Positions 1-64,000 of a DNA stretch of 64,000 nt are shown here, one piece after another. The notes under the pieces were generated by a model. It was not told where the DNA came from. It ran no database searches and saw only the letters and a list, made by a program, of their open reading frames with translations. Location of the stretch: the NCBI RefSeq assembly GCF_041248615.1, contig NZ_CP158426.1; one strand, written 5' to 3'. A program made the translations under genes and the position numbers. The DNA comes from Escherichia coli (GTDB taxonomy: Bacteria; Pseudomonadota; Gammaproteobacteria; Enterobacterales; Enterobacteriaceae). Positions within the stretch are counted from its first letter, which is position 1, and each line of letters begins with the position of its first letter.

Positions 1-534
1 TTCCAGCGTATCAAGGCGTTCCTGATAAGTACGTGTGGTGATGATATTGCCGTAAAACTCCGGCGAGGTGTCGAGGTTGTGGTTGTAGTAATCCAGCCCG
101 GCGTTCGCAAGGCGCTGCGCCTGAGATTCACTCAACGTACCCAGCGTCATACACGCCTCCAGGCCCATCGCTTTTACTCCCTGCACCATTTGTTCCAGGT
201 AGGGCATATCGCGTTCGTGGGGATTCTTCCACGCCGCGCCCATGCAGAAGCGCGTCGATCCTGCCGCTTTCGCTTTGCGCGCCGACTCCAGCACCTGTTC
301 AACTTCCATCAACCGCTCGGCTTCCAGCCCGGTTTTGTAGCGCGAGCTTTGCGGGCAGTATTTGCAATCTTCCGGACAAGCTCCGGTCTTAATTGACAGC
401 AAAGTGCTGACCTGCACCTGACGTGGATCGAAATGCTGACGATGCACCTGCTGCGCTTCAAACAGCAGATCCAGCAACGGTTTTTCAAATAATTCTGTGA
501 CTTGCGACAATGTCCAGCGTGGGCGGTGAGCCAT
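1..534 (-). CDS. bioB: biotin synthase, N-terminal part (gene runs off the window start)
   Basis: Reverse translation from ATG at 534 reads [20 protein letters not shown]... with a radical-SAM CxxxCxxC motif; divergent from bioA across a palindromic operator. Confidence 0.9.
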
Positions 535-578
535 GGGGCTTCTCCAAAACGTGTTTTTTGTTGTTAATTCGGTGTAGA

Positions 579-614
579 CTCGTAAACCTAAATCTTTTCA
601 ATTTGGTTTACAAG
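579..614. promoter_or_regulatory. bio operator (BirA binding palindrome) in the bioB-bioA divergent promoter region
   Basis: Inverted repeat CTCGTAAACC...GGTTTACAAG between the divergent bioB and bioA starts. Confidence 0.6.
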
Positions 615-620
615 TCGATT

Positions 621-1910
621 ATGACAACGGACGATCTTGCCTTTGACCAACGCCATATCTGGCACCCATACACATCCATGACCTCCCCGCTACCGGTTTA
701 TCCGGTGGCGAGCGCCGAAGGTTGCGAGCTAATTTTGTCTGACGGCAGACGCCTGGTTGACGGTATGTCGTCCTGGTGGGCGGCGATCCACGGTTACAAT
801 CACCCGCAGCTTAATGCGGCTATGAAGTCGCAAATTGATGCCATGTCGCATGTGATGTTTGGCGGTATCACTCATGCGCCAGCCATTGAGCTGTGCCGCA
901 AACTGGTGGCGATGACGCCGCAACCGCTGGAATGCGTTTTTCTCGCGGACTCCGGTTCCGTAGCGGTGGAAGTGGCGATGAAAATGGCGTTGCAGTACTG
1001 GCAAGCCAAAGGCGAAGCGCGCCAGCGTTTTCTGACCTTCCGCAATGGTTATCATGGCGATACCTTTGGCGCGATGTCGGTGTGCGATCCGGATAACTCA
1101 ATGCACAGTCTGTGGAAAGGCTATCTGCCAGAAAACTTGTTTGCTCCCGCCCCGCAAAGCCGCATGGATGGTGAATGGGATGAACGCGATATGGTGGGCT
1201 TTGCCCGCCTGATGGCGGCGCATCGTCATGAAATCGCCGCAGTGATCATTGAACCGATTGTCCAGGGCGCAGGTGGGATGCGCATTTACCATCCGGAATG
1301 GTTAAAACGAATCCGCAAAATGTGCGATCGTGAAGGTATCTTGCTGATTGCCGACGAGATCGCCACCGGATTTGGTCGTACCGGTAAACTGTTTGCCTGT
1401 GAACATGCAGAAATCGCGCCGGACATTTTGTGCCTCGGTAAAGCCTTAACTGGCGGCACGATGACCCTTTCCGCCACGCTCACCACGCGCGAGGTTGCGG
1501 AAACCATCAGTAACGGCGAAGCCGGCTGCTTTATGCATGGGCCAACTTTTATGGGCAATCCGCTGGCCTGCGCAGCAGCAAACGCCAGCCTGGCGATTCT
1601 TGAATCTGGCGACTGGCAGCAGCAGGTGGCGGCTATTGAAGCGCAGCTACGCGAGCAACTTGCCCCCGCCTGTGACGCCGAAATGGTTGCCGATGTGCGC
1701 GTACTGGGGGCAATCGGTGTGGTCGAAACCACTCGTCCGGTGAATATGGCAGCGCTGCAAAAATTCTTTGTCGAACAGGGTGTCTGGATCCGGCCTTTTG
1801 GCAAACTGATTTACCTGATGCCGCCCTATATTATTCTCCCGCAACAGTTGCAGCGTCTGACCGCAGCGGTTAATCGTGCGGTGCAGGATGAAACATTTTT
1901 TTGCCAATAA
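621..1910 (+). CDS. bioA: adenosylmethionine-8-amino-7-oxononanoate aminotransferase
   Basis: ATG at 621, protein [20 protein letters not shown]..., PLP aminotransferase class III; 429 aa. Confidence 0.95.
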
Positions 1911-1968
1911 CGGGAAGTCAGCGTGAGGGTTTCTGGCTACACTTTCTGCAAACTAGAAAGGAGGGTTC

Positions 1969-2445
1969 ATGAAACTCATCAGTAATGATCTGCGCGATGG
2001 CGATAAGTTGCCGCATCGTCATGTCTTTAACGGCATGGGTTACGATGGCGATAATATTTCACCGCATCTGGCGTGGGATGATGTTCCTGCGGGAACGAAA
2101 AGTTTTGTTGTCACCTGCTTTGACCCGGACGCGCCAACCGGCTCCGGCTGGTGGCACTGGGTCGTTGTTAACTTACCCGCTGATACCCGCGTATTACCGC
2201 AAGGGTTTGGCTCTGGTCTGGTAGCAATGCCTGACGGCGTTTTGCAGACGCGTACCGACTTTGGTAAAGCCGGATACGGTGGCGCAGCGCCGCCGAAAGG
2301 CGAAACCCATCGCTACATTTTTACCGTTCACGCGCTGGATGTAGAACGTATTGATGTCGATGAAGGTGCCAGCGGCGCGATGGTCGGGTTTAACGTCCAT
2401 TTCCACTCTCTGGCAAGCGCCTCGATTACTGCGATGTTTAGTTAA
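1969..2445 (+). CDS. ybhB: PEBP/YbhB-family protein
   Basis: 158-aa ORF with RBS AGGAGG upstream; last host gene before attR. Confidence 0.9.
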   Translation: MKLISNDLRDGDKLPHRHVFNGMGYDGDNISPHLAWDDVPAGTKSFVVTCFDPDAPTGSGWWHWVVVNLPADTRVLPQGFGSGLVAMPDGVLQTRTDFGKAGYGGAAPPKGETHRYIFTVHALDVERIDVDEGASGAMVGFNVHFHSLASASITAMFS

Positions 2446-2535
2446 TCACTCTGCCAGATGGCGCTATGCCATCTGGTATCACTTAAAGGTATTAAAAACA
2501 ACTTTTTGTCTTTTTACCTTCCCGTTTCGCTCAAG

Positions 2536-2550
2536 TTAGTATAAAAAAGC
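2536..2550. other. attR core (lambda 15-bp common core, reverse orientation)
   Basis: Exact match to reverse complement of GCTTTTTTATACTAA, flanked by host sequence on the ybhB side and lambda P-arm sequence inside. Confidence 0.88.
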
Positions 2551-2694
2551 TGAACGAGAAACGTAAATGATATAAATATCAATATATTAAATTAGATTTT
2601 GCATAAAAAACAGACTACAAAATACTGTAAAACACAACATATGCAGTCACTATGAATCAACTACTTAGATGATATTAGTGACCTGTAACAGAGC
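2551..2694. promoter_or_regulatory. attP P arm (Int arm-type, IHF, Xis/Fis binding region) retained at attR
   Basis: AT-rich sequence adjacent to the core that matches my recollection of the lambda P arm. Confidence 0.6.
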
Positions 2695-2695
2695 A

Positions 2696-2737
2696 TTAGC
2701 GCAAGGTGATTTTTTGTCCTCTTGCGCTAATTTTTTG
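2696..2737 (+). terminator. tI/sib-like rho-independent terminator in the P-arm region
   Basis: Perfect 10-bp stem TTAGCGCAAG/CTTGCGCTAA with 15-nt loop followed by TTTTTT. Confidence 0.55.
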
Positions 2738-3227
2738 TCAACTCACTGGGTTAGTTGAATTTACAACCATGCTCAGTATCTCGATAAGCGCAGGGAGATG
2801 ATGCAGTGGTGGGCGGACTGGCTTGATGAAAGTGTGCTGTAATCCTCATATCCAACCTAAGAGATATGCACAATTTTGTGAATAAGATATTGAGAATTAG
2901 CAAAAGTTTTATTTTGCGTATCATCAATTCAGAATACAAAGTCACATGCTAATGTTCTGCATTGGTATCTTTTGCTTATCCATGTCTACATTATCGCCAA
3001 AATAATAGGTTTTGCCTATCAATTATTTGAATTACTTCCATGAAATTATAACGCACTTGTAATTTTTGATTATTTTTACCTCTCAAGTGTTTTGTTTCTT
3101 CTATCTCTTTGTATTTTTAGCGAAAGTATGCCATATTGCATTCTAATATAACGTGGCGTTGTTTCTGTTTAATGATTTAAATAGTTCAACATAATATTTG
3201 CTAACAAATTATATCCAAGCAAATCAT

Positions 3228-4373
3228 ATGATATTATCATTACAATATATTAGAGGAATAGCATCATTACTTGTTGTTTTATTCCACTTCAGATTCTTGC
3301 TAAATGAGCACTACTCTCAGAAAGATTTGGGTGACCTATTATTTGGGAATGGGCTGTCTGGAGTTGATATATTCTTCATATTAAGTGGATTTATCATCGT
3401 ATACTCAACAAGAAAGAAGGAAGTTAATGATACTTTCTCATTCTCAATTAGAAGAATATTTAGAATATACCCATTACTAATCACATGCTGTTGCATGTAT
3501 TACATAATAAACACTCAATTTCTAACCTATGCTACAGTTGAAAACTTTAGAACCTTACTTATTTCCATCATTCCATTAAATATAAACTGGAATGAAGGCG
3601 CTCCATTCTTTGCCTATAATCTTTTGTACCCGGCCTGGACGATAACATATGAAATTGGTTTCTATGTTTTTTTCGGGGTATCAATGTCTATTTCGCATAA
3701 ATACAGAACAATTATCTGTTCTGTTTTTATAATCATGGTGGTCTCATTTACACAATACTATGTAAATGGAAATATATCATTTTCAGGTGATGTTAGTGCA
3801 GGGTTATTTACAGATAACTGGTTATTAGGATATACAAATGTTATTACATCTCCAATGATGTATGAATTCGTTATTGGGATGTTTCTTTCTGAAATATTTA
3901 CAAACATCAACGAAAGCAAAAGTATTAAAAGGATACTTTCAAAGTATTCGCTTCAAATACTATGGATTTCATGTGGTATATCCATAATATTATTCATTAT
4001 CCAGCGACCTTATGGGCATGGATTGAATGGATTTGGGACTATGGCGATGATACTTATTGCATCATCATTAGTATATGAATACTGCAATATAACACCCAAA
4101 ATAAAAATATTTAATTTCCTTGGTGAAATATCATATTCTTTATATCTAATTCACGCCGTGATACTTGCTTTGTTCTTCTATTATAAGGCAGACCTTGCTG
4201 AAATTGGCATAACTGGTGGATTTTCTGTGTTTTTTTCCTTGGTTATTATCTCAATAACTGCATCATATCCAATATATATTCTCATTGAAAAGCCAATGAT
4301 AAATATAGGTAAACGTTTAATTGACAAGAGAAATAAGAGCATTAACAAAAAAGAAACCGAAATAACAGCGTGA
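3228..4373 (+). CDS. integral membrane acyltransferase, family 3 (putative O-antigen/polysaccharide O-acetyltransferase)
   Basis: Very hydrophobic multi-TM protein; N-terminal R/H motif YIRGIASLLVVLFH typical of acyltransferase family 3; ATG at 3228 chosen over the track's TTG at 3198; AT-rich codon usage. Confidence 0.7.
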   Translation: MILSLQYIRGIASLLVVLFHFRFLLNEHYSQKDLGDLLFGNGLSGVDIFFILSGFIIVYSTRKKEVNDTFSFSIRRIFRIYPLLITCCCMYYIINTQFLTYATVENFRTLLISIIPLNINWNEGAPFFAYNLLYPAWTITYEIGFYVFFGVSMSISHKYRTIICSVFIIMVVSFTQYYVNGNISFSGDVSAGLFTDNWLLGYTNVITSPMMYEFVIGMFLSEIFTNINESKSIKRILSKYSLQILWISCGISIILFIIQRPYGHGLNGFGTMAMILIASSLVYEYCNITPKIKIFNFLGEISYSLYLIHAVILALFFYYKADLAEIGITGGFSVFFSLVIISITASYPIYILIEKPMINIGKRLIDKRNKSINKKETEITA

Positions 4374-4410
4374 TAATGACAAAGTTAGTGCCGGGATACC
4401 CCGGCACTAT

Positions 4411-5748
4411 TTAATCTATTTCGTAAGTGACAGTGATTATCACTTCTGCATTATTACCCAAAACATTTTGATATATATTCATATTACCTGATAATGTAGT
4501 TGCTCCAGTAAGAGTTATATAACTACTATTTGCATCAACCCTTGGAAGTAAAGCGGTAACTGCTGTTGTTAAATTATTATAGTAGCCTGTACTTCCAACA
4601 TATGCAGCTTTATTGCTTGATACATATGGTAACCCTCCAATTCTGAAACCATCTCCTGACCCAATTAAAGTTATACCAAGGTGACATGTTGCCGTTATGA
4701 TATTGCCACTCCTGACATAATTTCCTTTCTGCTGATAATATGTGGCATTACCACCTACAGTCGGAATCCAAACTCCAGTTTCTATATCACCACATGACCA
4801 GTCTTCTGCTGTTGTTAGTTTTCCAGTAACAATAAATTTACTTCCACCACCAGAATTATAAGGAACAAAAATTGGATTTATTCTTGCATAAGTGTTACCG
4901 GTCTGCTCATTAAGATCATTTCTATCAATAAGAACTTGACCATTTTCGAAGTTTGAAATCTGGCAGTCTGTTACACTCCAGTCTCTTAACTTCACATCAG
5001 CATCCATGACACCAATAAGCTTACCAGCATTACCAATTTTTTCTTTATGCATATTTACATACACATTTCTTACCGTAACAGACTGAGGGAACAGATAATT
5101 AGCAGGATTAGTTTTATCACTTAAAACAGATATTACCCAAGGTCTGTATTGAGTACTTACTTCACAATAAAATCCATCAATAAGCGTTCCAGATGCCGCT
5201 GGCCCAAGTAGTATTCCACCTGTAGAGTGATGCGCACTACCTCCAATTACTCTCCCCTTAACGCAGTTAATATAGGCAAAACATCCTAAATCTTGATTGT
5301 CATAGGCTGACATAGCACAGTCTCTAACTGTTACTCGAGAATTTCCTCCGTCATAAGCTGAGCCATCAGTTTTCTTACCAACTATTGATATAAAGTTACC
5401 AATAGCAACTCGACTATAAAAAGTTTTTTTATAACACCCCTCAATTAAAATATCCCAGTTTTCAAACTGAGCATATATATCATAAATGCTGGCATTCCCA
5501 TAATCTATGAAATCACAATATCTTATTTTCGGCGTATAAACGGCACTTTTTATCTTTATACCACCTAATGCTCTCTCCCCACCTGTGAATCTAATGCCAG
5601 TAACGGTGTAATCGCCTTGATAGAAATTATCTGCGGTAGGATTATTTTCGTCAGAATCATCACCCAATATAATAGCAAATTCACTCCCTGAATAATTAAT
5701 TGTCGCCCCCTTATTTGAATATATAGTTACAGGTCTTATAAACTCCAA
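4411..5748 (-). CDS. beta-helix-like protein of unknown function (possible tailspike/depolymerase-like domain); lacks an ATG start, possibly frameshifted or truncated
   Basis: 445-codon ORF whose first codon is TTG; Gly/Asn/Thr/Val-rich repetitive sequence; in-frame upstream TGA; upstream out-of-frame ATG (5831) separated by an A7/T7 tract. Confidence 0.45.
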   Translation of the reverse strand: MEFIRPVTIYSNKGATINYSGSEFAIILGDDSDENNPTADNFYQGDYTVTGIRFTGGERALGGIKIKSAVYTPKIRYCDFIDYGNASIYDIYAQFENWDILIEGCYKKTFYSRVAIGNFISIVGKKTDGSAYDGGNSRVTVRDCAMSAYDNQDLGCFAYINCVKGRVIGGSAHHSTGGILLGPAASGTLIDGFYCEVSTQYRPWVISVLSDKTNPANYLFPQSVTVRNVYVNMHKEKIGNAGKLIGVMDADVKLRDWSVTDCQISNFENGQVLIDRNDLNEQTGNTYARINPIFVPYNSGGGSKFIVTGKLTTAEDWSCGDIETGVWIPTVGGNATYYQQKGNYVRSGNIITATCHLGITLIGSGDGFRIGGLPYVSSNKAAYVGSTGYYNNLTTAVTALLPRVDANSSYITLTGATTLSGNMNIYQNVLGNNAEVIITVTYEID

Positions 5749-6140
5749 AGAATTACTTATCAGATACTCTCCATAAGGAAAAAAATCTCAACTGGTGGTG
5801 AGTACTTTGGTCTGGAGTTTACGTAATTCATAATATTGATTACACCAACATCATAGATAATCGCCACCTTCTGGCGAGGAGCTCCTGATGCAATTAATCG
5901 CCAGGCCTACGCCCATTATTCATGGGTAAATTTTGGACGGAGCCCCCAATTCCATCCTCAATTCTCCCTCGCACTGAGGAGTAGTAAGTGCAATTATTTA
6001 AAAAATCGCAAACAGAATATTATCATTTATTCTTGCATTCTGTTAATTAAAACCACACATAAAAACGTTGATACTTGATAAGTAAGTAGAGTATTATTAA
6101 TGGTTTTAATAACGAACCTTTTAATCATGAGAAGCCTCAA

Positions 6141-7166
6141 ATGACTAGTACCAATAACATAACAAGAAAAAAAATGGATGGAGTAACAATCTTAAGATTT
6201 ATAGCTGCTTTTTATGTGTTTATTTTTCACATTAACATGAGAGTCCCCGTTAATTTTGGAGAGCTTATTAATAAAACCATTAGCAATGGCGTCATTGGCA
6301 TGAGTATTTTCTTCATGCTTTCTGGTTTTGTTTTGACTTATAATTACTATGGTTCCTTGTCAAACAATTACTTCAGGAAGCGAATAGCAAGAATATTTCC
6401 AGCCTATTTATTTTGTGGGCTTTTAACCCTCCCATTTTTGTTATCCAGCGATGCAAGCTTTTTAAAAATGATTGCAAGCATATTCTTGTTTGTTACTGGA
6501 ATGCAATCATGGATTTATCAGACCTTCGATTTTTGGAATTTTAGCGGTACCTGGTCAATATCAGTGGAATTGTTTTTTTATGCCCTGTTTCCATTTTTGA
6601 TAAAAAACATCAACAAAAACAATGTAATTTATGTTTTACTTTTTTCATATTTATCTTCAGCATTATTAATCCCATTATCTGATATAATTCAGGGACCTGT
6701 AGTTTGGTCCGTATATTACGCAACTCCAATATACAGGTTACCAGAATTTGTGGTGGGCGTCTGTATCGCAATACTTTTTTTAAATGGCTATCGTGTTAAC
6801 CATTATACATGGCTATTAAGCATTTTATTATTTCTGTATGCTACCACCCAGCAAAACAATAACTCCATGGGGGTGAACTATCTCACAATTCCTGCGATAT
6901 CAATTATGTTATTGCACCTGGCAAAAATCAACATCAAAAACAACATTGCAAACAGAGCGATCATTTACTTTGGAGATATAAGTTATTCGTTTTATTTGAT
7001 GCAATTACCTATATTATATTACCTGGATCATAATAAAAACTCATTTATTCTTAACTATGGTCTTTTTAGCTGGCTTGTACTTTTTGTTATTAATACTGCA
7101 ATGGCATCATTATCTTATCACTTTCTGGAGAAGAACGATAAAATCAGAAAAATAATTACATCCTGA
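6141..7166 (+). CDS. integral membrane acyltransferase, family 3 (second copy, divergent sequence)
   Basis: 341-aa hydrophobic protein with motif ILRFIAAFYVFIFH; AT-rich. Confidence 0.7.
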   Translation: MTSTNNITRKKMDGVTILRFIAAFYVFIFHINMRVPVNFGELINKTISNGVIGMSIFFMLSGFVLTYNYYGSLSNNYFRKRIARIFPAYLFCGLLTLPFLLSSDASFLKMIASIFLFVTGMQSWIYQTFDFWNFSGTWSISVELFFYALFPFLIKNINKNNVIYVLLFSYLSSALLIPLSDIIQGPVVWSVYYATPIYRLPEFVVGVCIAILFLNGYRVNHYTWLLSILLFLYATTQQNNNSMGVNYLTIPAISIMLLHLAKINIKNNIANRAIIYFGDISYSFYLMQLPILYYLDHNKNSFILNYGLFSWLVLFVINTAMASLSYHFLEKNDKIRKIITS

Positions 7167-7167
7167 T

Positions 7168-7193
7168 TTATTAGGGGGGTACCCCCCTAATAA
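7168..7193. terminator. 26-bp perfect palindrome, candidate bidirectional terminator between convergent genes
   Basis: TTATTAGGGGGGTACCCCCCTAATAA lies between the stop of the + strand acyltransferase (7166) and the stop of the - strand tail fiber assembly gene (7208). Confidence 0.5.
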
Positions 7194-7207
7194 TACACCA
7201 CATAATT

Positions 7208-7603
7208 TCAACGTATTATCTCTGGCCTTTCTGGCCAGGTTATTTCTGGAATTAAGGACAAATCCACTGACATTAAATTATTAACATATTCCTTCCATAA
7301 CAAAAGATTGTTCTTGTTATTTTCACTTATAATACCGAGTAACAAATCTGACTGCCAGTTCATAATTAAACCATTAGCACTATCCAGCAGACACTGTCTT
7401 TCATTCTCTGCCTCACGAAGTAATTCATCATGTGTTTTTGGCGGCTGCGTAGGTGACGAAAGCTTTCCCTTATCATAGAACCAACCAATTCTTACATTAT
7501 CGGATACAGGTATAACTAACGCATTAGTTGGTTGCCAGGCACTCTCACCATCCCATACCGCAATATTGGTAACAACACCATTTTCTATAACGGCATAGTT
7601 CAT
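7208..7603 (-). CDS. tail fiber assembly protein (Tfa-like chaperone)
   Basis: Protein MNYAVIENGVVTNIAVWDGE... resembles the Tfa family N-terminus; immediately downstream of the tail fiber gene with TGATG overlap. Confidence 0.7.
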   Translation of the reverse strand: MNYAVIENGVVTNIAVWDGESAWQPTNALVIPVSDNVRIGWFYDKGKLSSPTQPPKTHDELLREAENERQCLLDSANGLIMNWQSDLLLGIISENNKNNLLLWKEYVNNLMSVDLSLIPEITWPERPEIIR

Positions 7604-8712
7604 CACGCATACTCCCAAATGATTGCAATACCAGCCATTCCGCTACCTCCGGCACGCTGCTGCGTCGCTCCACCGTAGACACAGGCACCACCGCCTCCAC
7701 CACCATGGCCATTAGCATTAATACCTTCGCCTACAATGGCTTGTGACCCAGCCCCCGCACCAAGGATTGAATCGCCGCCAGGCCCCCCCATCGCCAGACT
7801 GCCGGAATACCGAACGCCTGGTGAGCTATAACCGCTTCCAGACCCGATAATATTTGCACCTGTAAATCCCGGCTCAGTATATGCTCCATACGGACCAACA
7901 ACCCCTGGAGCAGTTCCTTCAGCAAGAACATCCCCACCAAGGCCACCTTTGGCAATTATGGTATTGCCGAAAGAGGTTGTTCCCCCGGGAGCACCAACCG
8001 ACGCACTTGCACCAGTGCCACCATATCCGATTGTCACAGTAGTTACGGTTGGATTATCCACGCGAGCTTTAACATACTCCCCGGACATCCCCCCGCCACC
8101 ACAAGCAGCATTATTGGGATAACCGACCTGACAACCACCACCGGCCCCACCACCACCAACAATTTCAACAATAATAAATTTTGTGCCTTTTGTCGGAGTG
8201 TATGTACCTGAGCTTTTAAACACCTGACACTGTATAAGCCTCCCGGAGCCATCTCCCAAACCAAGGTATGCGAGAATGTCATCAATAGTATTTTTGCCGA
8301 TAATATCACGGCCTACCTTAGTGAGGTCGGTCTGCGCAGCCTTATCTGTGCCAGTGAAATACGGTAGCTTATTTGCACCTGTCGCCAGTCCGGCCAGAGC
8401 CGTCAACGTGGCATCAAGCGCCTGATAATCCTTACCGAATGCAGAAGACATTTTGGTAATGAATCCATTCAGGTCGCCATCATCCAATACATCCAGTCCG
8501 CTTTTGTTTGCTGTGTACTGTGCAAGTGCTGCAGCAATAAAGCTGGCCTGCCGAATAACCTTATTGACTTGCGCACTGGAGGCTTTCCCTGCTGTAAATC
8601 CGGATAAAAGCGCGGGCAACGCTTCCCATTCCTCCTGCGATATAACATTGGCATTTCGATCCGTTGCAAACGCTTTAAAGTCATTTTTCGCCATCAGAGT
8701 AATACTCCCCAT
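7603..8712 (-). CDS. tail fiber protein with glycine-rich C-terminal domain
   Basis: 369 aa; conserved fiber N-terminal region then GGxGG-rich repeats; follows baseplate genes. Confidence 0.7.
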   Translation of the reverse strand: MGSITLMAKNDFKAFATDRNANVISQEEWEALPALLSGFTAGKASSAQVNKVIRQASFIAAALAQYTANKSGLDVLDDGDLNGFITKMSSAFGKDYQALDATLTALAGLATGANKLPYFTGTDKAAQTDLTKVGRDIIGKNTIDDILAYLGLGDGSGRLIQCQVFKSSGTYTPTKGTKFIIVEIVGGGGAGGGCQVGYPNNAACGGGGMSGEYVKARVDNPTVTTVTIGYGGTGASASVGAPGGTTSFGNTIIAKGGLGGDVLAEGTAPGVVGPYGAYTEPGFTGANIIGSGSGYSSPGVRYSGSLAMGGPGGDSILGAGAGSQAIVGEGINANGHGGGGGGACVYGGATQQRAGGSGMAGIAIIWEYA

Positions 8713-9374
8713 GCTCCTACATCAAAACCACTGATGAATTCGTTATCCATATCAAAACCAAAAAATTTTGAGCCTTCCGATGGGGTTTCCACCGAAGGTG
8801 TTTCAATGCCACCCGCCCATACCCCGGCAGCTTTTACTGTGAGATACCCCTGTTTAATTGCCGCAATTAACTCACGCGATACATCTGAAATATCAGTATC
8901 AGGAAAGACCCAGACCGATATCGTCATGTCCTGGTTATCGACTATCTGCATTCGCAGTCCGGATCCTACTGTCGCCGCGTCAAGAATTGCTGGAAGCGAA
9001 TCATTCCGTCCGTCCCAGTTATTAATCGCAATCTTCGCTTTAAGGATGACACGATAAGTTTCATCGCTGAGGTACATGTATCCGGAATCAGGATCGTATG
9101 GCCCCTGCCATACACCCTGATCATATCCAAGCCCGTCGGTATCCCAGCTGAAATAGACACCTGAGATAGGCTGGCTGACAACACGGCTACGTCCGATCCA
9201 CAATCCAAGAATGTCAAGTTGCACACCAACCGCAGAGTCAATATCAAATGCAGTAATCAGCCCTCTGGTGGCAGCCGCAACATCAATAAGCGGCCGGGTC
9301 ATCAGATCAACATGTGCAAGAAATTTAGGTTTGGTGGCGTGGTAGTTCGTGATCAGTTCGGTGTATTTGCTCAT
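8694..9374 (-). CDS. baseplate/tail protein (gpI or Mu gp48-like)
   Basis: 226-aa ORF between the baseplate J-like gene and the tail fiber gene; position-based. Confidence 0.55.
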   Translation of the reverse strand: MSKYTELITNYHATKPKFLAHVDLMTRPLIDVAAATRGLITAFDIDSAVGVQLDILGLWIGRSRVVSQPISGVYFSWDTDGLGYDQGVWQGPYDPDSGYMYLSDETYRVILKAKIAINNWDGRNDSLPAILDAATVGSGLRMQIVDNQDMTISVWVFPDTDISDVSRELIAAIKQGYLTVKAAGVWAGGIETPSVETPSEGSKFFGFDMDNEFISGFDVGAWGVLL

Positions 9375-10570
9375 GACTCCACCGTTATAACGATATTTTC
9401 CGGTGTACAGGACGCAGATTCGTTGTATCTGATATCAATGTTTGATGACGACAAAGCCCCCGGGGATTTCCCAATCGTCAGTTCCTGAATATCGTAATAG
9501 CGTGCATTCCCGCCACTCACCACGCCAAGATTCGCCGGTGAGTAAATGCGACTTAAAAGGACCGAATCACCAATCATCAGACTATTGATATAGTCGGAAA
9601 TAGCCTGCTGGATCTGCTGCCCTATCTGTGAGGTATAACCCGTAAAAACTTTTAATTTAATCCGGGCATAAACAGGTACATCACTGGAACGCGAGAATTT
9701 GATTACATGGGGATTGCCGTATTTATCCGGAACCGTAACGGATGTTGTACCGTGAGTGGCTGTCCCCTGGCCTTTATTCCCTCTAATAGCCTGAGCAATA
9801 TCCGTCACATCACCGCCATCCACAATTACAGCAACAGAGTGTGGCGGTAACCCGTTACCGTCCTCCGAACCAGTATCGTTTTCATAGAGTTTGTGGCGGG
9901 TTACACCGGTAACATTAGAAACAGCACCATCCAGTGCTTCAAATGGGGTTATTGATGGCAACGCAACACTTTGCGACTGGCGGATACGTAACTCCGCATC
10001 AGTTTCTGCTGGAGTGCCTACAGTAGCTGCAGCAGGATTGGTTACCGAAACCCAGCCACGGGTTGGCGTATTAATTTCAGTGATAGTTCCAGCCAGCGCC
10101 GCCACTGCACCACTGACGGAACATTTTGCGGTCACCATCACTGTACCATCCACGCCGACCACCACTGAAGCAGGCAAACGCCATATCACATTATTACCAT
10201 CTTTCACGCTGCCATTAATGATGGTTGTTCCGGCAGTTCCTGTAAGAAGCAAATCAACCGTAGAATTCGTCGCGCCTTTACGTGAAATACCATTTATTTT
10301 CACGTTACTGGTCAGCGCAGCCCCATAGCCGGTTGCCGGTGAAAAACAGTTGTAGACAGTTATCGCCATATTATTGGCATCATGAATCGCCAGCGCCATC
10401 AGAGCCACCATCTGGCCGTCTTTGCTGTCCGGTTCGAGGTAGGCATCACTGCCATAAATCTGCTGAAAATAGCTAATCAGGGTGCTGAGTATCGTCTGAT
10501 AATCAGGCGCACTGATCCCCTCCGCGGTTACCTTTGCAGATAAACCGAGAGAATCAAGGTTCAGAGCCAT
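9371..10570 (-). CDS. baseplate J-like protein
   Basis: 399-aa ORF in conserved W-J-I order of contractile-tail baseplate clusters. Confidence 0.7.
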   Translation of the reverse strand: MALNLDSLGLSAKVTAEGISAPDYQTILSTLISYFQQIYGSDAYLEPDSKDGQMVALMALAIHDANNMAITVYNCFSPATGYGAALTSNVKINGISRKGATNSTVDLLLTGTAGTTIINGSVKDGNNVIWRLPASVVVGVDGTVMVTAKCSVSGAVAALAGTITEINTPTRGWVSVTNPAAATVGTPAETDAELRIRQSQSVALPSITPFEALDGAVSNVTGVTRHKLYENDTGSEDGNGLPPHSVAVIVDGGDVTDIAQAIRGNKGQGTATHGTTSVTVPDKYGNPHVIKFSRSSDVPVYARIKLKVFTGYTSQIGQQIQQAISDYINSLMIGDSVLLSRIYSPANLGVVSGGNARYYDIQELTIGKSPGALSSSNIDIRYNESASCTPENIVITVES

Positions 10571-10923
10571 TACGCCTCCGATGTAACAGTCGTTATTCCA
10601 TAAAGAGTGTCGATTTCAGCGGAAAACATGACACGTCGGGTCGTGGTATCCACCGTCGTATTGAAAGAGAGGATTGATTTAACGCCCTGCGTTTCGAGGA
10701 TGCGTTTTCTGATCGCCAGGTTGTAAGTTTCCGGTTTTTGCCTGCCCAGCACGGACTGGATCCACGGAGTCCCCTCGGTGGTGTCGAGAAACCATTGCCC
10801 ATACCACAATTCGAATCGCGTTTTTACCGCCTGCGCCACGGCCTCCGGTGAGTTAATCAGCCAGGTGTCATCACCGCTGCCAAAGGTGTAATCGCCATCG
10901 GCGTCTTCACGTCTGTATCGCAT
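10570..10923 (-). CDS. baseplate wedge protein (GPW/gp25-like)
   Basis: 117 aa, tightly coupled between spike and J-like genes. Confidence 0.6.
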   Translation of the reverse strand: MRYRREDADGDYTFGSGDDTWLINSPEAVAQAVKTRFELWYGQWFLDTTEGTPWIQSVLGRQKPETYNLAIRKRILETQGVKSILSFNTTVDTTTRRVMFSAEIDTLYGITTVTSEA

Positions 10924-11675
10924 CAGTTTACTCCGTCGGTATTGCTTCCACCGCGCTGAACACCACCATGAGTGTGCGTATCATCGATTGGCTTGCCGTT
11001 AGCCTTCACGCTACCCAAAAACTCAACAGCACCAGTGATTTTTGAAGCCACACCAGAAACAACAGACCCCACCATGCCACCCATCCAGGTTAACAGGCCA
11101 TGAATGGTTACTTTCTCAGAAAAATCAGCCAGAGGAGCAACCACATCAAGACCACCCGGAGCGACAATTTTAATTTTCCTGGTGTCAGGATTAAGCTCAA
11201 AATAGGTGCTGCCGTCGTCACTACGCAACTGTGTGGCACTGGTATTAATACCGCTAATCTTCCTCGCCTGCGACTGGGGACCGACAATACAAAACGCATC
11301 CGATAAATCATGCATTCTGTCATCGACCGGCTCCTGTATCCCGCCACTCTGCCACCAGAAATCAATACAACGATCGGCAAAAACGACAAGACACTCATCC
11401 CCGGCTTTTACCGGAAAAGTCAACGTACAGCCTCCGCCGCGCGGGAATACCACTGGTACATCCACCAGCAATGGGTAATTTTGGGTAATGCGGTTGCCGT
11501 CATTATCCTTTTCAACCGAACGGATAGCAGGCTGCACAACTGCCGTCACCGCATCAGGATCGAATGACTGAATAATGCCAGGCAAGGCGACACGGATCTG
11601 GTTCTTTGTTGTTTCCCGTTCAGATTTGAATGTTTCGGCAAGGTCGCCGCTGCGGGTCTGGTCAGATACTGCCAT
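10923..11675 (-). CDS. baseplate spike/assembly protein V-like
   Basis: 250 aa, Gly-rich C-terminus, precedes the W-like gene. Confidence 0.6.
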   Translation of the reverse strand: MAVSDQTRSGDLAETFKSERETTKNQIRVALPGIIQSFDPDAVTAVVQPAIRSVEKDNDGNRITQNYPLLVDVPVVFPRGGGCTLTFPVKAGDECLVVFADRCIDFWWQSGGIQEPVDDRMHDLSDAFCIVGPQSQARKISGINTSATQLRSDDGSTYFELNPDTRKIKIVAPGGLDVVAPLADFSEKVTIHGLLTWMGGMVGSVVSGVASKITGAVEFLGSVKANGKPIDDTHTHGGVQRGGSNTDGVN

Positions 11676-11694
11676 TTAGTAGGCTCCAGAAAGC

Positions 11695-11720
11695 AAAAAA
11701 CCCGCCATCCGGCGGGTTTT
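11695..11720 (-). terminator. rho-independent terminator downstream of the lipoprotein gene
   Basis: Stem CCCGCC/GGCGGG with loop ATCC, flanked by A6 on one side and T4 on the other (T6 on the reverse strand). Confidence 0.6.
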
Positions 11721-11740
11721 ATGTGACTAATTTGATCTTT

Positions 11741-12466
11741 TCAGTTTATAAGCCCCATCTTACCGGCGCTTCGATAGTTAATTACATCGCCTGAAGAGCC
11801 GCAAGGCACAGCTACAGTCGACATTTTGACAAATCCTTTACCGCCCTGCTTTTGGCATAAAGTGGCATGCATTTTTGCTAAACGCGCAGCATGACCAAAA
11901 TCAATTTTGGTTCCGTAAGTTGAATCTCGTAGAGCTGCTTTTTTTGCAATTCCAGTAATATTTTTGTCTTTAATTACAGATGCAAACAAACTCAAATCAT
12001 TTCCAATTTGATTGAAGCAAGTACGATTAATATCAACATCGGCATACGCTGAAATGCGTTTGCAATCTGAGATCTGAGAAAGCACAGATGTGTTAACCAG
12101 TTGCAAATTTAATTTGTAGTCACCGACATAGGTATAAACTTTGTTAGGGTCCGTGGTTCCCGGATAACGAGTTACGAATGGAATGCTGTTGTACGCATCT
12201 CGCAAAGATTCTGCACCCTTACTTTTAAGCTCGTTCCCAACACCAGCAACGATAACCTCTGGATGTGAAACTTCAAATTGAGACTTTTCTTCGCGCTGTA
12301 TTTGAAGCCTGCTTTTCTGGCTCTCCTCAACTTGCTTATCGTACGCTTGTTTTTCTTCATTTTTTTGGGATAGCCATTTTTCCTGCGCTTTAGCACCATT
12401 AGGATCCCAACTACATGAAGTTAAAAAAAGAGAAAATACGATTGTGGTTATCGCAAGCCTGCTCAC
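11741..12466 (-). CDS. predicted lipoprotein of unknown function, inserted within the baseplate gene cluster
   Basis: Signal peptide with lipobox MSRLAITTIVFSLFLTSC; E/K/Q-rich coiled-coil-like segment then Cys-containing C-terminal domain; AT-rich relative to neighbours; own terminator. Confidence 0.6.
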   Translation of the reverse strand: MSRLAITTIVFSLFLTSCSWDPNGAKAQEKWLSQKNEEKQAYDKQVEESQKSRLQIQREEKSQFEVSHPEVIVAGVGNELKSKGAESLRDAYNSIPFVTRYPGTTDPNKVYTYVGDYKLNLQLVNTSVLSQISDCKRISAYADVDINRTCFNQIGNDLSLFASVIKDKNITGIAKKAALRDSTYGTKIDFGHAARLAKMHATLCQKQGGKGFVKMSTVAVPCGSSGDVINYRSAGKMGLIN

Positions 12467-12468
12467 TA

Positions 12469-13533
12469 TTATGCACCTCGATTCATCGCTGACTGGCTAG
12501 GAATATCACTAGCACCTCGAGCAAAGCACATCATATCCATGTACCACGCCTGGCCCCTTGTGTCGCCAGTGTACATAATCCCGCGCACAATATAAACGCC
12601 ATCCGTTGCGATGCTGGCAGGTTGTGCTGTGGTGCCGCTGAGTGTGATATTTCCGTCCGTGTTCTGGTCGGTGATCTGCCCACCAGCCATCGCAATATCA
12701 TTGTTCGACAGCGCGGTGCGGTACACGGAAGCCTGATCCAGCTGAATAAGCCCGTTAACCCGGATGTTCGGATTAATAAGCGCGCGGACGTTTACGCCGT
12801 TACCGATAGTCTGCTGCGGCATGCCAATAAGCCCGGTAGCGCTGTTGAGCACAATCGCTTCATGAACATATTCGTTATTCGCCACCATCTGGCGCTGACC
12901 GTCCACGAATTGCCATGTTGCGCCACATTGCCCGGCTACGTTATCCATTAGATGCCGCGTCATGCCAAAGAGCACCCGCCCCCGGGGGAATACAGTAGCA
13001 GGCATTTCAGGCGTCAGGCCTTCGGTCGCACCTTTGGCTTCGAAGTCTTTCATCAGCGCACGGTTCACATCAGCGACCGTGTAACCGGCAGCCAGCGTCT
13101 GTGAGGTTATACTGGTGGCAAAAGCCAGATCAGTATCTGCTGCCTGAATCAGGACGTAGGAATCAACCGGACTGTCTTTTCCTGTGACCGAGTAGCGAAT
13201 TTCACCGCTGAAAATCAGTCCGTAGTTGCGGCCATCTCTCTGGCCCACGTCCGCCGCGTCAACTTCCCGCACGGTCCCTACGTCGCTTGCTGACACCTCC
13301 GGCGCGATACCGTCGTAACCGGCAATCAGACGCACTTTCGAAAATTCCTGCCCGGTGATTCGGTTCACAGTATCTGCCGAGAGGTTATAAATTTTGATAG
13401 TCCCTACCCGGGACGCGCTGCTGATGTTGAACCAGTCGATCGTAAAGGTGACTTTGAAATCACTTAGCTCAATTCCCTGACCGTTCCCGTCCACAAGCTG
13501 CAGCTCGAAATGTCTCATCCAGTTCTGTGACAT
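12469..13533 (-). CDS. tail/baseplate structural protein (hub-like by position)
   Basis: 354-aa ORF between tape-measure-proximal genes and the spike gene. Confidence 0.45.
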   Translation of the reverse strand: MSQNWMRHFELQLVDGNGQGIELSDFKVTFTIDWFNISSASRVGTIKIYNLSADTVNRITGQEFSKVRLIAGYDGIAPEVSASDVGTVREVDAADVGQRDGRNYGLIFSGEIRYSVTGKDSPVDSYVLIQAADTDLAFATSITSQTLAAGYTVADVNRALMKDFEAKGATEGLTPEMPATVFPRGRVLFGMTRHLMDNVAGQCGATWQFVDGQRQMVANNEYVHEAIVLNSATGLIGMPQQTIGNGVNVRALINPNIRVNGLIQLDQASVYRTALSNNDIAMAGGQITDQNTDGNITLSGTTAQPASIATDGVYIVRGIMYTGDTRGQAWYMDMMCFARGASDIPSQSAMNRGA

Positions 13534-13535
13534 GC

Positions 13536-13838
13536 TTACTCCGTTGATACCAGTAAATGACTGAGGCCGCCCAGATCAGTTTTCGTGGGATAATCCTGTG
13601 TGTTGTCATCGCAGACCACCACCAGCTTAAAACCAAGTCCCATACAGGCGTACTGCGCCAGCAGGTCAGCACCAGTGACGAGAGGAATACCGGAGATTAC
13701 CGGCTCCCCTCTGTCGTTCTGCAGGTCCATAATCCAGTACAGATCGCGCCATATGATGCTAATCCGCCAGGTAACACCACCCAGGACGATGCTGAACTGC
13801 TGGTTGTCCGCTGTCAGCGGAATTTCCTGAATTGTCAT
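13536..13838 (-). CDS. tail protein, small
   Basis: 100-aa ORF translationally coupled to neighbours in the tail cluster. Confidence 0.4.
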   Translation of the reverse strand: MTIQEIPLTADNQQFSIVLGGVTWRISIIWRDLYWIMDLQNDRGEPVISGIPLVTGADLLAQYACMGLGFKLVVVCDDNTQDYPTKTDLGGLSHLLVSTE

Positions 13839-14425
13839 TAGCCGCCCCCCAGTAATGACGCCACGTTACCCGTGATGCTTTTCAGCAGTGAAGTATCTGG
13901 AGGCTTTGTGGTTTTGTTGCCGCTATTCTGTACCGCCGACGTGCTGGCCCCTTCCTTCATGTTGGTTTTATCCGCGACGGTAATCTGCTGTGTCCGGGAG
14001 ATAAGGACCTCCCTCAGGGTGAGGACGGCGGACAGGACGTTTTCGGTTGTCTTGTCCGTCGTCACTTCCAGCGCCCGGATCAACATGTTGCTGTACAGTC
14101 GTTTACCGGTTACCACATCGAAGGGGATACGGCTTTCCTGCAGATCCAGTAGCTCCTGATACGTCTGCTGAGGACTCAGGCCGAGCAGGCTGGTAGCCGT
14201 CAGATTACTGGCAAAATCCAGCAATGCGCCGCCACCGGCGAAACCAACCTCCATCACCACTTCTGACGGTTTTTTATAGGCATGATCAGCGACAGCGGCC
14301 CCAACCTCTACCGGATGCTCTGTTATTTCAAGCATATCTGTATGCTTCTCTGAAATAACAACACTGGGAACAATCATTCCTATTTTTCTGCTCTGCTGAT
14401 GAAAAAGTGTAGAGAGAATATCCAC
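13838..14425 (-). CDS. tail protein of unknown function
   Basis: 195-aa ORF immediately after the tape measure gene, coupled stop/start. Confidence 0.4.
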   Translation of the reverse strand: MDILSTLFHQQSRKIGMIVPSVVISEKHTDMLEITEHPVEVGAAVADHAYKKPSEVVMEVGFAGGGALLDFASNLTATSLLGLSPQQTYQELLDLQESRIPFDVVTGKRLYSNMLIRALEVTTDKTTENVLSAVLTLREVLISRTQQITVADKTNMKEGASTSAVQNSGNKTTKPPDTSLLKSITGNVASLLGGG

Positions 14426-16413
14426 TAACCCACCCTCACCTGATTACTTCGCATGACCTGAGCATTTGCAGACTGTTGCCGACGTGCAACCTCATTACCG
14501 ACAGCGTGCGGATCTCCGCCACCGTAAATGTGGTAGGTATTTTGCTGGTTAACCTCTGTCACTTTGCCACTAATTCCCGCCACGGCAGCCTTATTAATCA
14601 GCTCTCGAGAATAGATATTTCTTCCATTCTCATGCTGGATAATGCTGCTCATCAATGCTGACATGGTTTGCGGATCGCTCATATTCAGGGCAGCCCGGGG
14701 ATCCACTCCCAGTCGTTGCGATACAGCCCTGATATACGCAGTTGTGTTGTTATTATCAGACGCAGGTGCCCAGGTAGAGATAATTTTCTCCACACTGTTT
14801 ATTCCCCGTCCGGCGTACAGCATTAACTGACGAGCAAGAGCCCGTAATCCATCAAAGGCAGTTTCAAATCTGGCAAATCGCCCGCCCGGGCGTTCAAGAG
14901 AAGCCCCTGCCTGACCAGCAAAATTAAGGTTTCCCGGATTGTTATTCCGTTCTCCTCGTTTCGTAGCCTGTGCATGTTGTTCCGGCTCATCATCACCAAA
15001 CCAGCCGCGTACCGTCCGGCCCACACTGCGGGGATCAAATCCCCAGTGCTCTTTAATCCAGTCGGCAGTACTGTTAGCGCTGTCTGTAACCATCGGCATC
15101 GCTGACGGATTTTCGCTGCCCTGATTAAGTATCTGTTTGCCGATGCTGACGGCATCAGCCCAGCGGCCATCTTTGATAGCGTTGAGCAGGTCGGCGATCA
15201 TGTTCAGCATTTTGCTGAATTCGCCCATCTGGTCGATGAAGTTGCTGAAATCCCACTTCAGGGACCATGATTTGGGGTCAATATTGAGCAGTTTCGCCAG
15301 CGCTTTCACCAGGTCGTTAACGGTCGTTTTAAGGTCACGAACCATCTTCAGCGCGGCATCAACCTCCGGTTTCCACTTGCCCCAGTCAATCAGGCTGTCG
15401 CCGCCTTCCTTCCAGGTCTGATAGTCCTCCCACAGGAGGGCAATCCCCGCCGCCAGCGCGGTAATGAGGCCAATCGGCGACATCCAGAACGTACTGTTCA
15501 GAATGCGCAGCGCAATCGTCAGTGCGCCAAACAGCGAGATCAACTCCCGCGTTTGCTTATCCAGCGATTGCCACCAGGTGATGAGGCCTGATGTCCCCTC
15601 AATCAGTCTGAAGAACAGCCGCCCGATAATATCCCCGAGCGCCAGAATGCCTTTTATGGCTTTCGTCAGGGTCTGCTCGATACGCGGGAAGTTGTCCAGG
15701 ATATGGCGGCGCAGTGTGTCCAGCGAACCCGCAAGCCCACCCGCAAGATTAGAGCCGATTTTGTCACGGGCCATGCCTGCCATCGCGCCAAACTCACGCA
15801 GGGAGGTCATAAATTTGTTGGAGCTTCTGGCCGCCTCGTCAGCATTGAAGCCGATAGCTTTCGCCATTGCGCTGTACTGCCCGGAGAAGCCACCCACACC
15901 GCGACGCATAGCCAACAGGGTATTTTCGTCAATGCCCAGCATCTGCGCATACTGGTTAGCACGGTAATACGGCATGTCGCTGAGCTTCTGGCCTACCCCT
16001 GTAAAAATAGCGGCCATGTCACGCATGTTACCGCTGGCATCCCGTGTCTGTACCCCCAGACGATTCAGAAATCCCTCCGCCCCGGGATTATTACGAATAA
16101 ACCGGGAGAGGTTTTCCAGAGAAGATCGCGCAGCGTCCACGCTGCCGCCAACCTGCGAAACCGCATAGCCAATAGACTGAATTCCCTGGACTGTCGCGCC
16201 GGTGCGCTGTGACGCCCAGTAAAGATTATCCAGGCCGGAGGCGATCTTAGCCGTGAAGGCCACCACGGACAGCGCCGCTCCTTCGACGGCCAGCCCCATT
16301 TTGATGACATTTGCAGTTGTACCGGCGAGGACAGAACCGAATTTTTTCGCTCCTGCATCATCCACACTGAAGCCAAGCGAGACAAGGAAATCTTTAATAG
16401 TCTCGGCGTTCAT
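14425..16413 (-). CDS. tail tape measure protein
   Basis: Long Ala/Gly/Leu-rich protein following the chaperone gene; start MNAETIKDF with RBS GGAGAGAGG. Confidence 0.7.
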   Translation of the reverse strand: MNAETIKDFLVSLGFSVDDAGAKKFGSVLAGTTANVIKMGLAVEGAALSVVAFTAKIASGLDNLYWASQRTGATVQGIQSIGYAVSQVGGSVDAARSSLENLSRFIRNNPGAEGFLNRLGVQTRDASGNMRDMAAIFTGVGQKLSDMPYYRANQYAQMLGIDENTLLAMRRGVGGFSGQYSAMAKAIGFNADEAARSSNKFMTSLREFGAMAGMARDKIGSNLAGGLAGSLDTLRRHILDNFPRIEQTLTKAIKGILALGDIIGRLFFRLIEGTSGLITWWQSLDKQTRELISLFGALTIALRILNSTFWMSPIGLITALAAGIALLWEDYQTWKEGGDSLIDWGKWKPEVDAALKMVRDLKTTVNDLVKALAKLLNIDPKSWSLKWDFSNFIDQMGEFSKMLNMIADLLNAIKDGRWADAVSIGKQILNQGSENPSAMPMVTDSANSTADWIKEHWGFDPRSVGRTVRGWFGDDEPEQHAQATKRGERNNNPGNLNFAGQAGASLERPGGRFARFETAFDGLRALARQLMLYAGRGINSVEKIISTWAPASDNNNTTAYIRAVSQRLGVDPRAALNMSDPQTMSALMSSIIQHENGRNIYSRELINKAAVAGISGKVTEVNQQNTYHIYGGGDPHAVGNEVARRQQSANAQVMRSNQVRVG

Positions 16414-17043
16414 TATCCTCTCTCCATTTCTCAATGCGCCGCTGGTTATCCGCTTTTACCGCCAGATGGTCATTCAAGAGAGCAATGTCGTACAAATCGA
16501 CAGAGCCATCTTTAAGTGCTGTATAAGGAATTAACCCGGCGTCAACCGGATTGAGAAGGTAGGACAGCCCGTCCGGCAGGCTGTTAAACGTCAGCCCTGT
16601 TGCAGGCTCTGCGTCGTGCTGGTAAGGGGTGTAGGCAAAAAATTTCCCAGCGAATCGGCGACCACCCGCGCCACCAGCTGCAGCATGACCAGCAGGTCAA
16701 TATCATCAAACATCAGTTCGCCCTGGGTAAATACCGGCACCCATCCGTCCATATGACGCCGCGATACCACCGCAAGACAGGGATGAATAATCGCATCGGT
16801 GTCATCTTCGGTCAGGGAAGACAGTTCCTCAGCGATACGCGGGAGCATGGTTTCAAACACCGGTTTTAACTGCTCGAATTTCACGGTGTCGATTTTGCCG
16901 TCAGCAGGCAAACGGGAGCGAATGCTCCCGAAATCTGACATCATTCCCGCCAGTACCGGCAGAAGTTTGCGGGTCACTTTCAGCTGGTCAAAAACGCTGA
17001 GTTTTGCCACGCGATATTTCACGCCTTTGATTTCGAATTCCAT
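16394..17043 (-). CDS. tail assembly chaperone, predicted -1 frameshift fusion product (long form)
   Basis: From the slippery site (about 16639..16645) the -1 frame stays open for ~80 codons to a TAA at 16394..16396 overlapping the tape measure start. Confidence 0.5.
16591..17043 (-). CDS. tail assembly chaperone (short form)
   Basis: 150 aa, between tube and tape measure genes; contains slippery heptamer A_AAT_TTT near its 3' end. Confidence 0.55.
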   Translation of the reverse strand: MEFEIKGVKYRVAKLSVFDQLKVTRKLLPVLAGMMSDFGSIRSRLPADGKIDTVKFEQLKPVFETMLPRIAEELSSLTEDDTDAIIHPCLAVVSRRHMDGWVPVFTQGELMFDDIDLLVMLQLVARVVADSLGNFLPTPLTSTTQSLQQG

Positions 17044-17046
17044 GTA

Positions 17047-17487
17047 TTAAAACTCCCCGAGAACCTGGTCAATCTTGCCGCAGTCAAACACCCACGGCAT
17101 CGTATTACCGGTTTTAGCGTTGGCATTATCCGGTTGTTTCTGGAACGCAACACTGCGTGCCGTGATGATGTCGCCGCTGACCTTGTTGCGGATCACGATA
17201 ACGTTATTCCCCCATGTGGCAGAAGACTGGCTCTGTGCGTTATACGCCAGCGACAATTTTTTATTTGTCGGTGATGTCTTCAGAAGGTTAACGGTAATCG
17301 TCCCGCTTTTATCTGCATGGAGGCTGTGCATCACTTCACCATCAGCACCGATGGTCATGGTGTTTTTAGGACCGCCCATCGCAACCACAATCCCCTCTTC
17401 AGAACTTGCAGAACCGTACCCGAGGTCAATCGAACCGGTCGGGCCGGTCAGCGTCGCAGTGACATCCATAAAAGAATAGGTAGACAT
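17047..17487 (-). CDS. tail tube protein
   Basis: 146 aa directly downstream of the sheath gene. Confidence 0.6.
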   Translation of the reverse strand: MSTYSFMDVTATLTGPTGSIDLGYGSASSEEGIVVAMGGPKNTMTIGADGEVMHSLHADKSGTITVNLLKTSPTNKKLSLAYNAQSQSSATWGNNVIVIRNKVSGDIITARSVAFQKQPDNANAKTGNTMPWVFDCGKIDQVLGEF

Positions 17488-17497
17488 TCACTTCCCC

Positions 17498-18643
17498 TTA
17501 GCGAACAACGTTAATCTGTACGTCAGCGTAATGAACCGCGCCTGCAAGTTTTATTGCAGCCTGAATCACCGGAGCCTTACGGGCTTCACGTTCTGATTGT
17601 GCCTGTTCATCCAGCGGCTGGGCGTATACGTAATAACCTTTGGGCAGTGTGTCACCTGATGACAACTGACCAAGGTCGCCCCCGTTCCATACGCCCGGAG
17701 CAATCAGTCCATTCTGAACGGCCTGATCCAGTGATTTTTCAACATTTGATAACAGTCGGGTAATACCAGCTTCAGTCTGGGGAACTTTCGTGGTGCTGGT
17801 ATAAAGCAGGTTATAGAGGTTGGTCTGCACATAATTCTGTAACCAGTCCAGGCCGTGGCGTTCATCAAAGAAATCGCCGTTAGCCATCACTCCCTGCTGG
17901 AGGATAGCCGTATCATTCTGGTAGTACACGAATACATTGCAGTTTTTTGCATCAAGTGCCGATGCCTGGCTGACTGTCAGTGTTTCATACCCGACACCCG
18001 GCTCCTGCTTAAACTTGAGCGTAATCGCGGTATTACTGCCATTGAAATTAACCGTGAATACCCGGCCAAATGCAGATAACGCAGCGTATTTATTACCCGA
18101 TGAATACTGAATAAAACTGCGTGAATATCCGGCGGTTTTCAGTTTTGATGCCAAATCATCGCTGGATGCAGTCTGCAGGCATTTATCATCGCTTGTCGTA
18201 ATCGCCAGAATACGGCTTACAGAAGAGGATTCGATCGCCGCAGCCACTTTCAGCCAGTCTGCATCCGGAATATCTTCATCGTCTGCAATCCCCAGCCCAT
18301 ACCATGAAGTATAATCGAGCATGGCATTCACAGCCTGCTCCAGCGTCTCAGGCGTGGCCTGTTCGCTGTCACCCTTCGTTTTCACCCAACGACCAACAAA
18401 AACCTCCTGAGGTTTCGGTGATTGTGAGAAAAACACCTGCGCAGCCTTATATTCTGGTGATTCCACGCCAAAATCTTTTCCAATATCTTCCGCGGCAGAA
18501 TAACGGCGAATGCGCTCACTTACCGGAATGATTGTGGACGGGCCGAGAATGAGTAATGCACCAAAATTTCGCCCTGATGCTGCACGCGGCGACATGATCA
18601 CATCAACATTAACAACGTTTGATACAGGCAAGCCCTGTGCCAT
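17498..18643 (-). CDS. contractile tail sheath protein
   Basis: 381 aa, position and size typical of short sheath proteins; precedes the tube gene. Confidence 0.65.
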
Positions 18644-18646
18644 AGC

Positions 18647-19210
18647 TTAATCTCCGAAAAAGATGACTGGTGCTTCCACCAGCGATTTAATACCGTACTC
18701 GCGCACAACCTTCCGGCGCAGGCGCACCGTCATATCGTAGCGGCGGACCCATTGCTGATTAATAAGTTCAGGGAAGGGGGTCAGACCTGTGTAATCGCCA
18801 AGAGACAGCCCCAGCGCATTCAGTGCTGCATTGTTCTGCGGTACAGATATACCGTCACGAAACCGGGACGCATACACCATCCCCGCCGGACCATAAAACG
18901 AAGCCATACACTCAATCGTTTCATGCCGCCAGAGCTTAGAGCCATCATCGGTCTGTCTGGTGAATGCCGGACTGTCATCACCTGACCATCCGATAACCCC
19001 AAGCGCACACCAGTTCGTTTCAGCCGGTAGCAGTGGCGGCTGCTCTTTCTGCCAGCGCGGGCGAACCATCCCGGCAGACAGACCGGAAACGTTACGCATC
19101 CACTGGCTTAACAGCCTGTCGAGCGCTTCGTCATAATCCGGATCGCCACTGGTTGGTATCAGCCATCCGCGCTCTGTACTGGTGTTATTGCTCAACCGGA
19201 ATTCCCCCAT
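18647..19210 (-). CDS. tail/neck protein of unknown function
   Basis: ORF between head-completion genes and sheath; start re-assigned to internal ATG (MGEFRL...). Confidence 0.4.
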   Translation of the reverse strand: MGEFRLSNNTSTERGWLIPTSGDPDYDEALDRLLSQWMRNVSGLSAGMVRPRWQKEQPPLLPAETNWCALGVIGWSGDDSPAFTRQTDDGSKLWRHETIECMASFYGPAGMVYASRFRDGISVPQNNAALNALGLSLGDYTGLTPFPELINQQWVRRYDMTVRLRRKVVREYGIKSLVEAPVIFFGD

Positions 19211-19574
19211 CAAACGGCAGCAACTCACAATGCGCCTGAACGAATCCGGCACCATAAGCTGTATACGGGTCGACGAAGGTCACACGATAATCACGGCCCT
19301 GATACGTCACGATATCGGCATCACGGCCAGTCTGTCCCTGCGTCAGTCGCTCAGTCGTCACAATCAGAATTGCACCGCTGATTACCTGCCCTGCCTGCAT
19401 ACGGCGGTTTTCCAGAGAGCGATCAACAGTTACGACTCCGGCAAACTGCTTTTTAACTTCGCTGTCGCTGCCGATCCCGTCCTCATCCACCGTTTGCACT
19501 CGGCGTGTTACCCACAAATTGAAGTCGCAAAAATCGGGGTCAAAAAGCACATCTGTTACATCAAGAGTCGGCAT
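19185..19574 (-). CDS. head-tail joining protein (hypothetical)
   Basis: 129-aa ORF in the head-to-tail cluster. Confidence 0.4.
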   Translation of the reverse strand: MPTLDVTDVLFDPDFCDFNLWVTRRVQTVDEDGIGSDSEVKKQFAGVVTVDRSLENRRMQAGQVISGAILIVTTERLTQGQTGRDADIVTYQGRDYRVTFVDPYTAYGAGFVQAHCELLPFDGGIPVEQ

Positions 19575-20115
19575 CTTTATCCCTCACTACATGGGTAATA
19601 GCTCTGCGATATTGCCCGGTGTCAATTAATGGTTTCGCCAGATCGGTTCCGGGAGATTCGCCAGCAGCACGCCGGGCAAGTTCCAGTGTTGCCCCCTTGC
19701 GCCCCCGACGAGCCCGGGCTTCAACAGTACTGTCAGCAAGCGGCGTAAAGCCGGTAATGGTCATGTAACGCCTGACACCATTAACGGCCAGCGTTCCGGC
19801 ACGGTTGAGTGCGCCTTCTGCTCCCGCAGCATTACCATCCAGTGCAGCCTGCGCCGCGGCTTTGAGCTGCGGCACCGTCTGCTCTTCTGCCGATTTAACG
19901 CCGGGGGCCAGGTGAGGTCGTGGCGGGATGTTCTGCTCTGGTGAGCCGTATTCGTTGAGGTAACCGATGCCCGCATTACCAAACGGAACATCATCCCGCT
20001 CGCTGTCTTCCGAAGGGATGCCGACCAGCACATCTTTTTTGGTTAACGACCTGAGCGCATCCAGAATGGCCTTAGCGTTATCCACCCTCGTTGTTACACC
20101 GCTTTTGAAACTCAT
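19561..20115 (-). CDS. head-tail joining protein (hypothetical)
   Basis: 184-aa ORF overlapping neighbours by a few codons. Confidence 0.4.
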
Positions 20116-20519
20116 AGCTGGCGACCGCCTGCACCGAACATCGTGATCAACTGATAAAATTCAGCGCCATATCGGGTGTTATTCCAGAAACCTGCATCAG
20201 GATTCAGCGTCGCGCTGGTGTCATAACTGACGCTTACCTTATCCACGGACTTTGAGGACTGAACACCATTGGTTGAACCGCCCGAACCACCAGCCAGCAT
20301 CGCCCGGCTGTCTGCCGCCCAGAGCGTCATGTAGTGCGCAACGAACAACCCGGCAAAGTGAGGAAACAACTTTTTGCCGGTGACGTTTTCGCTCAGCAGT
20401 TCATCGGCCAGATTCAGACGAAACTGGATTTGCGCTTCGGGATATTTGGCAGGGTCAGCAAACTGCGGGAAGTCGCGGCGAAAATCACTTACCGCTGGCA
20501 GACTTTGATTCTTTGGCAT
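20112..20519 (-). CDS. head-tail connector/adaptor (hypothetical)
   Basis: 135-aa ORF downstream of the major capsid gene. Confidence 0.4.
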
Positions 20520-20706
20520 TTTTTACCTCGTTACGCGCGTCTGTGGCTTTGCCAACGGATACTTCCGCGTGCGCACGAGTGAACCAGTGCGTGGCAACGT
20601 CTTCCTCCACAGCATGACGGCCTTTAACAAACTCGCGCCGTGAACCGTCGGGAAGCGTGAGCACAAACGGGGTATGTACGTGTATTACTGCATTATTTTT
20701 TGCCAT
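20485..20706 (-). CDS. small hypothetical protein
   Basis: 73-aa ORF between capsid and connector genes; start uncertain. Confidence 0.3.
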
Positions 20707-20747
20707 CGGGTCATCCTTAATGGCCCCGCCAGGGGGCCATGTGGCTG

Positions 20748-21689
20748 TTAAATGCCATCAACGTACGAAATGGTTTCTTTGTACACTGGCTCGACTGCAC
20801 CCAGCTTGCCGTAGTAAGTGACGATCTGATACAGACCGCGATACTGCACCGGCACGCTCTGAAGCGGAACCAGCGGGTAGCGGACGTATTTTTTATCGTT
20901 GGTGTACGCAACCATGCGATCCTTATTCCCCACACCACGGCCTTTCAGCCATTTAACCGCGCGGATATTCAGCGGAATACCGTTCTGGTGATAGCTGATG
21001 GTGTTGGTCTGAAGGTACGTCAACAGGGACTGGTTACCCGCAGATGAAACGATGATGCTGGACAACAGAGCAAACTGCTCAGGCGGGATCAGCAAATCAC
21101 GCGGAACCACAGAGTAACCGGAAGCGGCCCACGCATCAGACAGCACCTGGTTAATGCTTGCGCGGATTTCGTCCGGTGTTGAGGTTGCCCACGTTTTGGC
21201 AGCGTTGTTGACAGGCACACCGTCCAGGGTAACAAGACCTTTCAGGTTTAATGCGGAATCGCCAACATACACCTGTTCATCGTTATCCATCTGCCATTTC
21301 AGTTGCATCCCGTCATACTTCTGCGTATCGATCGGGCGTCCGACCTGCTGAGCAGCCTGCAATTCTATGACCGTCCAGCCAAGTTCCATCCCCCACAGGT
21401 TCAGCGGGTTACCGGATTTGCCGATATCCACGTTTACGCCAGCAATAGCGGTTGAGTCTTTGCCTACCCAGTTTTTGCCATTCGGATTTGCACCAGTACC
21501 CGCAGCGGCGAAGCTGGTATTCGTCCAGCTGGAAATGTCATCTGCGATGGAGACATCTTCACGCAGTTGGATATCGCGGGTCCAGGTGTACCCCACCAGT
21601 GGCAGGTTCAGCGTCTGGTCGAGTCGCTCCAGCTCCCCGATGAGAAAGGCACCAGAGCTGTCAACGGTTGCCTGATCAAAAGTAATCAT
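20748..21689 (-). CDS. major capsid protein
   Basis: 313 aa, follows scaffold-like and small head protein genes. Confidence 0.6.
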   Translation of the reverse strand: MITFDQATVDSSGAFLIGELERLDQTLNLPLVGYTWTRDIQLREDVSIADDISSWTNTSFAAAGTGANPNGKNWVGKDSTAIAGVNVDIGKSGNPLNLWGMELGWTVIELQAAQQVGRPIDTQKYDGMQLKWQMDNDEQVYVGDSALNLKGLVTLDGVPVNNAAKTWATSTPDEIRASINQVLSDAWAASGYSVVPRDLLIPPEQFALLSSIIVSSAGNQSLLTYLQTNTISYHQNGIPLNIRAVKWLKGRGVGNKDRMVAYTNDKKYVRYPLVPLQSVPVQYRGLYQIVTYYGKLGAVEPVYKETISYVDGI

Positions 21690-21700
21690 TCGTCTGTTCC

Positions 21701-22207
21701 TTAAATCTTCCAGGAAATTTCTGCATTGCCGTCAGCATCACCGGCACCTGTGAATTCAGCGTTGGTCAGCACCACGTTTTTGCCACTGACTGACGTGGCC
21801 ATGAATCCACCCAGCGGCACTTTGATGGATTCATCAGTGGAGACGACAACGTATACCGGGTCGCCTTTTTTGATGGTGCTGGCATCAAAATCAGAACCGA
21901 GATTAACGGTCACGTAGCCACGCTTCATTGCGTCGCCCGGGAAGTTCTTGCCACTCCCCACCTGGCGAACCATGTCCGGCTGCGAAGTGGTCGGATAAGG
22001 GCGCACATAGATCCCCTTCACCTTGTCTGCGGTATCACCATCTGCCAGCGGCACGAAAAAACCGTCATCATCGTATTTACCAGCCAGCCCATAGGCAGCA
22101 AAGGCGTTATCGGATTTAAGGACCACCGGTTCGACGGTTAAGTCCTGCGGGCGAGAGACAGCCCCGGCAATGCCAACAGGCATCCGGTACAGAAATACAT
22201 TATTCAT
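21701..22207 (-). CDS. head structural/decoration protein (hypothetical)
   Basis: 168-aa ORF immediately upstream of the major capsid gene. Confidence 0.45.
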   Translation of the reverse strand: MNNVFLYRMPVGIAGAVSRPQDLTVEPVVLKSDNAFAAYGLAGKYDDDGFFVPLADGDTADKVKGIYVRPYPTTSQPDMVRQVGSGKNFPGDAMKRGYVTVNLGSDFDASTIKKGDPVYVVVSTDESIKVPLGGFMATSVSGKNVVLTNAEFTGAGDADGNAEISWKI

Positions 22208-22210
22208 TTT

Positions 22211-23431
22211 TTACCCTTTACGGTTTGCCCAGAATTCAGCGTTTTGTTTGTTCAGGGAAGCGATACTGGTCATGCCCATATTTGGGCGCTGTGCATCGCC
22301 GGTGGTGGCGCGGGTGTTTCGCCCTTTGGCAATCTCAGACACGGCATTAAACGCCATGTCGACTGATTGTTTCGGCAATTTGCGGATATCCGCATCACCG
22401 ACTATCTGGCGAACCAGCGTTTTGTCAGCAGAAGCCAGAACCTCGCGTTTGAACGCGGTCGGTTTCATCTTACGGCTCAGATCGATACCCGGAACGATAA
22501 CTTCGGCACGCCAGGCTGAGTCACCAGTAATCGTGGTTTCCTCTTCATCGTCCTCGCCGTCACCGGTCGGATTATCGTCAGGCTTATTATCGTTATCGCC
22601 CGTGGCATTTCCTTCCAGCTTAGCCAGCAGGGCTTTCAGTAATGTTTTGAGGTCATCATCACTGTCGCCGGTTGGACCTCCACCCATCTCTGGTGCTTTG
22701 TCCGGTAGTGGTTGCTGCGGGGACAGGTTGATATTGAGATTAACGCCCTGCGGCAAATCCCCCTCATCTCCTGTAACCGATGCGGGAGCCGACTCCACCA
22801 GTTCGTTCATGGTGTCGGCATCTCCTGTCTTGATGGCCGCACGCATGCGGTTCCACCAGTTTTTCTTTTGATTTGCCATTGTGTCTCTGTCTCCAATTGC
22901 ACAACGATTTCCGGCTCTGCCTTTAGGGACAAGAGCCACATGGTTTCCGGTAATATCGACCTGCTCAGCTTTACCTGGCTCGGTCTGCTCGTACTCCGCG
23001 TCATAGCCGCACGACACTTCGCGCAGGCCATCTTCGATAAGCTGAATGGCGTTTTCGTCTTTGACGATAAGGTCAGCCAGCATCAAATCAGACTGCTCAC
23101 CCGTCCCGCGCCGGACATTCTGGAGGTGCCCGACAGCAAGCTCTTTCCAGTTCTCGGGATTTACCAGCCGCACATTCCCGTTTTCATCTTCAGGATGCAG
23201 AATCGTGATGCTCATCCCTTCGAATGAGGCAAGCGTGGCCGGATGGAATACCTGCTCAGGAGAACGCGTGACGACTATTTCACCGAACTTATCGGGTTTC
23301 AGTTTTGGCAGGTCATCAGCACCATAGAGCTGCTTACCTGTTCGTCCTATCGGCACGTCTCTGCACAGCAACGAGCCGTCAGCCAGCTGATAGCGGGTTT
23401 CCCCCAGCCGGGTATTGAAAAAATATTTCAT
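22211..23431 (-). CDS. head scaffolding or maturation protease-like protein
   Basis: 406 aa with acidic Gly/Asp-rich C-terminal region, between the head morphogenesis and capsid genes. Confidence 0.5.
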   Translation of the reverse strand: MKYFFNTRLGETRYQLADGSLLCRDVPIGRTGKQLYGADDLPKLKPDKFGEIVVTRSPEQVFHPATLASFEGMSITILHPEDENGNVRLVNPENWKELAVGHLQNVRRGTGEQSDLMLADLIVKDENAIQLIEDGLREVSCGYDAEYEQTEPGKAEQVDITGNHVALVPKGRAGNRCAIGDRDTMANQKKNWWNRMRAAIKTGDADTMNELVESAPASVTGDEGDLPQGVNLNINLSPQQPLPDKAPEMGGGPTGDSDDDLKTLLKALLAKLEGNATGDNDNKPDDNPTGDGEDDEEETTITGDSAWRAEVIVPGIDLSRKMKPTAFKREVLASADKTLVRQIVGDADIRKLPKQSVDMAFNAVSEIAKGRNTRATTGDAQRPNMGMTSIASLNKQNAEFWANRKG

Positions 23432-23445
23432 GTGTTACCTGCGAT

Positions 23446-24180
23446 TCAGGCGGGATAAGATTGGGAGGTGGGAAAAACGATTTCTTTATAACAACGACAA
23501 TTCGGGAGCTCGCCAGCGTGACCGGTCATGCCGTCAAGCGTTGGAGGTTTGCCCCATTCGACAAATTTACCTTCCATTTCCCGATGAGAATGCCTGACGT
23601 CACCATCTTCGGCTGTACGCCAAATATAACCATTCGAACCAATTGACAGCGCACGCGCCTGATCCAGCGCGCCGGTTGCACGTCCAAGTTCAGTACGGGC
23701 AATCAGGTCAGCTCTGGACTTTGCTATATCACCCGATGCGGCTATTTCTTTAGCAAAATGTTCTGCTCTCCCACCGGTCACAACAGCTTCTATCGCCCGA
23801 TTCTGGATGTCGTACACCCTGTCAGCCGCCTCGAGGGGGAGCGATTTGATGTACTTGACCTGTTCGGCGATGATGGATTGCATCACCTGGCCCACAGGAG
23901 CGCTTTCCACAAGATTGCGGAGCTCGCGACTGATGTTCTTGCTGTGTTGCCGCCAAACTTTCTCGTTCTGCCGGGTTAGGTCCGCAGTAAAGTTTTCCGC
24001 GACCTTTGTCGCCCAGGGGGTGATGATTTCACTGTAGCGTTCCAGCGCCTCAATAATTTCCGTGATACTGTCATTTGAACCATCGTAGCGACCATTTACG
24101 ATGTCTCCGACCGCCCGCGCTATCCTGCGTAGGCTGGTTCGATAGCGGATTTCCGCCTGACGGTTCCTGCGGTTCGTCAT
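23446..24180 (-). CDS. minor head/head morphogenesis protein (Mu F / SPP1 gp7-like)
   Basis: C-terminal motif ...DGDVRHSHREMEGKFVEWGKPP...NCRCY; start uncertain, ORF overlaps the portal 3' end. Confidence 0.6.
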   Translation of the reverse strand: MTNRRNRQAEIRYRTSLRRIARAVGDIVNGRYDGSNDSITEIIEALERYSEIITPWATKVAENFTADLTRQNEKVWRQHSKNISRELRNLVESAPVGQVMQSIIAEQVKYIKSLPLEAADRVYDIQNRAIEAVVTGGRAEHFAKEIAASGDIAKSRADLIARTELGRATGALDQARALSIGSNGYIWRTAEDGDVRHSHREMEGKFVEWGKPPTLDGMTGHAGELPNCRCYKEIVFPTSQSYPA

Positions 24181-25537
24181 CAGGTTCGCCGATGCCGGGC
24201 GGCGCTTCATCTTCGGCATTCTCGATGTCCTCGTCGGTAATGGATGCCCCGATGCCGGTTACGTCAGAATTTTCGCGCAAATCAGTCATAGCGGCTTTCA
24301 GTGTCATCAGACCATCACCCAGCGCTGTACTGATTGCGTTGGTGGTATTTAACGCCACCGTTGAACGATCGACATCAGACATTTGCCAGAGCGGGTTAAA
24401 CTCAAACGTGAAATCATCCGGGAGCGGCTTGCCAAGTTCCGAACGATGCATGATGTCCAGTATCCGCCGCACCGGAAGACGTAAACGTCTCTCCTGCAAC
24501 GAACTGATGCGGTCGTAATAGTTGGCAAGGTCTGCATCACCGGTAGAAAATCCTTTCGGGGACTGTCCAAACAGCCGCACCAGTGGGATACCAACAGCGC
24601 CACTAATCTGTTCTGCAAACTGTGAAAGGATGTCATCCAGACCACTGAAGCTGTACTGATGAGTTTCAAACTTATCCCGCGAGTCCATGAGCGTCATGCC
24701 TTCATTGCTCTGGAACTGTCGAATCAGGTCTATATTCTTCAGCAACGCTTCATACGCAGGACCACCAAGTGCGATAAGCTCGCGTAGCTTCTCCACGCTG
24801 TAGGTACGCAAATGCGCTTTGTAGACCAGCTGCGCCGCGCCGACAGTAGCGCTGTCGAACGCGGTAAGACGATCCCAGATACGCTCTACAACCGACATTC
24901 CCCATTCGTTCTCGGTCATCTTCTGCTGAAATGGCAGCGTGACGCCATCAAAGCGAATCAGTCGACTGTGATGAATGCGCCAGGCAGGAATTCCCGTTGC
25001 TGTGGTCACCACATCGTAAAACTCAGGTTTACCCAGGTCCGGCCCCATATCTTTAATGCGGCGGGTCAGTACCGGGTCAATCATCCAGCGGTCGAGCGGG
25101 AGAATCCCCTTAAACTTGCCCTTACCGATGGTTTCGGGTCGCAGCGGGGTCATTGGTGCCTGCCCCTCAATCATGATGAAACCCACCGCGCCGCCGTAGA
25201 GGCGCGACCATTTCAGCACGTCATTCAGCGCATCCCAGATTTGCAACTCATCCAGTTGTGATTCGAGAATGCCACGATCTTTTGCATCAATTTCCGAAGT
25301 GATGCGAATGCCTTTGCGGGTCATATCATCTGGGATAGCATCGACCGCTTCGCCGATGATCCAGGACGAACGATAGGACCATTCCACCAGCATGCGGTTA
25401 CGACTGGTGAAATTAGCCCGGTAGGTGGATGCTGAGTGCTGGTTAGGTGTCTGCATCCCTACGCGGGCAATAAAATTCTCATAACCATCAGCTGTGGCCT
25501 GCGCAGTTCGCCGCAGGGCTTGTTTGTTTCGTGCCAT
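24071..25537 (-). CDS. portal protein
   Basis: 488 aa immediately downstream of the terminase large subunit with ATGA-type coupling. Confidence 0.7.
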   Translation of the reverse strand: MARNKQALRRTAQATADGYENFIARVGMQTPNQHSASTYRANFTSRNRMLVEWSYRSSWIIGEAVDAIPDDMTRKGIRITSEIDAKDRGILESQLDELQIWDALNDVLKWSRLYGGAVGFIMIEGQAPMTPLRPETIGKGKFKGILPLDRWMIDPVLTRRIKDMGPDLGKPEFYDVVTTATGIPAWRIHHSRLIRFDGVTLPFQQKMTENEWGMSVVERIWDRLTAFDSATVGAAQLVYKAHLRTYSVEKLRELIALGGPAYEALLKNIDLIRQFQSNEGMTLMDSRDKFETHQYSFSGLDDILSQFAEQISGAVGIPLVRLFGQSPKGFSTGDADLANYYDRISSLQERRLRLPVRRILDIMHRSELGKPLPDDFTFEFNPLWQMSDVDRSTVALNTTNAISTALGDGLMTLKAAMTDLRENSDVTGIGASITDEDIENAEDEAPPGIGEPDDEPQEPSGGNPLSNQPTQDSAGGRRHRKWSLRWFK

Positions 25538-27159
25538 CAGGCCTGTCTCCCTAGCAGCTCCCAGATGTTCAGGGCTGAATTCATTGGGGCATAGTTGATC
25601 ATCACCGAGTCGGCAAGGTTTGGCGATCGGGTTCCATCAGGCTGTTTATCAATAACGATTTTTCCCACACCATTAATGGAATAGGTCGGCTGCGAAAGCT
25701 CGATGATGAGTTTATCTTTGAGTGCCATGCTACTGCTGATTGAGATGATTTCGTCCGGGTTGTAAGCCATACCTTCAACCACGGCGCGCCAGGTATTCTG
25801 AAAAAGTTTACGTAACCGCCACCAGCTCTGGGCTTTGGCGTTAGCGAAGAAGTCCTTGTTCAGACGTGCGGCTTGCCCGTTGTCCCCGCGAACAGCTTCA
25901 TCATCTGGATCAAATACCGCGCCACTACCTCGAAACGGTGTGGCGAGTATTGACGGTCGACGCGCAACGTTACGCAGTTCGTTGATAGCGCGTGCATCGC
26001 CGCGAACGCCAGCGCCCAGCCCGTCCTCGTCAAAGCGAAACTCTTCGAGGTTGTCCTGTTCGCAAAAACCGAAAACCTTCTCGACGGACTGATAAATGTC
26101 ACTGCCCACACCGGACCATTCCCGCACATTTTCCAGGAGGAAGCCATGACGGGTGGAAAATGCATTTTTGTCCCTGCCTTCGTCGGCGACATCCATCGCG
26201 CCAAGTCGTTTGCCTGTTGGCTGGATACCCAGTTTGATATGTGCATCAACGGCAGCCTGTACCCATTCGGATGGAATCAGGACGCCTTCCGCTGATGCGC
26301 TGTAGTTCAGATCAAGTTCCTGTGCCACCACCACCGGATTATCGATTTTCTCGCATTCCCTGCGATACCACTCTTCATCCTTGCGAGGATCATCCCGCCA
26401 GTGGAATGTGAATACCGGTATCTTCCCGCCATGACGCTTCTGAGCGAACGGGTTCGCCATGCCGTTAACTGAACTCAGGTCAATACGGCAACGCGTCGTT
26501 TGTGACAACGCCGCATCAATCAGCAGAGGACGCTGAAGGAATGCAGCCTCATCAACCAGATAAAGCGTGGTACGGTCACCACGACCAATATTATCGCCAG
26601 CCTCGCCTTTGATAACGGCACCAGTTTCAGGAAACTCAACACGCATATATGGCGCGTGCTTCTTCTCGCTCCACGAACCGCGAAACTCTACAGGTAGTGT
26701 TTCCACGAACTTGCGCGCCTTCCAGAACAATGCTTTCGGGTCACCGGTGCTGTCGACGTATTCCTCTTTACGGGAGCCGAAACCGATAACCATTTCTTTG
26801 TTGAAGAGACAAAGCGAGCAGGCCAGTCCGATCGCGGTCCAACTGAGCCCCATTTCACGGGATTTTTCGGTAATACCATTCTCCCTATTGCCCCAGCGTT
26901 CCATAATCCAGTGGATCCACTCCTCCTGCTTAGGGAAGAGTAAAAACGGAATGGTCACCGGCAGGCCATAATCAATATTACGCGGGTCCGTTGTCATGCC
27001 CCAGTCGATGATGAACTGAGCCGGGTTGGTTCGGTAAAACTGTTTTAGTGCTGGCAATATTTCAGGGTTCTGGCGAATGCGCTGTAAGCGTTCCATCCGC
27101 CATTCAAAAACCATCTGGTAATCAGGATTTTTAAAATCGAAGGGGAATGGTAACGGCAT
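25537..27159 (-). CDS. terminase large subunit
   Basis: 540 aa with ATPase and nuclease-type regions; follows the small subunit. Confidence 0.8.
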
Positions 27160-27161
27160 AC

Positions 27162-27713
27162 TTAGCCCATCATTTTTCTATACGCCTCTGCAGCCTGCTC
27201 CGGCGTTAAGTTGGTAATTTCTGTTCTGACTGGTCCTCCATCAGCGCCAGTCACTTCATTTTTGACGTTGTCTTTAAACGCCTGAACAGAAACATGACGC
27301 CCAAGCAACTCAAGGTTTTTAACCTTATCAGGCCATTTGATTTTCTTCAGAAGTGCGGCGCTATCTGCGGATACCATCTCCATGACATCCATTCCTGATA
27401 GCGTTGTGCGCCATACCTTAGGCCAGTCTTTAATGGGTTTTAGATCACCGTTTTGCAGGAGAATGTCGAGCACATCCATCTGGTCGATTTCAATAAGGCG
27501 ATTAAGTACATATTCTGCATTAATACCAACAAGATCATTGCGTTGCGCTTTCAGTTCAGCGATTCTGAATTGTATGTCAGGTTTTGACAGGTTTTCGGAT
27601 GCGGTACGGTTAGCTGTCTTTGCGCTGTACCCCGCCCGAATAGCCGCTTGCGTGGCGTTTAAATCGATGAGGTACTCGCGACAGAACATTTCTTGCTTGT
27701 CGGTGAGTGCCAT
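27162..27713 (-). CDS. terminase small subunit
   Basis: Start [15 protein letters not shown]..., typical small terminase N-terminus; ATG at 27713. Confidence 0.75.
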
Positions 27714-27782
27714 TACTTTTCCTAACACTGAGGTAATTTATTCTTGGACAGTTACTACATAACTATCAATGCAATACAAATC

Positions 27783-27932
27783 ATGCTTGCGAAGAGCAAT
27801 GGTTTTTACTTGATCGCCTGGTCTAATCAAAACCGCACAGCAAGCTCGAAAGAAGAGCTTGCTCGTATTTTGGCGTCAGAATTTAGTATCACTAATCTCG
27901 AAGCTACCAACTACGTTGCCGATCTGAACTAA
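27783..27932 (+). CDS. small hypothetical ORF antisense to the late operon
   Basis: 49 codons from ATG at 27783; no recognisable motif. Confidence 0.2.
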   Translation: MLAKSNGFYLIAWSNQNRTASSKEELARILASEFSITNLEATNYVADLN

Positions 27933-28114
27933 CTTTTTTGCGGCCATCAAATCGGAACTGCTGTAGTTGATGGCCAATCATTCCTGCTAGCTAATTCGTT
28001 ACTCTGTTGTTTATTCTGCAGGTTTTTCTGTCTACTCTGCAGGTATCTTCAACGACTCATTCCAAATGGTCAGGTGGTTATTGTGCGCTGAGATGCGCGT
28101 TGAAATTCAGATGT

Positions 28115-28140
28115 GAAAAGGCCCCGCTAAAAGCGAGGCC
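28115..28140 (-). terminator. rho-independent terminator after the unknown gene downstream of Rz
   Basis: Reverse-strand hairpin GGCCTCGC-TTTTA-GCGGGGCC followed by UUUU. Confidence 0.5.
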
Positions 28141-28157
28141 ATAAATCACTTGATATC

Positions 28158-28532
28158 TTACTGAGAACGCTGGAGTAATCCGCGCTGAGCGAGAACTAGA
28201 ACAATGTCATAAGACCCTTGCCTGTCTTTATAGCAAGTTTTATCAACTAACTCAGCTTTGCTAATTCCGGGTAAATCAAGAATCAGATTCGCAACTTCAA
28301 TTGCCCTTTGGTACAACTTACCGATCTTTTTCTCCCCATGATGTGGTTTTACATTCTTCAGATAACCGCTATCCGCCAGAGCGAGAAACGTTGCCCTTGG
28401 GCATCCCTTCTTTCTTGCCGATTCGCTTTCTGTAACCTCAGCGACAGCAGCATCCCATGCATCACGCGGGGATATTGAATTATCAGCAACCAAATAATAA
28501 GCAATTAAAGCGGCGCGCGCGTATTGAGACAT
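28158..28532 (-). CDS. hypothetical protein between the lysis cassette and terminase genes
   Basis: 124 codons from ATG at 28532 (MSQYARAALIAYYLV...); lower G+C by eye; own terminator. Confidence 0.5.
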   Translation of the reverse strand: MSQYARAALIAYYLVADNSISPRDAWDAAVAEVTESESARKKGCPRATFLALADSGYLKNVKPHHGEKKIGKLYQRAIEVANLILDLPGISKAELVDKTCYKDRQGSYDIVLVLAQRGLLQRSQ

Positions 28533-28570
28533 AATGCATCCATATACAAAAATCTTATGATAAGACTTTT

Positions 28571-29014
28571 CTAATATGAACACTGTGATCTCACATACTC
28601 TTGCAGGCCATTCAATTGGTTAGTTATGGTTTCGATGCGCTCTCTGAGAACGAAATAATCCCGTTGAGCGGTGTCAGTAAGTCTGGGGCTGGCGCCATCA
28701 TCCACGCCGGAGGCGGCGGTGGTTTTATGCATGTCCGGACAGACTGCTTTGACGCGCAGCCACTTACGACCAGCAGAAACATCAGCACGAATACTTTCGA
28801 TAGTCGCGTTAGCATCAGCAAGCTCCTTTGTGTATCTGGCGTCGAGTTCTGCTACATCACGTTGACGCTTCTGCATGTCAGCGATGATGTACGTGGCTTT
28901 ATCGCGCTGTTCTTTATAGGTAATGGCGTTATCACGGTAATGATTAACAGCCCATGACAGACAGACGATGATGCAGATAACCAGAGCGGAGATAATCGCG
29001 GTTAACCTGCTCAT
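28571..29014 (-). CDS. Rz: i-spanin Rz
   Basis: N-terminal TM segment then coiled-coil periplasmic domain; overlaps endolysin stop. Confidence 0.75.
28624..28821 (-). CDS. Rz1: o-spanin Rz1 lipoprotein, nested in the +1 frame of Rz
   Basis: Lipobox LLVVSGC and proline-rich mature region [11 protein letters not shown]. Confidence 0.7.
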
Positions 29015-29508
29015 TGCTGCCCCCACAAACAGACTTCACGCTCAATCTCACGGCGAGTCATCAGCCCTTTCCATTGCTTACCGCCAGCGTATGTCCAGCG
29101 ACGTAGCTGGTCACATGCGCCTTTGATATCGCCCTGGTTTATTTTGCGAAGAAGCGTCGATGTTCTGAAATTGCCAGCACCCACGTTGTAGACGAACGAG
29201 TAAAGAGCGCCGCGCGTTGTTTCCGGTATATCGACTTTGATGTACGGGTTAATTTGTCTGGCGACCGTGGCAAGGTCTTTATTCAGGAGGGCTTTGCATT
29301 CTGCTTCGGTATACGTTTTACCGGGAATGATGTCTTTTCCTGTATGCCCGTGACATACAGTCCATACGCCAACGATATCTTTGTATGGTATGTAGCTGAC
29401 ACCTTCCAGACCATCGTTACCACCTGGACCAGTGATTAACACTGATGCTATAGCAATAGCCCCGCCACCAATAGCAGCTGCAACAGCTTTTCGTAATGAT
29501 GGAGGCAT
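29011..29508 (-). CDS. R: SAR endolysin (lysozyme), phage 21 R-like
   Basis: 165 aa; N-terminal Gly/Ala-rich signal-anchor-release segment [20 protein letters not shown] then lysozyme domain. Confidence 0.85.
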
Positions 29509-29723
29509 TATTCACCTCTCGCAGCCTTTCTTCTGTCTTCTCTGATTTTGAAGTACAGATTTGTCAGATAAGTCAAAAAGCCCAGAACTAGACTTCCCAG
29601 CACACCAATTGCAGCCCACTGTGACGGACTGACCTGATCCAACCACTGTAAAAACCAGTATCCCGCACTACCAGCGGATGTTCCGTAGGCAATGCCAGTA
29701 GAGATTTTGTCCATTGATTTCAT
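29508..29723 (-). CDS. S: pinholin/antiholin S with dual start, phage 21 S-like
   Basis: 71 aa [29 protein letters not shown]... with two TM segments and Met1/Met4 dual-start motif. Confidence 0.85.
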
Positions 29724-29841
29724 AGCAACGCCTCCGCAAGTAACGGATTGCGTAGTTCTTATATTGGGAAGGGGAAAAAAGAAGGCCGCGGCATAACTAT
29801 CACTGATGAGTTCAGGATAGCCAGTGGCTACGGCTCAGTTA

Positions 29842-29917
29842 TGGTGCTGGTTAACGGACTTGAACCGCTACCCATTCGCTTACAAGGCGACTGCTCTACC
29901 ATTGGAGCTAAACCAGC
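29842..29917 (-). tRNA. tRNA-like gene, anticodon UGU (Thr) by manual folding
   Basis: 76-nt cloverleaf: acceptor GCTGGTT/AACCAGC, D arm GCTC-CAATGGTA-GAGC, anticodon loop CTTGTAA (U33, A37), T arm AGCGG-TTCAAGT-CCGTT, 3' ACCA; one anticodon-stem mismatch. Confidence 0.55.
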
Positions 29918-29922
29918 ATGTT

Positions 29923-29997
29923 TGGCGGGACAGCGTGGACTCGAACCACGATAAGAAGGTTAACAGCCTTCCGTAATGACCTTTATACGACTGACCC
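29923..29997 (-). tRNA. tRNA-like gene, anticodon GUU (Asn), possibly degenerate
   Basis: Anticodon arm GAAGG-CTGTTAA-CCTTC and T arm CGTGG-TTCGAGT-CCACG are perfect; acceptor stem has one mismatch and the D stem is short. Confidence 0.45.
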
Positions 29998-30001
29998 AAA
30001 T

Positions 30002-30043
30002 AAAAAAAGCCACCGTTGCAACTTAAGAGTCACTAACGGCAGC
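30002..30043 (-). terminator. tR'-like terminator downstream of Q
   Basis: Reverse-strand hairpin followed by U7 just upstream of the tRNA genes. Confidence 0.45.
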
Positions 30044-30088
30044 TTATGCCAATAGTGTTGCTCATTTGCTCAATGATGTCAACACGTT

Positions 30089-30577
30089 CTATGCTACATG
30101 TTTAATTTTCTCTACACGTTTCCGATTTTTAAACGCACTATCCAGAACCGGGTAAATCATAAACAACGAGGCATTAAGGATTTCGTCAACTTCCCGTCGA
30201 CAGGTTGCGAGCGATGGTTTTTGAATGCGCCCGCCGCCACGGCATAACATCTTGCGAGGTCTTGCGACGCGATGATAGTAAGATGCAATGGCGTGCTTGG
30301 AAGAGCCATGAGCGTAGTAGCTGAGGAGGATTCCAAAGGCTTTCTTGTCAATGTACATGACGGAATCGACGACCTGAGAAATCAACATTCCATCATCATC
30401 ATTACACATTGGCCTTGTCATAACTCTTCCCGGCTCTACGCTCTCCATGAACTTCGCTATTACGCTGCTCATGCGCTTTTCCAGACGACCTGAATAAACC
30501 CATGCGCCCCACAGTTCAAGCCAGCCATTCAGCCACTCATGCTGTTCTTTGGTGAGGTTTAGTTCTCTTATGCCCAC
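30089..30577 (-). CDS. Q: late gene antiterminator Q (non-lambda type)
   Basis: 162 aa, GTG start at 30577; Cys-containing C-terminal region; occupies the Q position between nin genes and the lysis cassette. Confidence 0.65.
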
Positions 30578-31124
30578 GCGCCTTCTCCCTGTACCTGAAT
30601 CAATGTGAGATTTCCGCAGAACACTGCCCCAGTATCGATATACATCTGGTTGGCAAATTTGAGTGGTTTCACTGCTGGCGTATGACCAAAGATAAACGTG
30701 TCCGCGCCTTTAATTTCTTTAACGATCCCGTCTTGTGAGTTGCTGATTCGTTCGCGGTTCCAGATTACCTGCTGATGATCAACTGGCTTTCCAAATTCGT
30801 ATTCGTCACAAGGATAATCGGCGTGGCAGATGACATATTTTTTACCTTTGCTCACCAGTTCGATGATTAACGGAAGTTCTTCTGCTTTATGGGCAAGAGC
30901 TTTAGCCAGAATTTCTTTGTCGTAATCGAGATTAAAGAACCAGCCACCGCCATTAAGCAGCCAGTGATTAACGTTTCCACGCTCTGATAAGCCATCAATC
31001 ATCATTTGTTGTCGAATCCAATCGTATCCAGTTTGTTCATAAGGTTCGTGTAGCATCCGTGCAGATCGCCAACCACCCAAATATTTCGGTATTTGCTGCC
31101 ATCAATTCTTTCGTAGATATTCAT
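30568..31124 (-). pseudogene. ninI: ninI (lambda Ser/Thr phosphatase) disrupted by an internal deletion and frameshift
   Basis: N-terminal 40 codons ([40 protein letters not shown]) end at TGA 31002..31004; the C-terminal 160 aa ([15 protein letters not shown]...) lie in another frame; the GDxVDRG and GNHE motif region is absent. Confidence 0.6.
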
Positions 31125-31732
31125 GCAGCCTCACTTCTGCTGTTTCGCAGTTTTTTAAGTTTCTGTTGATACTCCGCCTTGATGGCCCTGCACTCTTCGA
31201 CAGTCCAGCGATGGCGGTTATGGTTTGATTCGATTTCGTCTACTGCTTCCTGCCCGATGCGGTTAATCAGTTCGACGCGATACGGAACGAGATTTCCGCT
31301 TTTGTGCTGGTTGCACACCACGCATTGCTTGTGAATATTGCGTTCATCAAATCGGAGTTGAGGCGCCGCAGCAGTTGTCCGGTAATGCCCGGCATCCCAC
31401 TGAGCAGACGTGAGCGTTCCGCACGAGATACATGGTAAGTCGCGGTCTCTTTCTCTGATGAAGGCGTTTACGGCTTGTTGGGCTTGTTTAATCCAGTAAC
31501 TGCGGGGCTTTAAGGCGAGTTTTCGAATCTTAAGTTTATCTTTCTGTTTCTGCTCCTCTCGTCGTCGTTTCTTCTCTGCTGCCTTTTCCGCTTTTTCGCG
31601 TTCTTTGCTTCGTCGTTCGAGTGCTATCTTGGTTCCACACTCTGGAGAGCACCACCACTGATTGGCGAATGCAGGGTGAAACCATTCCCGACATTCATCG
31701 TTTTTACATCGTCTTCGCGCTGGTTTAGCCAT
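31121..31732 (-). CDS. ninG: NinG (Rap) recombination-promoting nuclease
   Basis: 203 aa [33 protein letters not shown]..., matches my recollection of lambda NinG. Confidence 0.85.
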
Positions 31733-31755
31733 CGTCTTCTTCCTCGTACATCGAG

Positions 31756-31896
31756 CTATTCGGATCGCTCATCAGTTCTGCGCAGCAATGCGCAGCACAC
31801 GTGAACTTCAAGCACATGCAGCTTCTGACCGCAGTTAGCGCACGTTAAAGCTCGCTCGACGCTTCCTTGTTCGTAACTTCGATTTGGGTCAATCAC
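31756..31896 (-). CDS. ninF: NinF-like small Cys-rich protein with altered C-terminus (apparent frameshift relative to lambda NinF)
   Basis: GTG start overlapping ninE stop; encodes ...[23 protein letters not shown] then diverges; the lambda-like C-terminus [20 protein letters not shown] is in another frame. Confidence 0.45.
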
Positions 31897-32075
31897 CTTG
31901 TATTCCTCGCACGTTCTCTAAGCCACCGGATATCCCACAGGTGAGCCGTGTAGTTGAAGGTTTTTACGTCAGATTCTTTCGGGATTGGCTTGCGTTTATT
32001 TCTGGAGCGTTTCGTTGGAAGGTATTTGCAGTTTTCGCAGATGATGTCGGTGAAACTTCGTCGCTGTCGCCTCAT
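31893..32075 (-). CDS. ninE: NinE
   Basis: 60 aa [60 protein letters not shown]. Confidence 0.75.
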
Positions 32076-32599
32076 GCCGCCCTCCTGACGCCCTGCCCGA
32101 TCGCCATCAATGCCGCTTTGGATACGGTAGTAAACATCCGTCGAGGACTGATGAACGGTCGCCAAATCAGCAGCATGGAGCCTTTGCTGTTTCCCTTCTT
32201 CTCCAGCCCTGTCGATGGTTCGATAAAATTAATCCGTCCATCAGTGATAATGCGAACTTCGTCGACACTCTCCAGAGCCTTGCTGAACCATCCGACTGAC
32301 ATATCCTCTGGCACAAGCATAACTACCGTCTGTCGCTGTTGTATGCACTGCTCAGCGGCTTTTTCCACCCACGGCCTGATATTGCTGTACGGCGGGTTAT
32401 TCCAGATTGCACCGTGGCTTACCCACTCAGAATTTAGCGCGTCGTCAGCCTCAGTTAGCCAGTGAGCGCACAGAGCATTTTTGTCGCTCGCTGCCGAATC
32501 CAGCCAGAATCCAAACTCAATATCCAGTGCATCAAAAAGCCAAAGCGGCGTTTGCCAGCAGTCCTTGTCGTGTGCTGGCGTATTTGATTTGATAGTCAT
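32072..32599 (-). CDS. phage DNA N6-adenine methyltransferase (Dam-like), in the position of lambda ninC/ninD
   Basis: 175 aa from ATG at 32599; catalytic motif NPPY ([11 protein letters not shown]). Confidence 0.75.
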
Positions 32600-33036
32600 G
32601 CAGCCCGATCTCCCCATCGCGCTTTCCATTCGAGAGCTAGTCGCGCTTCGTCTGACCACTTAACGCCACGCTCTGTACCGAATGCCTGTATAAGCTCTAA
32701 TAGCTCCGCAAATTCGCTTACACGCATCCTGCTGGTTGACTGGCCTATTACCACAAAGCCATTCCCGGCAAGGTTAGGAACAACGTCCTGCTGCTTTAAT
32801 GCTGCTGTAAAAACGCACTTCCAGCTTTCTGCATCCAGCCAGCGACCATGCCATTCAACCTGACGAGAGACGTCACCAAGGCAAGCCCAAAGCTTTCGAT
32901 TCTGGTCTAAGCTGCGGTTGCGTTCCTGAATAGTTACTACGATTGGTTTGGTTGGGTCTGGAAGGATTTGCTGTACTGCGTGAATAGCGTTCTGCTGATG
33001 TGCTGGAGATCGAATTTCAAAGGTTAGTTTTTTCAT
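32596..33036 (-). CDS. ninB: NinB (Orf) recombination mediator
   Basis: 146 aa MKKLTFEIRSPAHQQNAIHAVQQILPDPTKPIVVTIQERNRSLDQNRKLWA... Confidence 0.85.
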   Translation of the reverse strand: MKKLTFEIRSPAHQQNAIHAVQQILPDPTKPIVVTIQERNRSLDQNRKLWACLGDVSRQVEWHGRWLDAESWKCVFTAALKQQDVVPNLAGNGFVVIGQSTSRMRVSEFAELLELIQAFGTERGVKWSDEARLALEWKARWGDRAA

Positions 33037-33116
33037 GACTTCCCTCTCCCCCAAATAAAAAGGCCTGCGATTACCAGCAGGCCTGTTATTAGCTCAGTGA
33101 TGTAGATGGTCATCTT

Positions 33117-33389
33117 TTAACTCCATATACCGCCAATACCCGTTTCATCGCGGCACTCCTTAAAAATTAGGTTCGTGCTCATCTTTCCTTCCCGTTCTTC
33201 CTTGGTAGCAAACCGGTAATACACCGTTCGCCAGACCTTACCTTCGATAACCAGAAGACCTGCCCGTGCCATTTTAGCCGCGGCCTGATTTATGCTGGTT
33301 ACTGTTGCGCCTGTTAGCGCGGCAACGTCCGGCGCACAGAAGCTATTATGCGTCCCCAGGTAATGAATAATTGCCTCTTTGCCCGTCAT
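33117..33389 (-). CDS. ren: Ren exclusion-protection protein
   Basis: 90-aa ORF immediately downstream of P; sequence recalled as lambda Ren-like; true start may be slightly upstream. Confidence 0.75.
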   Translation of the reverse strand: MTGKEAIIHYLGTHNSFCAPDVAALTGATVTSINQAAAKMARAGLLVIEGKVWRTVYYRFATKEEREGKMSTNLIFKECRDETGIGGIWS

Positions 33390-34087
33390 ACACTTGCTCC
33401 TTTCAGTCCGAACTTAGCTTTGAGTTCTGCGATCTTCGCCAGAGCCTGTGCACGATTTAGAGGTCTACCGCCCATAACAGGAAGTTGTTTTACTGGTTCA
33501 GGTATCGTCTCACCACGGTTAATTCGCGCTGTCATACAGGTCAGTTCATCGGCAGCCTTGCGCCGTAATTCCGCGTCAGTCAGCGCATTGGCCCGCATGT
33601 TCTGGTACAAGTTGGTAACCAACCAGTAATGCGCGTTCGATTTCCACGGATAAGACTCTGCATCCGGATACAGGCCACGCTTCCGGCAATACTCGTAAAC
33701 CATATCAACCAGCTCGCTGACGTTTGGCAGCCCGGCGTTAACGGATGCTTCTTCCCGGCACCAGGCGACAAACTGCCCGGGTGATGGCAGGAATGGTCGA
33801 TTCTGCCGACGGGCTACGCGCATTCCTGCGTTAACCTGTTCCATTGTGGTGATCCCGTTTTCCCGGAAAGCCAGAACCCACTGGCGGCGGATTTCGTTCA
33901 GTTCATTCTGGTCACGGTTAGCCAGGCTCGCCGGGAAAGTTGCCAGTAACTGGCTGAACACACCGTTGATGATCTGCGCTACCTGCTGTACCTGCGGCTT
34001 TTCGTCGTACTGTTCCGGCATGTTGTTGGCGATCCGACGCATCTGCTCACGGTCAAAGTTAACCATCTGTGCGGCGATGTTTTTCAT
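33386..34087 (-). CDS. P: replication protein P (DnaB helicase loader)
   Basis: 233 aa MKNIAAQMVNFDREQMRRIANNMPEQYDEKPQVQQ..., lambda P-like. Confidence 0.9.
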   Translation of the reverse strand: MKNIAAQMVNFDREQMRRIANNMPEQYDEKPQVQQVAQIINGVFSQLLATFPASLANRDQNELNEIRRQWVLAFRENGITTMEQVNAGMRVARRQNRPFLPSPGQFVAWCREEASVNAGLPNVSELVDMVYEYCRKRGLYPDAESYPWKSNAHYWLVTNLYQNMRANALTDAELRRKAADELTCMTARINRGETIPEPVKQLPVMGGRPLNRAQALAKIAELKAKFGLKGASV

Positions 34088-34983
34088 AAATCCACCCCGT
34101 AAATCCAGTCAGTGTTTGTCAGGTCGAGTTTTGGTTTGCTGGCTATCATGCCTGCCTGTTGCTTGTTACGGTTGATTTCGAGCTGGGTCCACTTGTCGCG
34201 GAGTTTGGCCGGACTCAGCACGTTACCGGACCAGAAGTTGTCCTGGCATGCCCAGCGGAACAGTACACACATATCGCGGTGGTTACGTCCGTCACGTTCA
34301 CGCATCAGGCGGATATCGTTAGCCCACCCTGCAAAATTCGGTTTTCTGGCTGATGGCGCGATGGTCTTCACCATGTCAAACATCCACTCTGCGGCGGTCA
34401 GGTCTTCTGCTGTCCCCCACTTGCTGCCGCTCTGAATTGCAGCATCCGGTTTCACCACAGGAAGATCGTTTTCTGGCTGGTCAGAGGATTCGCCAGAATT
34501 CTCGGACGAATAATCTTTTCTTTTTTCTTTTGTAATAGTGTCTTTTGTGTCCCTCTGTTTTGAGGGATAGCAATCCCCCAATTTGAGGGATGTTTTATCC
34601 CTCGTTTTAGGGGATTTTCCCTCGTTTTGAGGGATACACCATTCTGAGATGTTTTTATTTGGTCCAAACATGCCGCCTTGCTGCTTGATAATATTCATTC
34701 TGACGAGTTCTAACTTGGCTTCATTGCACCGTTTGACAGGTAACTTTGTAATCTCGCTAAGTTGAGAATCGGTGATTCTGTCCATTGGTTTATTCCACCC
34801 ATAGGTTTTACGCAGAATGGCAAGCAGCACTTTAAACTGTCGCTTGGTCAGATCTGCGCCTGAATAAGCCTCAAGCAGCATATTTGATAGTCTGGCGTAA
34901 CCATCATCGAGATCTGCCACATTACGCTCCTGTCCGGCAAAGTTACCTCTGCCGAAGTTGAGTATTTTTGCTGTATTTGTCAT
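34084..34983 (-). CDS. O: replication initiator O
   Basis: 299 aa from ATG at 34983, MTNTAKILNFGRGNFAGQERNVADLDDGYARLS...; contains the iteron array. Confidence 0.9.
   Translation of the reverse strand: MTNTAKILNFGRGNFAGQERNVADLDDGYARLSNMLLEAYSGADLTKRQFKVLLAILRKTYGWNKPMDRITDSQLSEITKLPVKRCNEAKLELVRMNIIKQQGGMFGPNKNISEWCIPQNEGKSPKTRDKTSLKLGDCYPSKQRDTKDTITKEKRKDYSSENSGESSDQPENDLPVVKPDAAIQSGSKWGTAEDLTAAEWMFDMVKTIAPSARKPNFAGWANDIRLMRERDGRNHRDMCVLFRWACQDNFWSGNVLSPAKLRDKWTQLEINRNKQQAGMIASKPKLDLTNTDWIYGVDL
34550..34635. repeat. ori-lambda iterons (four ~19-bp direct repeats) inside O, next to an AT-rich tract
   Basis: Four repeats of the form TCCCTC-N-GAGGGAT; adjacent AT-rich tract 34500..34549. 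Confidence 0.75.
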
Positions 34984-35017
34984 AATGACTCCTGTGGATT
35001 GATCCAGTCTTTCTACA

Positions 35018-35296
35018 TCAGGCCTCAAAACTGTTGCAGCAGTCTTGAGGCTTTTCTTTTGTCAGCACCATGGCTACTTTCTTTGCTAGCTTTGCTAATT
35101 CCTCGTCTTCAACACCCCACTCCAGCACAGCCAGAAGCATGGCCATCTTTGGGATAAAGCTGTCTTTCCATCGCGAAATTTGCGATTCATTAATCCCTAA
35201 TGCATCAGCAACCTTTCGCTGACCACGTACAGCAATTCGATTCAGGATGTTGCTTGTGATTGCATTCGCTTTCTTGCGAGTACTTGTAAGTTGCAT
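35018..35296 (-). CDS. cII: CII transcriptional activator
   Basis: 92 aa from ATG at 35296 with RBS AAGGAAA; HTH ...ALGINESQISRWKDSFIPKMAMLLAVLEWGV resembles lambda CII. Confidence 0.75.
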   Translation of the reverse strand: MQLTSTRKKANAITSNILNRIAVRGQRKVADALGINESQISRWKDSFIPKMAMLLAVLEWGVEDEELAKLAKKVAMVLTKEKPQDCCNSFEA

Positions 35297-35352
35297 ATGT
35301 AAGTATTTCCTTAACAAATAAGAAGTTATACGCACCAACTGATGCGCGTTGT

Positions 35353-35398
35353 ATTCCCGCATTTCGGCGGGAATAAGGACCATGACTGTTAAAGAGCA
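35353..35398 (-). promoter_or_regulatory. nutR (boxA plus boxB hairpin)
   Basis: Reverse strand TGCTCTTTAACA (boxA-like) then hairpin TTCCCGCCGAAATGCGGGAA; same boxB sequence as nutL. Confidence 0.6.
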
Positions 35399-35404
35399 AT
35401 TTGC

Positions 35405-35590
35405 TTATGCCGCTTTGCGATAAGCACTTTCTTGATACTTCAGGGCGCCAGCTGTAACGACTTCCAGTCGATAGGCGTCTTTCTCTGGGATGACTTCCTT
35501 CCACTGAGAAACTGCTGCATCGCTAATGCCTAACGCTTTAGCTACCGCACGCTGGGTTCCGAAGTGGTCGATAACATCTTTCTTGTACAT
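35405..35590 (-). CDS. cro: Cro repressor
   Basis: 61 aa with HTH ...QRAVAKALGISDAAVSQW...; divergent from cI across the operator region. Confidence 0.7.
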   Translation of the reverse strand: MYKKDVIDHFGTQRAVAKALGISDAAVSQWKEVIPEKDAYRLEVVTAGALKYQESAYRKAA

Positions 35591-35670
35591 AGACTCGCTC
35601 CGAAATTAAAGAACACTTAAATTATCTATCAAAGGAATCTTAAGTCAAGTTTATTTAAGATGTCTTAACT
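35591..35670. promoter_or_regulatory. OR operator region with pR and pRM
   Basis: TTAA-centred inverted repeats (ATCTTAAGT...ATTTAAGAT); reverse-strand -35 TTGACT (35643..35648) and -10 ATAATT (35620..35625) with 17-bp spacing, upstream of cro. Confidence 0.6.
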
Positions 35671-36321
35671 ATGAATACACAACTGATGGGTGAGCGTATT
35701 CGCGCTCGCAGAAAAGAACTTAAGATTAGGCAGGCTGCCCTTGGCAAGATGGTTGGCGTGTCTAATGTTGCTATTTCCCAATGGGAGCGTTCTGAAACTG
35801 AGCCCAATGGCGAAAACCTATTGGCTTTAGCCAAGGCTTTACAGTGCTCCCCTGATTACTTGTTGAAAGGAGAAGATAGTCTTTCAAACATTGCCTATCA
35901 CAGCAGGCATGATCCAAGAGGTTCGTATCCTCTAATTAGTTGGGTAAGCGCAGGATGTTGGATGGAAGCTGTAGAGCCATATCATAAGCGTGCAATAGAT
36001 AACTGGTACGATACAACCGTAGATTGTTCAGAAGATTCGTTTTGGCTGGACGTAAAGGGTGATTCGATGACGGCTCCAGCCGGTCTTAGCATCCCGGAAG
36101 GGATGATAATACTAGTCGATCCTGAAGTAGAACCTCGTAATGGGAAGCTGGTAGTGGCAAAGCTCGAAGGAGAAAACGAGGCAACTTTCAAGAAGTTAGT
36201 TATTGATGCTGGCAGAAGGTTTCTAAAACCACTTAACCCACAATATCCGATGATTGAGATCAACGGGAACTGCAAAATCATCGGTGTAGTTGTCGATGCA
36301 AAAATAGCAAACCTTCCATAA
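35671..36321 (+). CDS. cI: CI repressor (HTH plus S24 LexA-like autopeptidase domain)
   Basis: 216 aa; N-terminal HTH ...QAALGKMVGVSNVAISQWER...; C-terminal domain ...GDSMTAPAGLSIPEGMIILVD...KIIGVVV resembles the 434/21-type repressor. Confidence 0.85.
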   Translation: MNTQLMGERIRARRKELKIRQAALGKMVGVSNVAISQWERSETEPNGENLLALAKALQCSPDYLLKGEDSLSNIAYHSRHDPRGSYPLISWVSAGCWMEAVEPYHKRAIDNWYDTTVDCSEDSFWLDVKGDSMTAPAGLSIPEGMIILVDPEVEPRNGKLVVAKLEGENEATFKKLVIDAGRRFLKPLNPQYPMIEINGNCKIIGVVVDAKIANLP

Positions 36322-36345
36322 GGGGCATTCGCCCCTTTTTTTCTT
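36321..36345 (+). terminator. rho-independent terminator after cI
   Basis: Hairpin AGGGGCATTCGCCCCT followed by TTTTTTT, overlapping the cI stop. Confidence 0.55.
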
Positions 36346-36365
36346 TCCTTTAAAAATCAAAGCAA

Positions 36366-36447
36366 AACTTAAACTTCGCAATAAAATTTAAGTTTTCTTC
36401 AAAAACACTCTTGACCAATAATTAAAGAAATCTTAAATTTAAGTCAT
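36366..36447. promoter_or_regulatory. OL operator region with pL
   Basis: Inverted repeats AAACTTAAA...TTTAAGTTT and perfect palindrome CTTAAATTTAAG; -35 TTGACC (36411..36416) and -10 TAAATT (36434..36439), 17-bp spacing, directed toward N. Confidence 0.55.
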
Positions 36448-36484
36448 CAGCAGGACGCTGGTAGCCAAACGGAACAGATTGGCA

Positions 36485-36527
36485 GGCTCTTTAACATTGA
36501 TGGGATTGTCCCGCCGAAATGCGGGAA
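36485..36527 (+). promoter_or_regulatory. nutL (boxA plus boxB hairpin)
   Basis: GCTCTTTAACA then hairpin TCCCGCCGAAATGCGGGA, upstream of N. Confidence 0.6.
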
Positions 36528-36633
36528 CCAAAGAGTAGTTGGCTTTGGGGTGACGTGAAGTGCAGCTGCACGACGGCAACCGGAAGATAAGCACCCGGCG
36601 CGTCACCGCCAAAGTCAATCATCGGAGGTCAAC

Positions 36634-36933
36634 ATGGCAGTAGTCATTACATATCTGGCTGACGATAACGCCAGAAATCGCCGCAGAGCACGCAGACAGG
36701 CTCAACGTGAACAGGCAATGCAAGAACAGCGACTGGCGCGAAAGATTGCGCTAAAGCTCTCTGGTTGCGTCAGAGCAGATAAAGCAGCATCACTCGGAAG
36801 CCTTCGCTGCAAGAAGGCAGAAGAGGTCGAGAGTAAACGGAATCGTATTTACTACCGCAAGCCACGCAGTGAAATGGGTGTGACTTGTGTTGGTCGCCAG
36901 AAAATGAAATTAGGCAGTAAGCCACTTATTTGA
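36634..36933 (+). CDS. N: antiterminator N (phage 21-like)
   Basis: 99 aa with N-terminal arginine-rich motif NARNRRRARRQAQRE and C-terminus ...YYRKPRSEMGVTCVGRQKMKLGSKPLI resembling N proteins. Confidence 0.75.
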   Translation: MAVVITYLADDNARNRRRARRQAQREQAMQEQRLARKIALKLSGCVRADKAASLGSLRCKKAEEVESKRNRIYYRKPRSEMGVTCVGRQKMKLGSKPLI

Positions 36934-36944
36934 GAGGAATTAAT

Positions 36945-37568
36945 ATGTCATCAATCCGCTTAACTACGAGAATGAAAGAGGAAATCGCTCGTAACGCTTT
37001 AATTAAGTCTGGGGTTTTCACTGAACTTGAAGAAGTAACAAAGTTAAAGAACCAGCTTGCACTTGACGCCAGAGTTATTGCGTTTGGCGGTAAAAAGAAA
37101 ACTGAGGAAGTGGATCAGTTATCATCCAAGTTGGTAGCTATAAGTGAAGAACTTGAAAAGATGGGATGTTCATTTTACTCATACGATGTTCGTTCTACTT
37201 CAATTTATCTGACTGTATCTGGCAGAAGGGTTGGATGGCTTTCATATGGGAAAGACGGCAACGGCGAAGATATATTGCTCCCTGCTCCGAACAAAGATAA
37301 ATGCATGTTTAGCGCAGAACACGAAATAACAAAAAGGTTTGATGAAATCTGCGCATTGCAACAAAAACTTGAAGCCAAGAAAAAGGATATCGAATCAAAT
37401 GTATGGGCTGCTTTGAACTCAGTCACAACAGTTAAGCGACTTATTGAAGTTTGGCCTGAAAGCAAAGAGTTGCTACCAAAAGAAGCAGATAAAGCAAGTA
37501 CAGCACTTCCTGCTTTACGGGTAGAAGATTTGAATAAGATGATTGGACTTCCTTCCGAGGCCGCATAG
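36945..37568 (+). CDS. hypothetical protein (207 aa) immediately downstream of N
   Basis: ATG at 36945 with RBS GAGAGGA; no motif I can assign; followed by a terminator. Confidence 0.5.
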   Translation: MSSIRLTTRMKEEIARNALIKSGVFTELEEVTKLKNQLALDARVIAFGGKKKTEEVDQLSSKLVAISEELEKMGCSFYSYDVRSTSIYLTVSGRRVGWLSYGKDGNGEDILLPAPNKDKCMFSAEHEITKRFDEICALQQKLEAKKKDIESNVWAALNSVTTVKRLIEVWPESKELLPKEADKASTALPALRVEDLNKMIGLPSEAA

Positions 37569-37584
37569 TCGGCCTTTATTTTTG
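37558..37584 (+). terminator. rho-independent terminator after the post-N gene
   Basis: Stem AGGCCG/CGGCCT with loop CATAGT followed by TTTATTTTT. Confidence 0.5.
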
Positions 37585-37605
37585 GCATAAACAACAGAGG
37601 TGAAT

Positions 37606-37740
37606 ATGAACGCAGTTGAATTTGCAAAATGGATGGCAGAGCAAGATATCACAGGAGCCGACGAAAAGGCTGTGTACTACATGGCTCTGCTATGGATTCA
37701 CAAAGCAAAAGAGGCTGCAAATGCTCTTGGAGGTGAGTGA
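37606..37740 (+). CDS. small hypothetical protein (44 aa)
   Basis: ATG at 37606 with RBS AGAGGTGA; stop overlaps the next ORF start. Confidence 0.35.
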   Translation: MNAVEFAKWMAEQDITGADEKAVYYMALLWIHKAKEAANALGGE

Positions 37741-37925
37741 TGTGCGAGTTTTATGAAGCAGATATCAAACGCCCAGAAATGGCAAGTGATGCGACATTAC
37801 GTGATTACTTCGCAGCAAAGTTCATGCAGGGAGTTTGTGCAAATCCAGACAGGCTTTATGACAACGAACCACTTGCTAAAGAAGCTTATGCGATGGCAGA
37901 CGCAATGCTCAAAGCTCGCGAATAA
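37740..37925 (+). CDS. small hypothetical protein (61 aa)
   Basis: ATG at 37740 overlapping the previous stop (ATGA-type coupling). Confidence 0.4.
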   Translation: MCEFYEADIKRPEMASDATLRDYFAAKFMQGVCANPDRLYDNEPLAKEAYAMADAMLKARE

Positions 37926-38059
37926 GCACTGTGTATTCATTCCAACGAGTGAATACACGGAGCAATGTCGCTCGTAACTAAACAGGAGCCGACTTGTTCT
38001 GATTATTTGAAATCTTCTTTGCCCTCCGATGTGAGGGCAATTTTTTTGATGGAGGATAT

Positions 38060-39025
38060 ATGAGTGAAGTAACAGATTTAGTTGTTATTGAAAAAGCAAA
38101 TGCAATGACTGTATTTCAGTCTGCCGACCAGATTGAAGAAATCCTTCAAAAGGTTGAACGTGAAGTTATGTCCTTTGTGCCTGATATCACAACGGCAAAG
38201 GGCAGAAAGGAGATCGCTTCTCTGGCGTATAAAGTTGCGCAGACGAAAACATATCTCGATGGTCTTGGCAAAGACCTTGTTGCTGAACTGAAGGAAATTC
38301 CAAAGCTAATTGATGCCAACCGCAAGACAGTGCGTGATCGCCTTGATGAGCTGAAAGCCAAGGCACGCCAGCCTCTTACTGATTATGAGGAAGAACAGGC
38401 GCGGATTAAAGCCGAAGAGGAAGCTAAGGCAGCAGCTGAAGCCCTCGCAAAGCAAATTGAGTCTGACCATGAAATAGCGATTTTGATGGATCGCGAATTT
38501 GACCGCAAAAGAGAAGAGGCAAGACTCAAAGTGGAGCAGGAAAAGCGAGAGCATGAAGAACTCTTAAAAAGAGAAGCTGAAGAGAAAGCCAGAGCAGAAG
38601 CCGAAGCAAAGGCAAAAGCCGAAATTGAAGCAGCAGCAAGGCGAGAAGCAGAAGCTAAGGCAGCAGCGGAACGTGCAGAGCGTGAACGCATTGAAGCCGA
38701 GCAACGAGCACAGCGCGAAGCAAAAGAGGCAGCAGAACGAGCTGAAAGAGAAAAGCAGGCAGCAATTGAAGCAGAACGCCGAAAAGCACAGGAGGAGGCT
38801 GAACGAATCCGTCGCGATGCTGAAGCAAAAGAGCAAGCCAGAATAGCAGAAGAAAAAAGAATCAAGGAAGAAGAGCGTAGAGCAAAGGATAAAGCTCACC
38901 GGAAAGAAGTAAATAACAAAATACTTGCTGACCTTATCAAGGTTGGCGCATCAGAAGATGTTGCTAAAAATATCATAACAGCCATCGTAAAAGGCGAAGT
39001 ATTCGCAACAAAAATAACCTACTAA
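38060..39025 (+). CDS. coiled-coil protein with E/K/A/R-rich low-complexity core, probable recombination-module component
   Basis: 321 aa; central ~150 aa of AEAKAKAEIEAAARREAEAKAAAERAER-type repeats; upstream of the Sak4-like ATPase. Confidence 0.5.
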   Translation: MSEVTDLVVIEKANAMTVFQSADQIEEILQKVEREVMSFVPDITTAKGRKEIASLAYKVAQTKTYLDGLGKDLVAELKEIPKLIDANRKTVRDRLDELKAKARQPLTDYEEEQARIKAEEEAKAAAEALAKQIESDHEIAILMDREFDRKREEARLKVEQEKREHEELLKREAEEKARAEAEAKAKAEIEAAARREAEAKAAAERAERERIEAEQRAQREAKEAAERAEREKQAAIEAERRKAQEEAERIRRDAEAKEQARIAEEKRIKEEERRAKDKAHRKEVNNKILADLIKVGASEDVAKNIITAIVKGEVFATKITY

Positions 39026-39049
39026 TAAAACCAACATAAGGAACCACCC

Positions 39050-39196
39050 ATGATTTACGCAATCGCGGGAGGCGCTCGCATGGGTGCCTTCCAACTAAAT
39101 GAATCTTTACTTGAACGAATCACCCGTAAATTACGTGACGGATGGAAACGCCTTATCGACATACTTAATCAGCCAGGAGTCCCCAAAAATGGATAA
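39050..39196 (+). CDS. small hypothetical protein (48 aa)
   Basis: ATG at 39050 with RBS AAGGAACC; below the ORF-track length cutoff. Confidence 0.3.
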   Translation: MIYAIAGGARMGAFQLNESLLERITRKLRDGWKRLIDILNQPGVPKNG

Positions 39197-39302
39197 AACA
39201 CTTATGGCTATCCAGACTAAATTCACTATCGCCGCTTTTATTGGCGATGAAAAGATGTTTCGTGAGGCCGTCGAAGCCTACAGAAAATGGAGGTCAAAAT
39301 GA
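39189..39302 (+). CDS. small hypothetical protein (37 aa)
   Basis: ATG at 39189, in frame with track ORF 39099..39302. Confidence 0.25.
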   Translation: MDKTLMAIQTKFTIAAFIGDEKMFREAVEAYRKWRSK

Positions 39303-39487
39303 TTCCGGTAGAACTGGCGAAAACTCCAGAGTTAAGTCGATTAAAAAGAGAATATCACATTGCTGAGGCTCGTTACTGGCGTAAAGCGGGAGATAAATCA
39401 AAGAAACAACTTTGCTTATGGCAGGCACAAAGAGAGCGCATGAATGAGCGTGAGTTTCTTTCCTCCCCATCCGAATTACCATTCTGA
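39299..39487 (+). CDS. small hypothetical protein (62 aa)
   Basis: ATG at 39299 (MIPVELAKTPELSRLKREYH...), overlaps previous stop. Confidence 0.35.
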   Translation: MIPVELAKTPELSRLKREYHIAEARYWRKAGDKSKKQLCLWQAQRERMNEREFLSSPSELPF

Positions 39488-39495
39488 GGCAAATT

Positions 39496-40176
39496 ATGGG
39501 AACTGCGACATTAATACTCGGTGAATCTGGCACCGGAAAATCAACCAGCATGAGAAATATCAATCCAGAGGAAGCAATACTTATAAAACCAATAGGCAAG
39601 CCGCTTCCATTTAAATCAAAAGACTGGCTGGCATGGGATGCCAGAGCAAAAAAAGGAACCGTAGTTACCACTGACAAATGGGACGTAATAGTTGCCGTAA
39701 TTAAGCGTGCTCACGAATACGGGAAAAGAATCGTTATTGTTGATGACTTCCAGTATGTGATGAGCAATGAGTTTATGCGCCGCTCAGAAGAAAAATCGTT
39801 TGATAAATTCACTGAGATAGGCCGCCACGCATGGGAGGTGATTAAGGCTGCACAGGATGCACCTGATGACCTGAGAGTCTATTTTCTTGCGCACACCGAA
39901 GAAACCCCTATGGGGCGTGTGAAAATGAAGACTATCGGCAAAATGCTGGACGAGAAAATCACTGTCGAAGGCATGTTTACTATAGTTCTTCGCACCCTTA
40001 CCCGCGATGACCAGTTCTTTTTCACCACGAAAAACAACGGTGCAGACACTGTTAAATCCCCAATGGGAATGTTTGATTCTAATGAGATTGATAACGATCT
40101 CTCTTTCGTCGATGCCACTGTTTGTGATTACTACGGCATCAATAATGTTCATCAAATTAAGGAAAACGCCGCATGA
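39496..40176 (+). CDS. Sak4-like RecA-fold ATPase (phage single-strand annealing/recombination protein)
   Basis: 226 aa; Walker A LILGESGTGKST near the N-terminus and Walker B-like IVIVDD; size and position match Sak4-type recombinases. Confidence 0.65.
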   Translation: MGTATLILGESGTGKSTSMRNINPEEAILIKPIGKPLPFKSKDWLAWDARAKKGTVVTTDKWDVIVAVIKRAHEYGKRIVIVDDFQYVMSNEFMRRSEEKSFDKFTEIGRHAWEVIKAAQDAPDDLRVYFLAHTEETPMGRVKMKTIGKMLDEKITVEGMFTIVLRTLTRDDQFFFTTKNNGADTVKSPMGMFDSNEIDNDLSFVDATVCDYYGINNVHQIKENAA

Positions 40177-40760
40177 GCAACGTGATTTTTACTTATAACG
40201 AAGAAGCAGCACTGACCGCAGGGCAAGGTGGTTTTATTAACGAAACTGGTGCTCATATCATTACCATTACTGAAGCAGAACTAAAGCAATCAGAAAAAGG
40301 AGCCAAATTTATTGAGTTTTCTGGCGAATCTGACGACGGACGTAAAATCCAATATCTTAGCGTCTGTGTTCAGAAAAATGACGGAACGGAAAACAAATTT
40401 GGCGCAAATGTCGTTCACGCCATGATGGGGTGTGCCGGGATTGGACAATTAACGCAACATATGGTTTCCGCCAGTAAATTTGTTGCTCCTGAGTTTCATG
40501 GAAAGAAAATCGGGTTAGTGCTCCAGAAAGTATTAACCACAAACAAAAAGACTGGCGCAGACAGCTACCAGATGGAAATACGCATCCCGTTTATTGCACA
40601 AACAGGTCAAACCCTTAAAGAAAAGGCGGAAGGCAAGCAACCAGAAACTATCGCCAACATGGTTGCCAGCCTCAAAGATAAAGACAATCGCTCTAAAAAC
40701 GTAAGCCAGAATCATGCAGATGATTATGGTTACAGCCAGAACGATTACCCTCCATTCTAG
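40173..40760 (+). CDS. putative single-stranded DNA-binding partner protein with SSB-like acidic C-terminal tail
   Basis: 195 aa ending ...HADDYGYSQNDYPPF, resembling the SSB C-terminal tip (DDDIPF); coupled to the Sak4-like gene. Confidence 0.5.
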   Translation: MSNVIFTYNEEAALTAGQGGFINETGAHIITITEAELKQSEKGAKFIEFSGESDDGRKIQYLSVCVQKNDGTENKFGANVVHAMMGCAGIGQLTQHMVSASKFVAPEFHGKKIGLVLQKVLTTNKKTGADSYQMEIRIPFIAQTGQTLKEKAEGKQPETIANMVASLKDKDNRSKNVSQNHADDYGYSQNDYPPF

Positions 40761-40785
40761 ATTATTGCAAAATAAGGATTCCATT

Positions 40786-41082
40786 ATGCCAGCGCCTCTG
40801 TATGGTGCGGATGACCCGCGCAATTGCTCCGGTAGCTCCAAGGCGGAGGTGCTGGAAAATATCAAAAACAATTTCGACGCGTTTCTTGCTCTGACACCAG
40901 AAACAAAAGCAGAACGGATGTACCGACGCGATATACAACTCGCGCTAAAACAGGAGAAGGACCGAACAAACGAAACAGCAATGAGACCGTTGCGAAAAGC
41001 GACAATAGACAAATTCCCTGAATATATCGACCCGCGCCTGCGTAATTACCGCTCACGCTATGGCGCTATCAGTAATGACTGA
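40786..41082 (+). CDS. hypothetical protein (98 aa)
   Basis: ATG at 40786 with RBS AAGGA; track ORF starts earlier at a non-ATG codon. Confidence 0.4.
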
Positions 41083-41092
41083 GGAATTTACA

Positions 41093-41260
41093 ATGAGAGG
41101 ACTTGCATACAATCCCGGCATTCTTCCGGCAGAAATGATTATTCGCCAACGCGTAAAGCCAATGCCATCGAGAGAGGAATTGCTTAAGAGAAATTCTTTT
41201 CCGTCAGTAAATCAAAACAAATATCTGAATGCGATGTGGCGCAAAGGAGGCAAGCAGTGA
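41093..41260 (+). CDS. small hypothetical protein (55 aa)
   Basis: ATG at 41093 ([19 protein letters not shown]...). Confidence 0.3.
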
Positions 41261-41556
41261 GTGTATATCTTATTGATAAACGTCGACGTGGGCAACAAAT
41301 ACCACCTGTAGGAATTCCGAATCACACATGGTTTTGCGTACTTGATATCGATGGTATGGATGCGTTGGTTGACACTCGTCATTACTGCGATACCGCAACA
41401 GCTACTCCGGCGAAAGCAAAGAAAATGGCTGCTCTGATAGAAAACTGGACTCCACCTGATGGTTGGTGCAATGGGAATGATCGAGATTGGCATGAAAAAA
41501 TGAAGGGCTATATCTGCGATTTCTTACGTAAATGCAACGGCTTCAGGGTGATGTGA
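41257..41556 (+). CDS. hypothetical protein (99 aa), GTG start
   Basis: GTG at 41257 preceded by strong RBS AAAGGAGG. Confidence 0.35.
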
Positions 41557-41557
41557 C

Positions 41558-42175
41558 ATGAACAAGATTGACTATCAGGCACTGCGTGAAGCGGCAGAGC
41601 AGGCAATGCATGACGACTGGGGATTTGACGCAGACCTTTTCCATGAATTGGTAACACCATCGATTGTGCTGGAACTGCTGGATGAACGGGAAAGAAACCA
41701 GCAATACATCAAACGCCGCGACCAGGAGAACGAGGATATTGCGCTAACGGTAGGGAGGCTTCGCGTTGAGCTGGAAGGCAAAGACAGCAAAATAGCCAAT
41801 CTTACCGCCGAACGCGATGCTCTTCGTGAAGGTGAGATGGGCGACGCTAGGCATAGCAACACACGGGCCGCAGCTGATATCTACTTCCAACTGGTCGAGG
41901 AGTGCGAAATTCCTGCTGGCGGATCTCTGGTCGAGTACGTTGACGATATGCGCGAGAAGCTGGAAGCTGCAGAGAAGCGCATTGCAGAGTTAGAAAGTGG
42001 TTCTCAGGCACAAAAGTTAGTTGAAGCAATCATTGTTGCGATAGAAAACGAACAGGAAAGGCTTTTTGATGAAGATTACCTAATGGATTCGAAAGAATGC
42101 ATTGACGTAATTCGTGAAGAAGTAAAGCGATGGAATGATTCCCGTGCCGCTGGCATTCGCATCAAAGGAGAGTGA
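41558..42175 (+). CDS. Ea22-like early protein
   Basis: N-terminus MNKIDYQALREAAEQA... and coiled-coil core typical of lambdoid Ead/Ea22 family proteins. Confidence 0.55.
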   Translation: MNKIDYQALREAAEQAMHDDWGFDADLFHELVTPSIVLELLDERERNQQYIKRRDQENEDIALTVGRLRVELEGKDSKIANLTAERDALREGEMGDARHSNTRAAADIYFQLVEECEIPAGGSLVEYVDDMREKLEAAEKRIAELESGSQAQKLVEAIIVAIENEQERLFDEDYLMDSKECIDVIREEVKRWNDSRAAGIRIKGE

Positions 42176-42176
42176 T

Positions 42177-42719
42177 ATGACCACTATAACCGATAAGAAA
42201 CAGTATCCCAGCGAGCAATATCTTAATGAGCTGATCACCAACATAGAGTTTGCTGCAAGGGCACCAGTTGAAGTCGTGAGAGCGATGGCAGCAGAGCTAC
42301 AGAAGCGGCGCGAAGCTGATAGTGCAGAACCTGCAAGTAATCATGAAGAGTTGCCGCTTGATTATCTCCAAGGTCAAAAAGATGGTCTTGAATGGGCTGC
42401 GCAGCTTGCAGAAGCAAATCACCCACAAACTGGCGACTGGCTTTACGATGACCCGCTGGAGCTGGCTAAAGCTATCAGAAAAGGTCCTGACATGCCCGAA
42501 TTCGATGGACCAACTCCGGTAACTCCGGATGGTTGGATAAGCTGTAGTGAGCGAATGCCCGCTCAAGATGATTGGATTTTAATTTATTCAAAGCACGGCG
42601 AGTATATGGCAGGACAGGTACAAGGGGAATACGTGGAGTTGAGCGACGGCACTTTATCGTGGTTAGGGAACGCCTTGTACTGGATGCCTCTACCGGAACC
42701 GCCGCAGGAGGTGAAGTGA
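42177..42719 (+). CDS. hypothetical early protein with DUF551-like C-terminal domain
   Basis: ATG at 42177; C-terminus ...DGWISCSERMPAQDDWILIYSKHGEY...WMPLPEPP. Confidence 0.45.
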   Translation: MTTITDKKQYPSEQYLNELITNIEFAARAPVEVVRAMAAELQKRREADSAEPASNHEELPLDYLQGQKDGLEWAAQLAEANHPQTGDWLYDDPLELAKAIRKGPDMPEFDGPTPVTPDGWISCSERMPAQDDWILIYSKHGEYMAGQVQGEYVELSDGTLSWLGNALYWMPLPEPPQEVK

Positions 42720-42997
42720 TGGACTCCTTCGCGAAATATACGATTATTGACTGGATAGCCTTCCTTCAGGTTTTACTCATCTGGTTTTATATGGCTTACA
42801 GGAGTGGACAGTGGATTGTCAGTATAGCCTGTAGCAAGGGATGGCGTTGGTGGAACCGAAAGAATAAAAAAGCACTGGCATTGGATTCGTTTTACGAAGC
42901 ATTCAATCTTAACAGCCTTCAGCCTGGTTCTGTCGTTGTAGTCACCACTCAAAGCGGCATGACGATACAAATTCACAAGCCAAAGGATGAAAAATGA
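42719..42997 (+). CDS. small membrane protein
   Basis: 92 aa with one hydrophobic helix (IIDWIAFLQVLLIWFYMAY) then basic segment. Confidence 0.4.
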   Translation: MDSFAKYTIIDWIAFLQVLLIWFYMAYRSGQWIVSIACSKGWRWWNRKNKKALALDSFYEAFNLNSLQPGSVVVVTTQSGMTIQIHKPKDEK

Positions 42998-43083
42998 TGT
43001 GGCCTATATGCGTTAATTGCGGACGGATGTGCCTATCTGGATGGTGCCGAAAGTGCGACAAATGCACGAAGAAAAGACAATAA
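42997..43083 (+). CDS. tiny Cys-rich zinc-ribbon-like peptide (28 aa)
   Basis: MWPICVNCGRMCLSGWCRKCDKCTKKRQ with four CxxC-type pairs; below the ORF-track cutoff. Confidence 0.3.
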   Translation: MWPICVNCGRMCLSGWCRKCDKCTKKRQ

Positions 43084-43142
43084 CAATCCTCGCACTCGCG
43101 GGGATTTCTTTTATCTGAACTCGCTACGGCGGGTTTTGTTTT

Positions 43143-43454
43143 ATGGAGATGATTATGGCCTGTTCAACATTCACCACTTTAACGTTACAGAAATACCAGC
43201 CAGACCCTGAAGATTTATACTCACTGTGTGGCGGAAATCATGGTAAAGCCGCCATGATCGAATGTAAGGACAAAATCCACATATGCCTTAATTGCGTTGA
43301 TGTCCTCGTTGATATCAAAAATGAAAGAGAAGATAAAAAGCGTAGCGAGGCTATTCGCGCCTTAGATTCATGGATGCGAGATGGGTATAGTGCTGCGCAA
43401 ATTTATGACTTAGCCATTTCAAAAGGCGAAATACCAGGAGTGCGCATCGAATAA
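43143..43454 (+). CDS. hypothetical protein with Cys cluster (103 aa)
   Basis: Contains C...C...CLNC; last early-left ORF before xis. Confidence 0.4.
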   Translation: MEMIMACSTFTTLTLQKYQPDPEDLYSLCGGNHGKAAMIECKDKIHICLNCVDVLVDIKNEREDKKRSEAIRALDSWMRDGYSAAQIYDLAISKGEIPGVRIE

Positions 43455-43494
43455 GACGTAACCAATATTCGAATTGAAGAACTGAAAGAACACC

Positions 43495-43518
43495 AAGCCG
43501 CCTGATGGCGGTTTTTTC
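43495..43518 (+). terminator. rho-independent terminator upstream of xis
   Basis: Hairpin GCCGCC-TGAT-GGCGGT followed by TTTTTT. Confidence 0.5.
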
Positions 43519-43544
43519 TTGCGTGTAATTGCGGAGACTTTGCG

Positions 43545-43763
43545 ATGTACTTGACACTTCAGGAGTGGAATGCACGCCAGCGACGCCCAAGAAGCCTTGA
43601 AACAGTTCGTCGATGGGTGCGCGAATGCAGGATATTCCCTCCTCCGGTTAAGGATGGAAGAGAATATCTGTTCCACGAATCAGCGGTAAAGGTTGACTTA
43701 AATCGACCAGTAACAGGTAGCCTTTTGAAGAGGATCAGAAATGGGAAGAAGGCGAAGTCATGA
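43545..43763 (+). CDS. xis: excisionase
   Basis: 72 aa MYLTLQEWNARQRRPRSLETVRRWVRECRIFPPPVKDGREYLFHESAVKVDLNRPVTGSLLKRIRNGKKAKS, lambda Xis; overlaps int start. Confidence 0.92.
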   Translation: MYLTLQEWNARQRRPRSLETVRRWVRECRIFPPPVKDGREYLFHESAVKVDLNRPVTGSLLKRIRNGKKAKS

Positions 43764-44811
43764 GCGCCGGGATTTACCCCCTAACCTTTATATAAGAAAC
43801 AATGGATATTACTGCTACAGGGACCCAAGGACGGGTAAAGAGTTTGGATTAGGCAGAGACAGGCGAATCGCAATCACTGAAGCCATACAGGCCAACATTG
43901 AGTTATTTTCAGGACACAAACACAAGCCTCTGACAGCGAGAATCAACAGTGATAATTCCGTTACGCTACATTCATGGCTTGATCGCTACGAAAAAATCCT
44001 GGCCAGCAGAGGAATCAAGCAGAAGACACTCATAAATTACATGAGCAAAATTAAAGCAATAAGGAGGGGGCTGCCTGATGCTCCACTTGAAGACATCACC
44101 ACAAAAGAAATTGCGGCAATGCTCAATGGATACATAGACGAGGGCAAGGCGGCGTCAGCCAAGTTAATCAGATCAACACTGAGCGATGCATTCCGAGAGG
44201 CAATAGCTGAAGGCCATATAACAACAAACCCTGTCGCTGCCACTCGCGCAGCAAAATCAGAGGTAAGGAGATCAAGACTTACGGCTGACGAATACCTGAA
44301 AATTTATCAAGCAGCAGAATCATCACCATGTTGGCTCAGACTTGCAATGGAACTGGCTGTTGTTACCGGGCAACGAGTTGGTGATTTATGCGAAATGAAG
44401 TGGTCTGATATCGTAGATGGATATCTTTATGTCGAGCAAAGCAAAACAGGCGTAAAAATTGCCATCCCAACAACATTGCATGTTGATGCTCTCGGGATAT
44501 CAATGAAGGAAACACTTGATAAATGCAAAGAGATTCTTGGCGGAGAAACCATAATTGCATCTACTCGTCGTGAACCGCTTTCATCCGGCACAGTATCAAG
44601 GTATTTTATGCGCGCACGAAAAGCATCAGGTCTTTCCTTCGAAGGGGATCCGCCTACCTTTCACGAGTTGCGCAGTTTGTCTGCAAGACTCTATGAGAAG
44701 CAGATAAGCGATAAGTTTGCTCAACATCTTCTCGGGCATAAGTCGGACACCATGGCATCACAGTATCGTGATGACAGAGGCAGGGAGTGGGACAAAATTG
44801 AAATCAAATAA
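43741..44811 (+). CDS. int: tyrosine integrase (lambda Int)
   Basis: 356 aa MGRRRSHERRDLPPNLYIRNNGYYCYRDPRTGKEFGLGRDRRIAITEA... with catalytic R...HxxR...Y region; adjacent to attL. Confidence 0.95.
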   Translation: MGRRRSHERRDLPPNLYIRNNGYYCYRDPRTGKEFGLGRDRRIAITEAIQANIELFSGHKHKPLTARINSDNSVTLHSWLDRYEKILASRGIKQKTLINYMSKIKAIRRGLPDAPLEDITTKEIAAMLNGYIDEGKAASAKLIRSTLSDAFREAIAEGHITTNPVAATRAAKSEVRRSRLTADEYLKIYQAAESSPCWLRLAMELAVVTGQRVGDLCEMKWSDIVDGYLYVEQSKTGVKIAIPTTLHVDALGISMKETLDKCKEILGGETIIASTRREPLSSGTVSRYFMRARKASGLSFEGDPPTFHELRSLSARLYEKQISDKFAQHLLGHKSDTMASQYRDDRGREWDKIEIK

Positions 44812-44884
44812 TGATTTTATTTTGACTGATAGTGACCTGTTCGTTGCAACAAATTGATAAGCAATGCTTTTTTATAATGCCAAC
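44812..44884. promoter_or_regulatory. attP P' arm (Int arm-type and IHF H' sites) retained at attL
   Basis: Sequence between int stop and core that matches my recollection of the lambda P' arm. Confidence 0.6.
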
Positions 44885-44899
44885 TTAGTATAAAAAAGC
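44885..44899. other. attL core (lambda 15-bp common core, reverse orientation)
   Basis: Second exact copy of TTAGTATAAAAAAGC followed by host ybhC-proximal sequence. Confidence 0.88.
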
Positions 44900-44945
44900 A
44901 GGCTTCAACGGATTCATTTTTCTATTTCATAGCCCGGAGCAACCT

Positions 44946-46229
44946 GTGAACACATTTTCAGTTTCCCGTCTGGCGCTGGCATTGGCTTTTGGCGTGACGC
45001 TGACCGCCTGTAGCTCAACACCGCCCGATCAACGTCCTTCTGATCAAACCGCGCCTGGTACCTCTTCTCGCCCGATTCTGTCGGCAAAAGAAGCGCAGAA
45101 TTTCGATGCTCAACACTATTTTGCATCCCTGACACCAGGTGCGGCAGCGTGGAATCCTTCCCCGATTACCCTGCCTGCACAACCTGACTTTGTTGTCGGC
45201 CCGGCGGGTACTCAAGGTGTAACGCATACCACGATTCAGGCGGCGGTAGATGCGGCAATTATCAAGCGTACCAACAAGCGCCAGTATATTGCCGTGATGC
45301 CTGGTGAGTATCAGGGAACGGTGTATGTCCCTGCCGCTCCGGGTGGAATTACTCTGTACGGTACAGGTGAAAAACCGATTGATGTGAAGATTGGGCTTTC
45401 CCTTGATGGGGGCATGAGCCCCGCCGACTGGCGTCACGACGTCAACCCGCGCGGCAAATATATGCCAGGTAAACCAGCGTGGTATATGTACGATAGCTGC
45501 CAGAGCAAACGCAGCGACAGTATCGGCGTTCTCTGCTCTGCGGTCTTCTGGTCACAAAACAATGGCCTGCAACTGCAAAACCTGACCATCGAAAACACGC
45601 TGGGCGATAGCGTAGATGCGGGTAACCATCCGGCGGTGGCACTGCGTACTGATGGCGACAAAGTGCAGATCAATAACGTCAACATTCTCGGTCGTCAGAA
45701 TACCTTCTTTGTCACCAACAGTGGTGTGCAAAACCGTCTGGAAACCAACCGTCAGCCGCGTACTCTGGTGACCAACAGTTACATTGAAGGGGATGTGGAT
45801 ATCGTTTCTGGTCGCGGCGCAGTGGTGTTCGATAACACCGAATTCCGCGTGGTGAACTCCCGTACCCAGCAAGAAGCGTATGTGTTTGCACCGGCTACGC
45901 TGTCCAACATTTACTACGGTTTCCTCGCCGTAAACAGCCGTTTCAATGCTTCCGGTGATGGCGTGGCGCAACTGGGCCGCTCGCTGGATGTTGATGCCAA
46001 TACCAACGGTCAGGTGGTGATCCGTGATAGTGCCATCAACGAAGGTTTTAACACAGCCAAACCGTGGGCTGATGCGGTGATCTCTAATCGTCCGTTTGCG
46101 GGTAACACCGGCAGCGTTGATGATAACGACGAAGTACAGCGCAATCTGAATGACACTAACTACAACCGCATGTGGGAATACAATAACCGCGGCGTGGGTA
46201 GCAAAGTGGTTGCAGAGGCGAAGAAGTAA
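44946..46229 (+). CDS. ybhC: outer membrane lipoprotein YbhC (pectinesterase-like fold)
   Basis: GTG start; signal peptide with lipobox LTACS; 427 aa. Confidence 0.9.
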   Translation: MNTFSVSRLALALAFGVTLTACSSTPPDQRPSDQTAPGTSSRPILSAKEAQNFDAQHYFASLTPGAAAWNPSPITLPAQPDFVVGPAGTQGVTHTTIQAAVDAAIIKRTNKRQYIAVMPGEYQGTVYVPAAPGGITLYGTGEKPIDVKIGLSLDGGMSPADWRHDVNPRGKYMPGKPAWYMYDSCQSKRSDSIGVLCSAVFWSQNNGLQLQNLTIENTLGDSVDAGNHPAVALRTDGDKVQINNVNILGRQNTFFVTNSGVQNRLETNRQPRTLVTNSYIEGDVDIVSGRGAVVFDNTEFRVVNSRTQQEAYVFAPATLSNIYYGFLAVNSRFNASGDGVAQLGRSLDVDANTNGQVVIRDSAINEGFNTAKPWADAVISNRPFAGNTGSVDDNDEVQRNLNDTNYNRMWEYNNRGVGSKVVAEAKK

Positions 46230-46271
46230 AAAAGAAAACCCGATAGTCTGAACCATCGGGTTAATGAAACT

Positions 46272-46298
46272 GGGCGCTATATTTCATAGCGCCTTTTT
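46272..46298. terminator. hairpin plus T-run terminator between convergent ybhC and ybhJ
   Basis: GGCGCTATATTTCATAGCGCC followed by TTTTTTT; a second hairpin (46237..46262) faces the other way. Confidence 0.5.
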
Positions 46299-48560
46299 TT
46301 ACATCTGACGGTTTTTATTGAAGTTAATCAAACTACCCGCCTTGATAATCTCGCGCTCTTCGGCCGTCAGGCTTTCCATGTAAAGCGTAATTTCCGTTAC
46401 CGGCGCATCTTCATGGATCACATAACCTTTAAACGTCGTACCCGGATTATCCAGCGCTGCTTTAATGCCAGGGATGTAAATGTAATCACCTACGTCAAAG
46501 TTCGGTGCTTCCGCCATTTGCAGCGGTAACATCCCCCAGTTGATGACGTTAGAACGGTAGCGTTTAGTCGCGTACTCCTCGGCAATATTCGCCAGACCGC
46601 CAATCACACGCTGGCAGCTCGCCGCCTGCTCACGCGCAGAACCATCGCCTGGTTTCACCGCATAGACCATGCTGCCAATTTCAGTTTGCAGCGGATCAAT
46701 ATGCTCCTGACCAGCAATCTGCTTAATGCGCGCAAACACCTCTGTCAGCTCGCTGACATTCCCCGCCAGACGCTGATTTTCCAGTTCAGCAGTCGCTTTA
46801 CTTCTGCCAACATAACCTGGATCGCGACGTGACAGGGTAAACTCCGCCAGACCAATCGGATTTGAACGATAAGAAGAGGTTTCACCGGAAGGAATCAATT
46901 CGTCGGTGGTGGTCACTTCGTCGAGGATCTTCGAGCACACTTTGAGGACGATATTGTCAGTCAGCGCACCCAATTCCGGCCAGTCTTTAATGTTCGGTCC
47001 GTAAATCAGCGGTTGCTGAGTTGCCCCTTTCACAAAGCCCTGATAAACACGGTTTTTATACGGCGTTACATCGAAGGCGTACTCCGGCACGTTGTCCCAG
47101 CAATCAAGTTCGCTGGCAGAGGTTAAATAGCCACCGTTTGCCGCAGTCGCAGCGATAGAACGAGCGTCCATCAACGCCACCGCTGACATCTGCCCATTAG
47201 CTGGCTTAGAGCCTTCGCGGTTCGGGAAGTTACGTGTGGTGTGGCGAATACTCAAACCGTTGTTGATTGGCGTATCGCCCGCGCCAAAGCATGGGCCGCA
47301 GAACGCGGTTCTGATGATTGCGCCTGCGCCAATCAAATCTGCTACCACACCTTTTTTGGCGAGATCCATAAACACCGGCTGTGATGACGGGTAAACCGCT
47401 AACGAGAAGGTGTCATTGCCACAGGATTGACCGCGCAGTGCATTCGCCGCCGCGATGACGTTTTCGTAGTTACCGCCAGAACAGCCCGCGATAATCCCCT
47501 GCTGCACTTTCAGGCGACCGTTTTCGACTTTATCCAGCAGCGAGAGTTTGGCTTTACCGTGCGCCACGCGCTCGGACTCAATTTCAATCTCACGCAGAAT
47601 ATCGGTCAGGTTCTGGTTCAGCGTGTCGATTTCATACACGTTGCTCGGGTGAAACGGCAGCGCAATCATTGGTTTGATGGCGCTTAAATCAACGCTGATG
47701 CAGCCATCGTAGTACGCCATCGGTTGAGGGTTAAGCTGGCAGTAATCCTGGCCGCGACCGTGCAGCGCCAGCCAGTTATGGACTTCTTCATCGGTTTGCC
47801 AGACAGAACTTAAACAGGTCGTTTCCGTGGTCATAACGTCAACGCTGTTACGGAAATCGGTAGAGAGCGCAGCAACACCGGGACCTACGAATTCCATCAC
47901 TTTGTTTTTGACGTAGCCGTTTTTGAACACGGCACCGATGATAGCCAGCGCCACATCCTGTGGCCCCACATACGGCGCTGGTTTTCCGGTCAGATGCACC
48001 GCAACAACTCCCGGATAGTCGATATCCCAGGTGTCATTAAGCAATTGTTTTACCAACTCGCCGCCGCCCTCACCGACTGCCATTGTCCCTAATGCACCGT
48101 AACGGGTGTGGCTGTCTGACCCGAGGATCATTTTGCCGCCGCCTGCCATCATCTCACGCATATATTGATGGATGACCGCAATATGCGGAGGCACAAAAAT
48201 ACCGCCATAACGCTGAGCCGCCGATAAACCAAAAACATGGTCATCACCGTTAATGGTGCCACCGACGGCGCAAAGTGAGTTATGGCAGTTGGTCAGCACA
48301 TACGGCAGCGGGAAACGTTCCATACCGGACGCTTTAGCGGTCTGTACAATACCAACAAAGGTAATATCGTGAGAGGCTAATGAATCAAACTTAATTTTAA
48401 GTTTATCCATATTTCCGGACGTATTATGAGAAGAGAGAATAGACCAGGAAATAGTGCCTTTTTTTGCTTCTTCTTTTTTAATTTCGCCGGTGAAATGTTC
48501 TTCGGCAATTATTTCGTTATTACTGGCGAGAAACACGCCTTTTTCAGATAACTTGATCAT
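46299..48560 (-). CDS. ybhJ: aconitase-family protein YbhJ
   Basis: 753 aa from ATG at 48560 ([12 protein letters not shown]...). Confidence 0.9.
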
Positions 48561-48742
48561 CAAATGCTCCAGATATCTGCGCACCGAGAAGTGCGCAGAA
48601 AGATAATAAATGGATATACTCTAAATAATTCGAGTTGCAGGAAGGCGACAAGCGAGTGAATCCCCAGGAGCTTACATAAGTAAGTGACTGAGGTGAGCGA
48701 ACGCAGACGCAGCACATGCAACTTGAAGTATGACGAGTATAT

Positions 48743-50176
48743 TTACAGCATGTTCCAGCCGATCAGCATATTCCACCACCACACGCCGAGGGTGATATGC
48801 ACCAGGAAGGTTAATATCGTCAGTACCGCACCGACCAACCACCAGGATTTAATATCGTTATAACCCACGCCAAAGATGACCGGACCTGCCGCGCCGCCAT
48901 AGTGAGTAACCATGCCGCCATAGGAGTTGGAGAACAACAGTGCCAGCGCGGTTAACATTAACGGTGCGCCGGAGACGTTCGCCAGCATGGCAAATACCGG
49001 TAACATAGCAACGATATAGGCACTACCGGAAGCGAAGAAATAACGAACGATGATGCTGAGGAAAATAATAACGAAGAAAGCAACGTTACCGTGACCATCA
49101 AATGCCAGGTTATTTTTAAAGACTTCAGCTAACCATTCGAAGAATTTAACTTTCGATAATAAGGAGCTTAAGCCGATAATACCGCCGTACCAGATTAAGG
49201 TATTCCAGCCGCCTTTATTTTTAACCACGTCTTCCCAGGTAACGATACCCAGCAGCAGCATGGTCGCCATAACAACGATTGCCACGGTGGATTCATCAAC
49301 CCCCAGGGACTTACTGAAAATCCAGCCCAGCAGCGCCAGCACAAAGACACCGAGCAGCATTTTTTCGCGGATTTTCATCGGTCCCAGTTCGGCAAGGCCC
49401 GCTTTGGCGATGGTTTTATTATCCACCTTCTTAATTTCTGGCGGATACATGGTGTAAATCACCAGCGGGGTGACCAGCAGCATAATGATGCCCGGCAATC
49501 CGGCGGCCAGCGCCCATCCACCCCAGCTAATTTGCAGGTGCAGAATGTCGTTGATCATTTTCAGCGCCAGAATGTTCCCCGCCATTGCGGTAAAGAACAT
49601 ATAGCTGGTGGTTTTGGTGACCATGTAAATGGACATCATCAGGTAATGTCCAACACGACGCGGACTTTTTTCCGGTTCTGACCCCAAAGCCACCGCCACG
49701 CTGTTGATGATCGGTAACACAATGCCGCCCGCACGCGCGGTGTTAGACGGTGTTGCCGGAGCCAGTACCAGATCGAGGAATACCGTAACGTAACCCAGAC
49801 CCAGCGTGGTGTTACCGATTTTACCAATCAGCAGATAGGCAATACGTTTACCTAAGCCGGTGGTCACAAATGCGGCGCTTAAGGTAAACGCCGAGAACAC
49901 CAGCCAGGTGGTACCTGAAGAGTAACCGCTTAATACGGCGGTGGTTTTAAACGCACCGTCGGATAAGTTACCGACCACCACCATGGAGGCAGCAACGGCA
50001 ATTAACAGTACGACAGGTTCCGGGAAAGGCTTGATAACCAGCCCCACAATGGCCGCCAGGTAAATACCAAAAAGCACCCACGCCAGTTCGCTTAATCCTG
50101 CCGGAGCTGGCATAAAGCCAATAATACATGGGATCGCTAATATCAGAATTAGCTTCCATAACGATTTTTTATTCAT
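48743..50176 (-). CDS. ybhI: inner membrane transporter YbhI (anion/Na+ symporter-like)
   Basis: 477-aa polytopic membrane protein. Confidence 0.9.
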   Translation of the reverse strand: MNKKSLWKLILILAIPCIIGFMPAPAGLSELAWVLFGIYLAAIVGLVIKPFPEPVVLLIAVAASMVVVGNLSDGAFKTTAVLSGYSSGTTWLVFSAFTLSAAFVTTGLGKRIAYLLIGKIGNTTLGLGYVTVFLDLVLAPATPSNTARAGGIVLPIINSVAVALGSEPEKSPRRVGHYLMMSIYMVTKTTSYMFFTAMAGNILALKMINDILHLQISWGGWALAAGLPGIIMLLVTPLVIYTMYPPEIKKVDNKTIAKAGLAELGPMKIREKMLLGVFVLALLGWIFSKSLGVDESTVAIVVMATMLLLGIVTWEDVVKNKGGWNTLIWYGGIIGLSSLLSKVKFFEWLAEVFKNNLAFDGHGNVAFFVIIFLSIIVRYFFASGSAYIVAMLPVFAMLANVSGAPLMLTALALLFSNSYGGMVTHYGGAAGPVIFGVGYNDIKSWWLVGAVLTILTFLVHITLGVWWWNMLIGWNML

Positions 50177-50251
50177 TTAAAATCCTGTTCTTTCTGTATG
50201 ACTCATACAGAAGTCCTTTATTGATTGTCCTTATCCTGACAACGAATTTTT

Positions 50252-51304
50252 TCAGGGAAGAAAAACTTCACCGGAAAATATTTTTCTGGTTGTCCGAATA
50301 ACAGATGCGCGTAACGTCGTGGCATCCTGACCTTCATTACTTAAATGAACGTCGAGCGCACCACTGGGGTGTTCAATATTGATATTGCCGTATCCTACAG
50401 AAGGGACGATTTGTCGGGTGACGGTGCCTTCCAATGCACAACTACTGGAAATGGCAATAGCACCGGTTATCGCCAGCGCGCGATGGCAAGAATGCGGCAT
50501 AAAATAACGCACATTAATTGCTCCGCCTTTCTGCGCTGGAGAAATAAGCACAGGTTTAGGGATAACCATATTACTGACATCGCCTAATCCCATTGCTTTA
50601 CCCGCTTGTAGACGGATAGATTCAATGCGGGCTAATAATGCTTTGTCGGCATCCAGCTCCGCCGGTAATTCATAGCCTGTTTTTCCCAGATATTCAGCAG
50701 GAATAATGACAACTGGCATCGCCATATCGATACAGGTCACCGGGACATCGTCAAAATAATCAATCTGATTATCAGTCGGGAAGATTTTTCCGGTTTTGGT
50801 TCCGGCGGCATTCAGGAAAGTGAGCGCAACCGGTGCGGCAGTACCCGGTACGCCGTCAATTCTGGCGCTACCCTCGTACTCGACAACACCATTTAGCGTT
50901 TGCACATCAGCTTCGATGAACGTACCCGTATTGACGTTGCGGATACGTACGCGGGTAACTGGCGAAGTCGCTGCAATCAAACCATTTTCAATGGCGAATG
51001 CCCCAACCCCAGACAACATATTGCCGCAGTTTGGTGTTGTATCGACACGCTGCTCATGGACAATAACCTGAGCAAACAGATAATCGACATCTGCACGCGG
51101 ATCGCTGGAGCGGCTAATAATGGCGACTTTACTGGTCAGCGGATTACCGCCGCCAATACCGTCAATTTCCAGATCGTTACCGGAACCCATAATTGCCATC
51201 AATATTTTATCGCGCTGCGTTTGATCTTCGGGTAAATGTTCCGCTAACAGGAACGCGCCCCTCGAGGTTCCACCTCGCATCATCACGCAGGGTATTTTTT
51301 TCAT
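50252..51304 (-). CDS. ybhH: PrpF-family isomerase YbhH
   Basis: 350 aa MKKIPCVMMRGGTSRGAFLL... Confidence 0.9.
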   Translation of the reverse strand: MKKIPCVMMRGGTSRGAFLLAEHLPEDQTQRDKILMAIMGSGNDLEIDGIGGGNPLTSKVAIISRSSDPRADVDYLFAQVIVHEQRVDTTPNCGNMLSGVGAFAIENGLIAATSPVTRVRIRNVNTGTFIEADVQTLNGVVEYEGSARIDGVPGTAAPVALTFLNAAGTKTGKIFPTDNQIDYFDDVPVTCIDMAMPVVIIPAEYLGKTGYELPAELDADKALLARIESIRLQAGKAMGLGDVSNMVIPKPVLISPAQKGGAINVRYFMPHSCHRALAITGAIAISSSCALEGTVTRQIVPSVGYGNINIEHPSGALDVHLSNEGQDATTLRASVIRTTRKIFSGEVFLP

Positions 51305-51487
51305 AATAATGCCCTCAATTTAAAAACATAACTTATTGCGATATGGTTACATTAAGGGCAAAACATCTCTAATGACTTTAGCTCAACGATTAATAACATT
51401 TTTTCATTAATTTAAGTTGGCTAAATGCAGTTAAAATTTTTAACGGCCAGCCACCCAAAATCGACGCTTCCATTTTCCGGAGTAATA

Positions 51488-52441
51488 ATGAAGCATGAAT
51501 TATCAAGTATGAAGGCATTTGTCATACTGGCAGAGTCCAGTTCATTTAACAATGCTGCTAAATTACTCAATATTACGCAACCTGCATTAACGCGAAGAAT
51601 AAAAAAGATGGAGGAAGATTTACACATTCAACTATTTGAGCGTACAACTCGCAAGGTTACGTTAACAAAAGCAGGAAAAAGGTTGCTCCCGGAGGCGCGG
51701 GAATTAATAAAAAAATTCGATGAAACGCTTTTTAATATTCGTGATATGAATGCTTATCATCGTGGTATGGTGACGTTAGCGTGTATTCCGACCGCAGTAT
51801 TTTATTTTTTACCGCTGGCAATCGGTAAATTTAATGAGCTGTATCCCAATATTAAAGTGCGGATTCTGGAACAAGGCACGAATAATTGCATGGAATCGGT
51901 GCTGTGTAACGAATCAGACTTTGGCATAAACATGAACAACGTCACAAATTCATCCATTGATTTTACCCCACTGGTCAACGAGCCGTTCGTGCTGGCCTGT
52001 CGGCGTGACCATCCATTGGCCAAAAAGCAGCTTGTAGAATGGCAGGAGTTAGTGGGTTACAAAATGATTGGCGTACGCTCCTCCAGCGGCAACCGACTGT
52101 TGATAGAACAACAGCTGGCCGACAAGCCCTGGAAGCTGGACTGGTTTTACGAAGTGCGTCATCTTTCGACGTCATTAGGACTGGTGGAGGCGGGACTGGG
52201 GATTTCGGCGCTTCCTGGTCTGGCAATGCCCCATGCACCCTATTCTTCGATTATTGGTATCCCGCTGGTGGAACCGGTTATACGTCGGACATTGGGGATT
52301 ATTCGCCGCAAAGATGCCGTGCTTTCTCCGGCAGCTGAACGCTTTTTTGCCTTGCTGATTAATTTGTGGACTGACGATAAAGACAATTTGTGGACCAATA
52401 TCGTCGAACGCCAGAGACATGCGTTACAGGAGATAGGTTAA
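51488..52441 (+). CDS. ybhD: LysR-family transcriptional regulator YbhD
   Basis: ATG at 51488 (MKHELSSMKAFVILAESSSFNNAAKLLNITQPALTRRIKKMEEDL); HTH then substrate-binding domain. Confidence 0.9.
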   Translation: MKHELSSMKAFVILAESSSFNNAAKLLNITQPALTRRIKKMEEDLHIQLFERTTRKVTLTKAGKRLLPEARELIKKFDETLFNIRDMNAYHRGMVTLACIPTAVFYFLPLAIGKFNELYPNIKVRILEQGTNNCMESVLCNESDFGINMNNVTNSSIDFTPLVNEPFVLACRRDHPLAKKQLVEWQELVGYKMIGVRSSSGNRLLIEQQLADKPWKLDWFYEVRHLSTSLGLVEAGLGISALPGLAMPHAPYSSIIGIPLVEPVIRRTLGIIRRKDAVLSPAAERFFALLINLWTDDKDNLWTNIVERQRHALQEIG

Positions 52442-52481
52442 TACACCGGCGCAGGAGAGACTGCGCCGGGTAAATCAGCGG

Positions 52482-53513
<1,032 letters not shown>

Positions 53514-53631
53514 CTAAAATTAGTCGCTTTTGGCGGTGAATGCTGAATTAAAACGCAGAATTTTGTCCGATAGTGGTATCGGTGTACCATTCGCGCAGAC
53601 GAAAATTCTTAACCTTAATCTGGAATACGCC

Positions 53632-54450
53632 ATGACCACACGCGTGATTGCTCTCGACTTAGACGGCACCTTATTGACCCCGAAAAAGACCCTGCTTCCT
53701 TCATCGATAGAAGCCCTGGCCCGCGCTCGCGAAGCAGGCTATCAATTAATCATCGTCACAGGTCGCCATCACGTCGCTATTCATCCTTTTTATCAGGCGC
53801 TGGCGCTGGATACACCTGCTATTTGCTGTAATGGCACCTATTTGTATGATTATCATGCAAAAACAGTGCTGGAAGCGGACCCAATGCCCGTTAATAAAGC
53901 CCTGCAACTCATTGAGATGCTGAATGAACACCACATTCACGGTCTGATGTATGTCGATGATGCAATGGTCTATGAGCACCCGACCGGGCATGTCATTCGC
54001 ACGTCTAACTGGGCGCAAACCCTGCCGCCGGAACAGCGTCCGACTTTCACACAAGTCGCTTCTCTGGCTGAAACGGCGCAACAAGTTAACGCCGTATGGA
54101 AGTTCGCCCTGACGCACGATGACCTGCCGCAATTGCAGCATTTTGGTAAGCATGTCGAACATGAACTGGGACTTGAGTGTGAATGGTCCTGGCACGATCA
54201 GGTTGATATTGCACGCGGCGGCAACAGCAAAGGTAAACGTTTGACGAAATGGGTTGAGGCACAAGGTTGGTCGATGGAAAACGTCGTGGCATTCGGCGAT
54301 AACTTTAATGATATCAGTATGCTGGAAGCCGCTGGTACAGGCGTGGCGATGGGCAACGCCGATGACGCGGTAAAAGCGCGCGCCAACATTGTGATTGGTG
54401 ATAACACCACCGACAGCATTGCCCAGTTCATTTATAGCCACCTGATTTAA
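53632..54450 (+). CDS. ybhA: HAD-family phosphatase YbhA (pyridoxal phosphate phosphatase)
   Basis: ATG at 53632; HAD motif I VIALDLDGTLL. Confidence 0.9.
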   Translation: MTTRVIALDLDGTLLTPKKTLLPSSIEALARAREAGYQLIIVTGRHHVAIHPFYQALALDTPAICCNGTYLYDYHAKTVLEADPMPVNKALQLIEMLNEHHIHGLMYVDDAMVYEHPTGHVIRTSNWAQTLPPEQRPTFTQVASLAETAQQVNAVWKFALTHDDLPQLQHFGKHVEHELGLECEWSWHDQVDIARGGNSKGKRLTKWVEAQGWSMENVVAFGDNFNDISMLEAAGTGVAMGNADDAVKARANIVIGDNTTDSIAQFIYSHLI

Positions 54451-55509
54451 TCAGGCGGTTATCGACACACTTTTAATTTGCGCGTACAGCCACAGGCCTG
54501 GTTTGATCGCCAGTTCATCCCTGGCCCACGGGCTGATACGCGCCCACAGCGTTTTACCGCCGACTTCCAGCTCCACTTCCACCTGGCCGTTGTCGTCATA
54601 ACTATTAACAACTTTTGCCCGCAATACGTTACGAATGCTGGTTTGCTGCGGCGGTTGTAAAACCAGAGAAACATCTGAAGCCTGAATGCGGATGCGTAGC
54701 GCAGCTTGCAGCGGTTCGTCCAGCTTATTGACCCACAAATGCTGATCGCCCAGCGCCAGCGCGGTCATCGCGTAATGCGGATGATGCTCAAGCACCGTCA
54801 CTTTCAGAATGCTACTTTGTTGCTCTTTCGGCAGCCACGGATTCATCACGCTACTGCCCCACACTTCCTCCAGCACGCCAAAGGCTTTCACCTGACCGTT
54901 TTCCAGTACCATCACTCTGTCTGCCAGATGGAGGATCTCATCCAGCGAATGGCTGACATACAACATCGGAATGTTGATTTCCCGTGTCAGCCGTTGCAGA
55001 TAAGGCAACAGTTCGCGTTTACGCGGAATATCCAGTGACGCCAGCGGTTCATCCAGCAACAGCAATTCCGGTGCTGTCAGCAAAGCCCGACCAATCGCCA
55101 CGCGCTGTTTTTCGCCTCCGGACAGGCTGCCTGGTAAACGGTCAAGCAACGGTTCAATGCCTAAAAGCGCCACCAGCTTATCGAACTGATCGACCATACT
55201 TTTCGACATGCCGTAGCGCAGATTGCCACGCACTTTGTAATGCGGGAACAGCCGCGCATCCTGAAAAACATAGCCAACGCGACGCTTTTCCGGCGTCAGG
55301 CAGATACCTTTTTCGGCATCATTTAGTACCCGCCCATTGAGGACAATCCGCCCTTTTTGCGGGCGCGTCAGTCCACTGATGGCGTTAATCAGCGAAGTTT
55401 TTCCGGCACCGGAGACGCCAAAGATAGCAGTGATACCATTGGCGGGCAGCGTTTCATTAATGGTCAGGCAATGGTTGCCCAACGTCTGGGAAAAATTCAG
55501 TTCCAGCAT
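54451..55509 (-). CDS. modC: molybdate ABC transporter ATP-binding protein
   Basis: Walker [13 protein letters not shown] signature LSGGEKQR, C-terminal molybdate-binding domain. Confidence 0.95.
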
Positions 55510-55511
55510 GA

Positions 55512-56201
55512 TTAGCGCCCCGCCCGTTCACGGCTGATTCTGGCCAGCCATTCTGAAATCAACAGGGAGATCATCGCCAGTGCAATAGAAATAATGCACA
55601 GTCTCGCCGCGCCACTTTCCCCGCCGGGGGTCTGGATCAGGGTATACATGGCAGAAGGAATGGTTCGCGTTTCACCAGGAATGTTCGACACAAAGGTGAT
55701 GGTTGCACCAAACTCACCGAGAGAACGAGCAAAAGCCAGTACCGTACCAACAATAATGCCCGGTAAGGTCAGCGGTAACGTGATAGTAAAGAAAACGCGC
55801 CAGCGCCCGGCACCCAGTGTTCTTGCGGCCTGTTCCAGTTTGACATCAACCCCTTCCAGCGCCAGACGAATTGCCCGCACCATCAGCGGAAACGACATGA
55901 CGGCGGCAGCGAGAACCGCGCCGCGCCAGCTAAAGGCGAAGGTAATGCCAAACCAGTCATACAGACGTTCACCGATAAATCCGCGCCGTCCCATCGAAAC
56001 TAATAATAAGTAACCGACGACCACGGGCGGTAACACCAGCGGTAGATGCAGTACGCTATCGAGCAGAGCTTTGCCCGGAAACGTGCAACGCACCAGTAAC
56101 CAGGCAAAAAAGATCCCAAACGGCAGGCTAAACAGCACAGCCAGGGAAGAAACTTTCAGGCTTAGTAAAACCGCCTGCCATTCTGGATCGGTCAGTATCA
56201 T
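55512..56201 (-). CDS. modB: molybdate ABC transporter permease
   Basis: 229-aa membrane protein, coupled to modA and modC. Confidence 0.95.
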
Positions 56202-56974
56202 TACTTGGTTGTAAATCCGTAACGTTTAAAGATTTCCGCAGCCTGCGGCCCCTTCAGATAATCATAAAATGCTTTCACTGTCGCATTGTTATGCCCTTCC
56301 ACAACAGCAACCGGGTATTCCACTTTTTTATGTGAATCTTCCGGGAAGGTGGCAACCACTTTTACCCCTTTGCTGGCAACTGCGTCAGAACCGTAAACAA
56401 TACCCAGCGGCGCTTCATTGCGTTCGACCAACGCCAGCGCGCCACGAACATCTTCCGCCGGAGCCAGTTTCGGGGAGAGCGTATCCCATGCGCCCAGTTT
56501 TTGCAGTGCTTCTTTTGCATAAATGCCAGCGGGAACATGTTCCGGATCGCCAACCGCCAGGCGACCGCCATTCAGCAGTGAAGTCCAGTTGGTTTTGCTG
56601 TCGATGGTGAAATCTTTCTGCTCACTGGCTTTCGGTGCTACAACGACCAGGCTATTGCCGAGCAGTGTCTGACGCGTAGCTGTATCGATCGCTTTTTTAT
56701 CAACCGCATAATCCATCCATTTCTGATCGGCAGAAATAAACAGATCCGCAGGGGCTCCCGCTTCAATCTGACGGGCGAGAGTAGATGACGAAGCGAAAGA
56801 AGAAACCACATCCACGCCTTTCTCTTTTTTATACTGCGTAGCAATGTCCTGCATTGCGTTAGTCAGTGATGCGGCGGCGAACACCGTGATTTTCCCTTCA
56901 TCTGCCAGTGCATTGCCAGCAACAGCGAAAGAGAGTGCCGCCCCGGCAAACAAGTTCAACCATTTACGAGCCAT
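56201..56974 (-). CDS. modA: molybdate-binding periplasmic protein
   Basis: 257 aa with signal peptide MARKWLNLFAGAALSFAVAGNALA. Confidence 0.95.
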   Translation of the reverse strand: MARKWLNLFAGAALSFAVAGNALADEGKITVFAAASLTNAMQDIATQYKKEKGVDVVSSFASSSTLARQIEAGAPADLFISADQKWMDYAVDKKAIDTATRQTLLGNSLVVVAPKASEQKDFTIDSKTNWTSLLNGGRLAVGDPEHVPAGIYAKEALQKLGAWDTLSPKLAPAEDVRGALALVERNEAPLGIVYGSDAVASKGVKVVATFPEDSHKKVEYPVAVVEGHNNATVKAFYDYLKGPQAAEIFKRYGFTTK

Positions 56975-56982
56975 TGGTAACC

Positions 56983-57017
56983 CCTTAATGTAACGTTATG
57001 TAGGCGTCAATATAACG
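56983..57017. promoter_or_regulatory. ModE operator in the modABC promoter
   Basis: Reverse-strand sequence CGTTATATTGACGCCTACATAACGTTACATTAAGG just upstream of modA. Confidence 0.6.
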
Positions 57018-57140
57018 GCAAGTTCGGAATTTTCCCAGCAGTTATTGCTAACCTTTGTGAGGTAGATGAGAAAAAATATCGGCAGGAAAAGCAGGAAGTT
57101 GAGAAAAAGAAAATGCCCGACTAAGCGGGCATTCAGGGAA

Positions 57141-57308
<168 letters not shown>

Positions 57309-57418
57309 TCATGAGACTATTCTAACCGCTAAGCACAGAAAAGCACTCCCCTTTTGTGCGGTCAGCTTTGCGTGGCGTTCGTTTTCCGTCACAATAAGAC
57401 TTTTGCCAGGACATTGTT

Positions 57419-58207
57419 ATGCAGGCCGAAATCCTTCTCACCCTTAAGCTCCAACAAAAATTATTCGCCGACCCGCGCCGCATTTCGCTACTAAAACACA
57501 TTGCGCTTTCCGGTTCCATTAGCCAGGGAGCGAAAGATGCCGGTATCAGCTATAAAAGCGCCTGGGATGCCATTAACGAGATGAATCAGTTAAGTGAGCA
57601 TATTCTGGTTGAGCGCGCAACAGGCGGTAAAGGTGGAGGCGGCGCAGTACTGACCCGCTATGGTCAGCGACTGATTCAGCTCTATGACTTACTGGCGCAA
57701 ATCCAGCAAAAAGCCTTTGATGTGTTAAGTGACGATGACGCCCTGCCGCTGAACAGCCTGCTGGCCGCGATCTCACGTTTTTCACTGCAAACCAGCGCCC
57801 GTAACCAGTGGTTCGGTACCATCACCGCCCGCGATCATGATGACGTTCAACAGCATGTTGATGTCTTACTGGCTGATGGAAAAACACGCCTGAAAGTCGC
57901 AATTACCGCACAAAGCGGCGCACGTCTGGGGCTGGATGAAGGCAAAGAAGTGTTGATATTGCTAAAAGCGCCGTGGGTAGGCATTACTCAGGACGAAGCG
58001 GTCGCACAAAACGCCGACAACCAATTACCGGGTATTATTAGTCATATTGAGCGCGGCGCAGAGCAGTGCGAAGTATTAATGGCGCTACCCGACGGGCAAA
58101 CACTGTGCGCCACAGTGCCGGTAAATGAAGCGACTTCTCTTCAGCAAGGACAGAATGTCACGGCCTACTTTAATGCCGACAGCGTGATTATCGCCACGCT
58201 ATGCTAA
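57419..58207 (+). CDS. modE: molybdate-responsive transcriptional regulator
   Basis: 262 aa; N-terminal HTH then tandem Mop domains. Confidence 0.95.
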   Translation: MQAEILLTLKLQQKLFADPRRISLLKHIALSGSISQGAKDAGISYKSAWDAINEMNQLSEHILVERATGGKGGGGAVLTRYGQRLIQLYDLLAQIQQKAFDVLSDDDALPLNSLLAAISRFSLQTSARNQWFGTITARDHDDVQQHVDVLLADGKTRLKVAITAQSGARLGLDEGKEVLILLKAPWVGITQDEAVAQNADNQLPGIISHIERGAEQCEVLMALPDGQTLCATVPVNEATSLQQGQNVTAYFNADSVIIATLC

Positions 58208-58274
58208 GCGTGTTGACAATTTGTTATGAAACACGTATCCCTGTCAGTAATCGCTGCACAAAATGAGATATAAA

Positions 58275-59747
58275 ATGTCATCGTTGCAAATTTTGCAAGG
58301 CACGTTTCGTCTTAGCGACACAAAAACGCTGCAATTGCCTCAGCTAACGTTAAACGCGGGTGATAGTTGGGCGTTTGTCGGTTCGAATGGAAGCGGGAAA
58401 TCGGCCCTGGCCCGCGCGCTGGCGGGGGAACTTCCGCTTTTGAAAGGTGAACGGCAAAGCCAGTTTTCCCACATCACTCGTCTCTCCTTCGAGCAATTGC
58501 AAAAGCTCGTCAGCGACGAATGGCAGCGGAATAACACCGATATGCTTAGTCCTGGCGAAGATGACACCGGGCGTACCACGGCTGAGATCATTCAGGATGA
58601 AGTAAAGGATACTCCGCGTTGCATGCAACTGGCGCAGCAGTTCGGTATTACCGCCCTCCTCGACCGACGCTTTAAATACCTTTCCACTGGCGAGACACGA
58701 AAAACCCTGCTGTGTCAGGCGCTGATGTCGGAGCCTGACTTGTTGATTCTTGATGAGCCGTTCGATGGCCTGGATGTTGCCTCACGTCAGCAGCTGGCTG
58801 AGCGACTCGCCTCGTTACATCAGTCCGGTATTACTCTGGTACTGGTGCTCAATCGCTTCGATGAGATCCCGGAGTTTGTCCAGTTTGCTGGCGTGCTGGC
58901 GGATTGCACGTTAGCGGAAACTAGCGCTAAAGAGGAACTGCTCCAACAAGCACTCGTCGCGCAACTGGCGCATAGTGAACAGCTTGAAGGTGTACAACTG
59001 CCGGAGCCGGATGAACCTTCAGCACGTCACGCCTTACCCGCCAACGAACCGCGCATTGTGCTGAACAACGGCGTGGTTTCTTATAACGATCGCCCCATTC
59101 TTAATAACCTTAGCTGGCAGGTGAATCCAGGCGAGCACTGGCAAATTGTCGGGCCAAATGGCGCGGGAAAATCGACGTTATTAAGCCTGATTACTGGCGA
59201 TCATCCGCAAGGTTACAGCAACGATTTGACGCTTTTCGGACGACGTCGCGGCAGCGGCGAAACCATCTGGGATATCAAAAAGCATATCGGTTACGTCAGC
59301 AGTAGTTTGCATCTGGATTACCGGGTCAGCACTACCGTGCGTAATGTGATCCTTTCTGGCTATTTTGATTCGATTGGCATTTATCAGGCCGTTTCGGATC
59401 GCCAGCAAAAACTGGTGCAGCAGTGGCTGGATATTCTCGGCATTGATAAACGCACGGCTGACGCTCCGTTCCATAGTCTTTCCTGGGGGCAACAACGCCT
59501 GGCGCTGATCGTCCGTGCACTGGTGAAACATCCGACGTTGCTTATTCTCGATGAACCACTACAGGGGCTTGATCCGCTCAATCGCCAGCTTATCCGCCGT
59601 TTTGTTGATGTGCTGATTAGCGAAGGTGAAACGCAATTGTTGTTTGTTTCGCACCACGCTGAAGATGCGCCTGCCTGTATTACCCATCGTCTTGAGTTCG
59701 TGCCAGACGGCGGACTCTATCGCTATGTGCTGACAAAAATAAATTGA
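58275..59747 (+). CDS. modF: ABC-type ATPase ModF (two ATP-binding domains)
   Basis: ATG at 58275 (MSSLQILQGTF...); Walker A GSNGSGKS and GPNGAGKST. Confidence 0.92.
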   Translation: MSSLQILQGTFRLSDTKTLQLPQLTLNAGDSWAFVGSNGSGKSALARALAGELPLLKGERQSQFSHITRLSFEQLQKLVSDEWQRNNTDMLSPGEDDTGRTTAEIIQDEVKDTPRCMQLAQQFGITALLDRRFKYLSTGETRKTLLCQALMSEPDLLILDEPFDGLDVASRQQLAERLASLHQSGITLVLVLNRFDEIPEFVQFAGVLADCTLAETSAKEELLQQALVAQLAHSEQLEGVQLPEPDEPSARHALPANEPRIVLNNGVVSYNDRPILNNLSWQVNPGEHWQIVGPNGAGKSTLLSLITGDHPQGYSNDLTLFGRRRGSGETIWDIKKHIGYVSSSLHLDYRVSTTVRNVILSGYFDSIGIYQAVSDRQQKLVQQWLDILGIDKRTADAPFHSLSWGQQRLALIVRALVKHPTLLILDEPLQGLDPLNRQLIRRFVDVLISEGETQLLFVSHHAEDAPACITHRLEFVPDGGLYRYVLTKIN

Positions 59748-59765
59748 GTCGGTAGTGCTGACCGT

Positions 59766-59796
59766 GCCGGAGGCGGCCTAAGCGCCCTCTCCGGCC
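59766..59796. repeat. REP-like GC-rich palindromic element followed by a T-run in the modF-galE intergenic region
   Basis: GCCGGAGGCGGCCTAAGCGCCCTCTCCGGC; T8 at 59832..59839. Confidence 0.4.
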
Positions 59797-59915
59797 AACG
59801 GTTCGACGCATCCAGGCATGAAACCGCGTCTTTTTTTTCAGATAAAAAGCGCAATCATTCATAAACCCTCTGTTTTATAATCACTTAATCGCGCATAAAA
59901 AACGGCTAAATTCTT

Positions 59916-59931
59916 GTGTAAACGATTCCAC
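59916..59931. promoter_or_regulatory. gal external operator OE (GalR/GalS site)
   Basis: GTGTAAACGATTCCAC upstream of galE. Confidence 0.7.
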
Positions 59932-60009
59932 TAATTTATTCCATGTCACACTTTTCGCATCTTTGTTATGCTATGGTTATTTCATACCATAAGCCTAATG
60001 GAGCGAATT

Positions 60010-61026
60010 ATGAGAGTTCTGGTTACCGGTGGTAGCGGTTACATTGGAAGTCATACCTGTGTGCAATTACTGCAAAACGGTCATGATGTCATCATTCTTG
60101 ATAACCTCTGTAACAGTAAGCGCAGCGTACTGCCCGTTATCGAGCGTTTAGGCGGCAAACATCCAACGTTTGTTGAAGGCGATATTCGTAACGAAGCGTT
60201 GATGACCGAGATCCTGCACGATCACGCTATCGACACCGTGATCCACTTCGCCGGGCTGAAAGCCGTTGGCGAATCGGTACAAAAACCGCTGGAATATTAC
60301 GACAACAATGTCAACGGCACCCTGCGCCTGATTAGCGCCATGCGCGCCGCGAACGTCAAAAACTTTATTTTTAGCTCCTCCGCCACCGTCTATGGCGATC
60401 AGCCCAAAATTCCATACGTTGAAAGCTTCCCGACCGGCACACCGCAAAGCCCTTACGGCAAAAGCAAGCTAATGGTGGAACAGATCCTCACCGATCTGCA
60501 AAAAGCCCAGCCGGACTGGAGCATTGCCCTGCTGCGCTACTTCAACCCGGTTGGCGCGCATCCGTCGGGCGATATGGGCGAAGATCCGCAAGGCATTCCG
60601 AATAATCTGATGCCATACATCGCCCAGGTTGCTGTAGGCCGTCGCGACTCGCTGGCGATTTTTGGTAACGATTATCCGACCGAAGACGGTACTGGCGTGC
60701 GCGATTACATCCACGTAATGGATCTGGCGGACGGTCACGTCGTGGCGATGGAAAAACTGGCGAACAAGCCAGGCGTACACATCTACAACCTCGGCGCTGG
60801 CGTAGGCAGCAGCGTGCTGGACGTGGTTAATGCCTTCAGCAAAGCCTGCGGCAAACCGGTTAACTATCATTTTGCACCGCGTCGCGAGGGCGACCTTCCG
60901 GCCTACTGGGCGGACGCCAGCAAAGCCGACCGTGAACTGAACTGGCGCGTGACGCGCACACTCGATGAAATGGCGCAGGACACCTGGCACTGGCAGTCAC
61001 GCCATCCACAGGGATATCCCGATTAA
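60010..61026 (+). CDS. galE: UDP-glucose 4-epimerase
   Basis: ATG at 60010; MRVLVTGGSGYIGSHT Rossmann motif. Confidence 0.95.
   Translation: MRVLVTGGSGYIGSHTCVQLLQNGHDVIILDNLCNSKRSVLPVIERLGGKHPTFVEGDIRNEALMTEILHDHAIDTVIHFAGLKAVGESVQKPLEYYDNNVNGTLRLISAMRAANVKNFIFSSSATVYGDQPKIPYVESFPTGTPQSPYGKSKLMVEQILTDLQKAQPDWSIALLRYFNPVGAHPSGDMGEDPQGIPNNLMPYIAQVAVGRRDSLAIFGNDYPTEDGTGVRDYIHVMDLADGHVVAMEKLANKPGVHIYNLGAGVGSSVLDVVNAFSKACGKPVNYHFAPRREGDLPAYWADASKADRELNWRVTRTLDEMAQDTWHWQSRHPQGYPD
60029..60044. promoter_or_regulatory. gal internal operator OI
   Basis: GTGGTAGCGGTTACAT within the 5' end of galE. Confidence 0.7.
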
Positions 61027-61035
61027 GGAACGACC

Positions 61036-62082
61036 ATGACGCAATTTAATCCCGTTGATCATCCACATCGCCGCTACAACCCGCTCACCGGGCAATGGAT
61101 TCTGGTTTCACCGCACCGCGCTAAGCGCCCCTGGCAGGGGGCGCAGGAAACGCCAGCCAAACAGGTGTTACCTGCGCACGATCCAGATTGCTTCCTCTGC
61201 GCAGGTAATGTGCGGGTGACAGGCGATAAAAACCCCGATTACACCGGGACTTACGTTTTCACTAATGACTTTGCGGCCTTGATGTCTGACACGCCAGATG
61301 CGCCAGAAAGCAACGATCCGCTGATGCGTTGCCAGAGCGCGCGCGGTACCAGCCGGGTGATCTGCTTTTCACCGGATCACAGTAAAACGTTGCCAGAACT
61401 GAGCGTTGCGGCATTGACGGAAATCGTCAAAACCTGGCAGGAGCAAACCGCAGAACTGGGGAAAACATACCCATGGGTGCAGGTCTTTGAAAACAAAGGT
61501 GCGGCGATGGGCTGCTCTAACCCGCATCCGCACGGACAGATTTGGGCAAATAGCTTCCTGCCTAACGAAGCTGAGCGTGAAGACCGCCTGCAAAAAGAAT
61601 ATTTTGCCGAACAGAAATCACCAATGCTGGTGGATTATGTTCAGCGCGAGCTGGCAGACGGTAGCCGTACCGTTGTCGAAACCGAACACTGGTTAGCCGT
61701 TGTGCCTTACTGGGCTGCCTGGCCGTTCGAAACGCTACTGCTGCCCAAAGCCCACGTTTTGCGGATCACCGATTTGACCGACGCCCAGCGCAGCGATTTG
61801 GCGCTGGCGTTGAAAAAGCTGACCAGTCGTTATGACAACCTCTTCCAGTGCTCCTTCCCCTACTCTATGGGCTGGCACGGCGCGCCATTTAATGGCGAAG
61901 AGAATCAACACTGGCAGCTGCACGCGCACTTTTATCCGCCTCTGTTGCGCTCCGCCACCGTACGTAAATTTATGGTTGGTTATGAAATGCTGGCAGAGAC
62001 CCAGCGAGACCTGACCGCAGAACAGGCAGCAGAGCGTTTGCGCGCAGTCAGCGATATCCATTTTCGCGAATCCGGAGTGTAA
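61036..62082 (+). CDS. galT: galactose-1-phosphate uridylyltransferase
   Basis: 348 aa; HPH active-site motif (NPHPHGQ). Confidence 0.95.
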
Positions 62083-62085
62083 GAA

Positions 62086-63234
62086 ATGAGTCTGAAAGAA
62101 AAAACACAATCTCTGTTTGCCAACGCATTTGGCTACCCTGCCACTCACACCATTCAGGCGCCTGGCCGCGTGAATTTGATTGGTGAACACACCGACTACA
62201 ACGACGGTTTCGTTCTGCCCTGCGCGATTGATTATCAAACCGTGATCAGTTGTGCACCACGCGATGACCGTAAAGTTCGCGTGATGGCAGCCGATTATGA
62301 AAATCAGCTCGACGAGTTTTCCCTCGATGCGCCCATTGTCGCGCATGAAAGCTATCAATGGGCTAACTACGTTCGTGGCGTGGTGAAACATCTGCAACTG
62401 CGTAACAACAGCTTCGGCGGCGTGGACATGGTGATCAGCGGCAATGTGCCGCAGGGTGCCGGGTTAAGTTCTTCCGCTTCACTGGAAGTCGCGGTCGGAA
62501 CCGTATTGCAGCAGCTTTATCATTTGCCGCTGGACGGCGCACAAATCGCGCTTAACGGTCAGGAAGCAGAAAACCAGTTTGTTGGCTGTAACTGCGGGAT
62601 CATGGATCAGCTAATTTCCGCACTCGGCAAGAAAGATCATGCCTTGCTGATTGACTGCCGCTCACTGGGGACTAAAGCAGTTTCCATGCCGAAAGGTGTG
62701 GCTGTCGTCATCATTAACAGTAACTTCAAACGTACCCTGGTTGGCAGCGAATACAACACCCGTCGTGAACAGTGCGAAACTGGTGCGCGTTTCTTCCAGC
62801 AGCCAGCGCTGCGCGATGTCACCATTGAAGAGTTCAACGCTGTTGCGCATGAACTGGACCCAATCGTGGCGAAACGCGTGCGTCATATCCTGACTGAAAA
62901 CGCCCGCACCGTTGAAGCTGCCAGCGCGCTGGAGCAAGGCGACCTGAAACGTATGGGCGAGTTGATGGCGGAGTCTCATGCCTCTATGCGCGATGATTTC
63001 GAAATCACCGTGCCGCAAATTGACACTCTGGTAGAAATCGTCAAAGCTGTGATTGGTGACAAAGGTGGCGTACGCATGACCGGCGGCGGATTTGGCGGCT
63101 GTATCGTCGCGCTGATCCCGGAAGAGCTGGTGCCTGCCGTACAGCAAGCTGTCGCTGAACAATATGAAGCAAAAACAGGTATTAAAGAGACTTTTTACGT
63201 TTGTAAACCATCACAAGGAGCAGGACAGTGCTGA
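62086..63234 (+). CDS. galK: galactokinase
   Basis: 382 aa; GHMP kinase motifs (PxGxGLSSSA). Confidence 0.95.
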
Positions 63235-64000
63235 ACGAAACTCCCGCACTGGCACCCGATGGTCAGCCGTACCGACTGTTAACTTTGCGTAACAACGCAG
63301 GGATGGTAGTCACGCTGATGGACTGGGGTGCGACTTTACTTTCAGCCCGTATTCCGCTTTCCGATGGCAGCGTCCGCGAGGCGCTGCTCGGCTGTGCCAG
63401 CCCGGAATGCTATCAGGATCAGGCCGCGTTTCTGGGGGCCTCTATTGGTCGTTATGCCAACCGTATCGCCAATAGCCGTTATACCTTTGACGGTGAAACC
63501 GTGACGCTTTCGCCAAGTCAGGGCGTTAACCAGCTGCACGGCGGCCCGGAAGGGTTCGACAAACGTCGCTGGCAGATTGTGAACCAGAACGATCGTCAGG
63601 TACTGTTTGCCCTGAGTTCAGATGATGGCGATCAGGGCTTCCCGGGTAATCTCGGTGCGACGGTGCAATATCGTCTGACCGACGATAACCGTATCTCCAT
63701 TACTTATCGCGCCACAGTTGATAAACCTTGCCCGGTGAATATGACTAATCACGTCTATTTCAATCTTGACGGCGAGCAGTCTGACGTGCGCAATCACAAG
63801 TTGCAGATTCTGGCGGACGAATATCTGCCGGTTGATGAAGGCGGCATTCCGCTCGACGGCCTGAAATCTGTCGCCGGAACGTCTTTTGATTTCCGCAGCG
63901 CCAAAATCATCGCCAGTGAGTTTCTTGCCGACGACGATCAGCGCAAAGTGAAAGGTTACGATCACGCATTCTTGTTACAGGCCAAAGGCGATGGCAAGAA
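63228..64000 (+). CDS. galM: aldose 1-epimerase (mutarotase), N-terminal part; continues beyond window end
   Basis: Starts at 63228 overlapping the galK stop; [38 protein letters not shown]... Confidence 0.9.

Follow-up and report, generated by a model that had tools for sequence, protein, structure and literature searches.

A 26-base perfect palindrome, TTATTAGGGGGGTACCCCCCTAATAA, splits cargo from virion genes in an Escherichia coli prophage, and it probably specifies an RNA stem-loop that an acyltransferase moron on one side and the tail operon on the other, transcribed towards each other, have in common at their 3′ ends. That transcripts end at this palindrome, and the mechanism by which they would do so, we infer from the DNA sequence. 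The palindrome occupies positions 7168–7193 of the window, by which we mean the whole stretch of DNA analysed (64,000 nucleotides). The window is 100% identical to E. coli NRZ14408 (NZ_LT599825), and its prophage sits between ybhB/bioA and the remaining chromosome.

The initial annotation had described a perfect inverted repeat centred on GGTACC and lying between two convergent stop codons, and both statements hold. The letters match exactly over 13-nt arms that meet at the central TA of GGTACC, and the symmetry ends where T7167 opposes T7194. The acyltransferase stop TGA is at 7164–7166 on the plus strand and the stop of the tail-fibre assembly gene tfa at 7208–7210 on the minus strand; within the 41-nt stop-to-stop spacer, the palindrome begins 1 nt past the former and finishes 14 nt short of the latter. 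It is the longest inverted repeat of the 64-kb window, in which the next perfect palindromes have 7-nt arms and no second copy is present at up to three mismatches. There were 0 matches at up to three mismatches in 100 dinucleotide-preserving shuffles, and 13-nt arms appeared in 0 of 200 local-composition shuffles, the longest arm there being 12 nt (3 of the 200). The palindrome is real and non-random, beyond chance. An Rfam scan of 2400–9400 at E ≤ 1 returned nothing at the palindrome, and its single copy in the window, together with its restriction to this junction in E. coli genomes, sets it apart from REP and other dispersed-repeat families. By eye only, the GTTRRRY core sites of an integron attC were not seen in it.

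The gene that ends just before the palindrome (6141–7166, plus strand) encodes a 341-aa membrane acyltransferase, matched to O-acetyltransferases in PHROG, and has 31–34% G+C. It is the second Acyl_transf_3 cargo gene of the island, the first lying at 3198–4373 on the plus strand. Upstream of it, a sigma-70 promoter-like site, TTGATA-18-TATTAT (6068–6097, plus strand), is a consensus match only, agreeing at 10 of 12 positions, and the number of such sites in the scan equals the chance expectation. On the other side of the palindrome, tfa (Caudo_TAP; 7208–7618, minus strand) is the last gene of the tail operon; the tail-fibre gene (7603–8712, minus strand) adjoins it, and the baseplate genes come next. 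A similar architecture is found within the island, where a G+C-rich hairpin, TAGTGCCGGGATACCCCGGCACTA (4386–4409, both strands; 10-bp stem, −18.8 kcal/mol, T-rich tails), is placed between the first acyltransferase gene and a convergent 445-aa open reading frame (4411–5748, minus strand) without a match in Pfam or PHROG. The product of this reading frame resembles, as judged by eye, a beta-helix tailspike or a fibre-like protein; the frame is flanked by the two acyltransferase genes and lies downstream of an invertase remnant.

The palindrome had also been taken to mark the place where the AT-rich island abuts the tail genes. It does divide the two sets of genes, but it is not a compositional edge. 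G+C content is 29–39% over the island (2500–7500) compared with 47–57% in the tail genes, and at finer scale it stays at 26–34% from the island across the palindrome to about 7350, is 41–44% to 7600 and reaches 59% past 7600; the palindrome therefore lies inside the AT-rich domain and not at its edge. The tfa gene is itself split by composition, its 3′ half (about 7208–7350) being as AT-rich as the island. Only the 5′ part of tfa is common to other E. coli tfa genes (the matches H108 and H109 align only over 7407–7640 and 7540–7640, respectively), and the low-G+C import seems to include the C-terminal half of the tfa chaperone.

Morons, units of promoter, gene and terminator with deviant G+C, are described as having initiation and termination signals on their flanks (PMC3851460). 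The acyltransferase gene resembles such a moron with its terminator in several respects: its G+C content deviates from that of the surrounding phage genome (31–34% versus about 50%), a promoter-like site lies upstream and a stem-loop downstream, and it sits beside tail-fibre genes at the end of a prophage. It differs in that the stem-loop here has no adjacent U-tract, and in that the low-G+C block takes in the 3′ half of tfa instead of forming a clean hairpin-bounded insertion.

Transcribed from either strand, the core palindrome, which itself has no strandedness, is predicted to form a 10–11-bp RNA stem (UUAUUAGGGGG/CCCCCUAAUAA) closed by a 4-nt GUAC loop. Folding gave −16.3 kcal/mol for this core hairpin on both strands, and −17.5 kcal/mol (plus) and −22.2 kcal/mol (minus) for the core with its flanks. 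Past the stop codons, the junction thus offers the stable, G+C-rich RNA hairpin expected of an intrinsic terminator and, between two converging genes, the kind of hairpin-encoding spacer element that characterizes the class of sites found by SEnd-seq. Hairpin elements of this class, lying between convergent E. coli genes and unlike intrinsic terminators, are reported to end transcription both ways (Ju et al. 2019, as described in bioRxiv 10.1101/2022.10.23.513370). The palindrome shares with them a hairpin-encoding element at the overlap of convergent units that is not a classical intrinsic terminator; membership of the class is defined by mapped 3′ ends. The palindrome differs in lying in a prophage, where expression of the two units is probably separated in time (lysogeny versus the lytic phase), so that polymerase collisions may be rare. 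A literature search for 3′-end maps of E. coli B/BL21 found none.

We collected junction haplotypes from E. coli genomes, IMG/VR contigs and metagenomes, in searches anchored on the acyltransferase protein or the flank and not on the palindrome. Among 5,426 complete E. coli genomes, 65 contained the junction, with acyltransferase, palindrome and tfa together in 65/65; these counts are not independent, as the 56 near-identical genomes include many E. coli B derivatives. The acyltransferase and tfa were each detected in 68 of the 5,426 genomes (at least 80% coverage in 65) and were always adjacent. At least three prophage backbones carry the junction: the window’s myovirus-like prophage beside ybhB; a defective prophage of E. 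coli B/BL21/REL606, integrated at that site too, with a palindrome sequence identical to that of the window (NC_012967, around 795,300); and a prophage of IAI39-type strains with ymfQ/stfP-type baseplate genes, beside tRNA-Pro/yejM. The 42-nt junction had no match in the GenBank phage collection and the cassette is absent from sequenced phage isolates, among which only the constant part of the fibre gene was matched (vB_EcoM-type phages). Species-representative genomes contained no match to the exact 28-nt flank pattern, and the six loci from a metagenome scan were all this junction. A relaxed-pattern scan of IMG/VR gave 27 loci, 8 of them this junction and 19 sharing only the 16 specified bases; by our own rough estimate, not a computed one, 19 unrelated loci is about the number that chance would supply. 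In IMG/VR and the GenBank phage collection, the same palindrome is not a recurring motif at module junctions elsewhere.

Among the eight haplotypes recovered, the outer arms TTATTA/TAATAA are invariant (0 of 12 columns vary), while the G/C centre exists as seven alleles: the majority allele GGGGGGTACCCCCC and the alternatives GGGGGGCCTCCCCC, GGGGGACCTCCCCC, GGGGAGCCTCCCCC, GGGGGGGTCCCCC, GGGGGGGTACCCCCC and GGTGGGTACCCCCC, two of the centre alleles coming from single metagenome assemblies and so possibly being errors. The element measures 25, 26 or 27 nt, and all haplotypes fold (−11 to −18 kcal/mol), one metagenomic haplotype (L042) with a stem mismatch. Perfect symmetry with a GGTACC centre is confined to one allele group. 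Loci L004, L005, L006, L042, L044 and L051 carry the centre variants at the equivalents of 7174–7187 in a background that is otherwise 97–99% identical. Homopolymer slippage, hairpin-loop mutagenesis, IS-related events or, in some cases, assembly errors could be the source of this hypervariability. The eight haplotypes contain no compensatory double changes in the stem, which is invariant and in this respect proves nothing. Since the alleles differ in centre and spacing but retain the fold, a hairpin is favoured over a dimeric DNA-binding site.

The G/C centre also has a consequence at the DNA level. GGGG-GGTACC-CCCC (7174–7187) is an exact IS186-family target, GGGG(N6)CCCC, and one of three N6 sites in the window. 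According to PMC5009759, IS186 targets read 5′-GGGG(N6/N7)CCCC-3′, number only 54 in the E. coli genome examined there and receive the element either way round. In two genomes, strain E4 (L003 2655–4010) and strain FDAARGOS_1250 (L055 1155–2517), an IS421 element (IS186 family, about 1.35 kb) lies inside the palindrome, in opposite orientations, with junctions GGGGGGTACCCC|CATAAGCGC...GCGCTTATG|GGGGTACCCCCC. Both flanks of each element retain GGGGTACCCC, so that these are actual insertions in either orientation with the core duplicated; the target duplication is 6–10 bp, a range that the G and C runs prevent from being read exactly. The sequences point to two independent insertions, or to one that was followed by inversion. 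The site is like known IS186 hot spots in its exact motif and in having received IS421 both ways round, a pattern also reported where IS186 targets are palindromic, and unlike them in that the comparison describes the fate of the palindrome site and no function. IS186-family targeting is a consequence of the sequence and not its function. An origin of the palindrome as an IS186 footprint was also considered and rejected: two retained duplications would give the 24-nt GGGGGGTACCCCGGGGTACCCCCC, which was not seen. That the palindrome might be a protein-binding site, as had been proposed, survives only as its use by an IS186-family transposase in two genomes; a dimeric DNA-binding protein is argued against by a centre that differs among relatives in both sequence and length (25, 26 or 27 nt).

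Equivalent junctions in related cassettes carry hairpins of their own. Rb-23-type cassettes, on the same backbone type, differ in their tfa, and their acyltransferase is 57% identical at the amino-acid level; only 11 nt separate the stops there, and a 17-nt palindrome, GAGCCTAAATTAGGCTC, spans the stop codon and gives a much weaker hairpin. A strong hairpin is therefore not required at this junction. The Rb-23 cassette (L034 2814–5890; also L046 and L047) includes an invertase remnant and a different fibre tip, in a DUF2612/baseplate-J backbone near torT. In another cassette (L048, 54% amino-acid identity), the spacer holds an unrelated 16-bp stem. Phage Mu has AAGGCCCGATAGCGGGCCTT in the 28-nt spacer between its convergent U and U′ genes. 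A hairpin recurs at this junction position in unrelated sequences and with very different strengths; since relatives of the window’s junction keep the arms and the hairpin, and the diverged cassettes and Mu carry unrelated hairpins, structure is favoured over a sequence-specific site. The comparison also suggests that fibre tip, chaperone and acyltransferase diversify together.

These data bear on the rival that survives best, in which the palindrome has no selected function and is a neutral by-product, such as a template-switched quasi-palindrome or a hitch-hiker, its sole real effect being to attract IS186-family elements. The centre is indeed hypervariable, with 7 of 15 columns variable compared with 12 of 110 outside it (Fisher p = 0.002), and the restriction of perfect symmetry to one allele group, the weak hairpin of the related cassette and the tolerance of two IS insertions would all fit. 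We nevertheless regard this explanation as rather unlikely, as every haplotype has a stable hairpin with 12 invariant arm positions, hairpins occupy the same junction in unrelated sequences including Mu, and arms of 13 nt far exceed what chance would give.

Less probable still, and quite doubtful in our judgement, is the proposal of the initial annotation that the palindrome is a strong bidirectional terminator, that is, a canonical Rho-independent one whose G6/C6 stem alone releases RNA polymerase from either side. A strong G+C stem between convergent stops speaks for it, and A/U-rich flanks would make a weak RNA:DNA hybrid. The core hairpin, however, has no U-rich tract immediately 3′ on either strand: the sequences that follow the G/C stem are UAAUAAUA (plus) and UAAUAAAU (minus), each with 3 U in 8 and with AA at positions 2–3. 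The nearest U-rich tracts are 14–27 nt off on the minus strand and, on the plus strand, occur only after a second hairpin. A consensus terminator scan did not call the palindrome, although it called three other hairpins nearby, at 4386–4409 (on both strands), 7221–7239 (plus) and 11697–11720 (minus). We set aside a score of the d’Aubenton-Carafa type, because its formula mishandles stems with paired A/U tracts and was negative even at the textbook-like 11697–11720. Of the proposed transcript-end role, what stands is a strong hairpin on both strands between convergent stops, and what lacks support is bidirectional intrinsic strength.

The two strands differ in what surrounds the core. An extended imperfect inverted repeat (7154–7207, read on the minus strand; 27-nt arms, 78% complementary) can, with G-U wobbles, form a 54-nt hairpin from 7207 to 7154 on the minus strand (−21.2 kcal/mol); on the plus strand the same repeat folds at −17.4 kcal/mol and the outer helix is absent. 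Directly 3′ of the extended hairpin on the minus strand is a U-rich tract, AUUUUUCUGAUUUU (7140–7153), whose bases, read on the plus strand, encode the last acyltransferase residues. A more canonical terminator layout, the 54-nt hairpin followed by AUUUUUCUGAUUUU, is thus present only on the tail-operon (minus) strand, where it would be intrinsic-terminator-like, and in a longer minus-strand fold the minimum-energy structure combines the core with a small second hairpin in preference to the weak extended outer helix. The extended outer pairs are kept on the minus strand in seven of eight haplotypes. Four single transitions fall in paired columns, and all four keep minus-strand pairing, by wobble or restored Watson–Crick pairs, while three break plus-strand pairing; pairing-preserving transitions of this kind have a chance of about 0.06, a weak significance, and three of the four are silent or stop-to-stop in the acyltransferase frame.

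On the plus strand, the scan called a second hairpin, CUGGCC-UUUCU-GGCCAG followed by UUAUUUCU (7221–7247; −12.1 kcal/mol). Its hairpin (7221–7239) lies 28 nt past the palindrome, antisense in the last tfa codons (W-P-E-R-P), and the stem is kept among haplotypes, a single C-to-U change giving a G-U pair on the plus strand. It is a candidate terminator of the acyltransferase transcript.

Since the core lacks a U-tract and the strands differ, the junction is better read as a hairpin 3′-end element, closer to canonical on the tail-operon strand, than as a strong bidirectional intrinsic terminator. Under our preferred explanation, a stem-loop shared by two convergent 3′ ends, the acyltransferase moron presumably has a promoter of its own that is active in the lysogen, and the other unit would be the prophage tail operon, whose last gene is tfa. 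Most likely the hairpin marks both transcript ends, protects them and restricts antisense read-through into the neighbouring gene, and its action is probably asymmetric between the strands. On the minus strand, the core may nucleate the 54-nt hairpin, with AUUUUUCUGAUUUU directly after it, in an intrinsic-terminator-like manner. On the plus strand, the core without a U-tract may serve as a pause site or barrier and keep out 3′-exonucleases, termination being completed by the second hairpin and its U-rich tail 28 nt further on.

The initial annotation had also raised the possibility of a recombination scar at the junction between island and tail genes. The joints lie elsewhere. A Gin/Cin/Pin-type crossover site, ATCTCCCAAACCAAGGTATGCGAGAA (8251–8276, no strand), is located inside the tail-fibre gene, where Mu gix aligns. 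By BLAST, the block common to IAI39/T309-type prophages covers 5841–8275 of the window at 98% identity, unbroken across the palindrome, and the block common to REL606 extends to 8121. IAI39/T309 homology ends at the central dinucleotide of ATCTCCCAAACCAAGGTATGCGAGAA, the sequences being identical up to ...AAACCAAGG and unrelated beyond, and the C-terminal tip of the tail fibre (8275 downwards) belongs to the block common to other prophage types. The left end of this block (5841) falls within the remnant of an invertase C-terminal HTH_7 domain (about 5760–5960, minus strand), which contains ...RLIASGAPRQKVAIIYDVGV..., has in-frame stops and frameshifts, and is an HTH pseudogene in the RefSeq annotation of relatives; for the query, its two stops were replaced by Q. 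Neither the N-terminal catalytic part of the invertase nor a second crossover site remains. The true module joints are thus the crossover site at 8251–8276 and the invertase remnant at about 5841, 1.1 kb and 1.3 kb from the palindrome, and fibre tip, tfa and acyltransferase form a block bounded by the invertase site.

A DNA-level role, whether as a joint or scar between cargo and tail genes or as a binding site for a dimeric regulator or recombinase recalling hix/gix, has perfect dyad symmetry, a length equal to that of invertase crossover sites and a decayed invertase gene 1.2 kb away in its favour, and is nonetheless highly improbable, because the flanks are co-inherited in all 65 junction genomes and homology runs straight across, the genuine AAACC-NN-GGT core is at 8251–8276, where homology breaks, the palindrome is not repeated in phage collections, the length of its centre shifts by ±1 bp in relatives and the AT-rich domain continues past it. 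As a hix/gix-type site in particular, it was tried and rejected. With 26 bp, two 12-bp half-sites and a 2-bp core, it resembles gix/hix/cix by length and symmetry only; its centre is GGGGGG-TA-CCCCCC and not AAACC-NN-GGTTT, and neither an inverted second copy (up to three mismatches, in the window) nor an intact invertase (only the decayed HTH_7 domain) was found.

The gene order at this locus is that of the Mu G segment: a fibre gene with an internal crossover site, tfa, a convergent gene and an invertase, the acyltransferase occupying the place of Mu U′/S′v. As in Mu, a G+C-rich palindromic hairpin fills a short spacer after the tfa stop and faces the convergent gene. The hairpin sequences are unrelated, the stem here being a G6/C6 run with A/T arms, and the partner here is the acyltransferase and not U′/S′v. 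In position, the palindrome matches the hairpin at the junction of Mu-type invertible fibre segments, and because the invertase has decayed and no second crossover site is left, the former invertible segment would now be frozen. It is tentatively possible, and not our leading view, that this was once a Mu-G-like invertible tail-fibre segment, now fossil, with the palindrome as its conserved junction hairpin and an O-acetyltransferase in place of the S′v/U′ cassette. Fibre tip, chaperone and surface-modifying enzyme would then make up a crossover-site-bounded module that moves as a unit between unrelated backbones and integration sites, with the G4-N6-C4 core as a recurrent IS186 landing pad and a centre made hypervariable by hairpin-loop or IS-associated mutagenesis.

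Read as a shared 3′-end stem-loop, the palindrome would be one more intergenic stem-loop ending a prophage cargo gene, a known kind of feature, and the idea of a recombination joint at this position is corrected. As a strong hairpin that has no U-tract and lies between convergent genes, it would offer, in a strain common to every laboratory, a handy natural example on which to examine bidirectional termination of a non-canonical kind. The more notable by-products are an apparent fossil invertible segment, with an acyltransferase replacing the alternative fibre genes, and an IS186 hot spot: an exact IS186/IS421 target, which has taken two insertions in nature and is present in the E. coli B/BL21 laboratory strains, where IS186 is active. 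The true module boundary, a crossover site within the fibre gene, shows how fibre tip, chaperone and O-acetyltransferase travel together between prophages.

Follow-up and report, generated by a model that had tools for sequence, protein, structure and literature searches.

A gene for a predicted lipoprotein, placed between the baseplate hub and spike genes of an Escherichia coli prophage, belongs to a domain family that is almost confined to the neighbourhood of the hub gene in contractile tails of the SEN34/E217 type. The family, its near-exclusive link to the hub and the architecture of the slot that it occupies, with an exported protein first, variable cargo behind it and fixed boundaries, are new here; accessory genes and exclusion lipoproteins in tail operons are as such of a kind already known. 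Our preferred reading, to which we give a probability of a little under 40%, is that the lipoprotein acts in the periplasm and blocks the entry of incoming phages after they have adsorbed.

The prophage takes up approximately 2.7-44.85 kb of the window (the whole stretch of 64,000 nucleotides that was analysed; E. coli NRZ14408, NZ_LT599825.1, has the identical sequence), with ybhB and ybhC on either side of its integration site. Its cI, cro, O, P, nin and Q genes are lambdoid, and the late operon, on the minus strand, leads from Q by way of the lysis and head genes to the contractile tail, which places the lipoprotein gene within the Q-antiterminated late transcript. The tail is of the SEN34/Brunovirus type, with E217/Pam3-like Pfam families. 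Directly upstream of the lipoprotein gene lies the baseplate hub gene (12469..13533, minus strand; phrog_196, E 5e-88; E217_GP41-like in relatives), and directly downstream the gene of the central spike (10923..11675, minus strand), which has a weak P2 gpV match and, in relatives, a PF18352-type N domain, and whose ribosome-binding site GGAG is found at 11687-11684. The tape measure protein (TMP) is encoded at 14425..16434 on the same strand, the receptor-binding fibre genes lie ~3 kb from the lipoprotein gene, and a complete holin/endolysin/Rz-type lysis cassette is found at 28.5-29.7 kb.

Elsewhere in the prophage, between a tail-fibre assembly gene and the ybhB side, two plus-strand acyltransferase-family genes flank a minus-strand gene for a hypothetical protein of 445 aa (3228-7166); the acyltransferases, at the end of the prophage, are likely to be cargo that modifies the O antigen or the envelope. 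Genes for tRNA-Thr and tRNA-Asn lie between the Q antiterminator and holin genes (29842-29997), while the early-left region holds a Nmad5-family putative nucleotide-modification gene and a gene for a 321-aa product annotated as 'cell envelope biogenesis protein TolA' (36944-37567 and 38059-39024). In RefSeq the Ser/Thr phosphatase and ren genes are frameshifted (30568-31124, 33109-33388), and a tail-fibre gene at 7603-8712 is split into a pseudogene and a glycine-rich protein where the list of open reading frames has one intact frame of 369 aa; partial decay of the prophage may lie behind this, or else an error of annotation. The same TMP also bears different RefSeq names in near-identical records.

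The lipoprotein gene runs on the minus strand from a GTG start codon at 12466 to a stop codon at 11743-11741 (11741..12466), encodes a precursor of 241 aa and is annotated as WP_029399670.1 in identical E. coli records. The initial annotation had described an AT-rich gene of 241 codons flanked by hub and spike, and this is borne out by a GC content of 0.408, where the hub gene has 0.542 and the spike gene 0.506. Its start lies 2 nt beyond the hub stop codon (TAA, 12471-12469), and a Shine-Dalgarno sequence GAGGTG (12474..12479, minus strand, as read from the sequence), 7 nt upstream of the GTG, falls within the final hub codons. With the start so close behind the hub stop, the gene is at least co-transcribed with the late operon. 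A site scan found no sigma-70-like promoter on the minus strand upstream of 12466; a weak promoter may lie within the 3' end of the hub gene, where reading by eye gave nothing convincing.

The precursor begins with MSRLAITTIVFSLF-LTSC and has the charged n-region, the hydrophobic h-region and the lipobox ([LVI][ASTVI][GAS]C) of a lipoprotein, so that its N-terminus, MSRLAITTIVFSLFLTSC, is a canonical lipoprotein signal, and the LTSC lipobox recognised at first holds. Signal peptide and lipobox span residues 1-18 (12413..12466, minus strand). Cys18 is predicted to be the lipidated first residue of a mature protein of 224 aa, and the lipobox cysteine is retained in nearly all full-length family members. 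The +2 residue is Ser here, and Asp occurs at +2 in no family member. In the Lol pathway, lipoproteins without Asp at this position are sorted to the outer membrane. By this rule, and from the Ser at +2, the protein is predicted to be an outer-membrane lipoprotein.

An AF2 model of the full lipoprotein has a pLDDT of 85.6. Residues 22-67 (12266..12403, minus strand) appear in it as a single long helix, of which 54% is E/K/R/Q and which has no heptad register; being confidently modelled and free of heptads, it resembles a single-alpha-helix spacer and not a coiled coil, so that of the E/K/Q-rich, coiled-coil-like segment proposed earlier the composition stands and the coiled coil falls. The helix would form a spacer or stalk ~7 nm long (46 residues x 0.15 nm). 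Residues 68-241 (11744..12265, minus strand), aligned in alignments A1 and A2, form a globular alpha/beta domain with a pLDDT of 95 in the domain model. In both alignments it carries four family-conserved cysteines (135, 150, 204 and 222), in agreement with the Cys-containing C-terminal domain of the initial annotation, and its conserved motifs are SHPEV, FVTR, CKRxSAY and FGHAARLAKMH. The initial annotation could match the sequence to no known family, and Pfam, NCBIfam and PADLOC likewise gave no match for the lipoprotein; comparison of the domain model with solved structures returned no fold match, though the model is confident. A C-terminal hydrophobic or membrane segment was found neither in the sequence nor in the model. 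In some genomes PGAP calls the identical lipoprotein 'HMG-box domain-containing protein' (as in L003, 20142-20867), a name that is probably spurious and derived from the K/E/Q-rich helix.

The gene occupies a slot that is filled differently in different phages. Among 5426 E. coli genomes the flanking hub and spike DNA is present in 351 and the lipoprotein gene in 11; human, bovine and cat isolates are among the carriers. Close relatives were sampled as 80 IMG/VR loci in which the hub is 95% identical or more, 79 of which have both flanks, and about 15 distant relatives complete the sample. Across the 79 loci the slot measures 400-1859 nt and its genes are arranged in at least 20 architectures, and in every locus the first gene 3' of the hub encodes an exported protein. 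In 69 this is phrog_3443, a protein of 111-117 aa with a Sec signal and two cysteines and without a Pfam match. The lipoprotein comes first in five loci, always without other cargo, and a further five begin with C9, which is ~150 aa long, soluble and recognised by the domain HMM (E 1e-14). Among the variable cargo of the second and third positions are membrane proteins with DUF4282 or DUF2335, a YafO-like toxin, a two-transmembrane protein that matches PycTM weakly and another protein with a weak likeness to HEPN.

In E. coli, Klebsiella and Yersinia phages with this type of tail, the gene that follows the hub is usually phrog_3443 (L008-L013, L024, L025 and L106, besides the 69 IMG/VR loci). 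In one more distant relative (L007) the lipoprotein gene is followed by genes for a two-transmembrane protein and a small protein, an arrangement that mirrors ETEC H10407, where phrog_3443 stands before a two-transmembrane protein and a small protein; the lipoprotein is in this sense the positional equivalent of phrog_3443. Homology between the two is rejected, as BLASTP found none and the A2 HMM matched none of the 69 phrog_3443 proteins. In L037 (5505-6098) the C9 gene runs by a frameshift into a 3' remnant of phrog_3443 in another frame, and the junction looks like the scar of a cassette replacement. Next to their hub genes, Providencia PSTCR3 and Burkholderia Magia encode different proteins with signal peptides. 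In two distant phages, Acinetobacter Ab105-1phi and the virulent Rosemountvirus UPF_BP2, the slot is absent and the hub abuts the spike, which argues that the slot is accessory, unneeded to build the tail and not part of the virion. As a separate matter, the C-terminal half of the spike (equivalent to 10923-11300) is anywhere between 42% and 100% identical in the IMG/VR phages, whose hubs agree to 95% or more, and this variation does not follow the slot cargo. A literature search found no description of the lipoprotein, of phrog_3443 or of the slot between hub and spike.

The slot has sharp edges. On the spike side lies an intrinsic-terminator hairpin with a T-rich tail (11687..11720, minus strand; stems 11720-11711 and 11706-11697, loop GGAT), which begins twenty bases past the lipoprotein stop codon, has 10 pairs, six of them G-C, and is followed by TTTTTTGCTTTC. 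Of the terminator-like sites within 7-20 kb it ranks first (-18.7 kcal/mol, z -2.0). Irrespective of cargo, the same hairpin, AACCCGCC-loop-GGCGGGTTTTTTGCTTTCTGGAGCC, ends the slot in nearly all of the 79 loci: 65 have the strict motif and most of the others a one-base variant, and across L026-L105 AACCCGCC-loop-GGCGGG with a T-run, where it is conserved, lies ~60 nt upstream of the spike start. The strong terminator reported after the gene is real, but it apparently serves the slot as a whole. The 4-nt loop varies with cargo type, which suggests that cassettes are exchanged at or within the hairpin. On the hub side the last ~19 codons of the hub gene (12469..12526, minus strand) are hypervariable; the C-terminal ~14 residues of the hub exist in more than 20 variants among hubs that are otherwise 96-99% identical, and this variation is present within every class of first slot gene and specific to none. 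DNA homology to relatives breaks at ~11718, in the hairpin, and at ~12527. As judged from these sequences, the hypervariable hub end is the left recombination edge of the slot.

Conserved structural genes that flank hypervariable accessory or defence genes are known from hotspots of the P2 Z/fun type (bioRxiv 10.1101/2024.10.15.618418), and the fixed flanks and many cargo architectures seen here are of the same kind. The present site differs from them in lying between hub and spike in SEN34-type tails, in that its first gene, coupled to the hub, always encodes an exported protein and in having a conserved hairpin as its right boundary.

How far the lipoprotein gene can be called a classic moron, as was proposed initially, depends on which attribute is considered. 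A moron in the sense of Juhala and Hendrix is extra DNA between genes that are adjacent in related phages (PMC3594210), and both the direct junction of hub and spike in UPF_BP2 and Ab105-1phi and the deviating base composition agree with that description, as do the accessory nature of the gene and its exported product. A strong terminator lies behind the gene here and in distant loci, though in close relatives the same hairpin closes the slot with any cargo. The designation stands only in part, since no promoter was found and the gene is packed translationally behind the hub, with its Shine-Dalgarno sequence inside the hub gene; since the terminator appears to belong to the slot and not to the gene; and since the position is permanently occupied in close relatives (79/79) and never empty, which is not the pattern of a sporadic insertion. 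The conserved terminator does bear on expression: within an operon that is antiterminated by Q, its retention would point to unmodified transcripts that, in lysogens, begin within the slot or shortly upstream. This argument weakly favours expression of slot genes in the lysogen, where the lipoprotein gene itself may be expressed.

Beyond the close relatives the family is tiny. A full HMMER profile search of 1.84 billion proteins yielded 36 representatives, and a word-indexed search of 5.8 billion proteins 15 clusters. Members come in three forms: short (~200-246 aa), long (330-378 aa, with an extra N-terminal domain) and soluble, the last having a signal peptidase I signal (P0025 and cluster C9). 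Most members with a readable context adjoin the hub gene of the SEN34/E217 tail type, even at ~40% identity. The position between hub and spike is found again in a Budviciaceae locus (L004) and in L005/6, L007, L019/20 and L021, and a very distant member lies between plug and hub (L016/17); members in these tail-type positions share 18-47% identity. The exceptions are a copy in L015 that is apparently chromosomal and outside any phage, and one in L022 that lies in another integrase/primase element. Identity to the window is 41-47% for the lipoprotein, 46-62% for the hub, 45-58% for the TMP and 52-68% for the spike, so that the lipoprotein gene has diverged roughly in step with the tail module. 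In all distant loci it is poorer in GC than both flanks, the difference being 10-14 points in most, and wherever the next gene is a tail gene, the plug-hub locus included, a hairpin and T-run lie 3' of it.

Superinfection exclusion, named by the initial annotation as a typical role for a prophage-encoded envelope lipoprotein, is plausible for this protein, as far as its predicted export and its context go. We prefer a periplasmic block of entry because the product is predicted to be an exported, disulfide-type domain, because the stalk would hold that domain away from the outer membrane, because the family is deeply tied to the hub gene of one tail type and not to the fibre genes, because toxin-like and membrane cargo of the kind found next to it is typical of accessory or defence hotspots, and because there are precedents in HK97 gp15 (PMC3594210) and T4 Spackle (PMC7677548). 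The lipoprotein would be exported by Sec, lipidated and sorted by the Lol pathway to the outer membrane, facing the periplasm, where the stalk would keep the domain off the membrane at about the level of the cell wall. There it would stop a step of entry that follows adsorption. Possible targets are the parts of the tail tip, namely the hub, the spike or the cell-wall-cutting end of the TMP; alternatively, the domain might occupy a host periplasmic factor that the tail needs. As anchored forms of the family can stand in for soluble ones and vice versa, their target ought to be accessible in the periplasm. The benefit would be that the lysogen or infected cell is protected and that progeny are spared wasted injections. 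Late in infection the Q-modified polymerase would read past the terminator, and in the lysogen the terminator would halt unmodified transcripts that start in or just before the slot.

In the TMP, residues ~491-625 resemble the solved endolysin 7q47_A (E 4.9e-13) and Gp29 (9vvp_L, E 7.7e-20), a likeness to PDB sequences only, as Pfam returned no match for the C-terminal 271 aa; the TMPs of two distant relatives (L019 and L020) have a recorded SLT domain. The endolysin-like region is a possible periplasmic target of the lipoprotein, and inhibition of a tail hydrolase in the manner of Spackle is one concrete version of the entry block.

The precedents resemble the lipoprotein in different respects. 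HK97 gp15 is a moron in the tail operon that blocks entry in a tail-dependent manner (PMC3594210); like the lipoprotein gene, it is accessory, deviates in GC, lies between tail genes of a prophage with lambdoid regulation and encodes an envelope product. However, gp15 belongs to the YebO family, is small and resides in the inner membrane, and its gene has a promoter and a terminator to itself, whereas the protein described here, of an unrelated family, is predicted to reside in the outer membrane, and its gene has no promoter that we could find and a terminator shared by the slot. In T4 the gp5 tail lysozyme is inhibited by Spackle, a periplasmic protein with disulfide bonds (PMC7677548). The lipoprotein shares with it export and predicted disulfides, and like Spackle it would act on a contractile tail that brings a cell-wall hydrolase into the periplasm, here presumably the endolysin-like domain of the TMP. 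Spackle is a soluble early protein of 75 aa from a virulent phage and is unlinked to gene 5; the lipoprotein differs in its lipid anchor and stalk and in showing no covariation with the TMP domain, and comparisons of sequence and of solved structures gave no homology or shared fold between the two. The LprI/DUF1311 family (PF07007) is likewise exported and helix-rich with conserved cysteines, but membership failed every test, with neither a profile nor a fold match, and inhibition is itself no more than a putative role of that domain (PMC7933661). Ab105-1phi does encode an LprI/DUF1311 protein with a signal peptide (Pfam E 1.6e-9; L109, 666-1022, minus strand), directly after the TMP gene and on the opposite strand; this TMP gene, of the same tail type, is annotated with a lysozyme-like domain.

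Several observations count against an entry block. The class of first slot gene does not covary with the C-domain of the TMP, the hub, the N-half of the spike or other baseplate genes, and phages with 100% identical TMP C-domains carry phrog_3443 instead of the lipoprotein. Neither sequence nor fold similarity to known exclusion proteins or lysozyme inhibitors was found. One family member is apparently chromosomal and one lies in another mobile element. Lastly, the promoter search found none, which leaves expression in lysogens no more than possible.

Other functions can be envisaged, and each accounts for part of the evidence. A host-fitness or virulence factor without a role in exclusion would alter the cell-wall homeostasis, serum resistance or adhesion of the lysogen. 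Lambda Bor confers serum resistance, and Lom is a comparable envelope protein. An AT-rich accessory gene with a terminator behind it fits such a role, as do the human, bovine and cat origins of carriers and the one chromosomal member outside any phage, and a periplasmic protein with four conserved cysteines, ScwA, can regulate cell-wall enzymes (PMC7933661). Yet the family keeps to one gene position of one tail type even where it has diverged deeply, the promoter search found none belonging to the gene and Pfam detects no relation to Bor or any other family, which together make this alternative unlikely.

A second possibility is that the protein masks a receptor, binding an outer-membrane receptor from its periplasmic face so that phages, released progeny included, cannot adsorb irreversibly. 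T5 Llp and the lambdoid Cor proteins protect in this way against superinfection and the loss of progeny. The lipoprotein resembles them in being a phage-encoded, predicted outer-membrane lipoprotein in or beside the tail genes, and its packing and operon position suggest co-expression with the late tail genes. The Llp precedent is cited in PMC12952977 and treated in bioRxiv 10.1101/2022.06.28.497910. Llp and Cor, however, are small, are encoded beside the gene of the receptor-binding protein and have FhuA as their target, whereas the lipoprotein is three to four times larger, stalked, linked to the hub and not to the fibre genes ~3 kb away, and without homology to them in PHROGs or Pfam. A ~7 nm stalk and the existence of soluble members would also be ill suited to a target at the periplasmic surface of the outer membrane, and we consider receptor masking distinctly unlikely.

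Quite as improbable is a periplasmic helper of the lytic cycle that modulates the cell wall or the outer-membrane link at lysis, or guards the producing cell from the tail hydrolase of sibling phages (lysis from without). The tight coupling to late tail genes, the constant occupancy of the position in close relatives and the endolysin-like domain of the TMP would all agree with such a helper, but the prophage has a full lysis cassette elsewhere, the protein has neither a C-terminal membrane segment nor a proline-rich Rz1-like sequence, and more distant phages with this kind of tail do without the slot. A spanin of either kind (Rz1 o-spanin or u-spanin) was rejected in view of the cassette at 28.5-29.7 kb, the 241-aa length, the globular C-domain and the lack of a C-terminal hydrophobic segment. 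A structural or assembly role in the baseplate, for which the location between hub and spike genes alone speaks, is hardly tenable given an export signal with lipobox and conserved cysteines of periplasmic type, unrelated proteins in 69 of 79 near-identical tails, the absence of the gene from UPF_BP2 and Ab105-1phi and the lack of any structural PHROG match.

If the lipoprotein does block entry in the periplasm, the idea can be extended, though in this wider form it is speculative and rather doubtful. Temperate myophages of Enterobacterales with SEN34/E217-type tails may keep a dedicated 'periplasmic guard' position directly behind the hub, always filled by one of at least two unrelated exported families, phrog_3443 and the domain family of the lipoprotein in its anchored, long and soluble forms. 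These would make up a new exclusion class with a new fold that intercepts the contractile tail tip, be it hub, spike or TMP hydrolase, in the periplasm, the single-helix stalk serving as a ruler to set the domain at the depth of the cell wall.

Should the entry block prove true, an exclusion family with a new fold would be added to those known, and a step of contractile-tail infection that can be blocked in the periplasm would come to light, with a bearing on prophage-mediated resistance in E. coli and Salmonella and on the choice of therapeutic phages. Whatever the function of the lipoprotein, the slot between hub and spike, with its fixed edges and at least 20 architectures, is a place to mine for accessory and defence genes, and the rule that its first gene encodes an exported protein is a clear and testable regularity.

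What the first reader, a model, noticed from the sequence alone, without database searches (positions are those of the whole stretch)
16394..17043. Canonical -1 programmed frameshift site in the tail assembly chaperone gene
Near the 3' end of the chaperone ORF the reverse strand reads G GGA AAT TTT TTG, containing the X_XXY_YYZ heptamer A_AAT_TTT. I translated the -1 frame from this point and it stays open for about 80 codons to a TAA at 16394..16396, just past the tape measure start codon. This mirrors the G/GT arrangement and is direct sequence evidence for two chaperone isoforms.
Basis: seen in the sequence. Interest (0 to 1): 0.5.

Follow-up and report, generated by a model that had tools for sequence, protein, structure and literature searches.

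The report
Tail chaperone −1 frameshift site confirmed
An E. coli prophage tail-assembly chaperone gene carries a conserved slippery sequence that very probably makes ribosomes slip back one base and produce a second, longer chaperone, which is the ordinary arrangement known from phages lambda and P2.

Summary
On the minus strand the 150-codon chaperone ORF (17043..16591) reads CTG GGA AAT TTT TTG at 16648..16636. The −1 frame is open from 16696 to a TAA at 16396..16394, which lies 20 nt inside the tape-measure gene (ATG at 16413).

- The −1 extension encodes Pfam DUF6889 (E=1.5e-20).
- In 178 of 180 related loci this domain lies in the −1 frame of the chaperone.
- 53 of 57 representatives (<90% identical) have an in-phase X_XXY_YYZ heptamer at the homologous spot, often with a different sequence. 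The background rate is 0.0015 per codon.
- Amino-acid conservation switches from frame 0 to frame −1 at the site.
- GGA-AAT-TTT are the only 3 of 49 conserved codons with no synonymous variation.
- No relative has a start codon with a Shine-Dalgarno motif for the extension. The window has no start codon at all.

A refinement: the run holds three overlapping heptamers (G_GGA_AAT, A_AAT_TTT, T_TTT_TTG). I found no conserved downstream RNA structure and no upstream Shine-Dalgarno-like stimulator.

GenBank records of phages Mulock and Magia already annotate this frameshift. RefSeq calls the extension a separate "DUF6889 family protein". This is an ordinary new member of a known kind. No experiment has been done.

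The parts
16591..17043 (-). Tail assembly chaperone ORF, frame 0. It encodes 150 aa and is the short isoform.
16636..16648 (-). Slippery run G_GGA_AAT_TTT_TTG. It holds three overlapping in-phase heptamers: G_GGA_AAT (16648..16642), A_AAT_TTT (16645..16639) and T_TTT_TTG (16642..16636).
   Evidence: Searches show the sequence and phase. The run is identical in relatives down to about 50% chaperone identity. GGA-AAT-TTT are the only 3 of 49 conserved codons without synonymous variation in 20 representatives.
16594..16696 (-). Overlap window, where frame 0 and frame −1 are both open. The shift must happen here.
   Evidence: the overlap is 103 nt. In four relatives the −1 frame opens only 0 to 3 nt before the slippery run (L006, L008, L099 and L094).
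16394..16639 (-). −1 frame extension: 81 codons plus the TAA at 16396..16394. It forms the C-terminal part of the predicted 216-aa long isoform (junction ...SLGNF|FAYTPYQ...).
   Evidence: One search gives the translation. Pfam DUF6889; phrog_4364, E=2.8e-23. AlphaFold2 model of the fusion, mean pLDDT 90.8, with about 95 over residues 161-200.
16412..16528 (-). DUF6889 (PF21829) core within the −1 extension.
   Evidence: E=1.5e-20, 73.1 bits against a cut-off of 23.9. The match covers residues 45-83 of the translation of 16660..16394.
14425..16413 (-). Tape measure protein gene (662 aa from the ATG at 16413), with a C-terminal transglycosylase-like region. The extension's stop lies 20 nt inside it.
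   Evidence: One search gives the ORF; phrog_2276 'tail length tape measure protein', E=1.5e-282. RefSeq uses the same start.
17047..17487 (-). Tail tube gene, immediately upstream of the chaperone.
   Evidence: Pfam KPP10_Orf10 (named Phage_Tube_PhiTE), E=8.8e-61.
17498..18643 (-). Tail sheath gene.
   Evidence: DUF3383, E=7.1e-101; phrog_205 'tail sheath', E=1.6e-135.

Best explanation
This is the tail assembly chaperone gene pair of a SEN34/Mulock-like temperate myophage integrated in E. coli, expressed by programmed −1 ribosomal frameshifting.

Proposed mechanism:
1. Most ribosomes translate frame 0 to the TGA at 16593..16591 and make the 150-aa chaperone.
2. A minority slip back one nucleotide on G_GGA_AAT_TTT_TTG (16648..16636) and continue in the −1 frame to the TAA at 16396..16394.
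3. The result is a 216-aa protein with the same chaperone domain plus a C-terminal DUF6889 domain.

The most likely slip is tandem re-pairing of tRNA-Asn (AAU to AAA) and tRNA-Phe (UUU to UUU) on A_AAU_UUU. The flanking heptamers G_GGA_AAU and U_UUU_UUG offer further chances to slip. Slips on the first two heptamers give the junction ...LGNFFAY.... A slip on the third gives ...LGNFLAY....

No RNA stimulator seems to be involved, as in lambda and P2.

By analogy with lambda gpG/gpGT, both isoforms would coat the tape measure protein. The extension would recruit the tube protein to start tail polymerisation, and neither isoform would end up in the virion.

Shown here: the sequence features, their conservation, coding in the −1 frame, and the lack of an independent start. 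Inferred: that slippage occurs, its efficiency, which heptamer is used, and the role of the extension.
For: - Anatomy. In-phase heptamers lie 16-18 codons before the stop. The −1 frame is open through the overlap and for 65 codons beyond the stop.
- Coding in the −1 frame. DUF6889, E=1.5e-20; phrog_4364.
- Gene order. Sheath, tube, chaperone, tape measure.
- Family survey. The extension lies in the −1 frame in 178 of 180 loci. Of 57 representatives below 90% identity, 53 have a canonical in-phase heptamer in the overlap. The heptamers differ between clades: GGGAAAT, AAATTTT, CCCTTTT, TTTTTTT, TTTTTTC, GGGTTTT. The background rate is 7 per 4,817 codons.
- Frame switch. Mean pairwise BLOSUM62 upstream is 2.49 in frame 0 and 0.74 in frame −1. 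Downstream it is 0.35 in frame 0 and 1.38 in frame −1.
- Synonymous freeze. GGA, AAT and TTT are invariant in 20 diverged sequences. The other 46 conserved codons each show 2-6 codon variants.
- No independent start. None of 57 representatives has a start codon with a Shine-Dalgarno-like motif. 30 of 57, including the window, have no ATG, GTG or TTG before the conserved core.
- Fold. The fusion models confidently (pLDDT 90.8, pTM 0.79). Its N-terminal domain matches known tail chaperones.
- Prior annotation. Curators annotated 'tape measure chaperone frameshift product' in Mulock, which has the identical 13-nt run, and in Magia.
- Literature. H_HH.U_UU.Y heptamers, which include A_AAU_UUU, are among the most efficient in E. 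coli (PMC4066793). P2 shifts on TTTTTTG without a hairpin (PMC3091744). The lambda G/GT model is reviewed in PMC5009743.
Against: - There are no protein-level data for this element or any relative. The Mulock and SEN34 papers do not mention the frameshift.
- No conserved downstream structure was found (consensus energy −1.47 kcal/mol, no covariation). The window's own fold is not unusual (z=−1.0). No upstream anti-Shine-Dalgarno pairing stands out. Efficiency therefore cannot be argued from stimulators.
- 4 of 57 representatives lack a canonical heptamer. They keep only a U_UUU tetramer (GAT TTT A or TCT TTT A).
- G_GGA_AAU and U_UUU_UUG are not in the top efficiency class for E. coli in PMC4066793.
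- The function of DUF6889 is inferred purely by analogy. It shows no detectable sequence similarity to the lambda T or P2 E' families (one search returned only DUF6889).
Confidence: 0.9

Rival explanations
1. The DUF6889 ORF is a separate small gene translated from its own start, as RefSeq/PGAP and several phage records annotate it. No frameshift is involved.
For: RefSeq annotates a 57-aa 'DUF6889 family protein' downstream of the chaperone. GZ7, ST11-VIM1phi8.3, yong1, ZHS and PSTCR3 also list small separate ORFs. Edwardsiella phage ZHS has no canonical heptamer, and its extension contains ATG ATG near the start of the domain.
Against: - In the window, the −1 frame has no ATG, GTG or TTG between the slip site and the conserved core. 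By my coordinate conversion, the RefSeq start maps to window 16567, which reads CTG.
- None of 57 representatives has a start codon with a Shine-Dalgarno-like motif, and 30 of 57 have no start codon at all.
- −1 frame conservation begins at the slippery run, upstream of every annotated start.
- The annotated starts differ from record to record.
- This model explains neither the frozen synonymous sites nor the near-universal in-phase heptamer.
Confidence: 0.05
2. The long isoform is made by transcriptional slippage. RNA polymerase would add one extra U on the T6 run, giving an mRNA in which chaperone and extension are in frame.
For: The window has a run of six T. One public assembly (Logan SRR23924998) has T7 at this spot and an in-frame 213-aa chaperone-DUF6889 ORF. 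This shows that a one-base insertion here gives exactly the predicted fusion.
Against: - Many relatives have the same two-frame arrangement with only T4 (CCCTTTT, AAATTTTA). The Bordetella-type clade has GGGAAAT followed by A, with no homopolymer longer than three.
- From my own knowledge, productive slippage usually needs longer runs, about 7-9 or more.
- The phase of the heptamers relative to frame 0 is conserved. That matters for tRNA re-pairing but not for polymerase slippage.
- The single T7 contig may be a homopolymer sequencing or assembly error.
Confidence: 0.03
3. The heptamers and the open −1 frame are coincidental or a decayed remnant. Only the 150-aa chaperone is made.
For: Off-frame open stretches past a stop codon are common in the window: 29 of 71 ORFs have 50 or more codons. 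Single in-phase heptamers occur by chance about once per 350 codons.
Against: The −1 frame has a Pfam hit at E=1.5e-20. The arrangement is kept in 178 of 180 loci down to 26% identity. Conservation switches frame at the site. The slippery codons show no synonymous variation. The extension is confidently predicted to fold.
Confidence: 0.01

Closest known systems
Phage lambda gpG/gpGT tail assembly chaperones, the conserved −1 frameshift of long-tailed dsDNA phages (Levin 1993; Xu, Hendrix and Duda 2004, 2013, 2014, as reviewed in PMC5009743)
   Same: - Two overlapping ORFs sit between the major tail/tube gene and the tape-measure gene.
- The second ORF is in the −1 frame and has no start of its own.
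[quoted passage not shown]
- No RNA stimulator is evident.
- The extension ends at the start of the tape-measure gene.
   Different: - There is no detectable sequence similarity to lambda G or T. The families here are Phage_TAC_15 and DUF6889.
- The tail is contractile (sheath plus tube).
- The run holds three overlapping heptamers, and its first ends in U rather than G (G_GGA_AAU against lambda's G_GGA_AAG).
- Efficiency, isoform ratio and binding partners are untested.
Phage P2 E / E+E' (a myophage of E. coli)
   Same: A contractile-tail phage of the same host. The −1 shift occurs at TTTTTTG, which is the third heptamer of the window's run. No downstream hairpin is present (PMC3091744).
   Different: The protein families are unrelated by sequence. 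P2 E is 91 aa and E+E' is 142 aa, against 150 and 216 aa here. The window has two additional heptamers upstream of TTTTTTG.
Klebsiella phage Mulock CPT_Mulock_014/015 and Burkholderia phage Magia CPT_Magia_015/016, annotated 'tape measure chaperone' and 'frameshift product'
   Same: These are true homologues: the chaperones are 59% and 26% identical to the window's. They have the same gene order and the same DUF6889-type extension in the −1 frame. Mulock has the identical 13-nt run.
   Different: Magia uses a single C_CCT_TTT heptamer followed, 6 nt later, by an 8-bp hairpin (GGGCTGCT/AGCAGCCC), which the window lacks. These annotations are curators' predictions, not experiments. The Mulock genome paper does not discuss the frameshift.
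E. coli dnaX and IS3/IS911-type −1 frameshift signals
   Same: An X_XXY_YYZ heptamer with tandem tRNA slippage on the bacterial ribosome.
   Different: Those signals depend on an upstream Shine-Dalgarno-like element and/or a downstream hairpin or pseudoknot. Neither is conserved here.

Membership tests
Lambda G/GT-type tail assembly chaperone frameshift (Xu, Hendrix and Duda 2004) | Two overlapping ORFs located between the major tail/tube gene and the tape-measure gene | tested here: met
   The order is sheath 18643..17498, tube 17487..17047, chaperone 17043..16591, extension to 16394, tape measure from 16413.
Lambda G/GT-type tail assembly chaperone frameshift (Xu, Hendrix and Duda 2004) | The second ORF is in the −1 frame relative to the first and lacks its own translation start | tested here: met
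   The frame offset is −1. It is −1 in 178 of 180 related loci. The window has no ATG, GTG or TTG before the conserved core, and none of 57 representatives has a start with a Shine-Dalgarno-like motif.
Lambda G/GT-type tail assembly chaperone frameshift (Xu, Hendrix and Duda 2004) | A slippery X_XXY_YYZ heptamer, in phase, inside the overlap | tested here: met
   Three overlapping heptamers lie at 16648..16636. 53 of 57 family representatives have at least one.
Lambda G/GT-type tail assembly chaperone frameshift (Xu, Hendrix and Duda 2004) | The arrangement is conserved across relatives although the sequences diverge | tested here: met
   It is kept down to 26% chaperone identity with different heptamers. 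Conservation switches frame at the site. The slippery codons are frozen at synonymous positions.
Lambda G/GT-type tail assembly chaperone frameshift (Xu, Hendrix and Duda 2004) | Two proteins with a common N-terminus are made in a fixed ratio; both are needed for tail assembly and both are absent from virions | not testable with these tools
   This needs a western blot or mass spectrometry, plus genetics. No published data were found for this phage group.
Pfam Phage_TAC_15 (PF21822) | Score above the curated gathering threshold | tested here: met
   109.5 bits against a cut-off of 22, E=2.1e-31, covering residues 6-138.
Pfam DUF6889 (PF21829) | Score above the curated gathering threshold | tested here: met
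   73.1 bits against a cut-off of 23.9, E=1.5e-20, in the −1 frame translation. The match covers profile positions 2-40 of 40.
gpG-like tail chaperone fold | Structural similarity of the N-terminal domain to solved tail assembly chaperones | tested here: met
Stimulator-dependent −1 frameshift signal (dnaX / IS3 type) | A conserved downstream hairpin or pseudoknot 5-9 nt after the heptamer | tested here: not met
   RNAalifold on 19 window-clade sequences gave −1.47 kcal/mol, 5 trivial pairs and no covariation. The window's own fold has z=−1.0.
Stimulator-dependent −1 frameshift signal (dnaX / IS3 type) | An upstream Shine-Dalgarno-like element 6-17 nt before the heptamer | tested here: not met
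   Anti-Shine-Dalgarno duplex energy for the window is −2.2 kcal/mol, and 53% of background positions are at least as strong. The family median is −3.3 against a background of −2.2, a weak shift at most.
Transcriptional slippage site | A long homopolymeric run shared by the family | tested here: not met
   The window has T6. Many relatives have only T4, or no run longer than three, with the same two-frame layout.

The most novel reading that the evidence does not exclude
In this chaperone family the slippery sequence and the RNA stimulator may trade off against each other.
- The enterobacterial clade, including the window, has a frozen 13-nt run of three overlapping heptamers and no stimulator.
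- Clades with a single heptamer (C_CCT_TTT or A_AAT_TTT) carry a hairpin 6 nt downstream.

If so, the triple site would be a distinct way to set the isoform ratio, by summing several weak slips, and it would yield two different junction peptides. A corollary is that DUF6889 is never a free-standing protein but is the 'T-domain' of this chaperone family. Its separate annotation in hundreds of enterobacterial genomes would then be wrong.
Probability: 0.3. Interest if true: 0.35.

Novelty: new member of a known kind. Interest (0 to 1): 0.2.

Why it matters
The practical value lies mostly in annotation.
- The region matched 336 of 5,426 complete E. coli genomes. The RefSeq hits listed there annotate the extension as a separate 'DUF6889 family protein', or in one genome as 'NTP pyrophosphohydrolase'.
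- Many phage records do the same, so the 216-aa fusion is missing from protein databases.
- Recognising DUF6889 as the frameshift-encoded C-terminal domain of Phage_TAC_15 chaperones gives a 'domain of unknown function' a concrete context.
- It also extends the G/GT rule to the DUF3383-sheath / KPP10-tube type of contractile tail.

It changes nothing in our understanding of frameshifting or tail assembly.

Tried and rejected
- **Downstream stimulatory structure.** The single-sequence fold was unremarkable (z=−1.0). Per-sequence folds of 20 relatives shared no hairpin. RNAalifold found nothing. I reject a conserved stimulator in the window clade.
- **Upstream Shine-Dalgarno-like stimulator.** No enrichment.
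- **Hairpin in the single-heptamer clade.** RNAalifold on an ungapped alignment found nothing. A named 8-bp helix is formed in 78% of cells, against 20-45% when the partner is slid. Only one pair shows compensatory change. This is suggestive only, and it lies outside the window.
- **Database look-ups that returned nothing.** The PDB sequence profile search had no hits. NCBIfam had no hits. Foldseek against the PDB had no significant hit.
- **Exact look-up of fusion proteins.** The predicted window fusion and three possible Mulock fusion variants are not in the protein collection. I therefore could not tell which junction the Mulock annotators chose.
- **Literature.** No paper mentions DUF6889. 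The Mulock and SEN34 papers say nothing about the chaperone or a frameshift.
- **Uninformative searches.** The first related-loci scan returned only relatives at least 93% identical. A second scan with a diverse alignment was needed.
- **A naive chance test.** '−1 frame open for at least 50 codons past the stop' is confounded by downstream genes, so I did not use it as evidence.
Full report
**What is in the sequence**

On the minus strand the window carries a contractile-tail module:
- sheath, 18643..17498 (Pfam DUF3383, E=7e-101; phrog_205 'tail sheath')
- tube, 17487..17047 (KPP10_Orf10, E=9e-61)
- a 150-codon ORF, 17043..16591 (Pfam Phage_TAC_15, E=2.1e-31; phrog_1688 'tail assembly chaperone', E=2e-65)
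- the tape-measure gene, starting at the ATG at 16413 (phrog_2276, E=1.5e-282)

Sixteen to eighteen codons before the chaperone's TGA, frame 0 reads CTG GGA AAT TTT TTG, at 16648..16636 from the first G of GGG. The −1 frame is open from 16696 to the TAA at 16396..16394. That is 81 codons after a slip on A_AAT_TTT, and the stop lies 20 nt inside the tape-measure gene.

One addition: the run contains three overlapping in-phase X_XXY_YYZ heptamers, not one. They are G_GGA_AAT, A_AAT_TTT and T_TTT_TTG.

**Is it more than chance?**

In-phase heptamers occur at 0.0029 per codon in 71 gene-like ORFs of the window. They occur at 0.0015 per codon in the upstream parts of homologous chaperone genes. About 0.1 would be expected in the 34-codon overlap.

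An open −1 frame past a stop codon is not rare in itself, because the next gene often lies there (29 of 71 ORFs). I did not rely on that. The decisive point is that the −1 translation matches Pfam DUF6889 with 73.1 bits against a cut-off of 23.9, E=1.5e-20. It also matches phrog_4364 at E=2.8e-23. The frame therefore encodes a conserved protein domain. The tape-measure gene is in frame 0 relative to the chaperone, so the extension is not simply the next gene.

**Where the window comes from**

The region is 100% identical to chromosomes of several E. coli strains and matches 336 of 5,426 complete E. coli genomes. It is 98% identical to four induced E. coli myophages (vB_EcoM-606R2 and others). 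More distant relatives are Yersinia phage YP3, Salmonella phage SEN34 and Klebsiella phage Mulock. It is a prophage of the SEN34/Mulock type.

**Comparative test**

I collected three sets of related loci:
- 20 annotated phage relatives, 10 found by blastn and 10 by tblastn
- 80 close viral contigs
- 80 diverse viral contigs, found with an alignment of 13 chaperones

Profiles of the chaperone and of the extension were then run on all stop-to-stop ORFs. Of the 180 loci that have both parts, the extension lies in the −1 frame of the chaperone in 178. The two exceptions are a contig with T7 instead of T6, which gives an in-frame fusion, and a contig with an indel.

After removing redundancy at 90% chaperone identity, 57 representatives remain, reaching down to 26% identity to the window. 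Of these, 53 have a canonical in-phase heptamer inside the overlap, at the conserved 'NLG-x-F' motif. The heptamer sequence differs between clades:

| Clade or example | Heptamer(s) |
|---|---|
| Enterobacterial clade, including the window | GGGAAAT + AAATTTT + TTTTTTG |
| Bordetella-type clade | GGGAAAT alone |
| Burkholderia-type phages such as Magia and BgManors32 | CCCTTTT |
| Acinetobacter MD-2021a | AAATTTT |
| Providencia PSTCR3 and others | TTTTTTT |
| Ralstonia | GGGTTTT + TTTTTTC |

What is conserved is slipperiness in the right phase rather than a particular sequence. This is the signature of a recoding site. The four representatives without a heptamer still keep a U_UUU tetramer (GAT TTT A, CCT TTT A or TCT TTT A).

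**Three further tests on the same data**

- **Frame switch.** In the 16 codons up to the site, frame 0 is the conserved frame (mean pairwise BLOSUM62 2.49 against 0.74). In the 12 codons after it, frame −1 is the conserved frame (1.38 against 0.35). No sequence has a −1 stop in those 12 codons. In four relatives the −1 frame opens only 0-3 nt before the run, which pins the shift to this spot.
- **Synonymous sites.** Among 20 window-clade representatives, 49 chaperone codons have a conserved amino acid. Forty-six of them show 2-6 synonymous codons, with a mean majority-codon share of 0.62. The only three with no variation at all are GGA, AAT and TTT of the run.
- **Independent initiation.** None of the 57 representatives has an ATG, GTG or TTG with a Shine-Dalgarno-like motif in the −1 frame before the conserved core. 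Thirty, including the window, have no such codon at all. By my coordinate conversion, RefSeq's 'DUF6889 family protein' starts at a CTG in the window, and the starts chosen in other records differ from one another.

**Stimulators**

I found none.
- The window's own fold is unremarkable (z=−1.0).
- Twenty relatives share no hairpin.
- RNAalifold on 19 sequences gives −1.47 kcal/mol and no covariation.
- Upstream pairing to the anti-Shine-Dalgarno sequence is at background level for the window.

This fits the precedents. P2 shifts on TTTTTTG without a hairpin (PMC3091744), and secondary structure downstream of these phage sites is described there as rare.

The single-heptamer clade is different. 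It often has an 8-bp hairpin (GGGCTGCT/AGCAGCCC) 6 nt after the heptamer. The helix is formed in 78% of cells against 20-45% for slid controls, with one compensatory pair. This hints at a trade-off between tandem heptamers and a stimulator, but the evidence is weak.

**Which heptamer?**

A systematic E. coli study places H_HH.U_UU.Y heptamers, which include A_AAU_UUU, C_CCU_UUU and U_UUU_UUY, among the most efficient. It ranks the U_UU.Y tetramer second only to A_AA.G (PMC4066793). X_XXU_UUY is also the most widespread type in this family.

However:
- G_GGA_AAT is the only heptamer in one clade, so it must suffice there.
- T_TTT_TTG is the site used by P2.
- One natural variant keeps only the last two heptamers (L124) and another keeps only the last (L149).

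All three heptamers may contribute. Slips on the first two give ...LGNFFAY..., and a slip on the third gives ...LGNFLAY....

**The proteins**

An AlphaFold2 model of the 216-aa fusion, built with 36 homologous conceptual fusions, is confident: mean pLDDT 90.8 and pTM 0.79. The linker (residues 141-160) is at about 77-81 and the extension (residues 161-200) at about 95.

The extension is a small helical domain. It has no detectable sequence relationship to lambda T or P2 E', since one search returned only DUF6889. Its role of recruiting the tube protein while the common domain coats the tape measure is taken from the lambda model (PMC5009743). That role is inference.

**Rival explanations**

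- A separately translated DUF6889 gene is contradicted.
- Transcriptional slippage on T6 is unlikely, because relatives with T4 or no run keep the same layout and the phase of the heptamers is conserved.
- Chance is excluded by the comparative data.

**Novelty**

The phenomenon is textbook (lambda G/GT, P2 E/E+E'). For this very family, GenBank curators already annotated 'tape measure chaperone frameshift product' in Mulock, which has the identical 13-nt run, and in Magia. The associated Mulock paper does not mention it.

The frameshift is not annotated in the E. coli genomes. RefSeq splits off a 'DUF6889 family protein', or in one genome an 'NTP pyrophosphohydrolase'. The predicted fusion is absent from the protein collection.

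The finding is a correct, well-supported but ordinary new member of a known kind. Its value lies in annotation and in giving DUF6889 a context.

Noticed in passing
L101 1895-1910 (Logan SRR23924998 contig), homologous to window 16648..16636: One public assembly has T7 instead of T6 in the slippery run. This gives a single in-frame 213-aa chaperone-DUF6889 ORF (P0001) whose junction is exactly the predicted ...LGNFFAY.... It could be a real fusion-only variant or a homopolymer sequencing error.
   Followed up: partly
L091 1698-1740, L096 1578-1620 and other single-heptamer relatives (alignment A3): Relatives with a single C_CCT_TTT or A_AAT_TTT heptamer often carry an 8-bp hairpin (GGGCTGCT, 13 nt, AGCAGCCC) starting 6 nt after the heptamer. 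One pair shows G-C to A-U compensatory changes. The window clade, with its triple heptamer, lacks this hairpin. This may be a trade-off between slippery sequence and stimulator.
   Followed up: partly
RefSeq and GenBank annotations over window 16394..16567 (H24 and L002; L006): The −1 extension is annotated as a free-standing 'DUF6889 family protein'; by my coordinate conversion its start maps to a CTG codon in the window. In E. coli CS6L and several Klebsiella prophage records it is called 'NTP pyrophosphohydrolase', which looks like a misnomer propagated by similarity.
   Followed up: partly
L093 (Edwardsiella phage ZHS) 1579-1880; L100, L129, L174: Four family representatives lack a canonical heptamer and keep only a T_TTT tetramer (GAT TTT A, CCT TTT A or TCT TTT A). 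The ZHS extension also has ATG ATG near the start of the domain. These lineages may use single-tRNA slippage or may have moved to separate initiation.
   Followed up: no
L024 and L132 (IMG/VR contigs): In L024 the extension lies in the +1 frame, because of an indel between the chaperone and the extension. In L132 the −1 extension runs on for 241 codons into downstream sequence, and a further 4 contigs carry the same slippery-site sequence as L132 without it. Both may be assembly errors or defective prophages.
   Followed up: no
window 32072..32659 (−) and 31893..32165 (−): A 195-aa ORF with a GTG start has an in-phase G_GGA_AAC heptamer in a 51-codon overlap with a −1 frame that stays open 60 codons past its stop. 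That frame appears to be the next small ORF (31893..32165), so this is probably an ordinary gene overlap rather than recoding.
   Followed up: no
L001 2163-3760 (Mulock CPT_Mulock_016); L093 1878-2787 (ZHS_23): The tape-measure genes of two relatives carry wrong product names in GenBank: 'tape measure chaperone' in Mulock and 'portal protein' in ZHS.
   Followed up: no
window 14425..16413 (−): The C-terminal third of the tape measure protein matches endolysin and transglycosylase phrogs (phrog_873 over residues 474-650; phrog_7182). RefSeq calls the protein 'lytic transglycosylase'. The ruler protein therefore seems to carry a cell-wall-degrading domain.
   Followed up: no
window 16394..16405 (−): The window's extension ends ...NERRDY*, three codons longer than in most close relatives, which end ...NER* (65 against 62 codons past the chaperone stop). 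It therefore overlaps the tape-measure start a little further.
   Followed up: no

Follow-up and report, generated by a model that had tools for sequence, protein, structure and literature searches.

An optional DUF6979 gene and an overlooked antisense gene between the lysis and packaging modules of an Escherichia coli lambdoid prophage

The window, that is, the whole stretch of 64,000 nucleotides analysed here (E. coli contig NZ_CP158426.1), represents a lambdoid prophage whose insertion site adjoins ybhC, with 100% identity over the query to NZ_LT599825 and NZ_CM136170. Its late genes are carried on the minus strand in the order Q, tRNAs, holin, lysozyme, Rz/Rz1, a DUF6979 gene, a 444-nt gap, terS, terL and portal (Table 1). 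A 124-codon minus-strand gene directly after the spanin genes had been noticed in the first-pass annotation of this DNA, and its position was confirmed, 38 nt past the Rz stop. The gap that follows it (27714-28157) extends from its stop codon to the terS ATG at 27713. Among the RNA families of Rfam, the 27000-30200 region matched two tRNAs only, plus a chance microRNA match with an E value of 0.99.

Table 1. Features of the late region from Q to terS, with coordinates in the window
Feature	Position	Strand	Source
Q	30089-30577	-	
tRNA-Asn and tRNA-Thr	29845-29997	-	Rfam
Holin	29508-29723	-	
Lysozyme	29011-29508	-	
Rz, with Rz1 inside	28571-29026	-	
Spacer of 38 nt from Rz stop to DUF6979 start, with a weak GGA ribosome-binding site and the palindrome TCTTATGATAAGA	28533-28570	-	
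DUF6979 gene, 124 codons (ATG 28530-28532, stop 28158-28160)	28158-28532	-	
Intrinsic-terminator-like hairpin and UUUU, read as the terminator of the lysis cassette	28116-28140	-	Fold, ES18 homology
Conserved boundary block of ~70 nt, no ORF, just downstream of the terminator	28042-28115	-	Matches in lambdoid prophages
Decayed 3' end of a late-strand gene (66-72 codons in relatives)	27999-28050	-	Six-frame comparison
Conserved stem-loop and decayed mini-ORF start	27942-27995	.	Fold, covariation, mini-ORF comparison
orf62, 62 codons, antisense to the late operon	27744-27932	+	Homologues, dN/dS, model
Divergent spacer of 30 nt between terS start and orf62 start, with AGGA (terS) and GAGG (orf62) ribosome-binding sites	27714-27743	.	
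terS, Terminase_2 type (ATG at 27713)	27162-27713	-	phrog_51 E 1e-51, PGAP start

The 124-aa protein had been left without a family in that annotation, whereas profile searches identified it as a full-length member of the DUF6979 family (PF22399; E 1e-29, residues 1-121 on positions 1-127 of the 127-position model). It also matches PHROG 5039 (phrog_5039, 'unknown function') with an E value of 2.5e-67, and the identical protein already bears the label 'DUF6979 family protein' in RefSeq/PGAP. We found 311 DUF6979 clusters among 1.84 billion representatives; almost all are stand-alone proteins with a length of 120-140 aa. Fifty-five diverse members, every one matched by the PF22399 model, were aligned, and a single residue proved invariant, Cys44, within the motif S-x-S-S-R-K-K-G-C-P-R (KKGCPR core). 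Among prophage alleles, all 23 distinct versions are intact and keep Cys44, with a median dN/dS of 0.23.

The AlphaFold2 model of the protein is confident (pLDDT 95.2, pTM 0.89) and consists of seven helices arranged as two three-helix HTH-like halves; according to the model and the alignment, Cys44 marks the start of the first 'recognition' helix. This fold suggests that the protein may bind nucleic acid. Foldseek comparison with AFDB returned uncharacterised family members only, with two of the 50 neighbours labelled HARE-HTH or Mrr_N, and no solved homologue of the fold was found. Membership in either labelled family was rejected, as the HARE-HTH and Mrr_N Pfam models match none of the 55 members even at E 0.1. 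A relation to the MGMT/Ogt C-terminal domain, with its PCHR active site, was likewise rejected: the weak match to an archaeal alkyltransferase (E 0.08) appeared with the single sequence only, disappeared with the family profile and had no support from the fold. The profile searches pointed to no relative among lysis or packaging proteins. The product is predicted to be a small cytoplasmic protein, with no signal peptide or membrane segment seen in its sequence. Neither for this protein nor for the product of orf62 (see below) did PADLOC-DB v2 return a defence model at E <=0.1, and PADLOC, NCBIfam and PHROG gave no useful function call for either. Literature searches for DUF6979 and PF22399 retrieved no papers and no experiment on any member.

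DNA of the DUF6979 gene occurs in 247 of 5426 complete E. coli genomes, always as a single copy, and in only seven cultured phages, all of them lambdoid (4A7, Lambda_4C10, D2, 1W, 3W, mEp460_4F5 and SfI). Two near-isogenic viral contigs, L026 and L027, lack the gene, while their flanks share 99.2% and 97.4% (L026) and 97.2% and 91.2% (L027) identity with the window. In these contigs, 221 nt stand in place of the 628 nt at 28128-28755, which comprise the terminator stem, the DUF6979 gene and the 3' part of Rz. The replacement in both contigs consists of an alternative Rz end followed directly by the terminator, and phage ES18 likewise has Rz and then the same terminator, with no DUF6979 gene between them. 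The gene is therefore found between elements that are adjacent in related phages, as expected of a moron, and the configuration in these three genomes indicates that the insertion took place ahead of a cassette terminator that was already there and that the 3' part of one Rz variant probably came with the gene.

Of 45 viral-contig loci, 38 share the exact 38-nt junction between DUF6979 and one and the same Rz type, regardless of which endolysin they encode. Three different packaging modules accompany the gene: lambda-like cos, the HNH and terminase genes of SfI, and the Terminase_2 type present here. More distant copies, at 45-55% identity, occupy other places, with the names of their neighbours read from translations: after unrelated spanins and endolysins in L077 and L082, in the nin region beside Rha-, GIY-YIG-, NinG- and Q-like ORFs in L080, and between Q plus a DNA methyltransferase and the lysis genes in L081. 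The gene is best described as optional accessory cargo in a variable slot between lysis and packaging genes. An alternative is that it serves lysis or packaging itself, as a partner of spanins or terminase that contributes, for example, to lysis timing or to DNA handling before packaging. We consider this very improbable. The gene does directly follow spanins of at least two unrelated types and is probably expressed late, but the near-isogenic phages and ES18 manage without it, in some other phages it is found in the nin region or directly behind Q, the packaging module beside it is any of three, its product shows no feature of a secreted or membrane protein, and most of the family resides in non-phage bacterial and archaeal DNA.

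The hairpin behind the gene, proposed earlier as the gene's own terminator, is indeed strong. It begins 17 nt past the DUF6979 stop and reads GGCCUCGCU-UUU-AGCGGGGCC (28120-28140), with a G+C-rich stem of 9 bp, a 3-nt loop and UUUU at 28116-28119. The folded segment reaches -26.7 kcal/mol (z = -4.3), and none of 200 shuffled sequences folds as well. The version in most relatives is GGGGCUUUUUCA, and the U-tract has five to six U in relatives vs four in the window. The consensus terminator scan needs at least five T and therefore did not flag the hairpin. Ownership by the DUF6979 gene did not stand up to comparison: the element annotated as 'terminator, putative' after Rz in ES18, together with ~70 nt beyond it, aligns with the window sequence past DUF6979, and the hairpin with these ~70 nt is also present without the gene in L026 and L027. 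We read the hairpin as a putative terminator of the lysis cassette rather than one acquired with the gene. The ~70-nt block matches ~390 E. coli genomes as well as ES18, HK620 and Ss-VASD, and it appears to act as a module-boundary sequence common to many lambdoid prophages.

We further searched the minus strand upstream of DUF6979 for promoters. The consensus scan gave no sigma-70-like site at or above 9/12 directly upstream of the gene, although a non-consensus or activator-dependent promoter could escape such a scan. A relaxed scan gave one 8/12 candidate, TTCATA-17-TAAGAT (28580-28552), which ends 20 nt upstream of the ATG and is not conserved: the A in its -10 element is G or T in a sister clade at 83% identity. 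The palindrome TCTTATGATAAGA in the spacer was rejected as an operator or RNA element, as its substitutions are one-sided and uncompensated, with no sign of constraint. Given the same orientation, the short spacer and the lack of a promoter in the scan, co-transcription with the late genes is the simplest reading, and the DUF6979 gene is most likely read from the late, Q-antiterminated transcript.

These data bear on the suggestion that the slot between lysis and packaging genes holds a moron. The part concerning an optional gene in a variable slot stood, as L026 and L027 show, while the part concerning an independent transcription unit lacks a promoter at the threshold used. A classic moron would have its own promoter and terminator, would be expressed from the repressed prophage and would give the lysogen a phenotype such as phage exclusion or serum resistance (cf. 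bor). The optional occurrence of the gene in near-isogenic phages and the strong hairpin after it are compatible with this reading, as are the relatives of DUF6979 in defence islands (see below) and the weak promoter candidate. In lambdoid late transcription the Q-modified polymerase ignores terminators, and a terminator at this position matters only for Q-independent transcripts, which also speaks for a moron. On the other side, the gene is co-oriented with Rz and starts 38 nt behind it, the only promoter candidate falls below 9/12 and is lost in the sister clade, the terminator pre-exists without the gene, and PADLOC gives no match. On balance a classic moron is unlikely, and cargo expressed with the late operon remains the preferred reading.

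The ~430 bp before terS had been described as largely non-coding, with a plus-strand ORF of 49 codons antisense to the late operon. This description does not hold, as the gap contains a gene of 62 codons (27744-27932), here called orf62, which is conserved and under selection. Most annotations omit it, and PGAP calls it in one genome only, as a 49-aa version. Homologues at 63-98% amino acid identity were found in E. coli, Klebsiella, Cronobacter and metagenomes; the whole family comprises only 17 clusters and is confined to the Enterobacteriaceae. The window has a TTG start codon exactly where distant relatives have ATG. Among ten distinct DNA versions, the median dN/dS is 0.11 and the variable sites are distributed as 30/18/50 over codon positions 1/2/3. 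Between the window and L028, 26 of 186 nucleotides differ, which changes only two residues (pS 0.61, pN 0.014), and synonymous change between lineages is saturated. In the other frames the values exceed 1, except in the antisense frame that shares third positions, where 0.23 is the expected echo. Among 21 copies, L038 alone carries a stop; the other 20 are intact, each exactly 62 codons long. The AlphaFold2 model of the product (pLDDT 94.5) shows four beta strands followed by two helices, and the protein is predicted to be soluble. Comparison of the model with the PDB gave no informative match, and no family was found in Pfam, PHROG, NCBIfam or PADLOC.

Thus orf62 can be regarded as a real protein-coding gene under strong purifying selection. 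That it is instead a chance ORF, conserved on account of an RNA or DNA element, is scarcely credible and was already disfavoured. Such a view can point to the missing family in the four collections, the TTG start in the lineage of the window, the omission by most annotations and the failure to find a promoter in the window, L028 or L021. Against it stand the low median dN/dS with saturated synonymous change, the fixed length with ATG in distant relatives, stops in the antisense frames at varying places, the confident fold and the single stop among 21 copies. A late-strand ORF antisense to orf62 was rejected as a true gene, as it stops at different places across lineages. A perfect 9-bp hairpin with a T-run inside orf62 (27839-27873) is weak or absent in relatives and was set aside as a lineage-specific accident; a canonical terminator of orf62 was not found.

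The position of orf62 is fixed relative to terS. In all 12 distinct upstream sequences it lies ~30 nt from the start codon of a Terminase_2-type terS and is divergent to it, and the spacing is the same in the Cronobacter prophage L021, whose terL and portal differ. Among relatives, the DNA of terS hardly varies over its first ~87 nt, with three differences between the window and L021, vs 30% of sites in orf62. This 5' segment stays joined to orf62 in L036, where the remaining terS is replaced, and relics of the terS 5' end were found in L036 and P22. The best explanation is that orf62 belongs to the terS module as a second accessory gene. P22 appears to carry a different antisense gene in the same place.

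The rest of the gap beyond orf62 seems to consist of decayed relics of late-strand genes. Ten nucleotides past the orf62 stop, a stem-loop with arms at 27942-27950 and 27967-27975 is kept in all ten lineages despite different loops, and two of its pairs show compensatory changes. It overlaps a late-strand mini-ORF start that reads MSKPDWEAIE… in relatives and is decayed in the window, with ATT in place of ATG at 27993-27995. L031, L032 and L021 have an intact copy of a further late-strand gene (66-72 codons) with the C-terminal tail …PEEQTEQPAEQTTE*, whereas the window version of this tail reads PAE*TEKPAE*TTE*. Two 16-nt direct repeats (28008-28023 and 28029-28044) were rejected as a protein-binding or pac site, being decayed codons of the repeated PEEQT tail. 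The 444-nt gap would thus be a mosaic scar composed of the terminator, the boundary block, the decayed ends of two late-strand genes and the intact orf62.

To place the phage gene within its wider family, we scanned one genome per GTDB species with the strict motif and added eight look-ups. Together they gave 140 hits, from Firmicutes to Thermoplasmata. No one gene partners DUF6979 throughout the GTDB loci, as would suit a single mobile gene, and many copies have no co-oriented neighbour. The family appears to be scattered over Bacteria and Archaea as such a unit. Several members sit among housekeeping genes.

Genes of defence systems recur among the neighbours. Within ±4 ORFs, HsdM was found in seven and HsdS in five of 74 usable GTDB loci. 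A genome of a few thousand genes has roughly one type I system, and by a rough estimate HsdM that close would be expected in well under one of the 74 loci. Direct same-strand neighbours of restriction type include a type IIG restriction-modification protein (E 1e-255), HsdR and McrB/McrC pairs (Pfam McrBC E 7e-60), and McrBC-type modules lie beside DUF6979 in four loci. Other direct same-strand neighbours are a ZorE-like HNH protein, DpdE/ZorD-type helicases, Orf5/HEC-06, AbiV and, in two cases, PDC-S14 (E 1e-106 or better). A 476-aa DUF6979 fusion is flanked by BREX and McrBC, and in one locus the gene stands between genes for a TIR protein (PDC-S35, E 1e-81) and a SIR2 protein. SIR2-like proteins of ~350 aa are encoded at most 30 nt downstream of DUF6979 in three very divergent loci; the proteins themselves are barely alignable with one another, so that the conserved adjacency speaks for a functional pair. 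Defence genes adjoin DUF6979 in at least 15 of the 74 loci, a count from a biased sample in which 30 neighbour proteins, picked for size or tight spacing, were annotated with no matched random control.

The repeated adjacency to restriction-modification, McrBC, Zorya-like, AbiV and SIR2 genes points to a role of DUF6979 in conflict. The protein may act between phage and host or between phages, either in the service of defence, as an accessory with a DNA-sensing or regulatory task, or as its antagonist, and would not take part in lysis or packaging. Another possibility is a plain transcription regulator, similar to restriction-modification controller proteins or BrxR, that tunes its neighbours and, in the phage, the late genes or orf62. 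The tight same-strand coupling to many unrelated neighbours would suit it, being known from generic defence-island regulators. We nevertheless regard this possibility as distinctly unlikely: the surroundings of the phage gene contain no conserved operator-like repeat and their sole palindrome is not maintained, a simple repressor would not account for the invariant cysteine and the basic loop, no element for dimerisation can be recognised, and a regulator of neighbours accords poorly with the many copies that have no co-oriented one.

In sum, we lean with modest confidence towards a reading in which DUF6979 is optional, late-transcribed cargo with a role in conflict, situated beside a mosaic-scar gap that contains orf62. 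A more specific version is tentative and, in our judgement, doubtful. According to it, DUF6979 would be the nucleic-acid sensor of hitherto undescribed modular defence systems with interchangeable effectors (SIR2-like, HNH or McrBC-type), and the solo copy of the phage would be an exclusion factor or a decoy that jams the host version. Cys44 would then be central to sensing, for example through a covalent or redox-sensitive contact with modified DNA.

As a phage gene, DUF6979 is a routine case of cargo: it occupies a junction known to vary among lambdoid phages and is already filed under a domain of unknown function. Its tight and repeated association with restriction-type and SIR2 genes across phyla, combined with an invariant cysteine and a confident model of a fold that has no solved relative, makes it a cheap and testable candidate for a component of conflict systems. 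For its part, orf62 is a strongly selected 62-codon gene that nearly every annotation of such prophages leaves out, which shows that antisense accessory genes can reside in 'intergenic' DNA upstream of terS. Two leads are the most useful: the link of DUF6979 to defence islands, with its recurring SIR2 and McrBC partners, and orf62.

Within PF22399/PHROG 5039, the window protein is a plain member, with the same size of ~125 aa and the same invariant Cys in KKGCPR. Outside the family, it resembles the Mrr N-terminal/HARE-HTH domains, BrxR and restriction-modification controllers in its small HTH-type fold and in its location beside or fused to McrBC, type I and type IIG restriction-modification systems and BREX, whereas the tandem arrangement and the invariant cysteine of DUF6979 have no counterpart in them. 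HARE-HTH domains have been proposed as readers of DNA modification (PMC11037411, PMC12839542). The post-Rz intrinsic terminator of ES18/P22-like phages is homologous in sequence to the hairpin of the window and has the same position at the end of the lysis cassette; the window differs in the 375-nt gene that stands between Rz and the terminator and in its shorter U-tract. Finally, lambda bor and the rha genes of P22 and ES18 occupy the same variable slot between Rz and terminase and are optional in otherwise similar phages. The lambda bor gene, which lies on the other strand and is driven by its own promoter, is expressed in lysogens and encodes a lipoprotein. Unlike bor, the DUF6979 gene has no recognisable promoter, is co-oriented with the late operon and is predicted to encode a cytoplasmic, HTH-like product.

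The first ~87 nt of terS (window 27627-27713) are nearly invariant at the nucleotide level, including at synonymous sites. Between the window and the Cronobacter prophage (L021), this segment contains 3 differences; in the neighbouring orf62, the 62-codon gene divergent from terS, 30% of positions differ. The conserved terS 5' end may be a recombination junction, or a signal serving orf62 may be embedded in it. In phage P22 (L085, AB362338), the start of a Terminase_2-type terS survives as a decayed relic (~880-1000) in unannotated DNA between ORF25 and ORF80; over 81 nt, the relic shows 95% identity to window 27632-27712. Directly upstream of this relic and divergent from it, the opposite strand (~1010-1275) carries an unannotated ORF (MSDIEQKIAHLEDIIEKMQ…) that spans ~87 codons and has a good ribosome-binding site. 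Therefore, the antisense slot upstream of Terminase_2-type terS may house different small genes in different phages.

A terminator-like element was flagged within orf62 (window 27839-27873); it consists of a perfect 9-bp hairpin and a T-run behind it. This hairpin is probably accidental, because it is weak or missing in all relatives. A single orf62 copy, in L038 (3001-3186), has an in-frame stop, and the late-strand gene of the junction before terS (~72 codons) is frameshifted in L030 (~3300-3520). Both lesions are signs of decay still under way at the junction. Elsewhere in the prophage, ren and a phosphatase gene located between NinG and Q are frameshifted pseudogenes according to the PGAP annotation of the identical prophage. 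The window shows the phosphatase (30568-31124) as two ORFs, one of 40 codons and the other of 170.

Among other copies of DUF6979, the 124-codon cargo gene, the one in L076 (region 3016-5804, including the ORFs downstream) is truncated to residues 35-124 and directly follows a truncated lysozyme. Downstream of it are ORFs with signal-peptide-like starts, one of which (MKKLILLTLIIASFDIYAIDFVYRVDPNPPDVIFRDGF…) looks, from its sequence, like a putative pertussis-like ADP-ribosyltransferase toxin subunit. Phage 4A7, which is lambda-like, has two small annotated ORFs beyond its DUF6979 gene and terminator; they are encoded on the opposite strand, close to the right end of the genome.

Coordinates of features in the comparison loci
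Feature	Locus	Position	Strand
DUF6979 + SIR2-like pair	L007	1973-3434	
DUF6979 + SIR2-like pair	L086	7962-9436	
DUF6979 + SIR2-like pair	L100	8001-9476	
DUF6979/McrBC	L149	7163-12824	
DUF6979/McrBC	L088	5047-14318	
DUF6979/McrBC	L112		
DUF6979/McrBC	L004	6001-10502	
Phosphatase pseudogene	L003 (identical prophage)	22969-23525	
ren pseudogene	L003	25510-25789	
Small ORF	L018 (4A7)	409-591	+
Small ORF	L018	3-197	+

Genes for McrB-like AAA+ and McrC proteins were found just downstream of DUF6979, or of a DUF6979 fusion, in four independent loci. A ZorE-like HNH protein is encoded ahead of DUF6979 in L149, and a type IIG restriction-modification enzyme occupies this position in L088. In three very divergent loci, a SIR2-like protein of ~350 aa is encoded no more than 30 nt after DUF6979, and the DUF6979 and SIR2-like genes may constitute an undescribed two-gene system.

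Follow-up and report, generated by a model that had tools for sequence, protein, structure and literature searches.

The DNA analysed here, called the window in the following, is a stretch of 64,000 nt from Escherichia coli; the lysis cassette under study occupies positions 28571-29723. It consists of the four overlapping frames S, R, Rz and Rz1, all located on the minus strand (Table 1). The S start at 29723 and the Rz stop at 28571 coincide exactly with the ends of the interval named in the original prediction, which had been made from the sequence. The ATG of R shares one base with the stop codon of S (TAATG), and the ATG of Rz overlaps the stop codon of R as ATGA. For two of the genes, the list of open reading frames offers an alternative start: in the case of Rz this is a GTG at 29026, four codons upstream and in frame, and in the case of Rz1 a TTG two codons upstream of the ATG. 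The ATG codons were preferred for both genes, because they have the better ribosome-binding sites and agree with the relatives; the GTG is probably not the real start of Rz. The gene overlaps, the ribosome-binding sites and the lengths of the reading frames are undamaged and the same as in the relatives. All four proteins were assigned to the lysis category of PHROGs, and their Pfam matches all exceed the curated gathering cut-offs; this four-gene pattern is far above chance. Among the NCBIfam models, none matched S, Rz, Rz1 or the DUF6979 protein encoded downstream, and R obtained sub-threshold matches to lysozyme domains only. The cassette is the only one for lysis within the window.

Table 1. 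Features of the lysis cassette and of its flanks (positions refer to the window).
Feature	Position	Strand	Description
Q antiterminator gene, phage 21 type (Q21)	30089..30577	minus	99.4% protein and 98.2% nt identity to phage 21 Q; PF06530, E=8.8e-25
Late promoter unit	29998..30082	minus	identity to elements annotated in phage 21 OL657228
pR' -35	30082..30077	minus	as in phage 21
Q-binding element (QBE), two-part	30074..30059	minus	as in phage 21
pR' -10	30059..30054	minus	as in phage 21
Transcription start	30047	minus	as in phage 21
Sigma-dependent pause element	30046..30040	minus	as in phage 21
Terminator tR'	30045..29998	minus	as in phage 21
tRNA-Asn (GTT)	29923..29997	minus	ARAGORN; 100% identical to phage 21 tRNA-Asn
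tRNA-Thr (TGT)	29842..29917	minus	ARAGORN; 100% identical to phage 21 tRNA-Thr
S	29723..29508	minus	71 aa, begins MKSMDK; class II holin with dual start
R	29508..29011	minus	165 aa; SAR (signal-anchor-release) endolysin, GH24 lysozyme
Rz	29014..28571	minus	147 aa from ATG; i-spanin
Mosaic joint inside Rz	28897..28915	minus	codons ~34-40, Rz nt ~100-118
Rz1	28815..28624	minus	63 aa; o-spanin lipoprotein, wholly within Rz, +1 frame
DUF6979 gene	28532..28158	minus (late strand)	124 aa, downstream of Rz; next gene: Terminase_2 small subunit

S matched the family PF04971 (Bacteriophage P21 holin S) with 122.2 bits (cut-off 26, E=8.6e-36). All of its residues (71/71, 100%) are identical to those of phage 21 S21-71, and the same number was found for S of the phage SfI. 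At the codon level, the comparison with phage 21 gave 14 synonymous and no non-synonymous differences, which argues for strong purifying selection. A ribosome-binding site (GGAGG) is located 6 nt upstream of the gene, and two in-frame starts are present: the ATG at 29723 belongs to the antipinholin S71 and the ATG of codon 4, at 29714, to the pinholin S68. Of the N-terminal residues M1-K2-S3-M4, the extra basic Lys2 occurs in S71 only, in agreement with the annotation of phage 21. The dual start giving S21-68 and S21-71 is known from phage 21, where S21-68 forms heptameric pinholes of ~2 nm (PMC9636201); these holes are too small to release the endolysin R of lambda (PMC6116005). RNA folding at the dual start proposed the same stem-loop for the window and phage 21; over the ribosome-binding site of S, the predicted stem-loop did not stand out from shuffled controls (z = -0.96 for the window, -1.11 for phage 21).

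S had been described in the original prediction as a 71-aa holin with two transmembrane domains (TMDs) and the MKSMDK dual-start motif. Hydropathy reveals TMD2 alone (KD19 1.72, residues 36-54). The segment of residues 8-27 carries no charge and consists to 60% of Gly, Ala, Ser or Thr; here KD19 is at most 0.64 (residues 5-30), which is below a TMD call based on hydropathy alone. The C-terminal tail has a net charge of +3. We accept the two-TMD topology on the grounds of the 100% identity to S21 and not of plain hydropathy, and on this basis the description holds. The weak hydrophobicity of residues 8-27 is what would be expected of a SAR-like TMD1 of the S21 type: for S21, a weakly hydrophobic first TMD has been documented experimentally (topology according to reviews). 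Given a sequence identical to S21, S would be predicted to form pinholes that depolarise the membrane and do not release a soluble endolysin.

R belongs to the phage lysozyme family PF00959 (E=5.8e-46) and shares 159 of 165 residues (96.4%) with R21 of phage 21 and 160 of 165 (97.0%) with R of SfI. The six substitutions relative to R21 (S29G, M61I, L62P, K68E, M98T, I159V) affect neither a catalytic residue nor residues 1-28, which are identical in both proteins. At the codon level, 15 synonymous and 6 non-synonymous differences from phage 21 were counted; this pattern of codon changes in S and R is typical of functional genes under purifying selection. The triad E-X8-D-X5-T, the lysozyme motif of SAR endolysins (PMC9239132), is present as E35, D44 and T50. 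As had been claimed, the N-terminus carries a Gly/Ala-rich SAR segment: R6 and K7 are followed by 20 residues (8-27), 65% of which are Gly, Ala, Ser or Thr. Cysteines occur at positions 52, 71, 132 and 160 only, and the SAR segment contains none.

Structural data are in line with this assignment. Matches over the full length of R (residues 1-165) were obtained with 4ZPU (E=2.8e-109), 3HDE (E=2e-108) and 3HDF (E=2.9e-92). 3HDE and 3HDF are crystal structures of R21, and the best match, 4ZPU, is RrrD of DLP12. The DLP12 genes essD-rrrD-rzpD/rzoD of E. coli K-12 represent the same holin and SAR-endolysin families, and PGAP names the R protein of the window 'lysozyme RrrD'. DLP12 is a cryptic, defective prophage remnant. 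The SAR helices are visible in 3HDE and 4ZPU (PMC6024848), and R fits the mode of R21, in which the SAR helix is built into the folded, active enzyme and the SAR domain is free of cysteine. The SAR domain of R21 is uncleaved (PMC6116005), and the features of SAR endolysins as well as their dependence on the proton motive force (PMF) have been described (PMC9239132). Judged by these experiments on R21 (PMC6116005, PMC9239132), R would be exported by Sec without cleavage, and its release and activation would depend on the PMF.

A useful point of reference is Lyz of phage P1, the structures of which (1XJT, 1XJU) matched R weakly (E about 1e-9). P1 Lyz is activated by a disulfide isomerisation that involves a cysteine of the SAR domain; R resembles R21 and differs from P1 Lyz in lacking such a cysteine. 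The principle is the same: P1 Lyz, the first SAR endolysin, is exported by Sec, tethered to the membrane and released upon depolarisation (PMC9239132, PMC6116005), and its SAR domain is modified by the Dsb system (PMC9239132).

The outcome that would have spoken against the original prediction is a cassette of the lambda type, i.e. a large-hole holin with three TMDs (S105/S107) combined with a soluble, cytoplasmic transglycosylase R. Such a reading could draw on the spanins, as Rz and Rz1 are homologous to those of lambda (69% and 62% identity), and on the location of the prophage at the lambda attB site. However, lambda S (class I, three TMDs) and lambda R (a soluble transglycosylase) are unrelated to S and R of the window: global alignments of lambda S107 and R with these proteins scored just 10 and 8, and the high identity of both to the phage 21 proteins as well as the membership of S in PF04971 and of R in a GH24 lysozyme family, rather than in the family of the lambda transglycosylase, point the other way. 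A lambda-type cassette at this locus can practically be dismissed. Lambda-type S or R genes, or a second lysis cassette elsewhere in the window, were ruled out as well, as tblastn searches with lambda S and R over all six frames of the 64 kb gave chance-level matches (best E 2.3 and 0.14, respectively).

Rz (PF03245, E=6.5e-40) consists of an N-terminal TMD (residues ~4-24; KD19 2.63 for residues 5-23) and a periplasmic domain. Rz1 (PF06085, E=1.1e-16; PHROG 3198, E=3.3e-27) is read in the +1 frame of Rz ((29014-28815) mod 3 = 1), and all characteristics attributed to it beforehand, namely the VSGC lipobox, the polyproline tract and the embedding in the +1 frame, were found. The lipobox contains Cys20 and agrees with the o-spanin consensus [LVI][ASTVI][GAS]C (PMC6139136); the mature protein comprises 44 aa with 9 prolines, including PPPPP, and contains Cys29. 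Cys92 and Cys145 of Rz align with Cys99 and Cys152 of lambda Rz, and Cys29 of Rz1 with C29 of lambda Rz1. These features are those of two-component spanins, for which the architecture, the penta-proline tract and the required intermolecular disulfides have been reported (PMC6139136). Lambda Rz/Rz1 likewise combine the +1 embedding, the TMD, the lipoprotein signal, the penta-proline tract and the three conserved cysteines.

One might nevertheless regard Rz1 as a chance frame inside Rz and ascribe the disruption of the outer membrane to Rz alone or to another gene, as Rz1 is left without annotation both by PGAP in identical RefSeq E. coli chromosomes and in the RefSeq record of SfI. Embedded genes are a known weak spot of automated annotation pipelines, and the missing entries reflect this. 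The family matches, the canonical lipobox, the penta-proline tract, the conserved Cys29 and a ribosome-binding site of its own (AAGGAG) leave a chance frame next to no credibility. Furthermore, relative to the length of Rz, Rz1 extends from 0.45 to 0.88, the usual place of embedded o-spanins (PMC6139136), and SfI Rz contains a nearly identical +1 frame; the o-spanin of SfI has been assigned to the lambda family (PMC6139136).

For the spanins, the alignment with phage 21 gave a different picture than for S and R. The original prediction had proposed alignment with all four phage 21 proteins: this expectation was borne out for S and R, whereas Rz and Rz1 share only 67.8% and 61% of their residues with the phage 21 proteins. 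Compared with phage 21, Rz has lost seven residues and differs at its C-terminus, and Rz1 has 3 additional residues. With lambda, the identity is 69.2% for Rz and ~62% for Rz1; with SfI, it rises to 93.9% for Rz. By sequence, the spanins of the window are thus a third allele of the SfI type (94%) and not the allele of phage 21. Note that Rz/Rz1 cannot distinguish a '21-type' from a 'lambda-type' cassette, because the spanins of phage 21 and lambda are themselves nearly identical: 96% and 98% identity have been published for Rz and Rz1 (PMC12642591), and in the alignment made here they were almost identical, too. The Rz1 of SfI deviates in one respect, as it has a serine where Rz1 of the window has Cys29.

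The transition between both types of sequence lies within Rz, just past the membrane anchor. Few positions differ from phage 21 up to nt 99 of Rz, and mismatches run continuously from nt 118 onwards; across this joint, the sliding identity to phage 21 falls from 59/60 to about 40/60, whereas the identity to SfI stays at 57-59/60. Upstream of the joint the sequence resembles phage 21 and lambda, and over the first ~33 codons Rz hardly differs from lambda Rz; downstream it resembles SfI. Rz is a chimera of a TMD of the phage 21/lambda type and a periplasmic domain of the SfI type. As the joint separates the anchor from the periplasmic domain, the latter and the embedded Rz1 were inherited together. 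The same chimera exists in the viable phage SfI; therefore the joint is old and is borne by a viable phage. It is conceivable, if unlikely, that the joint at codons ~34-40 is a recurrent, selected module boundary for the swapping of lambdoid spanins; the co-inherited gene for the uncharacterised, cytoplasmic DUF6979 protein, which replaces bor, might then have an undescribed role late in infection.

The region upstream of S corresponds to the late-control region of phage 21. pR', QBE, transcription start, pause element and tR' are base-for-base identical to those of OL657228 and show the same spacing. A generic scan of positions 28000-30200 for sigma-70 promoters and terminators missed both pR' and tR' on the minus strand; it was discounted, because both are identical to elements of phage 21 that have been mapped experimentally. 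The two tRNA genes between tR' and S are also present in SfI (PMC3636060).

Downstream of Rz, the DUF6979 gene occupies the position of bor, which phage 21 and lambda encode on the opposite strand; a tblastn search for Bor over the 64-kb window gave a chance-level match only (best E 2.2). For the DUF6979 protein, PADLOC gave no match, sequence matches in the PDB were at chance level (E about 0.08), a literature search found no papers, and the AlphaFold model computed from the single sequence was poor (mean pLDDT 46.8).

In order to assess the relationship along the locus, phage 21 (OL657228), SfI (NC_027339) and lambda (NC_001416) were aligned. The nucleotide identity to phage 21 is 98% for Q, 99% for the leader, 100% for both tRNA genes, 93% for S and 96% for R; it decreases to ~71% from the joint through the Rz/Rz1 overlap and to 53% in the tail of Rz. 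The phage 21 cassette (OL657228.1, 39866-41036) has the same gene order and overlaps, an S gene with dual start and an R protein with SAR domain and triad, and the preceding unit Q21-pR'-QBE-tR'-tRNA-Asn-tRNA-Thr is likewise the same (98-100% nt). In contrast to phage 21, the window lacks bor and has the DUF6979 gene on the late strand instead. The best overall phage match is SfI, a serotype-converting phage of Shigella flexneri (NC_027339 / JX509734; PMC3636060), with 94.5-95.3% nucleotide identity from Q to DUF6979; by segment, the values are 95-98% across Rz and 88% across the gene that follows. Beyond DUF6979 both differ: in SfI an HNH endonuclease, cos and structural genes of the SfV/e14 type follow and the phage integrates at thrW, whereas in the window the gene for a Terminase_2 small subunit and structural genes of the vB_EcoM-606R2/SEN34 type follow and the site is ybhC/ybhB.

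The window is 100% identical to E. coli NRZ14408 at positions 1-9332 and 99.88% identical at 8100-50103; in this strain, a prophage of ~42 kb is integrated between ybhC and ybhB, i.e. at the lambda attB site. Its packaging/head region is unlike that of phage 21, lambda or SfI and shows 97.8% identity to phages of the vB_EcoM-606R2 type and about 85% to Salmonella phage SEN34 (myoviruses); the early region shows patchy similarity to JEP4, HK629 and P22-like phages. The mosaic origin suggested previously is supported by these comparisons: the cassette documents a modular ancestry, with phage 21-type late control, tRNA genes, holin and endolysin (93-100% nt), SfI-type sequence in the periplasmic part of Rz, in Rz1 and in the next gene, and virion genes of the SEN34/606R2 type. 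With respect to distribution, three RefSeq E. coli chromosomes contain a block of 2 kb with the cassette unchanged (100% identity); among 5426 complete E. coli genomes, 143 cover at least 80% of this block.

The state of the prophage bears on the question of whether the cassette is a silent relic, i.e. intact in sequence and devoid of a role in a phage life cycle, as in defective prophages such as DLP12 with its essD-rrrD-rzpD genes. In a RefSeq record of ~99.9% identity, frameshifts are annotated in ren and in a Ser/Thr phosphatase gene, and one CDS of the tail region is marked as partial; in the window itself, the phosphatase frame lacks its 5' end. Moreover, some match of the P21 type occurs in 4991 of the 5426 complete E. 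coli genomes, and many of these cassettes reside in cryptic prophages. However, ren and the phosphatase of the nin region are dispensable in lambda, and the annotation shows a complete-looking prophage that extends from int/xis via immunity, replication, terminase, portal, head and tail genes to the baseplate. The four lysis frames, their overlaps and ribosome-binding sites, Q and the pR'/QBE/tR' unit are all intact, and the changes in S relative to phage 21 are exclusively synonymous. We thus consider a silent relic quite unlikely.

We are highly confident that a mosaic prophage of the lambdoid type carries its lysis cassette here, within the late operon, and that this cassette would act by the pathway of phage 21, i.e. 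by pinholin, SAR endolysin and two-component spanin. This mechanism was assigned because S and R are 100% and 96.4% identical to the proteins on which it was worked out, and no feature of the sequence speaks against it. The following course of events can be proposed on the basis of this identity and of the literature (PMC9636201, PMC6116005, PMC9239132, PMC12642591, PMC6139136). The Q21-type antiterminator would load at the QBE of pR', allowing RNA polymerase to continue past tR' and across both tRNA genes to S-R-Rz/Rz1. From the dual start that is seen in the sequence, S would be translated into the antipinholin S71, with its extra Lys2, and the pinholin S68. Sec would export R, whose Gly/Ala-rich SAR domain, being uncleaved, would anchor it in the inner membrane in an inactive state. 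At an allele-specific time, TMD1 of S68 would exit the bilayer and TMD2 would oligomerise, such that heptameric pinholes of ~2 nm arise and the PMF collapses. Upon this collapse, the SAR domain of R would be released, and R would refold to the active muramidase and degrade the murein. Finally, Rz in the inner membrane and the outer-membrane lipoprotein Rz1, dimerised covalently via their periplasmic cysteines, would fuse both membranes.

The cassette is an intact, ordinary, textbook system of the phage 21 type and as such already known: its exact sequence is contained in public genomes, and its closest phage relative, SfI, has been published. Beyond a correct annotation, the significance is small; the sequence points to lysis of the prophage host by the pinholin/SAR-endolysin route. 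The practical use lies in the addition of Rz1 to the RefSeq annotations mentioned above. Together with the unannotated Rz1, the uncharacterised DUF6979 gene beside the cassette is a useful by-product of the analysis.

The pinholin gene S differs from its counterparts in phage 21 (OL657228) by 14 codons and in SfI, the Shigella flexneri phage that is the nearest phage relative of the cassette (NC_027339), by 12. As each of these differences is synonymous, the S protein is invariant despite a DNA divergence of about 7%. Position 29 of Rz1 is a cysteine in the window (RTCIK), whereas the +1 frame of the SfI Rz gene encodes a serine there (RTSIK); the C-terminal cysteine of Rz is retained in both. 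In lambda, spanin function requires at least one disulfide, formed by either Rz C152 or Rz1 C29 (PMC6139136), so SfI would depend on the Rz disulfide. The embedded Rz1 gene is missing from the PGAP annotation of a 100% identical RefSeq E. coli chromosome (stretch L004) and likewise from the SfI RefSeq record (stretch L002); only the enclosing gene is named there, as 'lysis protein' or 'Rz-like spanin' (L004 21087-21530; L002 2887-3330).

Features of the prophage and of the surroundings of its lysis cassette
Feature	Position	Strand	Remarks
Entire prophage	about 2450-44940		~42 kb; between ybhB (1969-2445) and ybhC
Acyltransferase-family gene	3228-4373	+	near tail-fibre end, adjoining ybhB
Acyltransferase-family gene	6141-7166	+	near tail-fibre end, adjoining ybhB
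Stretch between DUF6979 and small terminase genes	27729-28157		~430 bp
DUF6979 / PHROG 5039 gene	28158-28532	-	late strand; 124 aa; function unassigned
Rz1	28624-28815	-	embedded o-spanin
Rz1 codon 29	28729-28731	-	Cys
S	29508-29723	-	pinholin
Ser/Thr phosphatase (NinI-like) gene	30568-31124	-	immediately upstream of Q

The DUF6979 gene begins 38 bp beyond the Rz stop codon. In phage 21 and in lambda this site is occupied by bor, encoded on the opposite strand. SfI, like the window, possesses the DUF6979 gene (gp63, 87.6% nucleotide identity). Neither a transmembrane domain nor a signal peptide was found in the protein; searches of PADLOC with the gene and of the PDB with the protein gave no match and no significant match, respectively, and a literature search for DUF6979 yielded nothing. 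The single-sequence AF2 model (pLDDT 46.8) was too poor for use. The stretch which follows contains no convincing ORF; in SfI, a gene for an HNH endonuclease and the cos site are found at the equivalent position.

Upstream of the antiterminator gene Q, the 5' end of the phosphatase gene is not intact: the ORF of 170 residues starts with TTG and lies behind a 40-bp gap following ninG. In a near-identical RefSeq record, this gene and ren are both annotated as frameshifted; in phage 21 and SfI its place is taken by no more than a NinH fragment.

The prophage occupies the lambda attB locus next to the bio operon. Its genes for the virion belong to the vB_EcoM-606R2 / SEN34 myovirus type, with nucleotide identities of 97.8% and 85%. 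It thus joins integration at the lambda site with early genes like those of P22 and HK phages, late control of the phage 21 type and spanins of the SfI type. The two acyltransferase genes, whose coordinates were transferred from the annotation of the 100% identical E. coli chromosome NRZ14408, could be morons for O-acetylation of surface polysaccharides, like the serotype-converting genes of Shigella phages.
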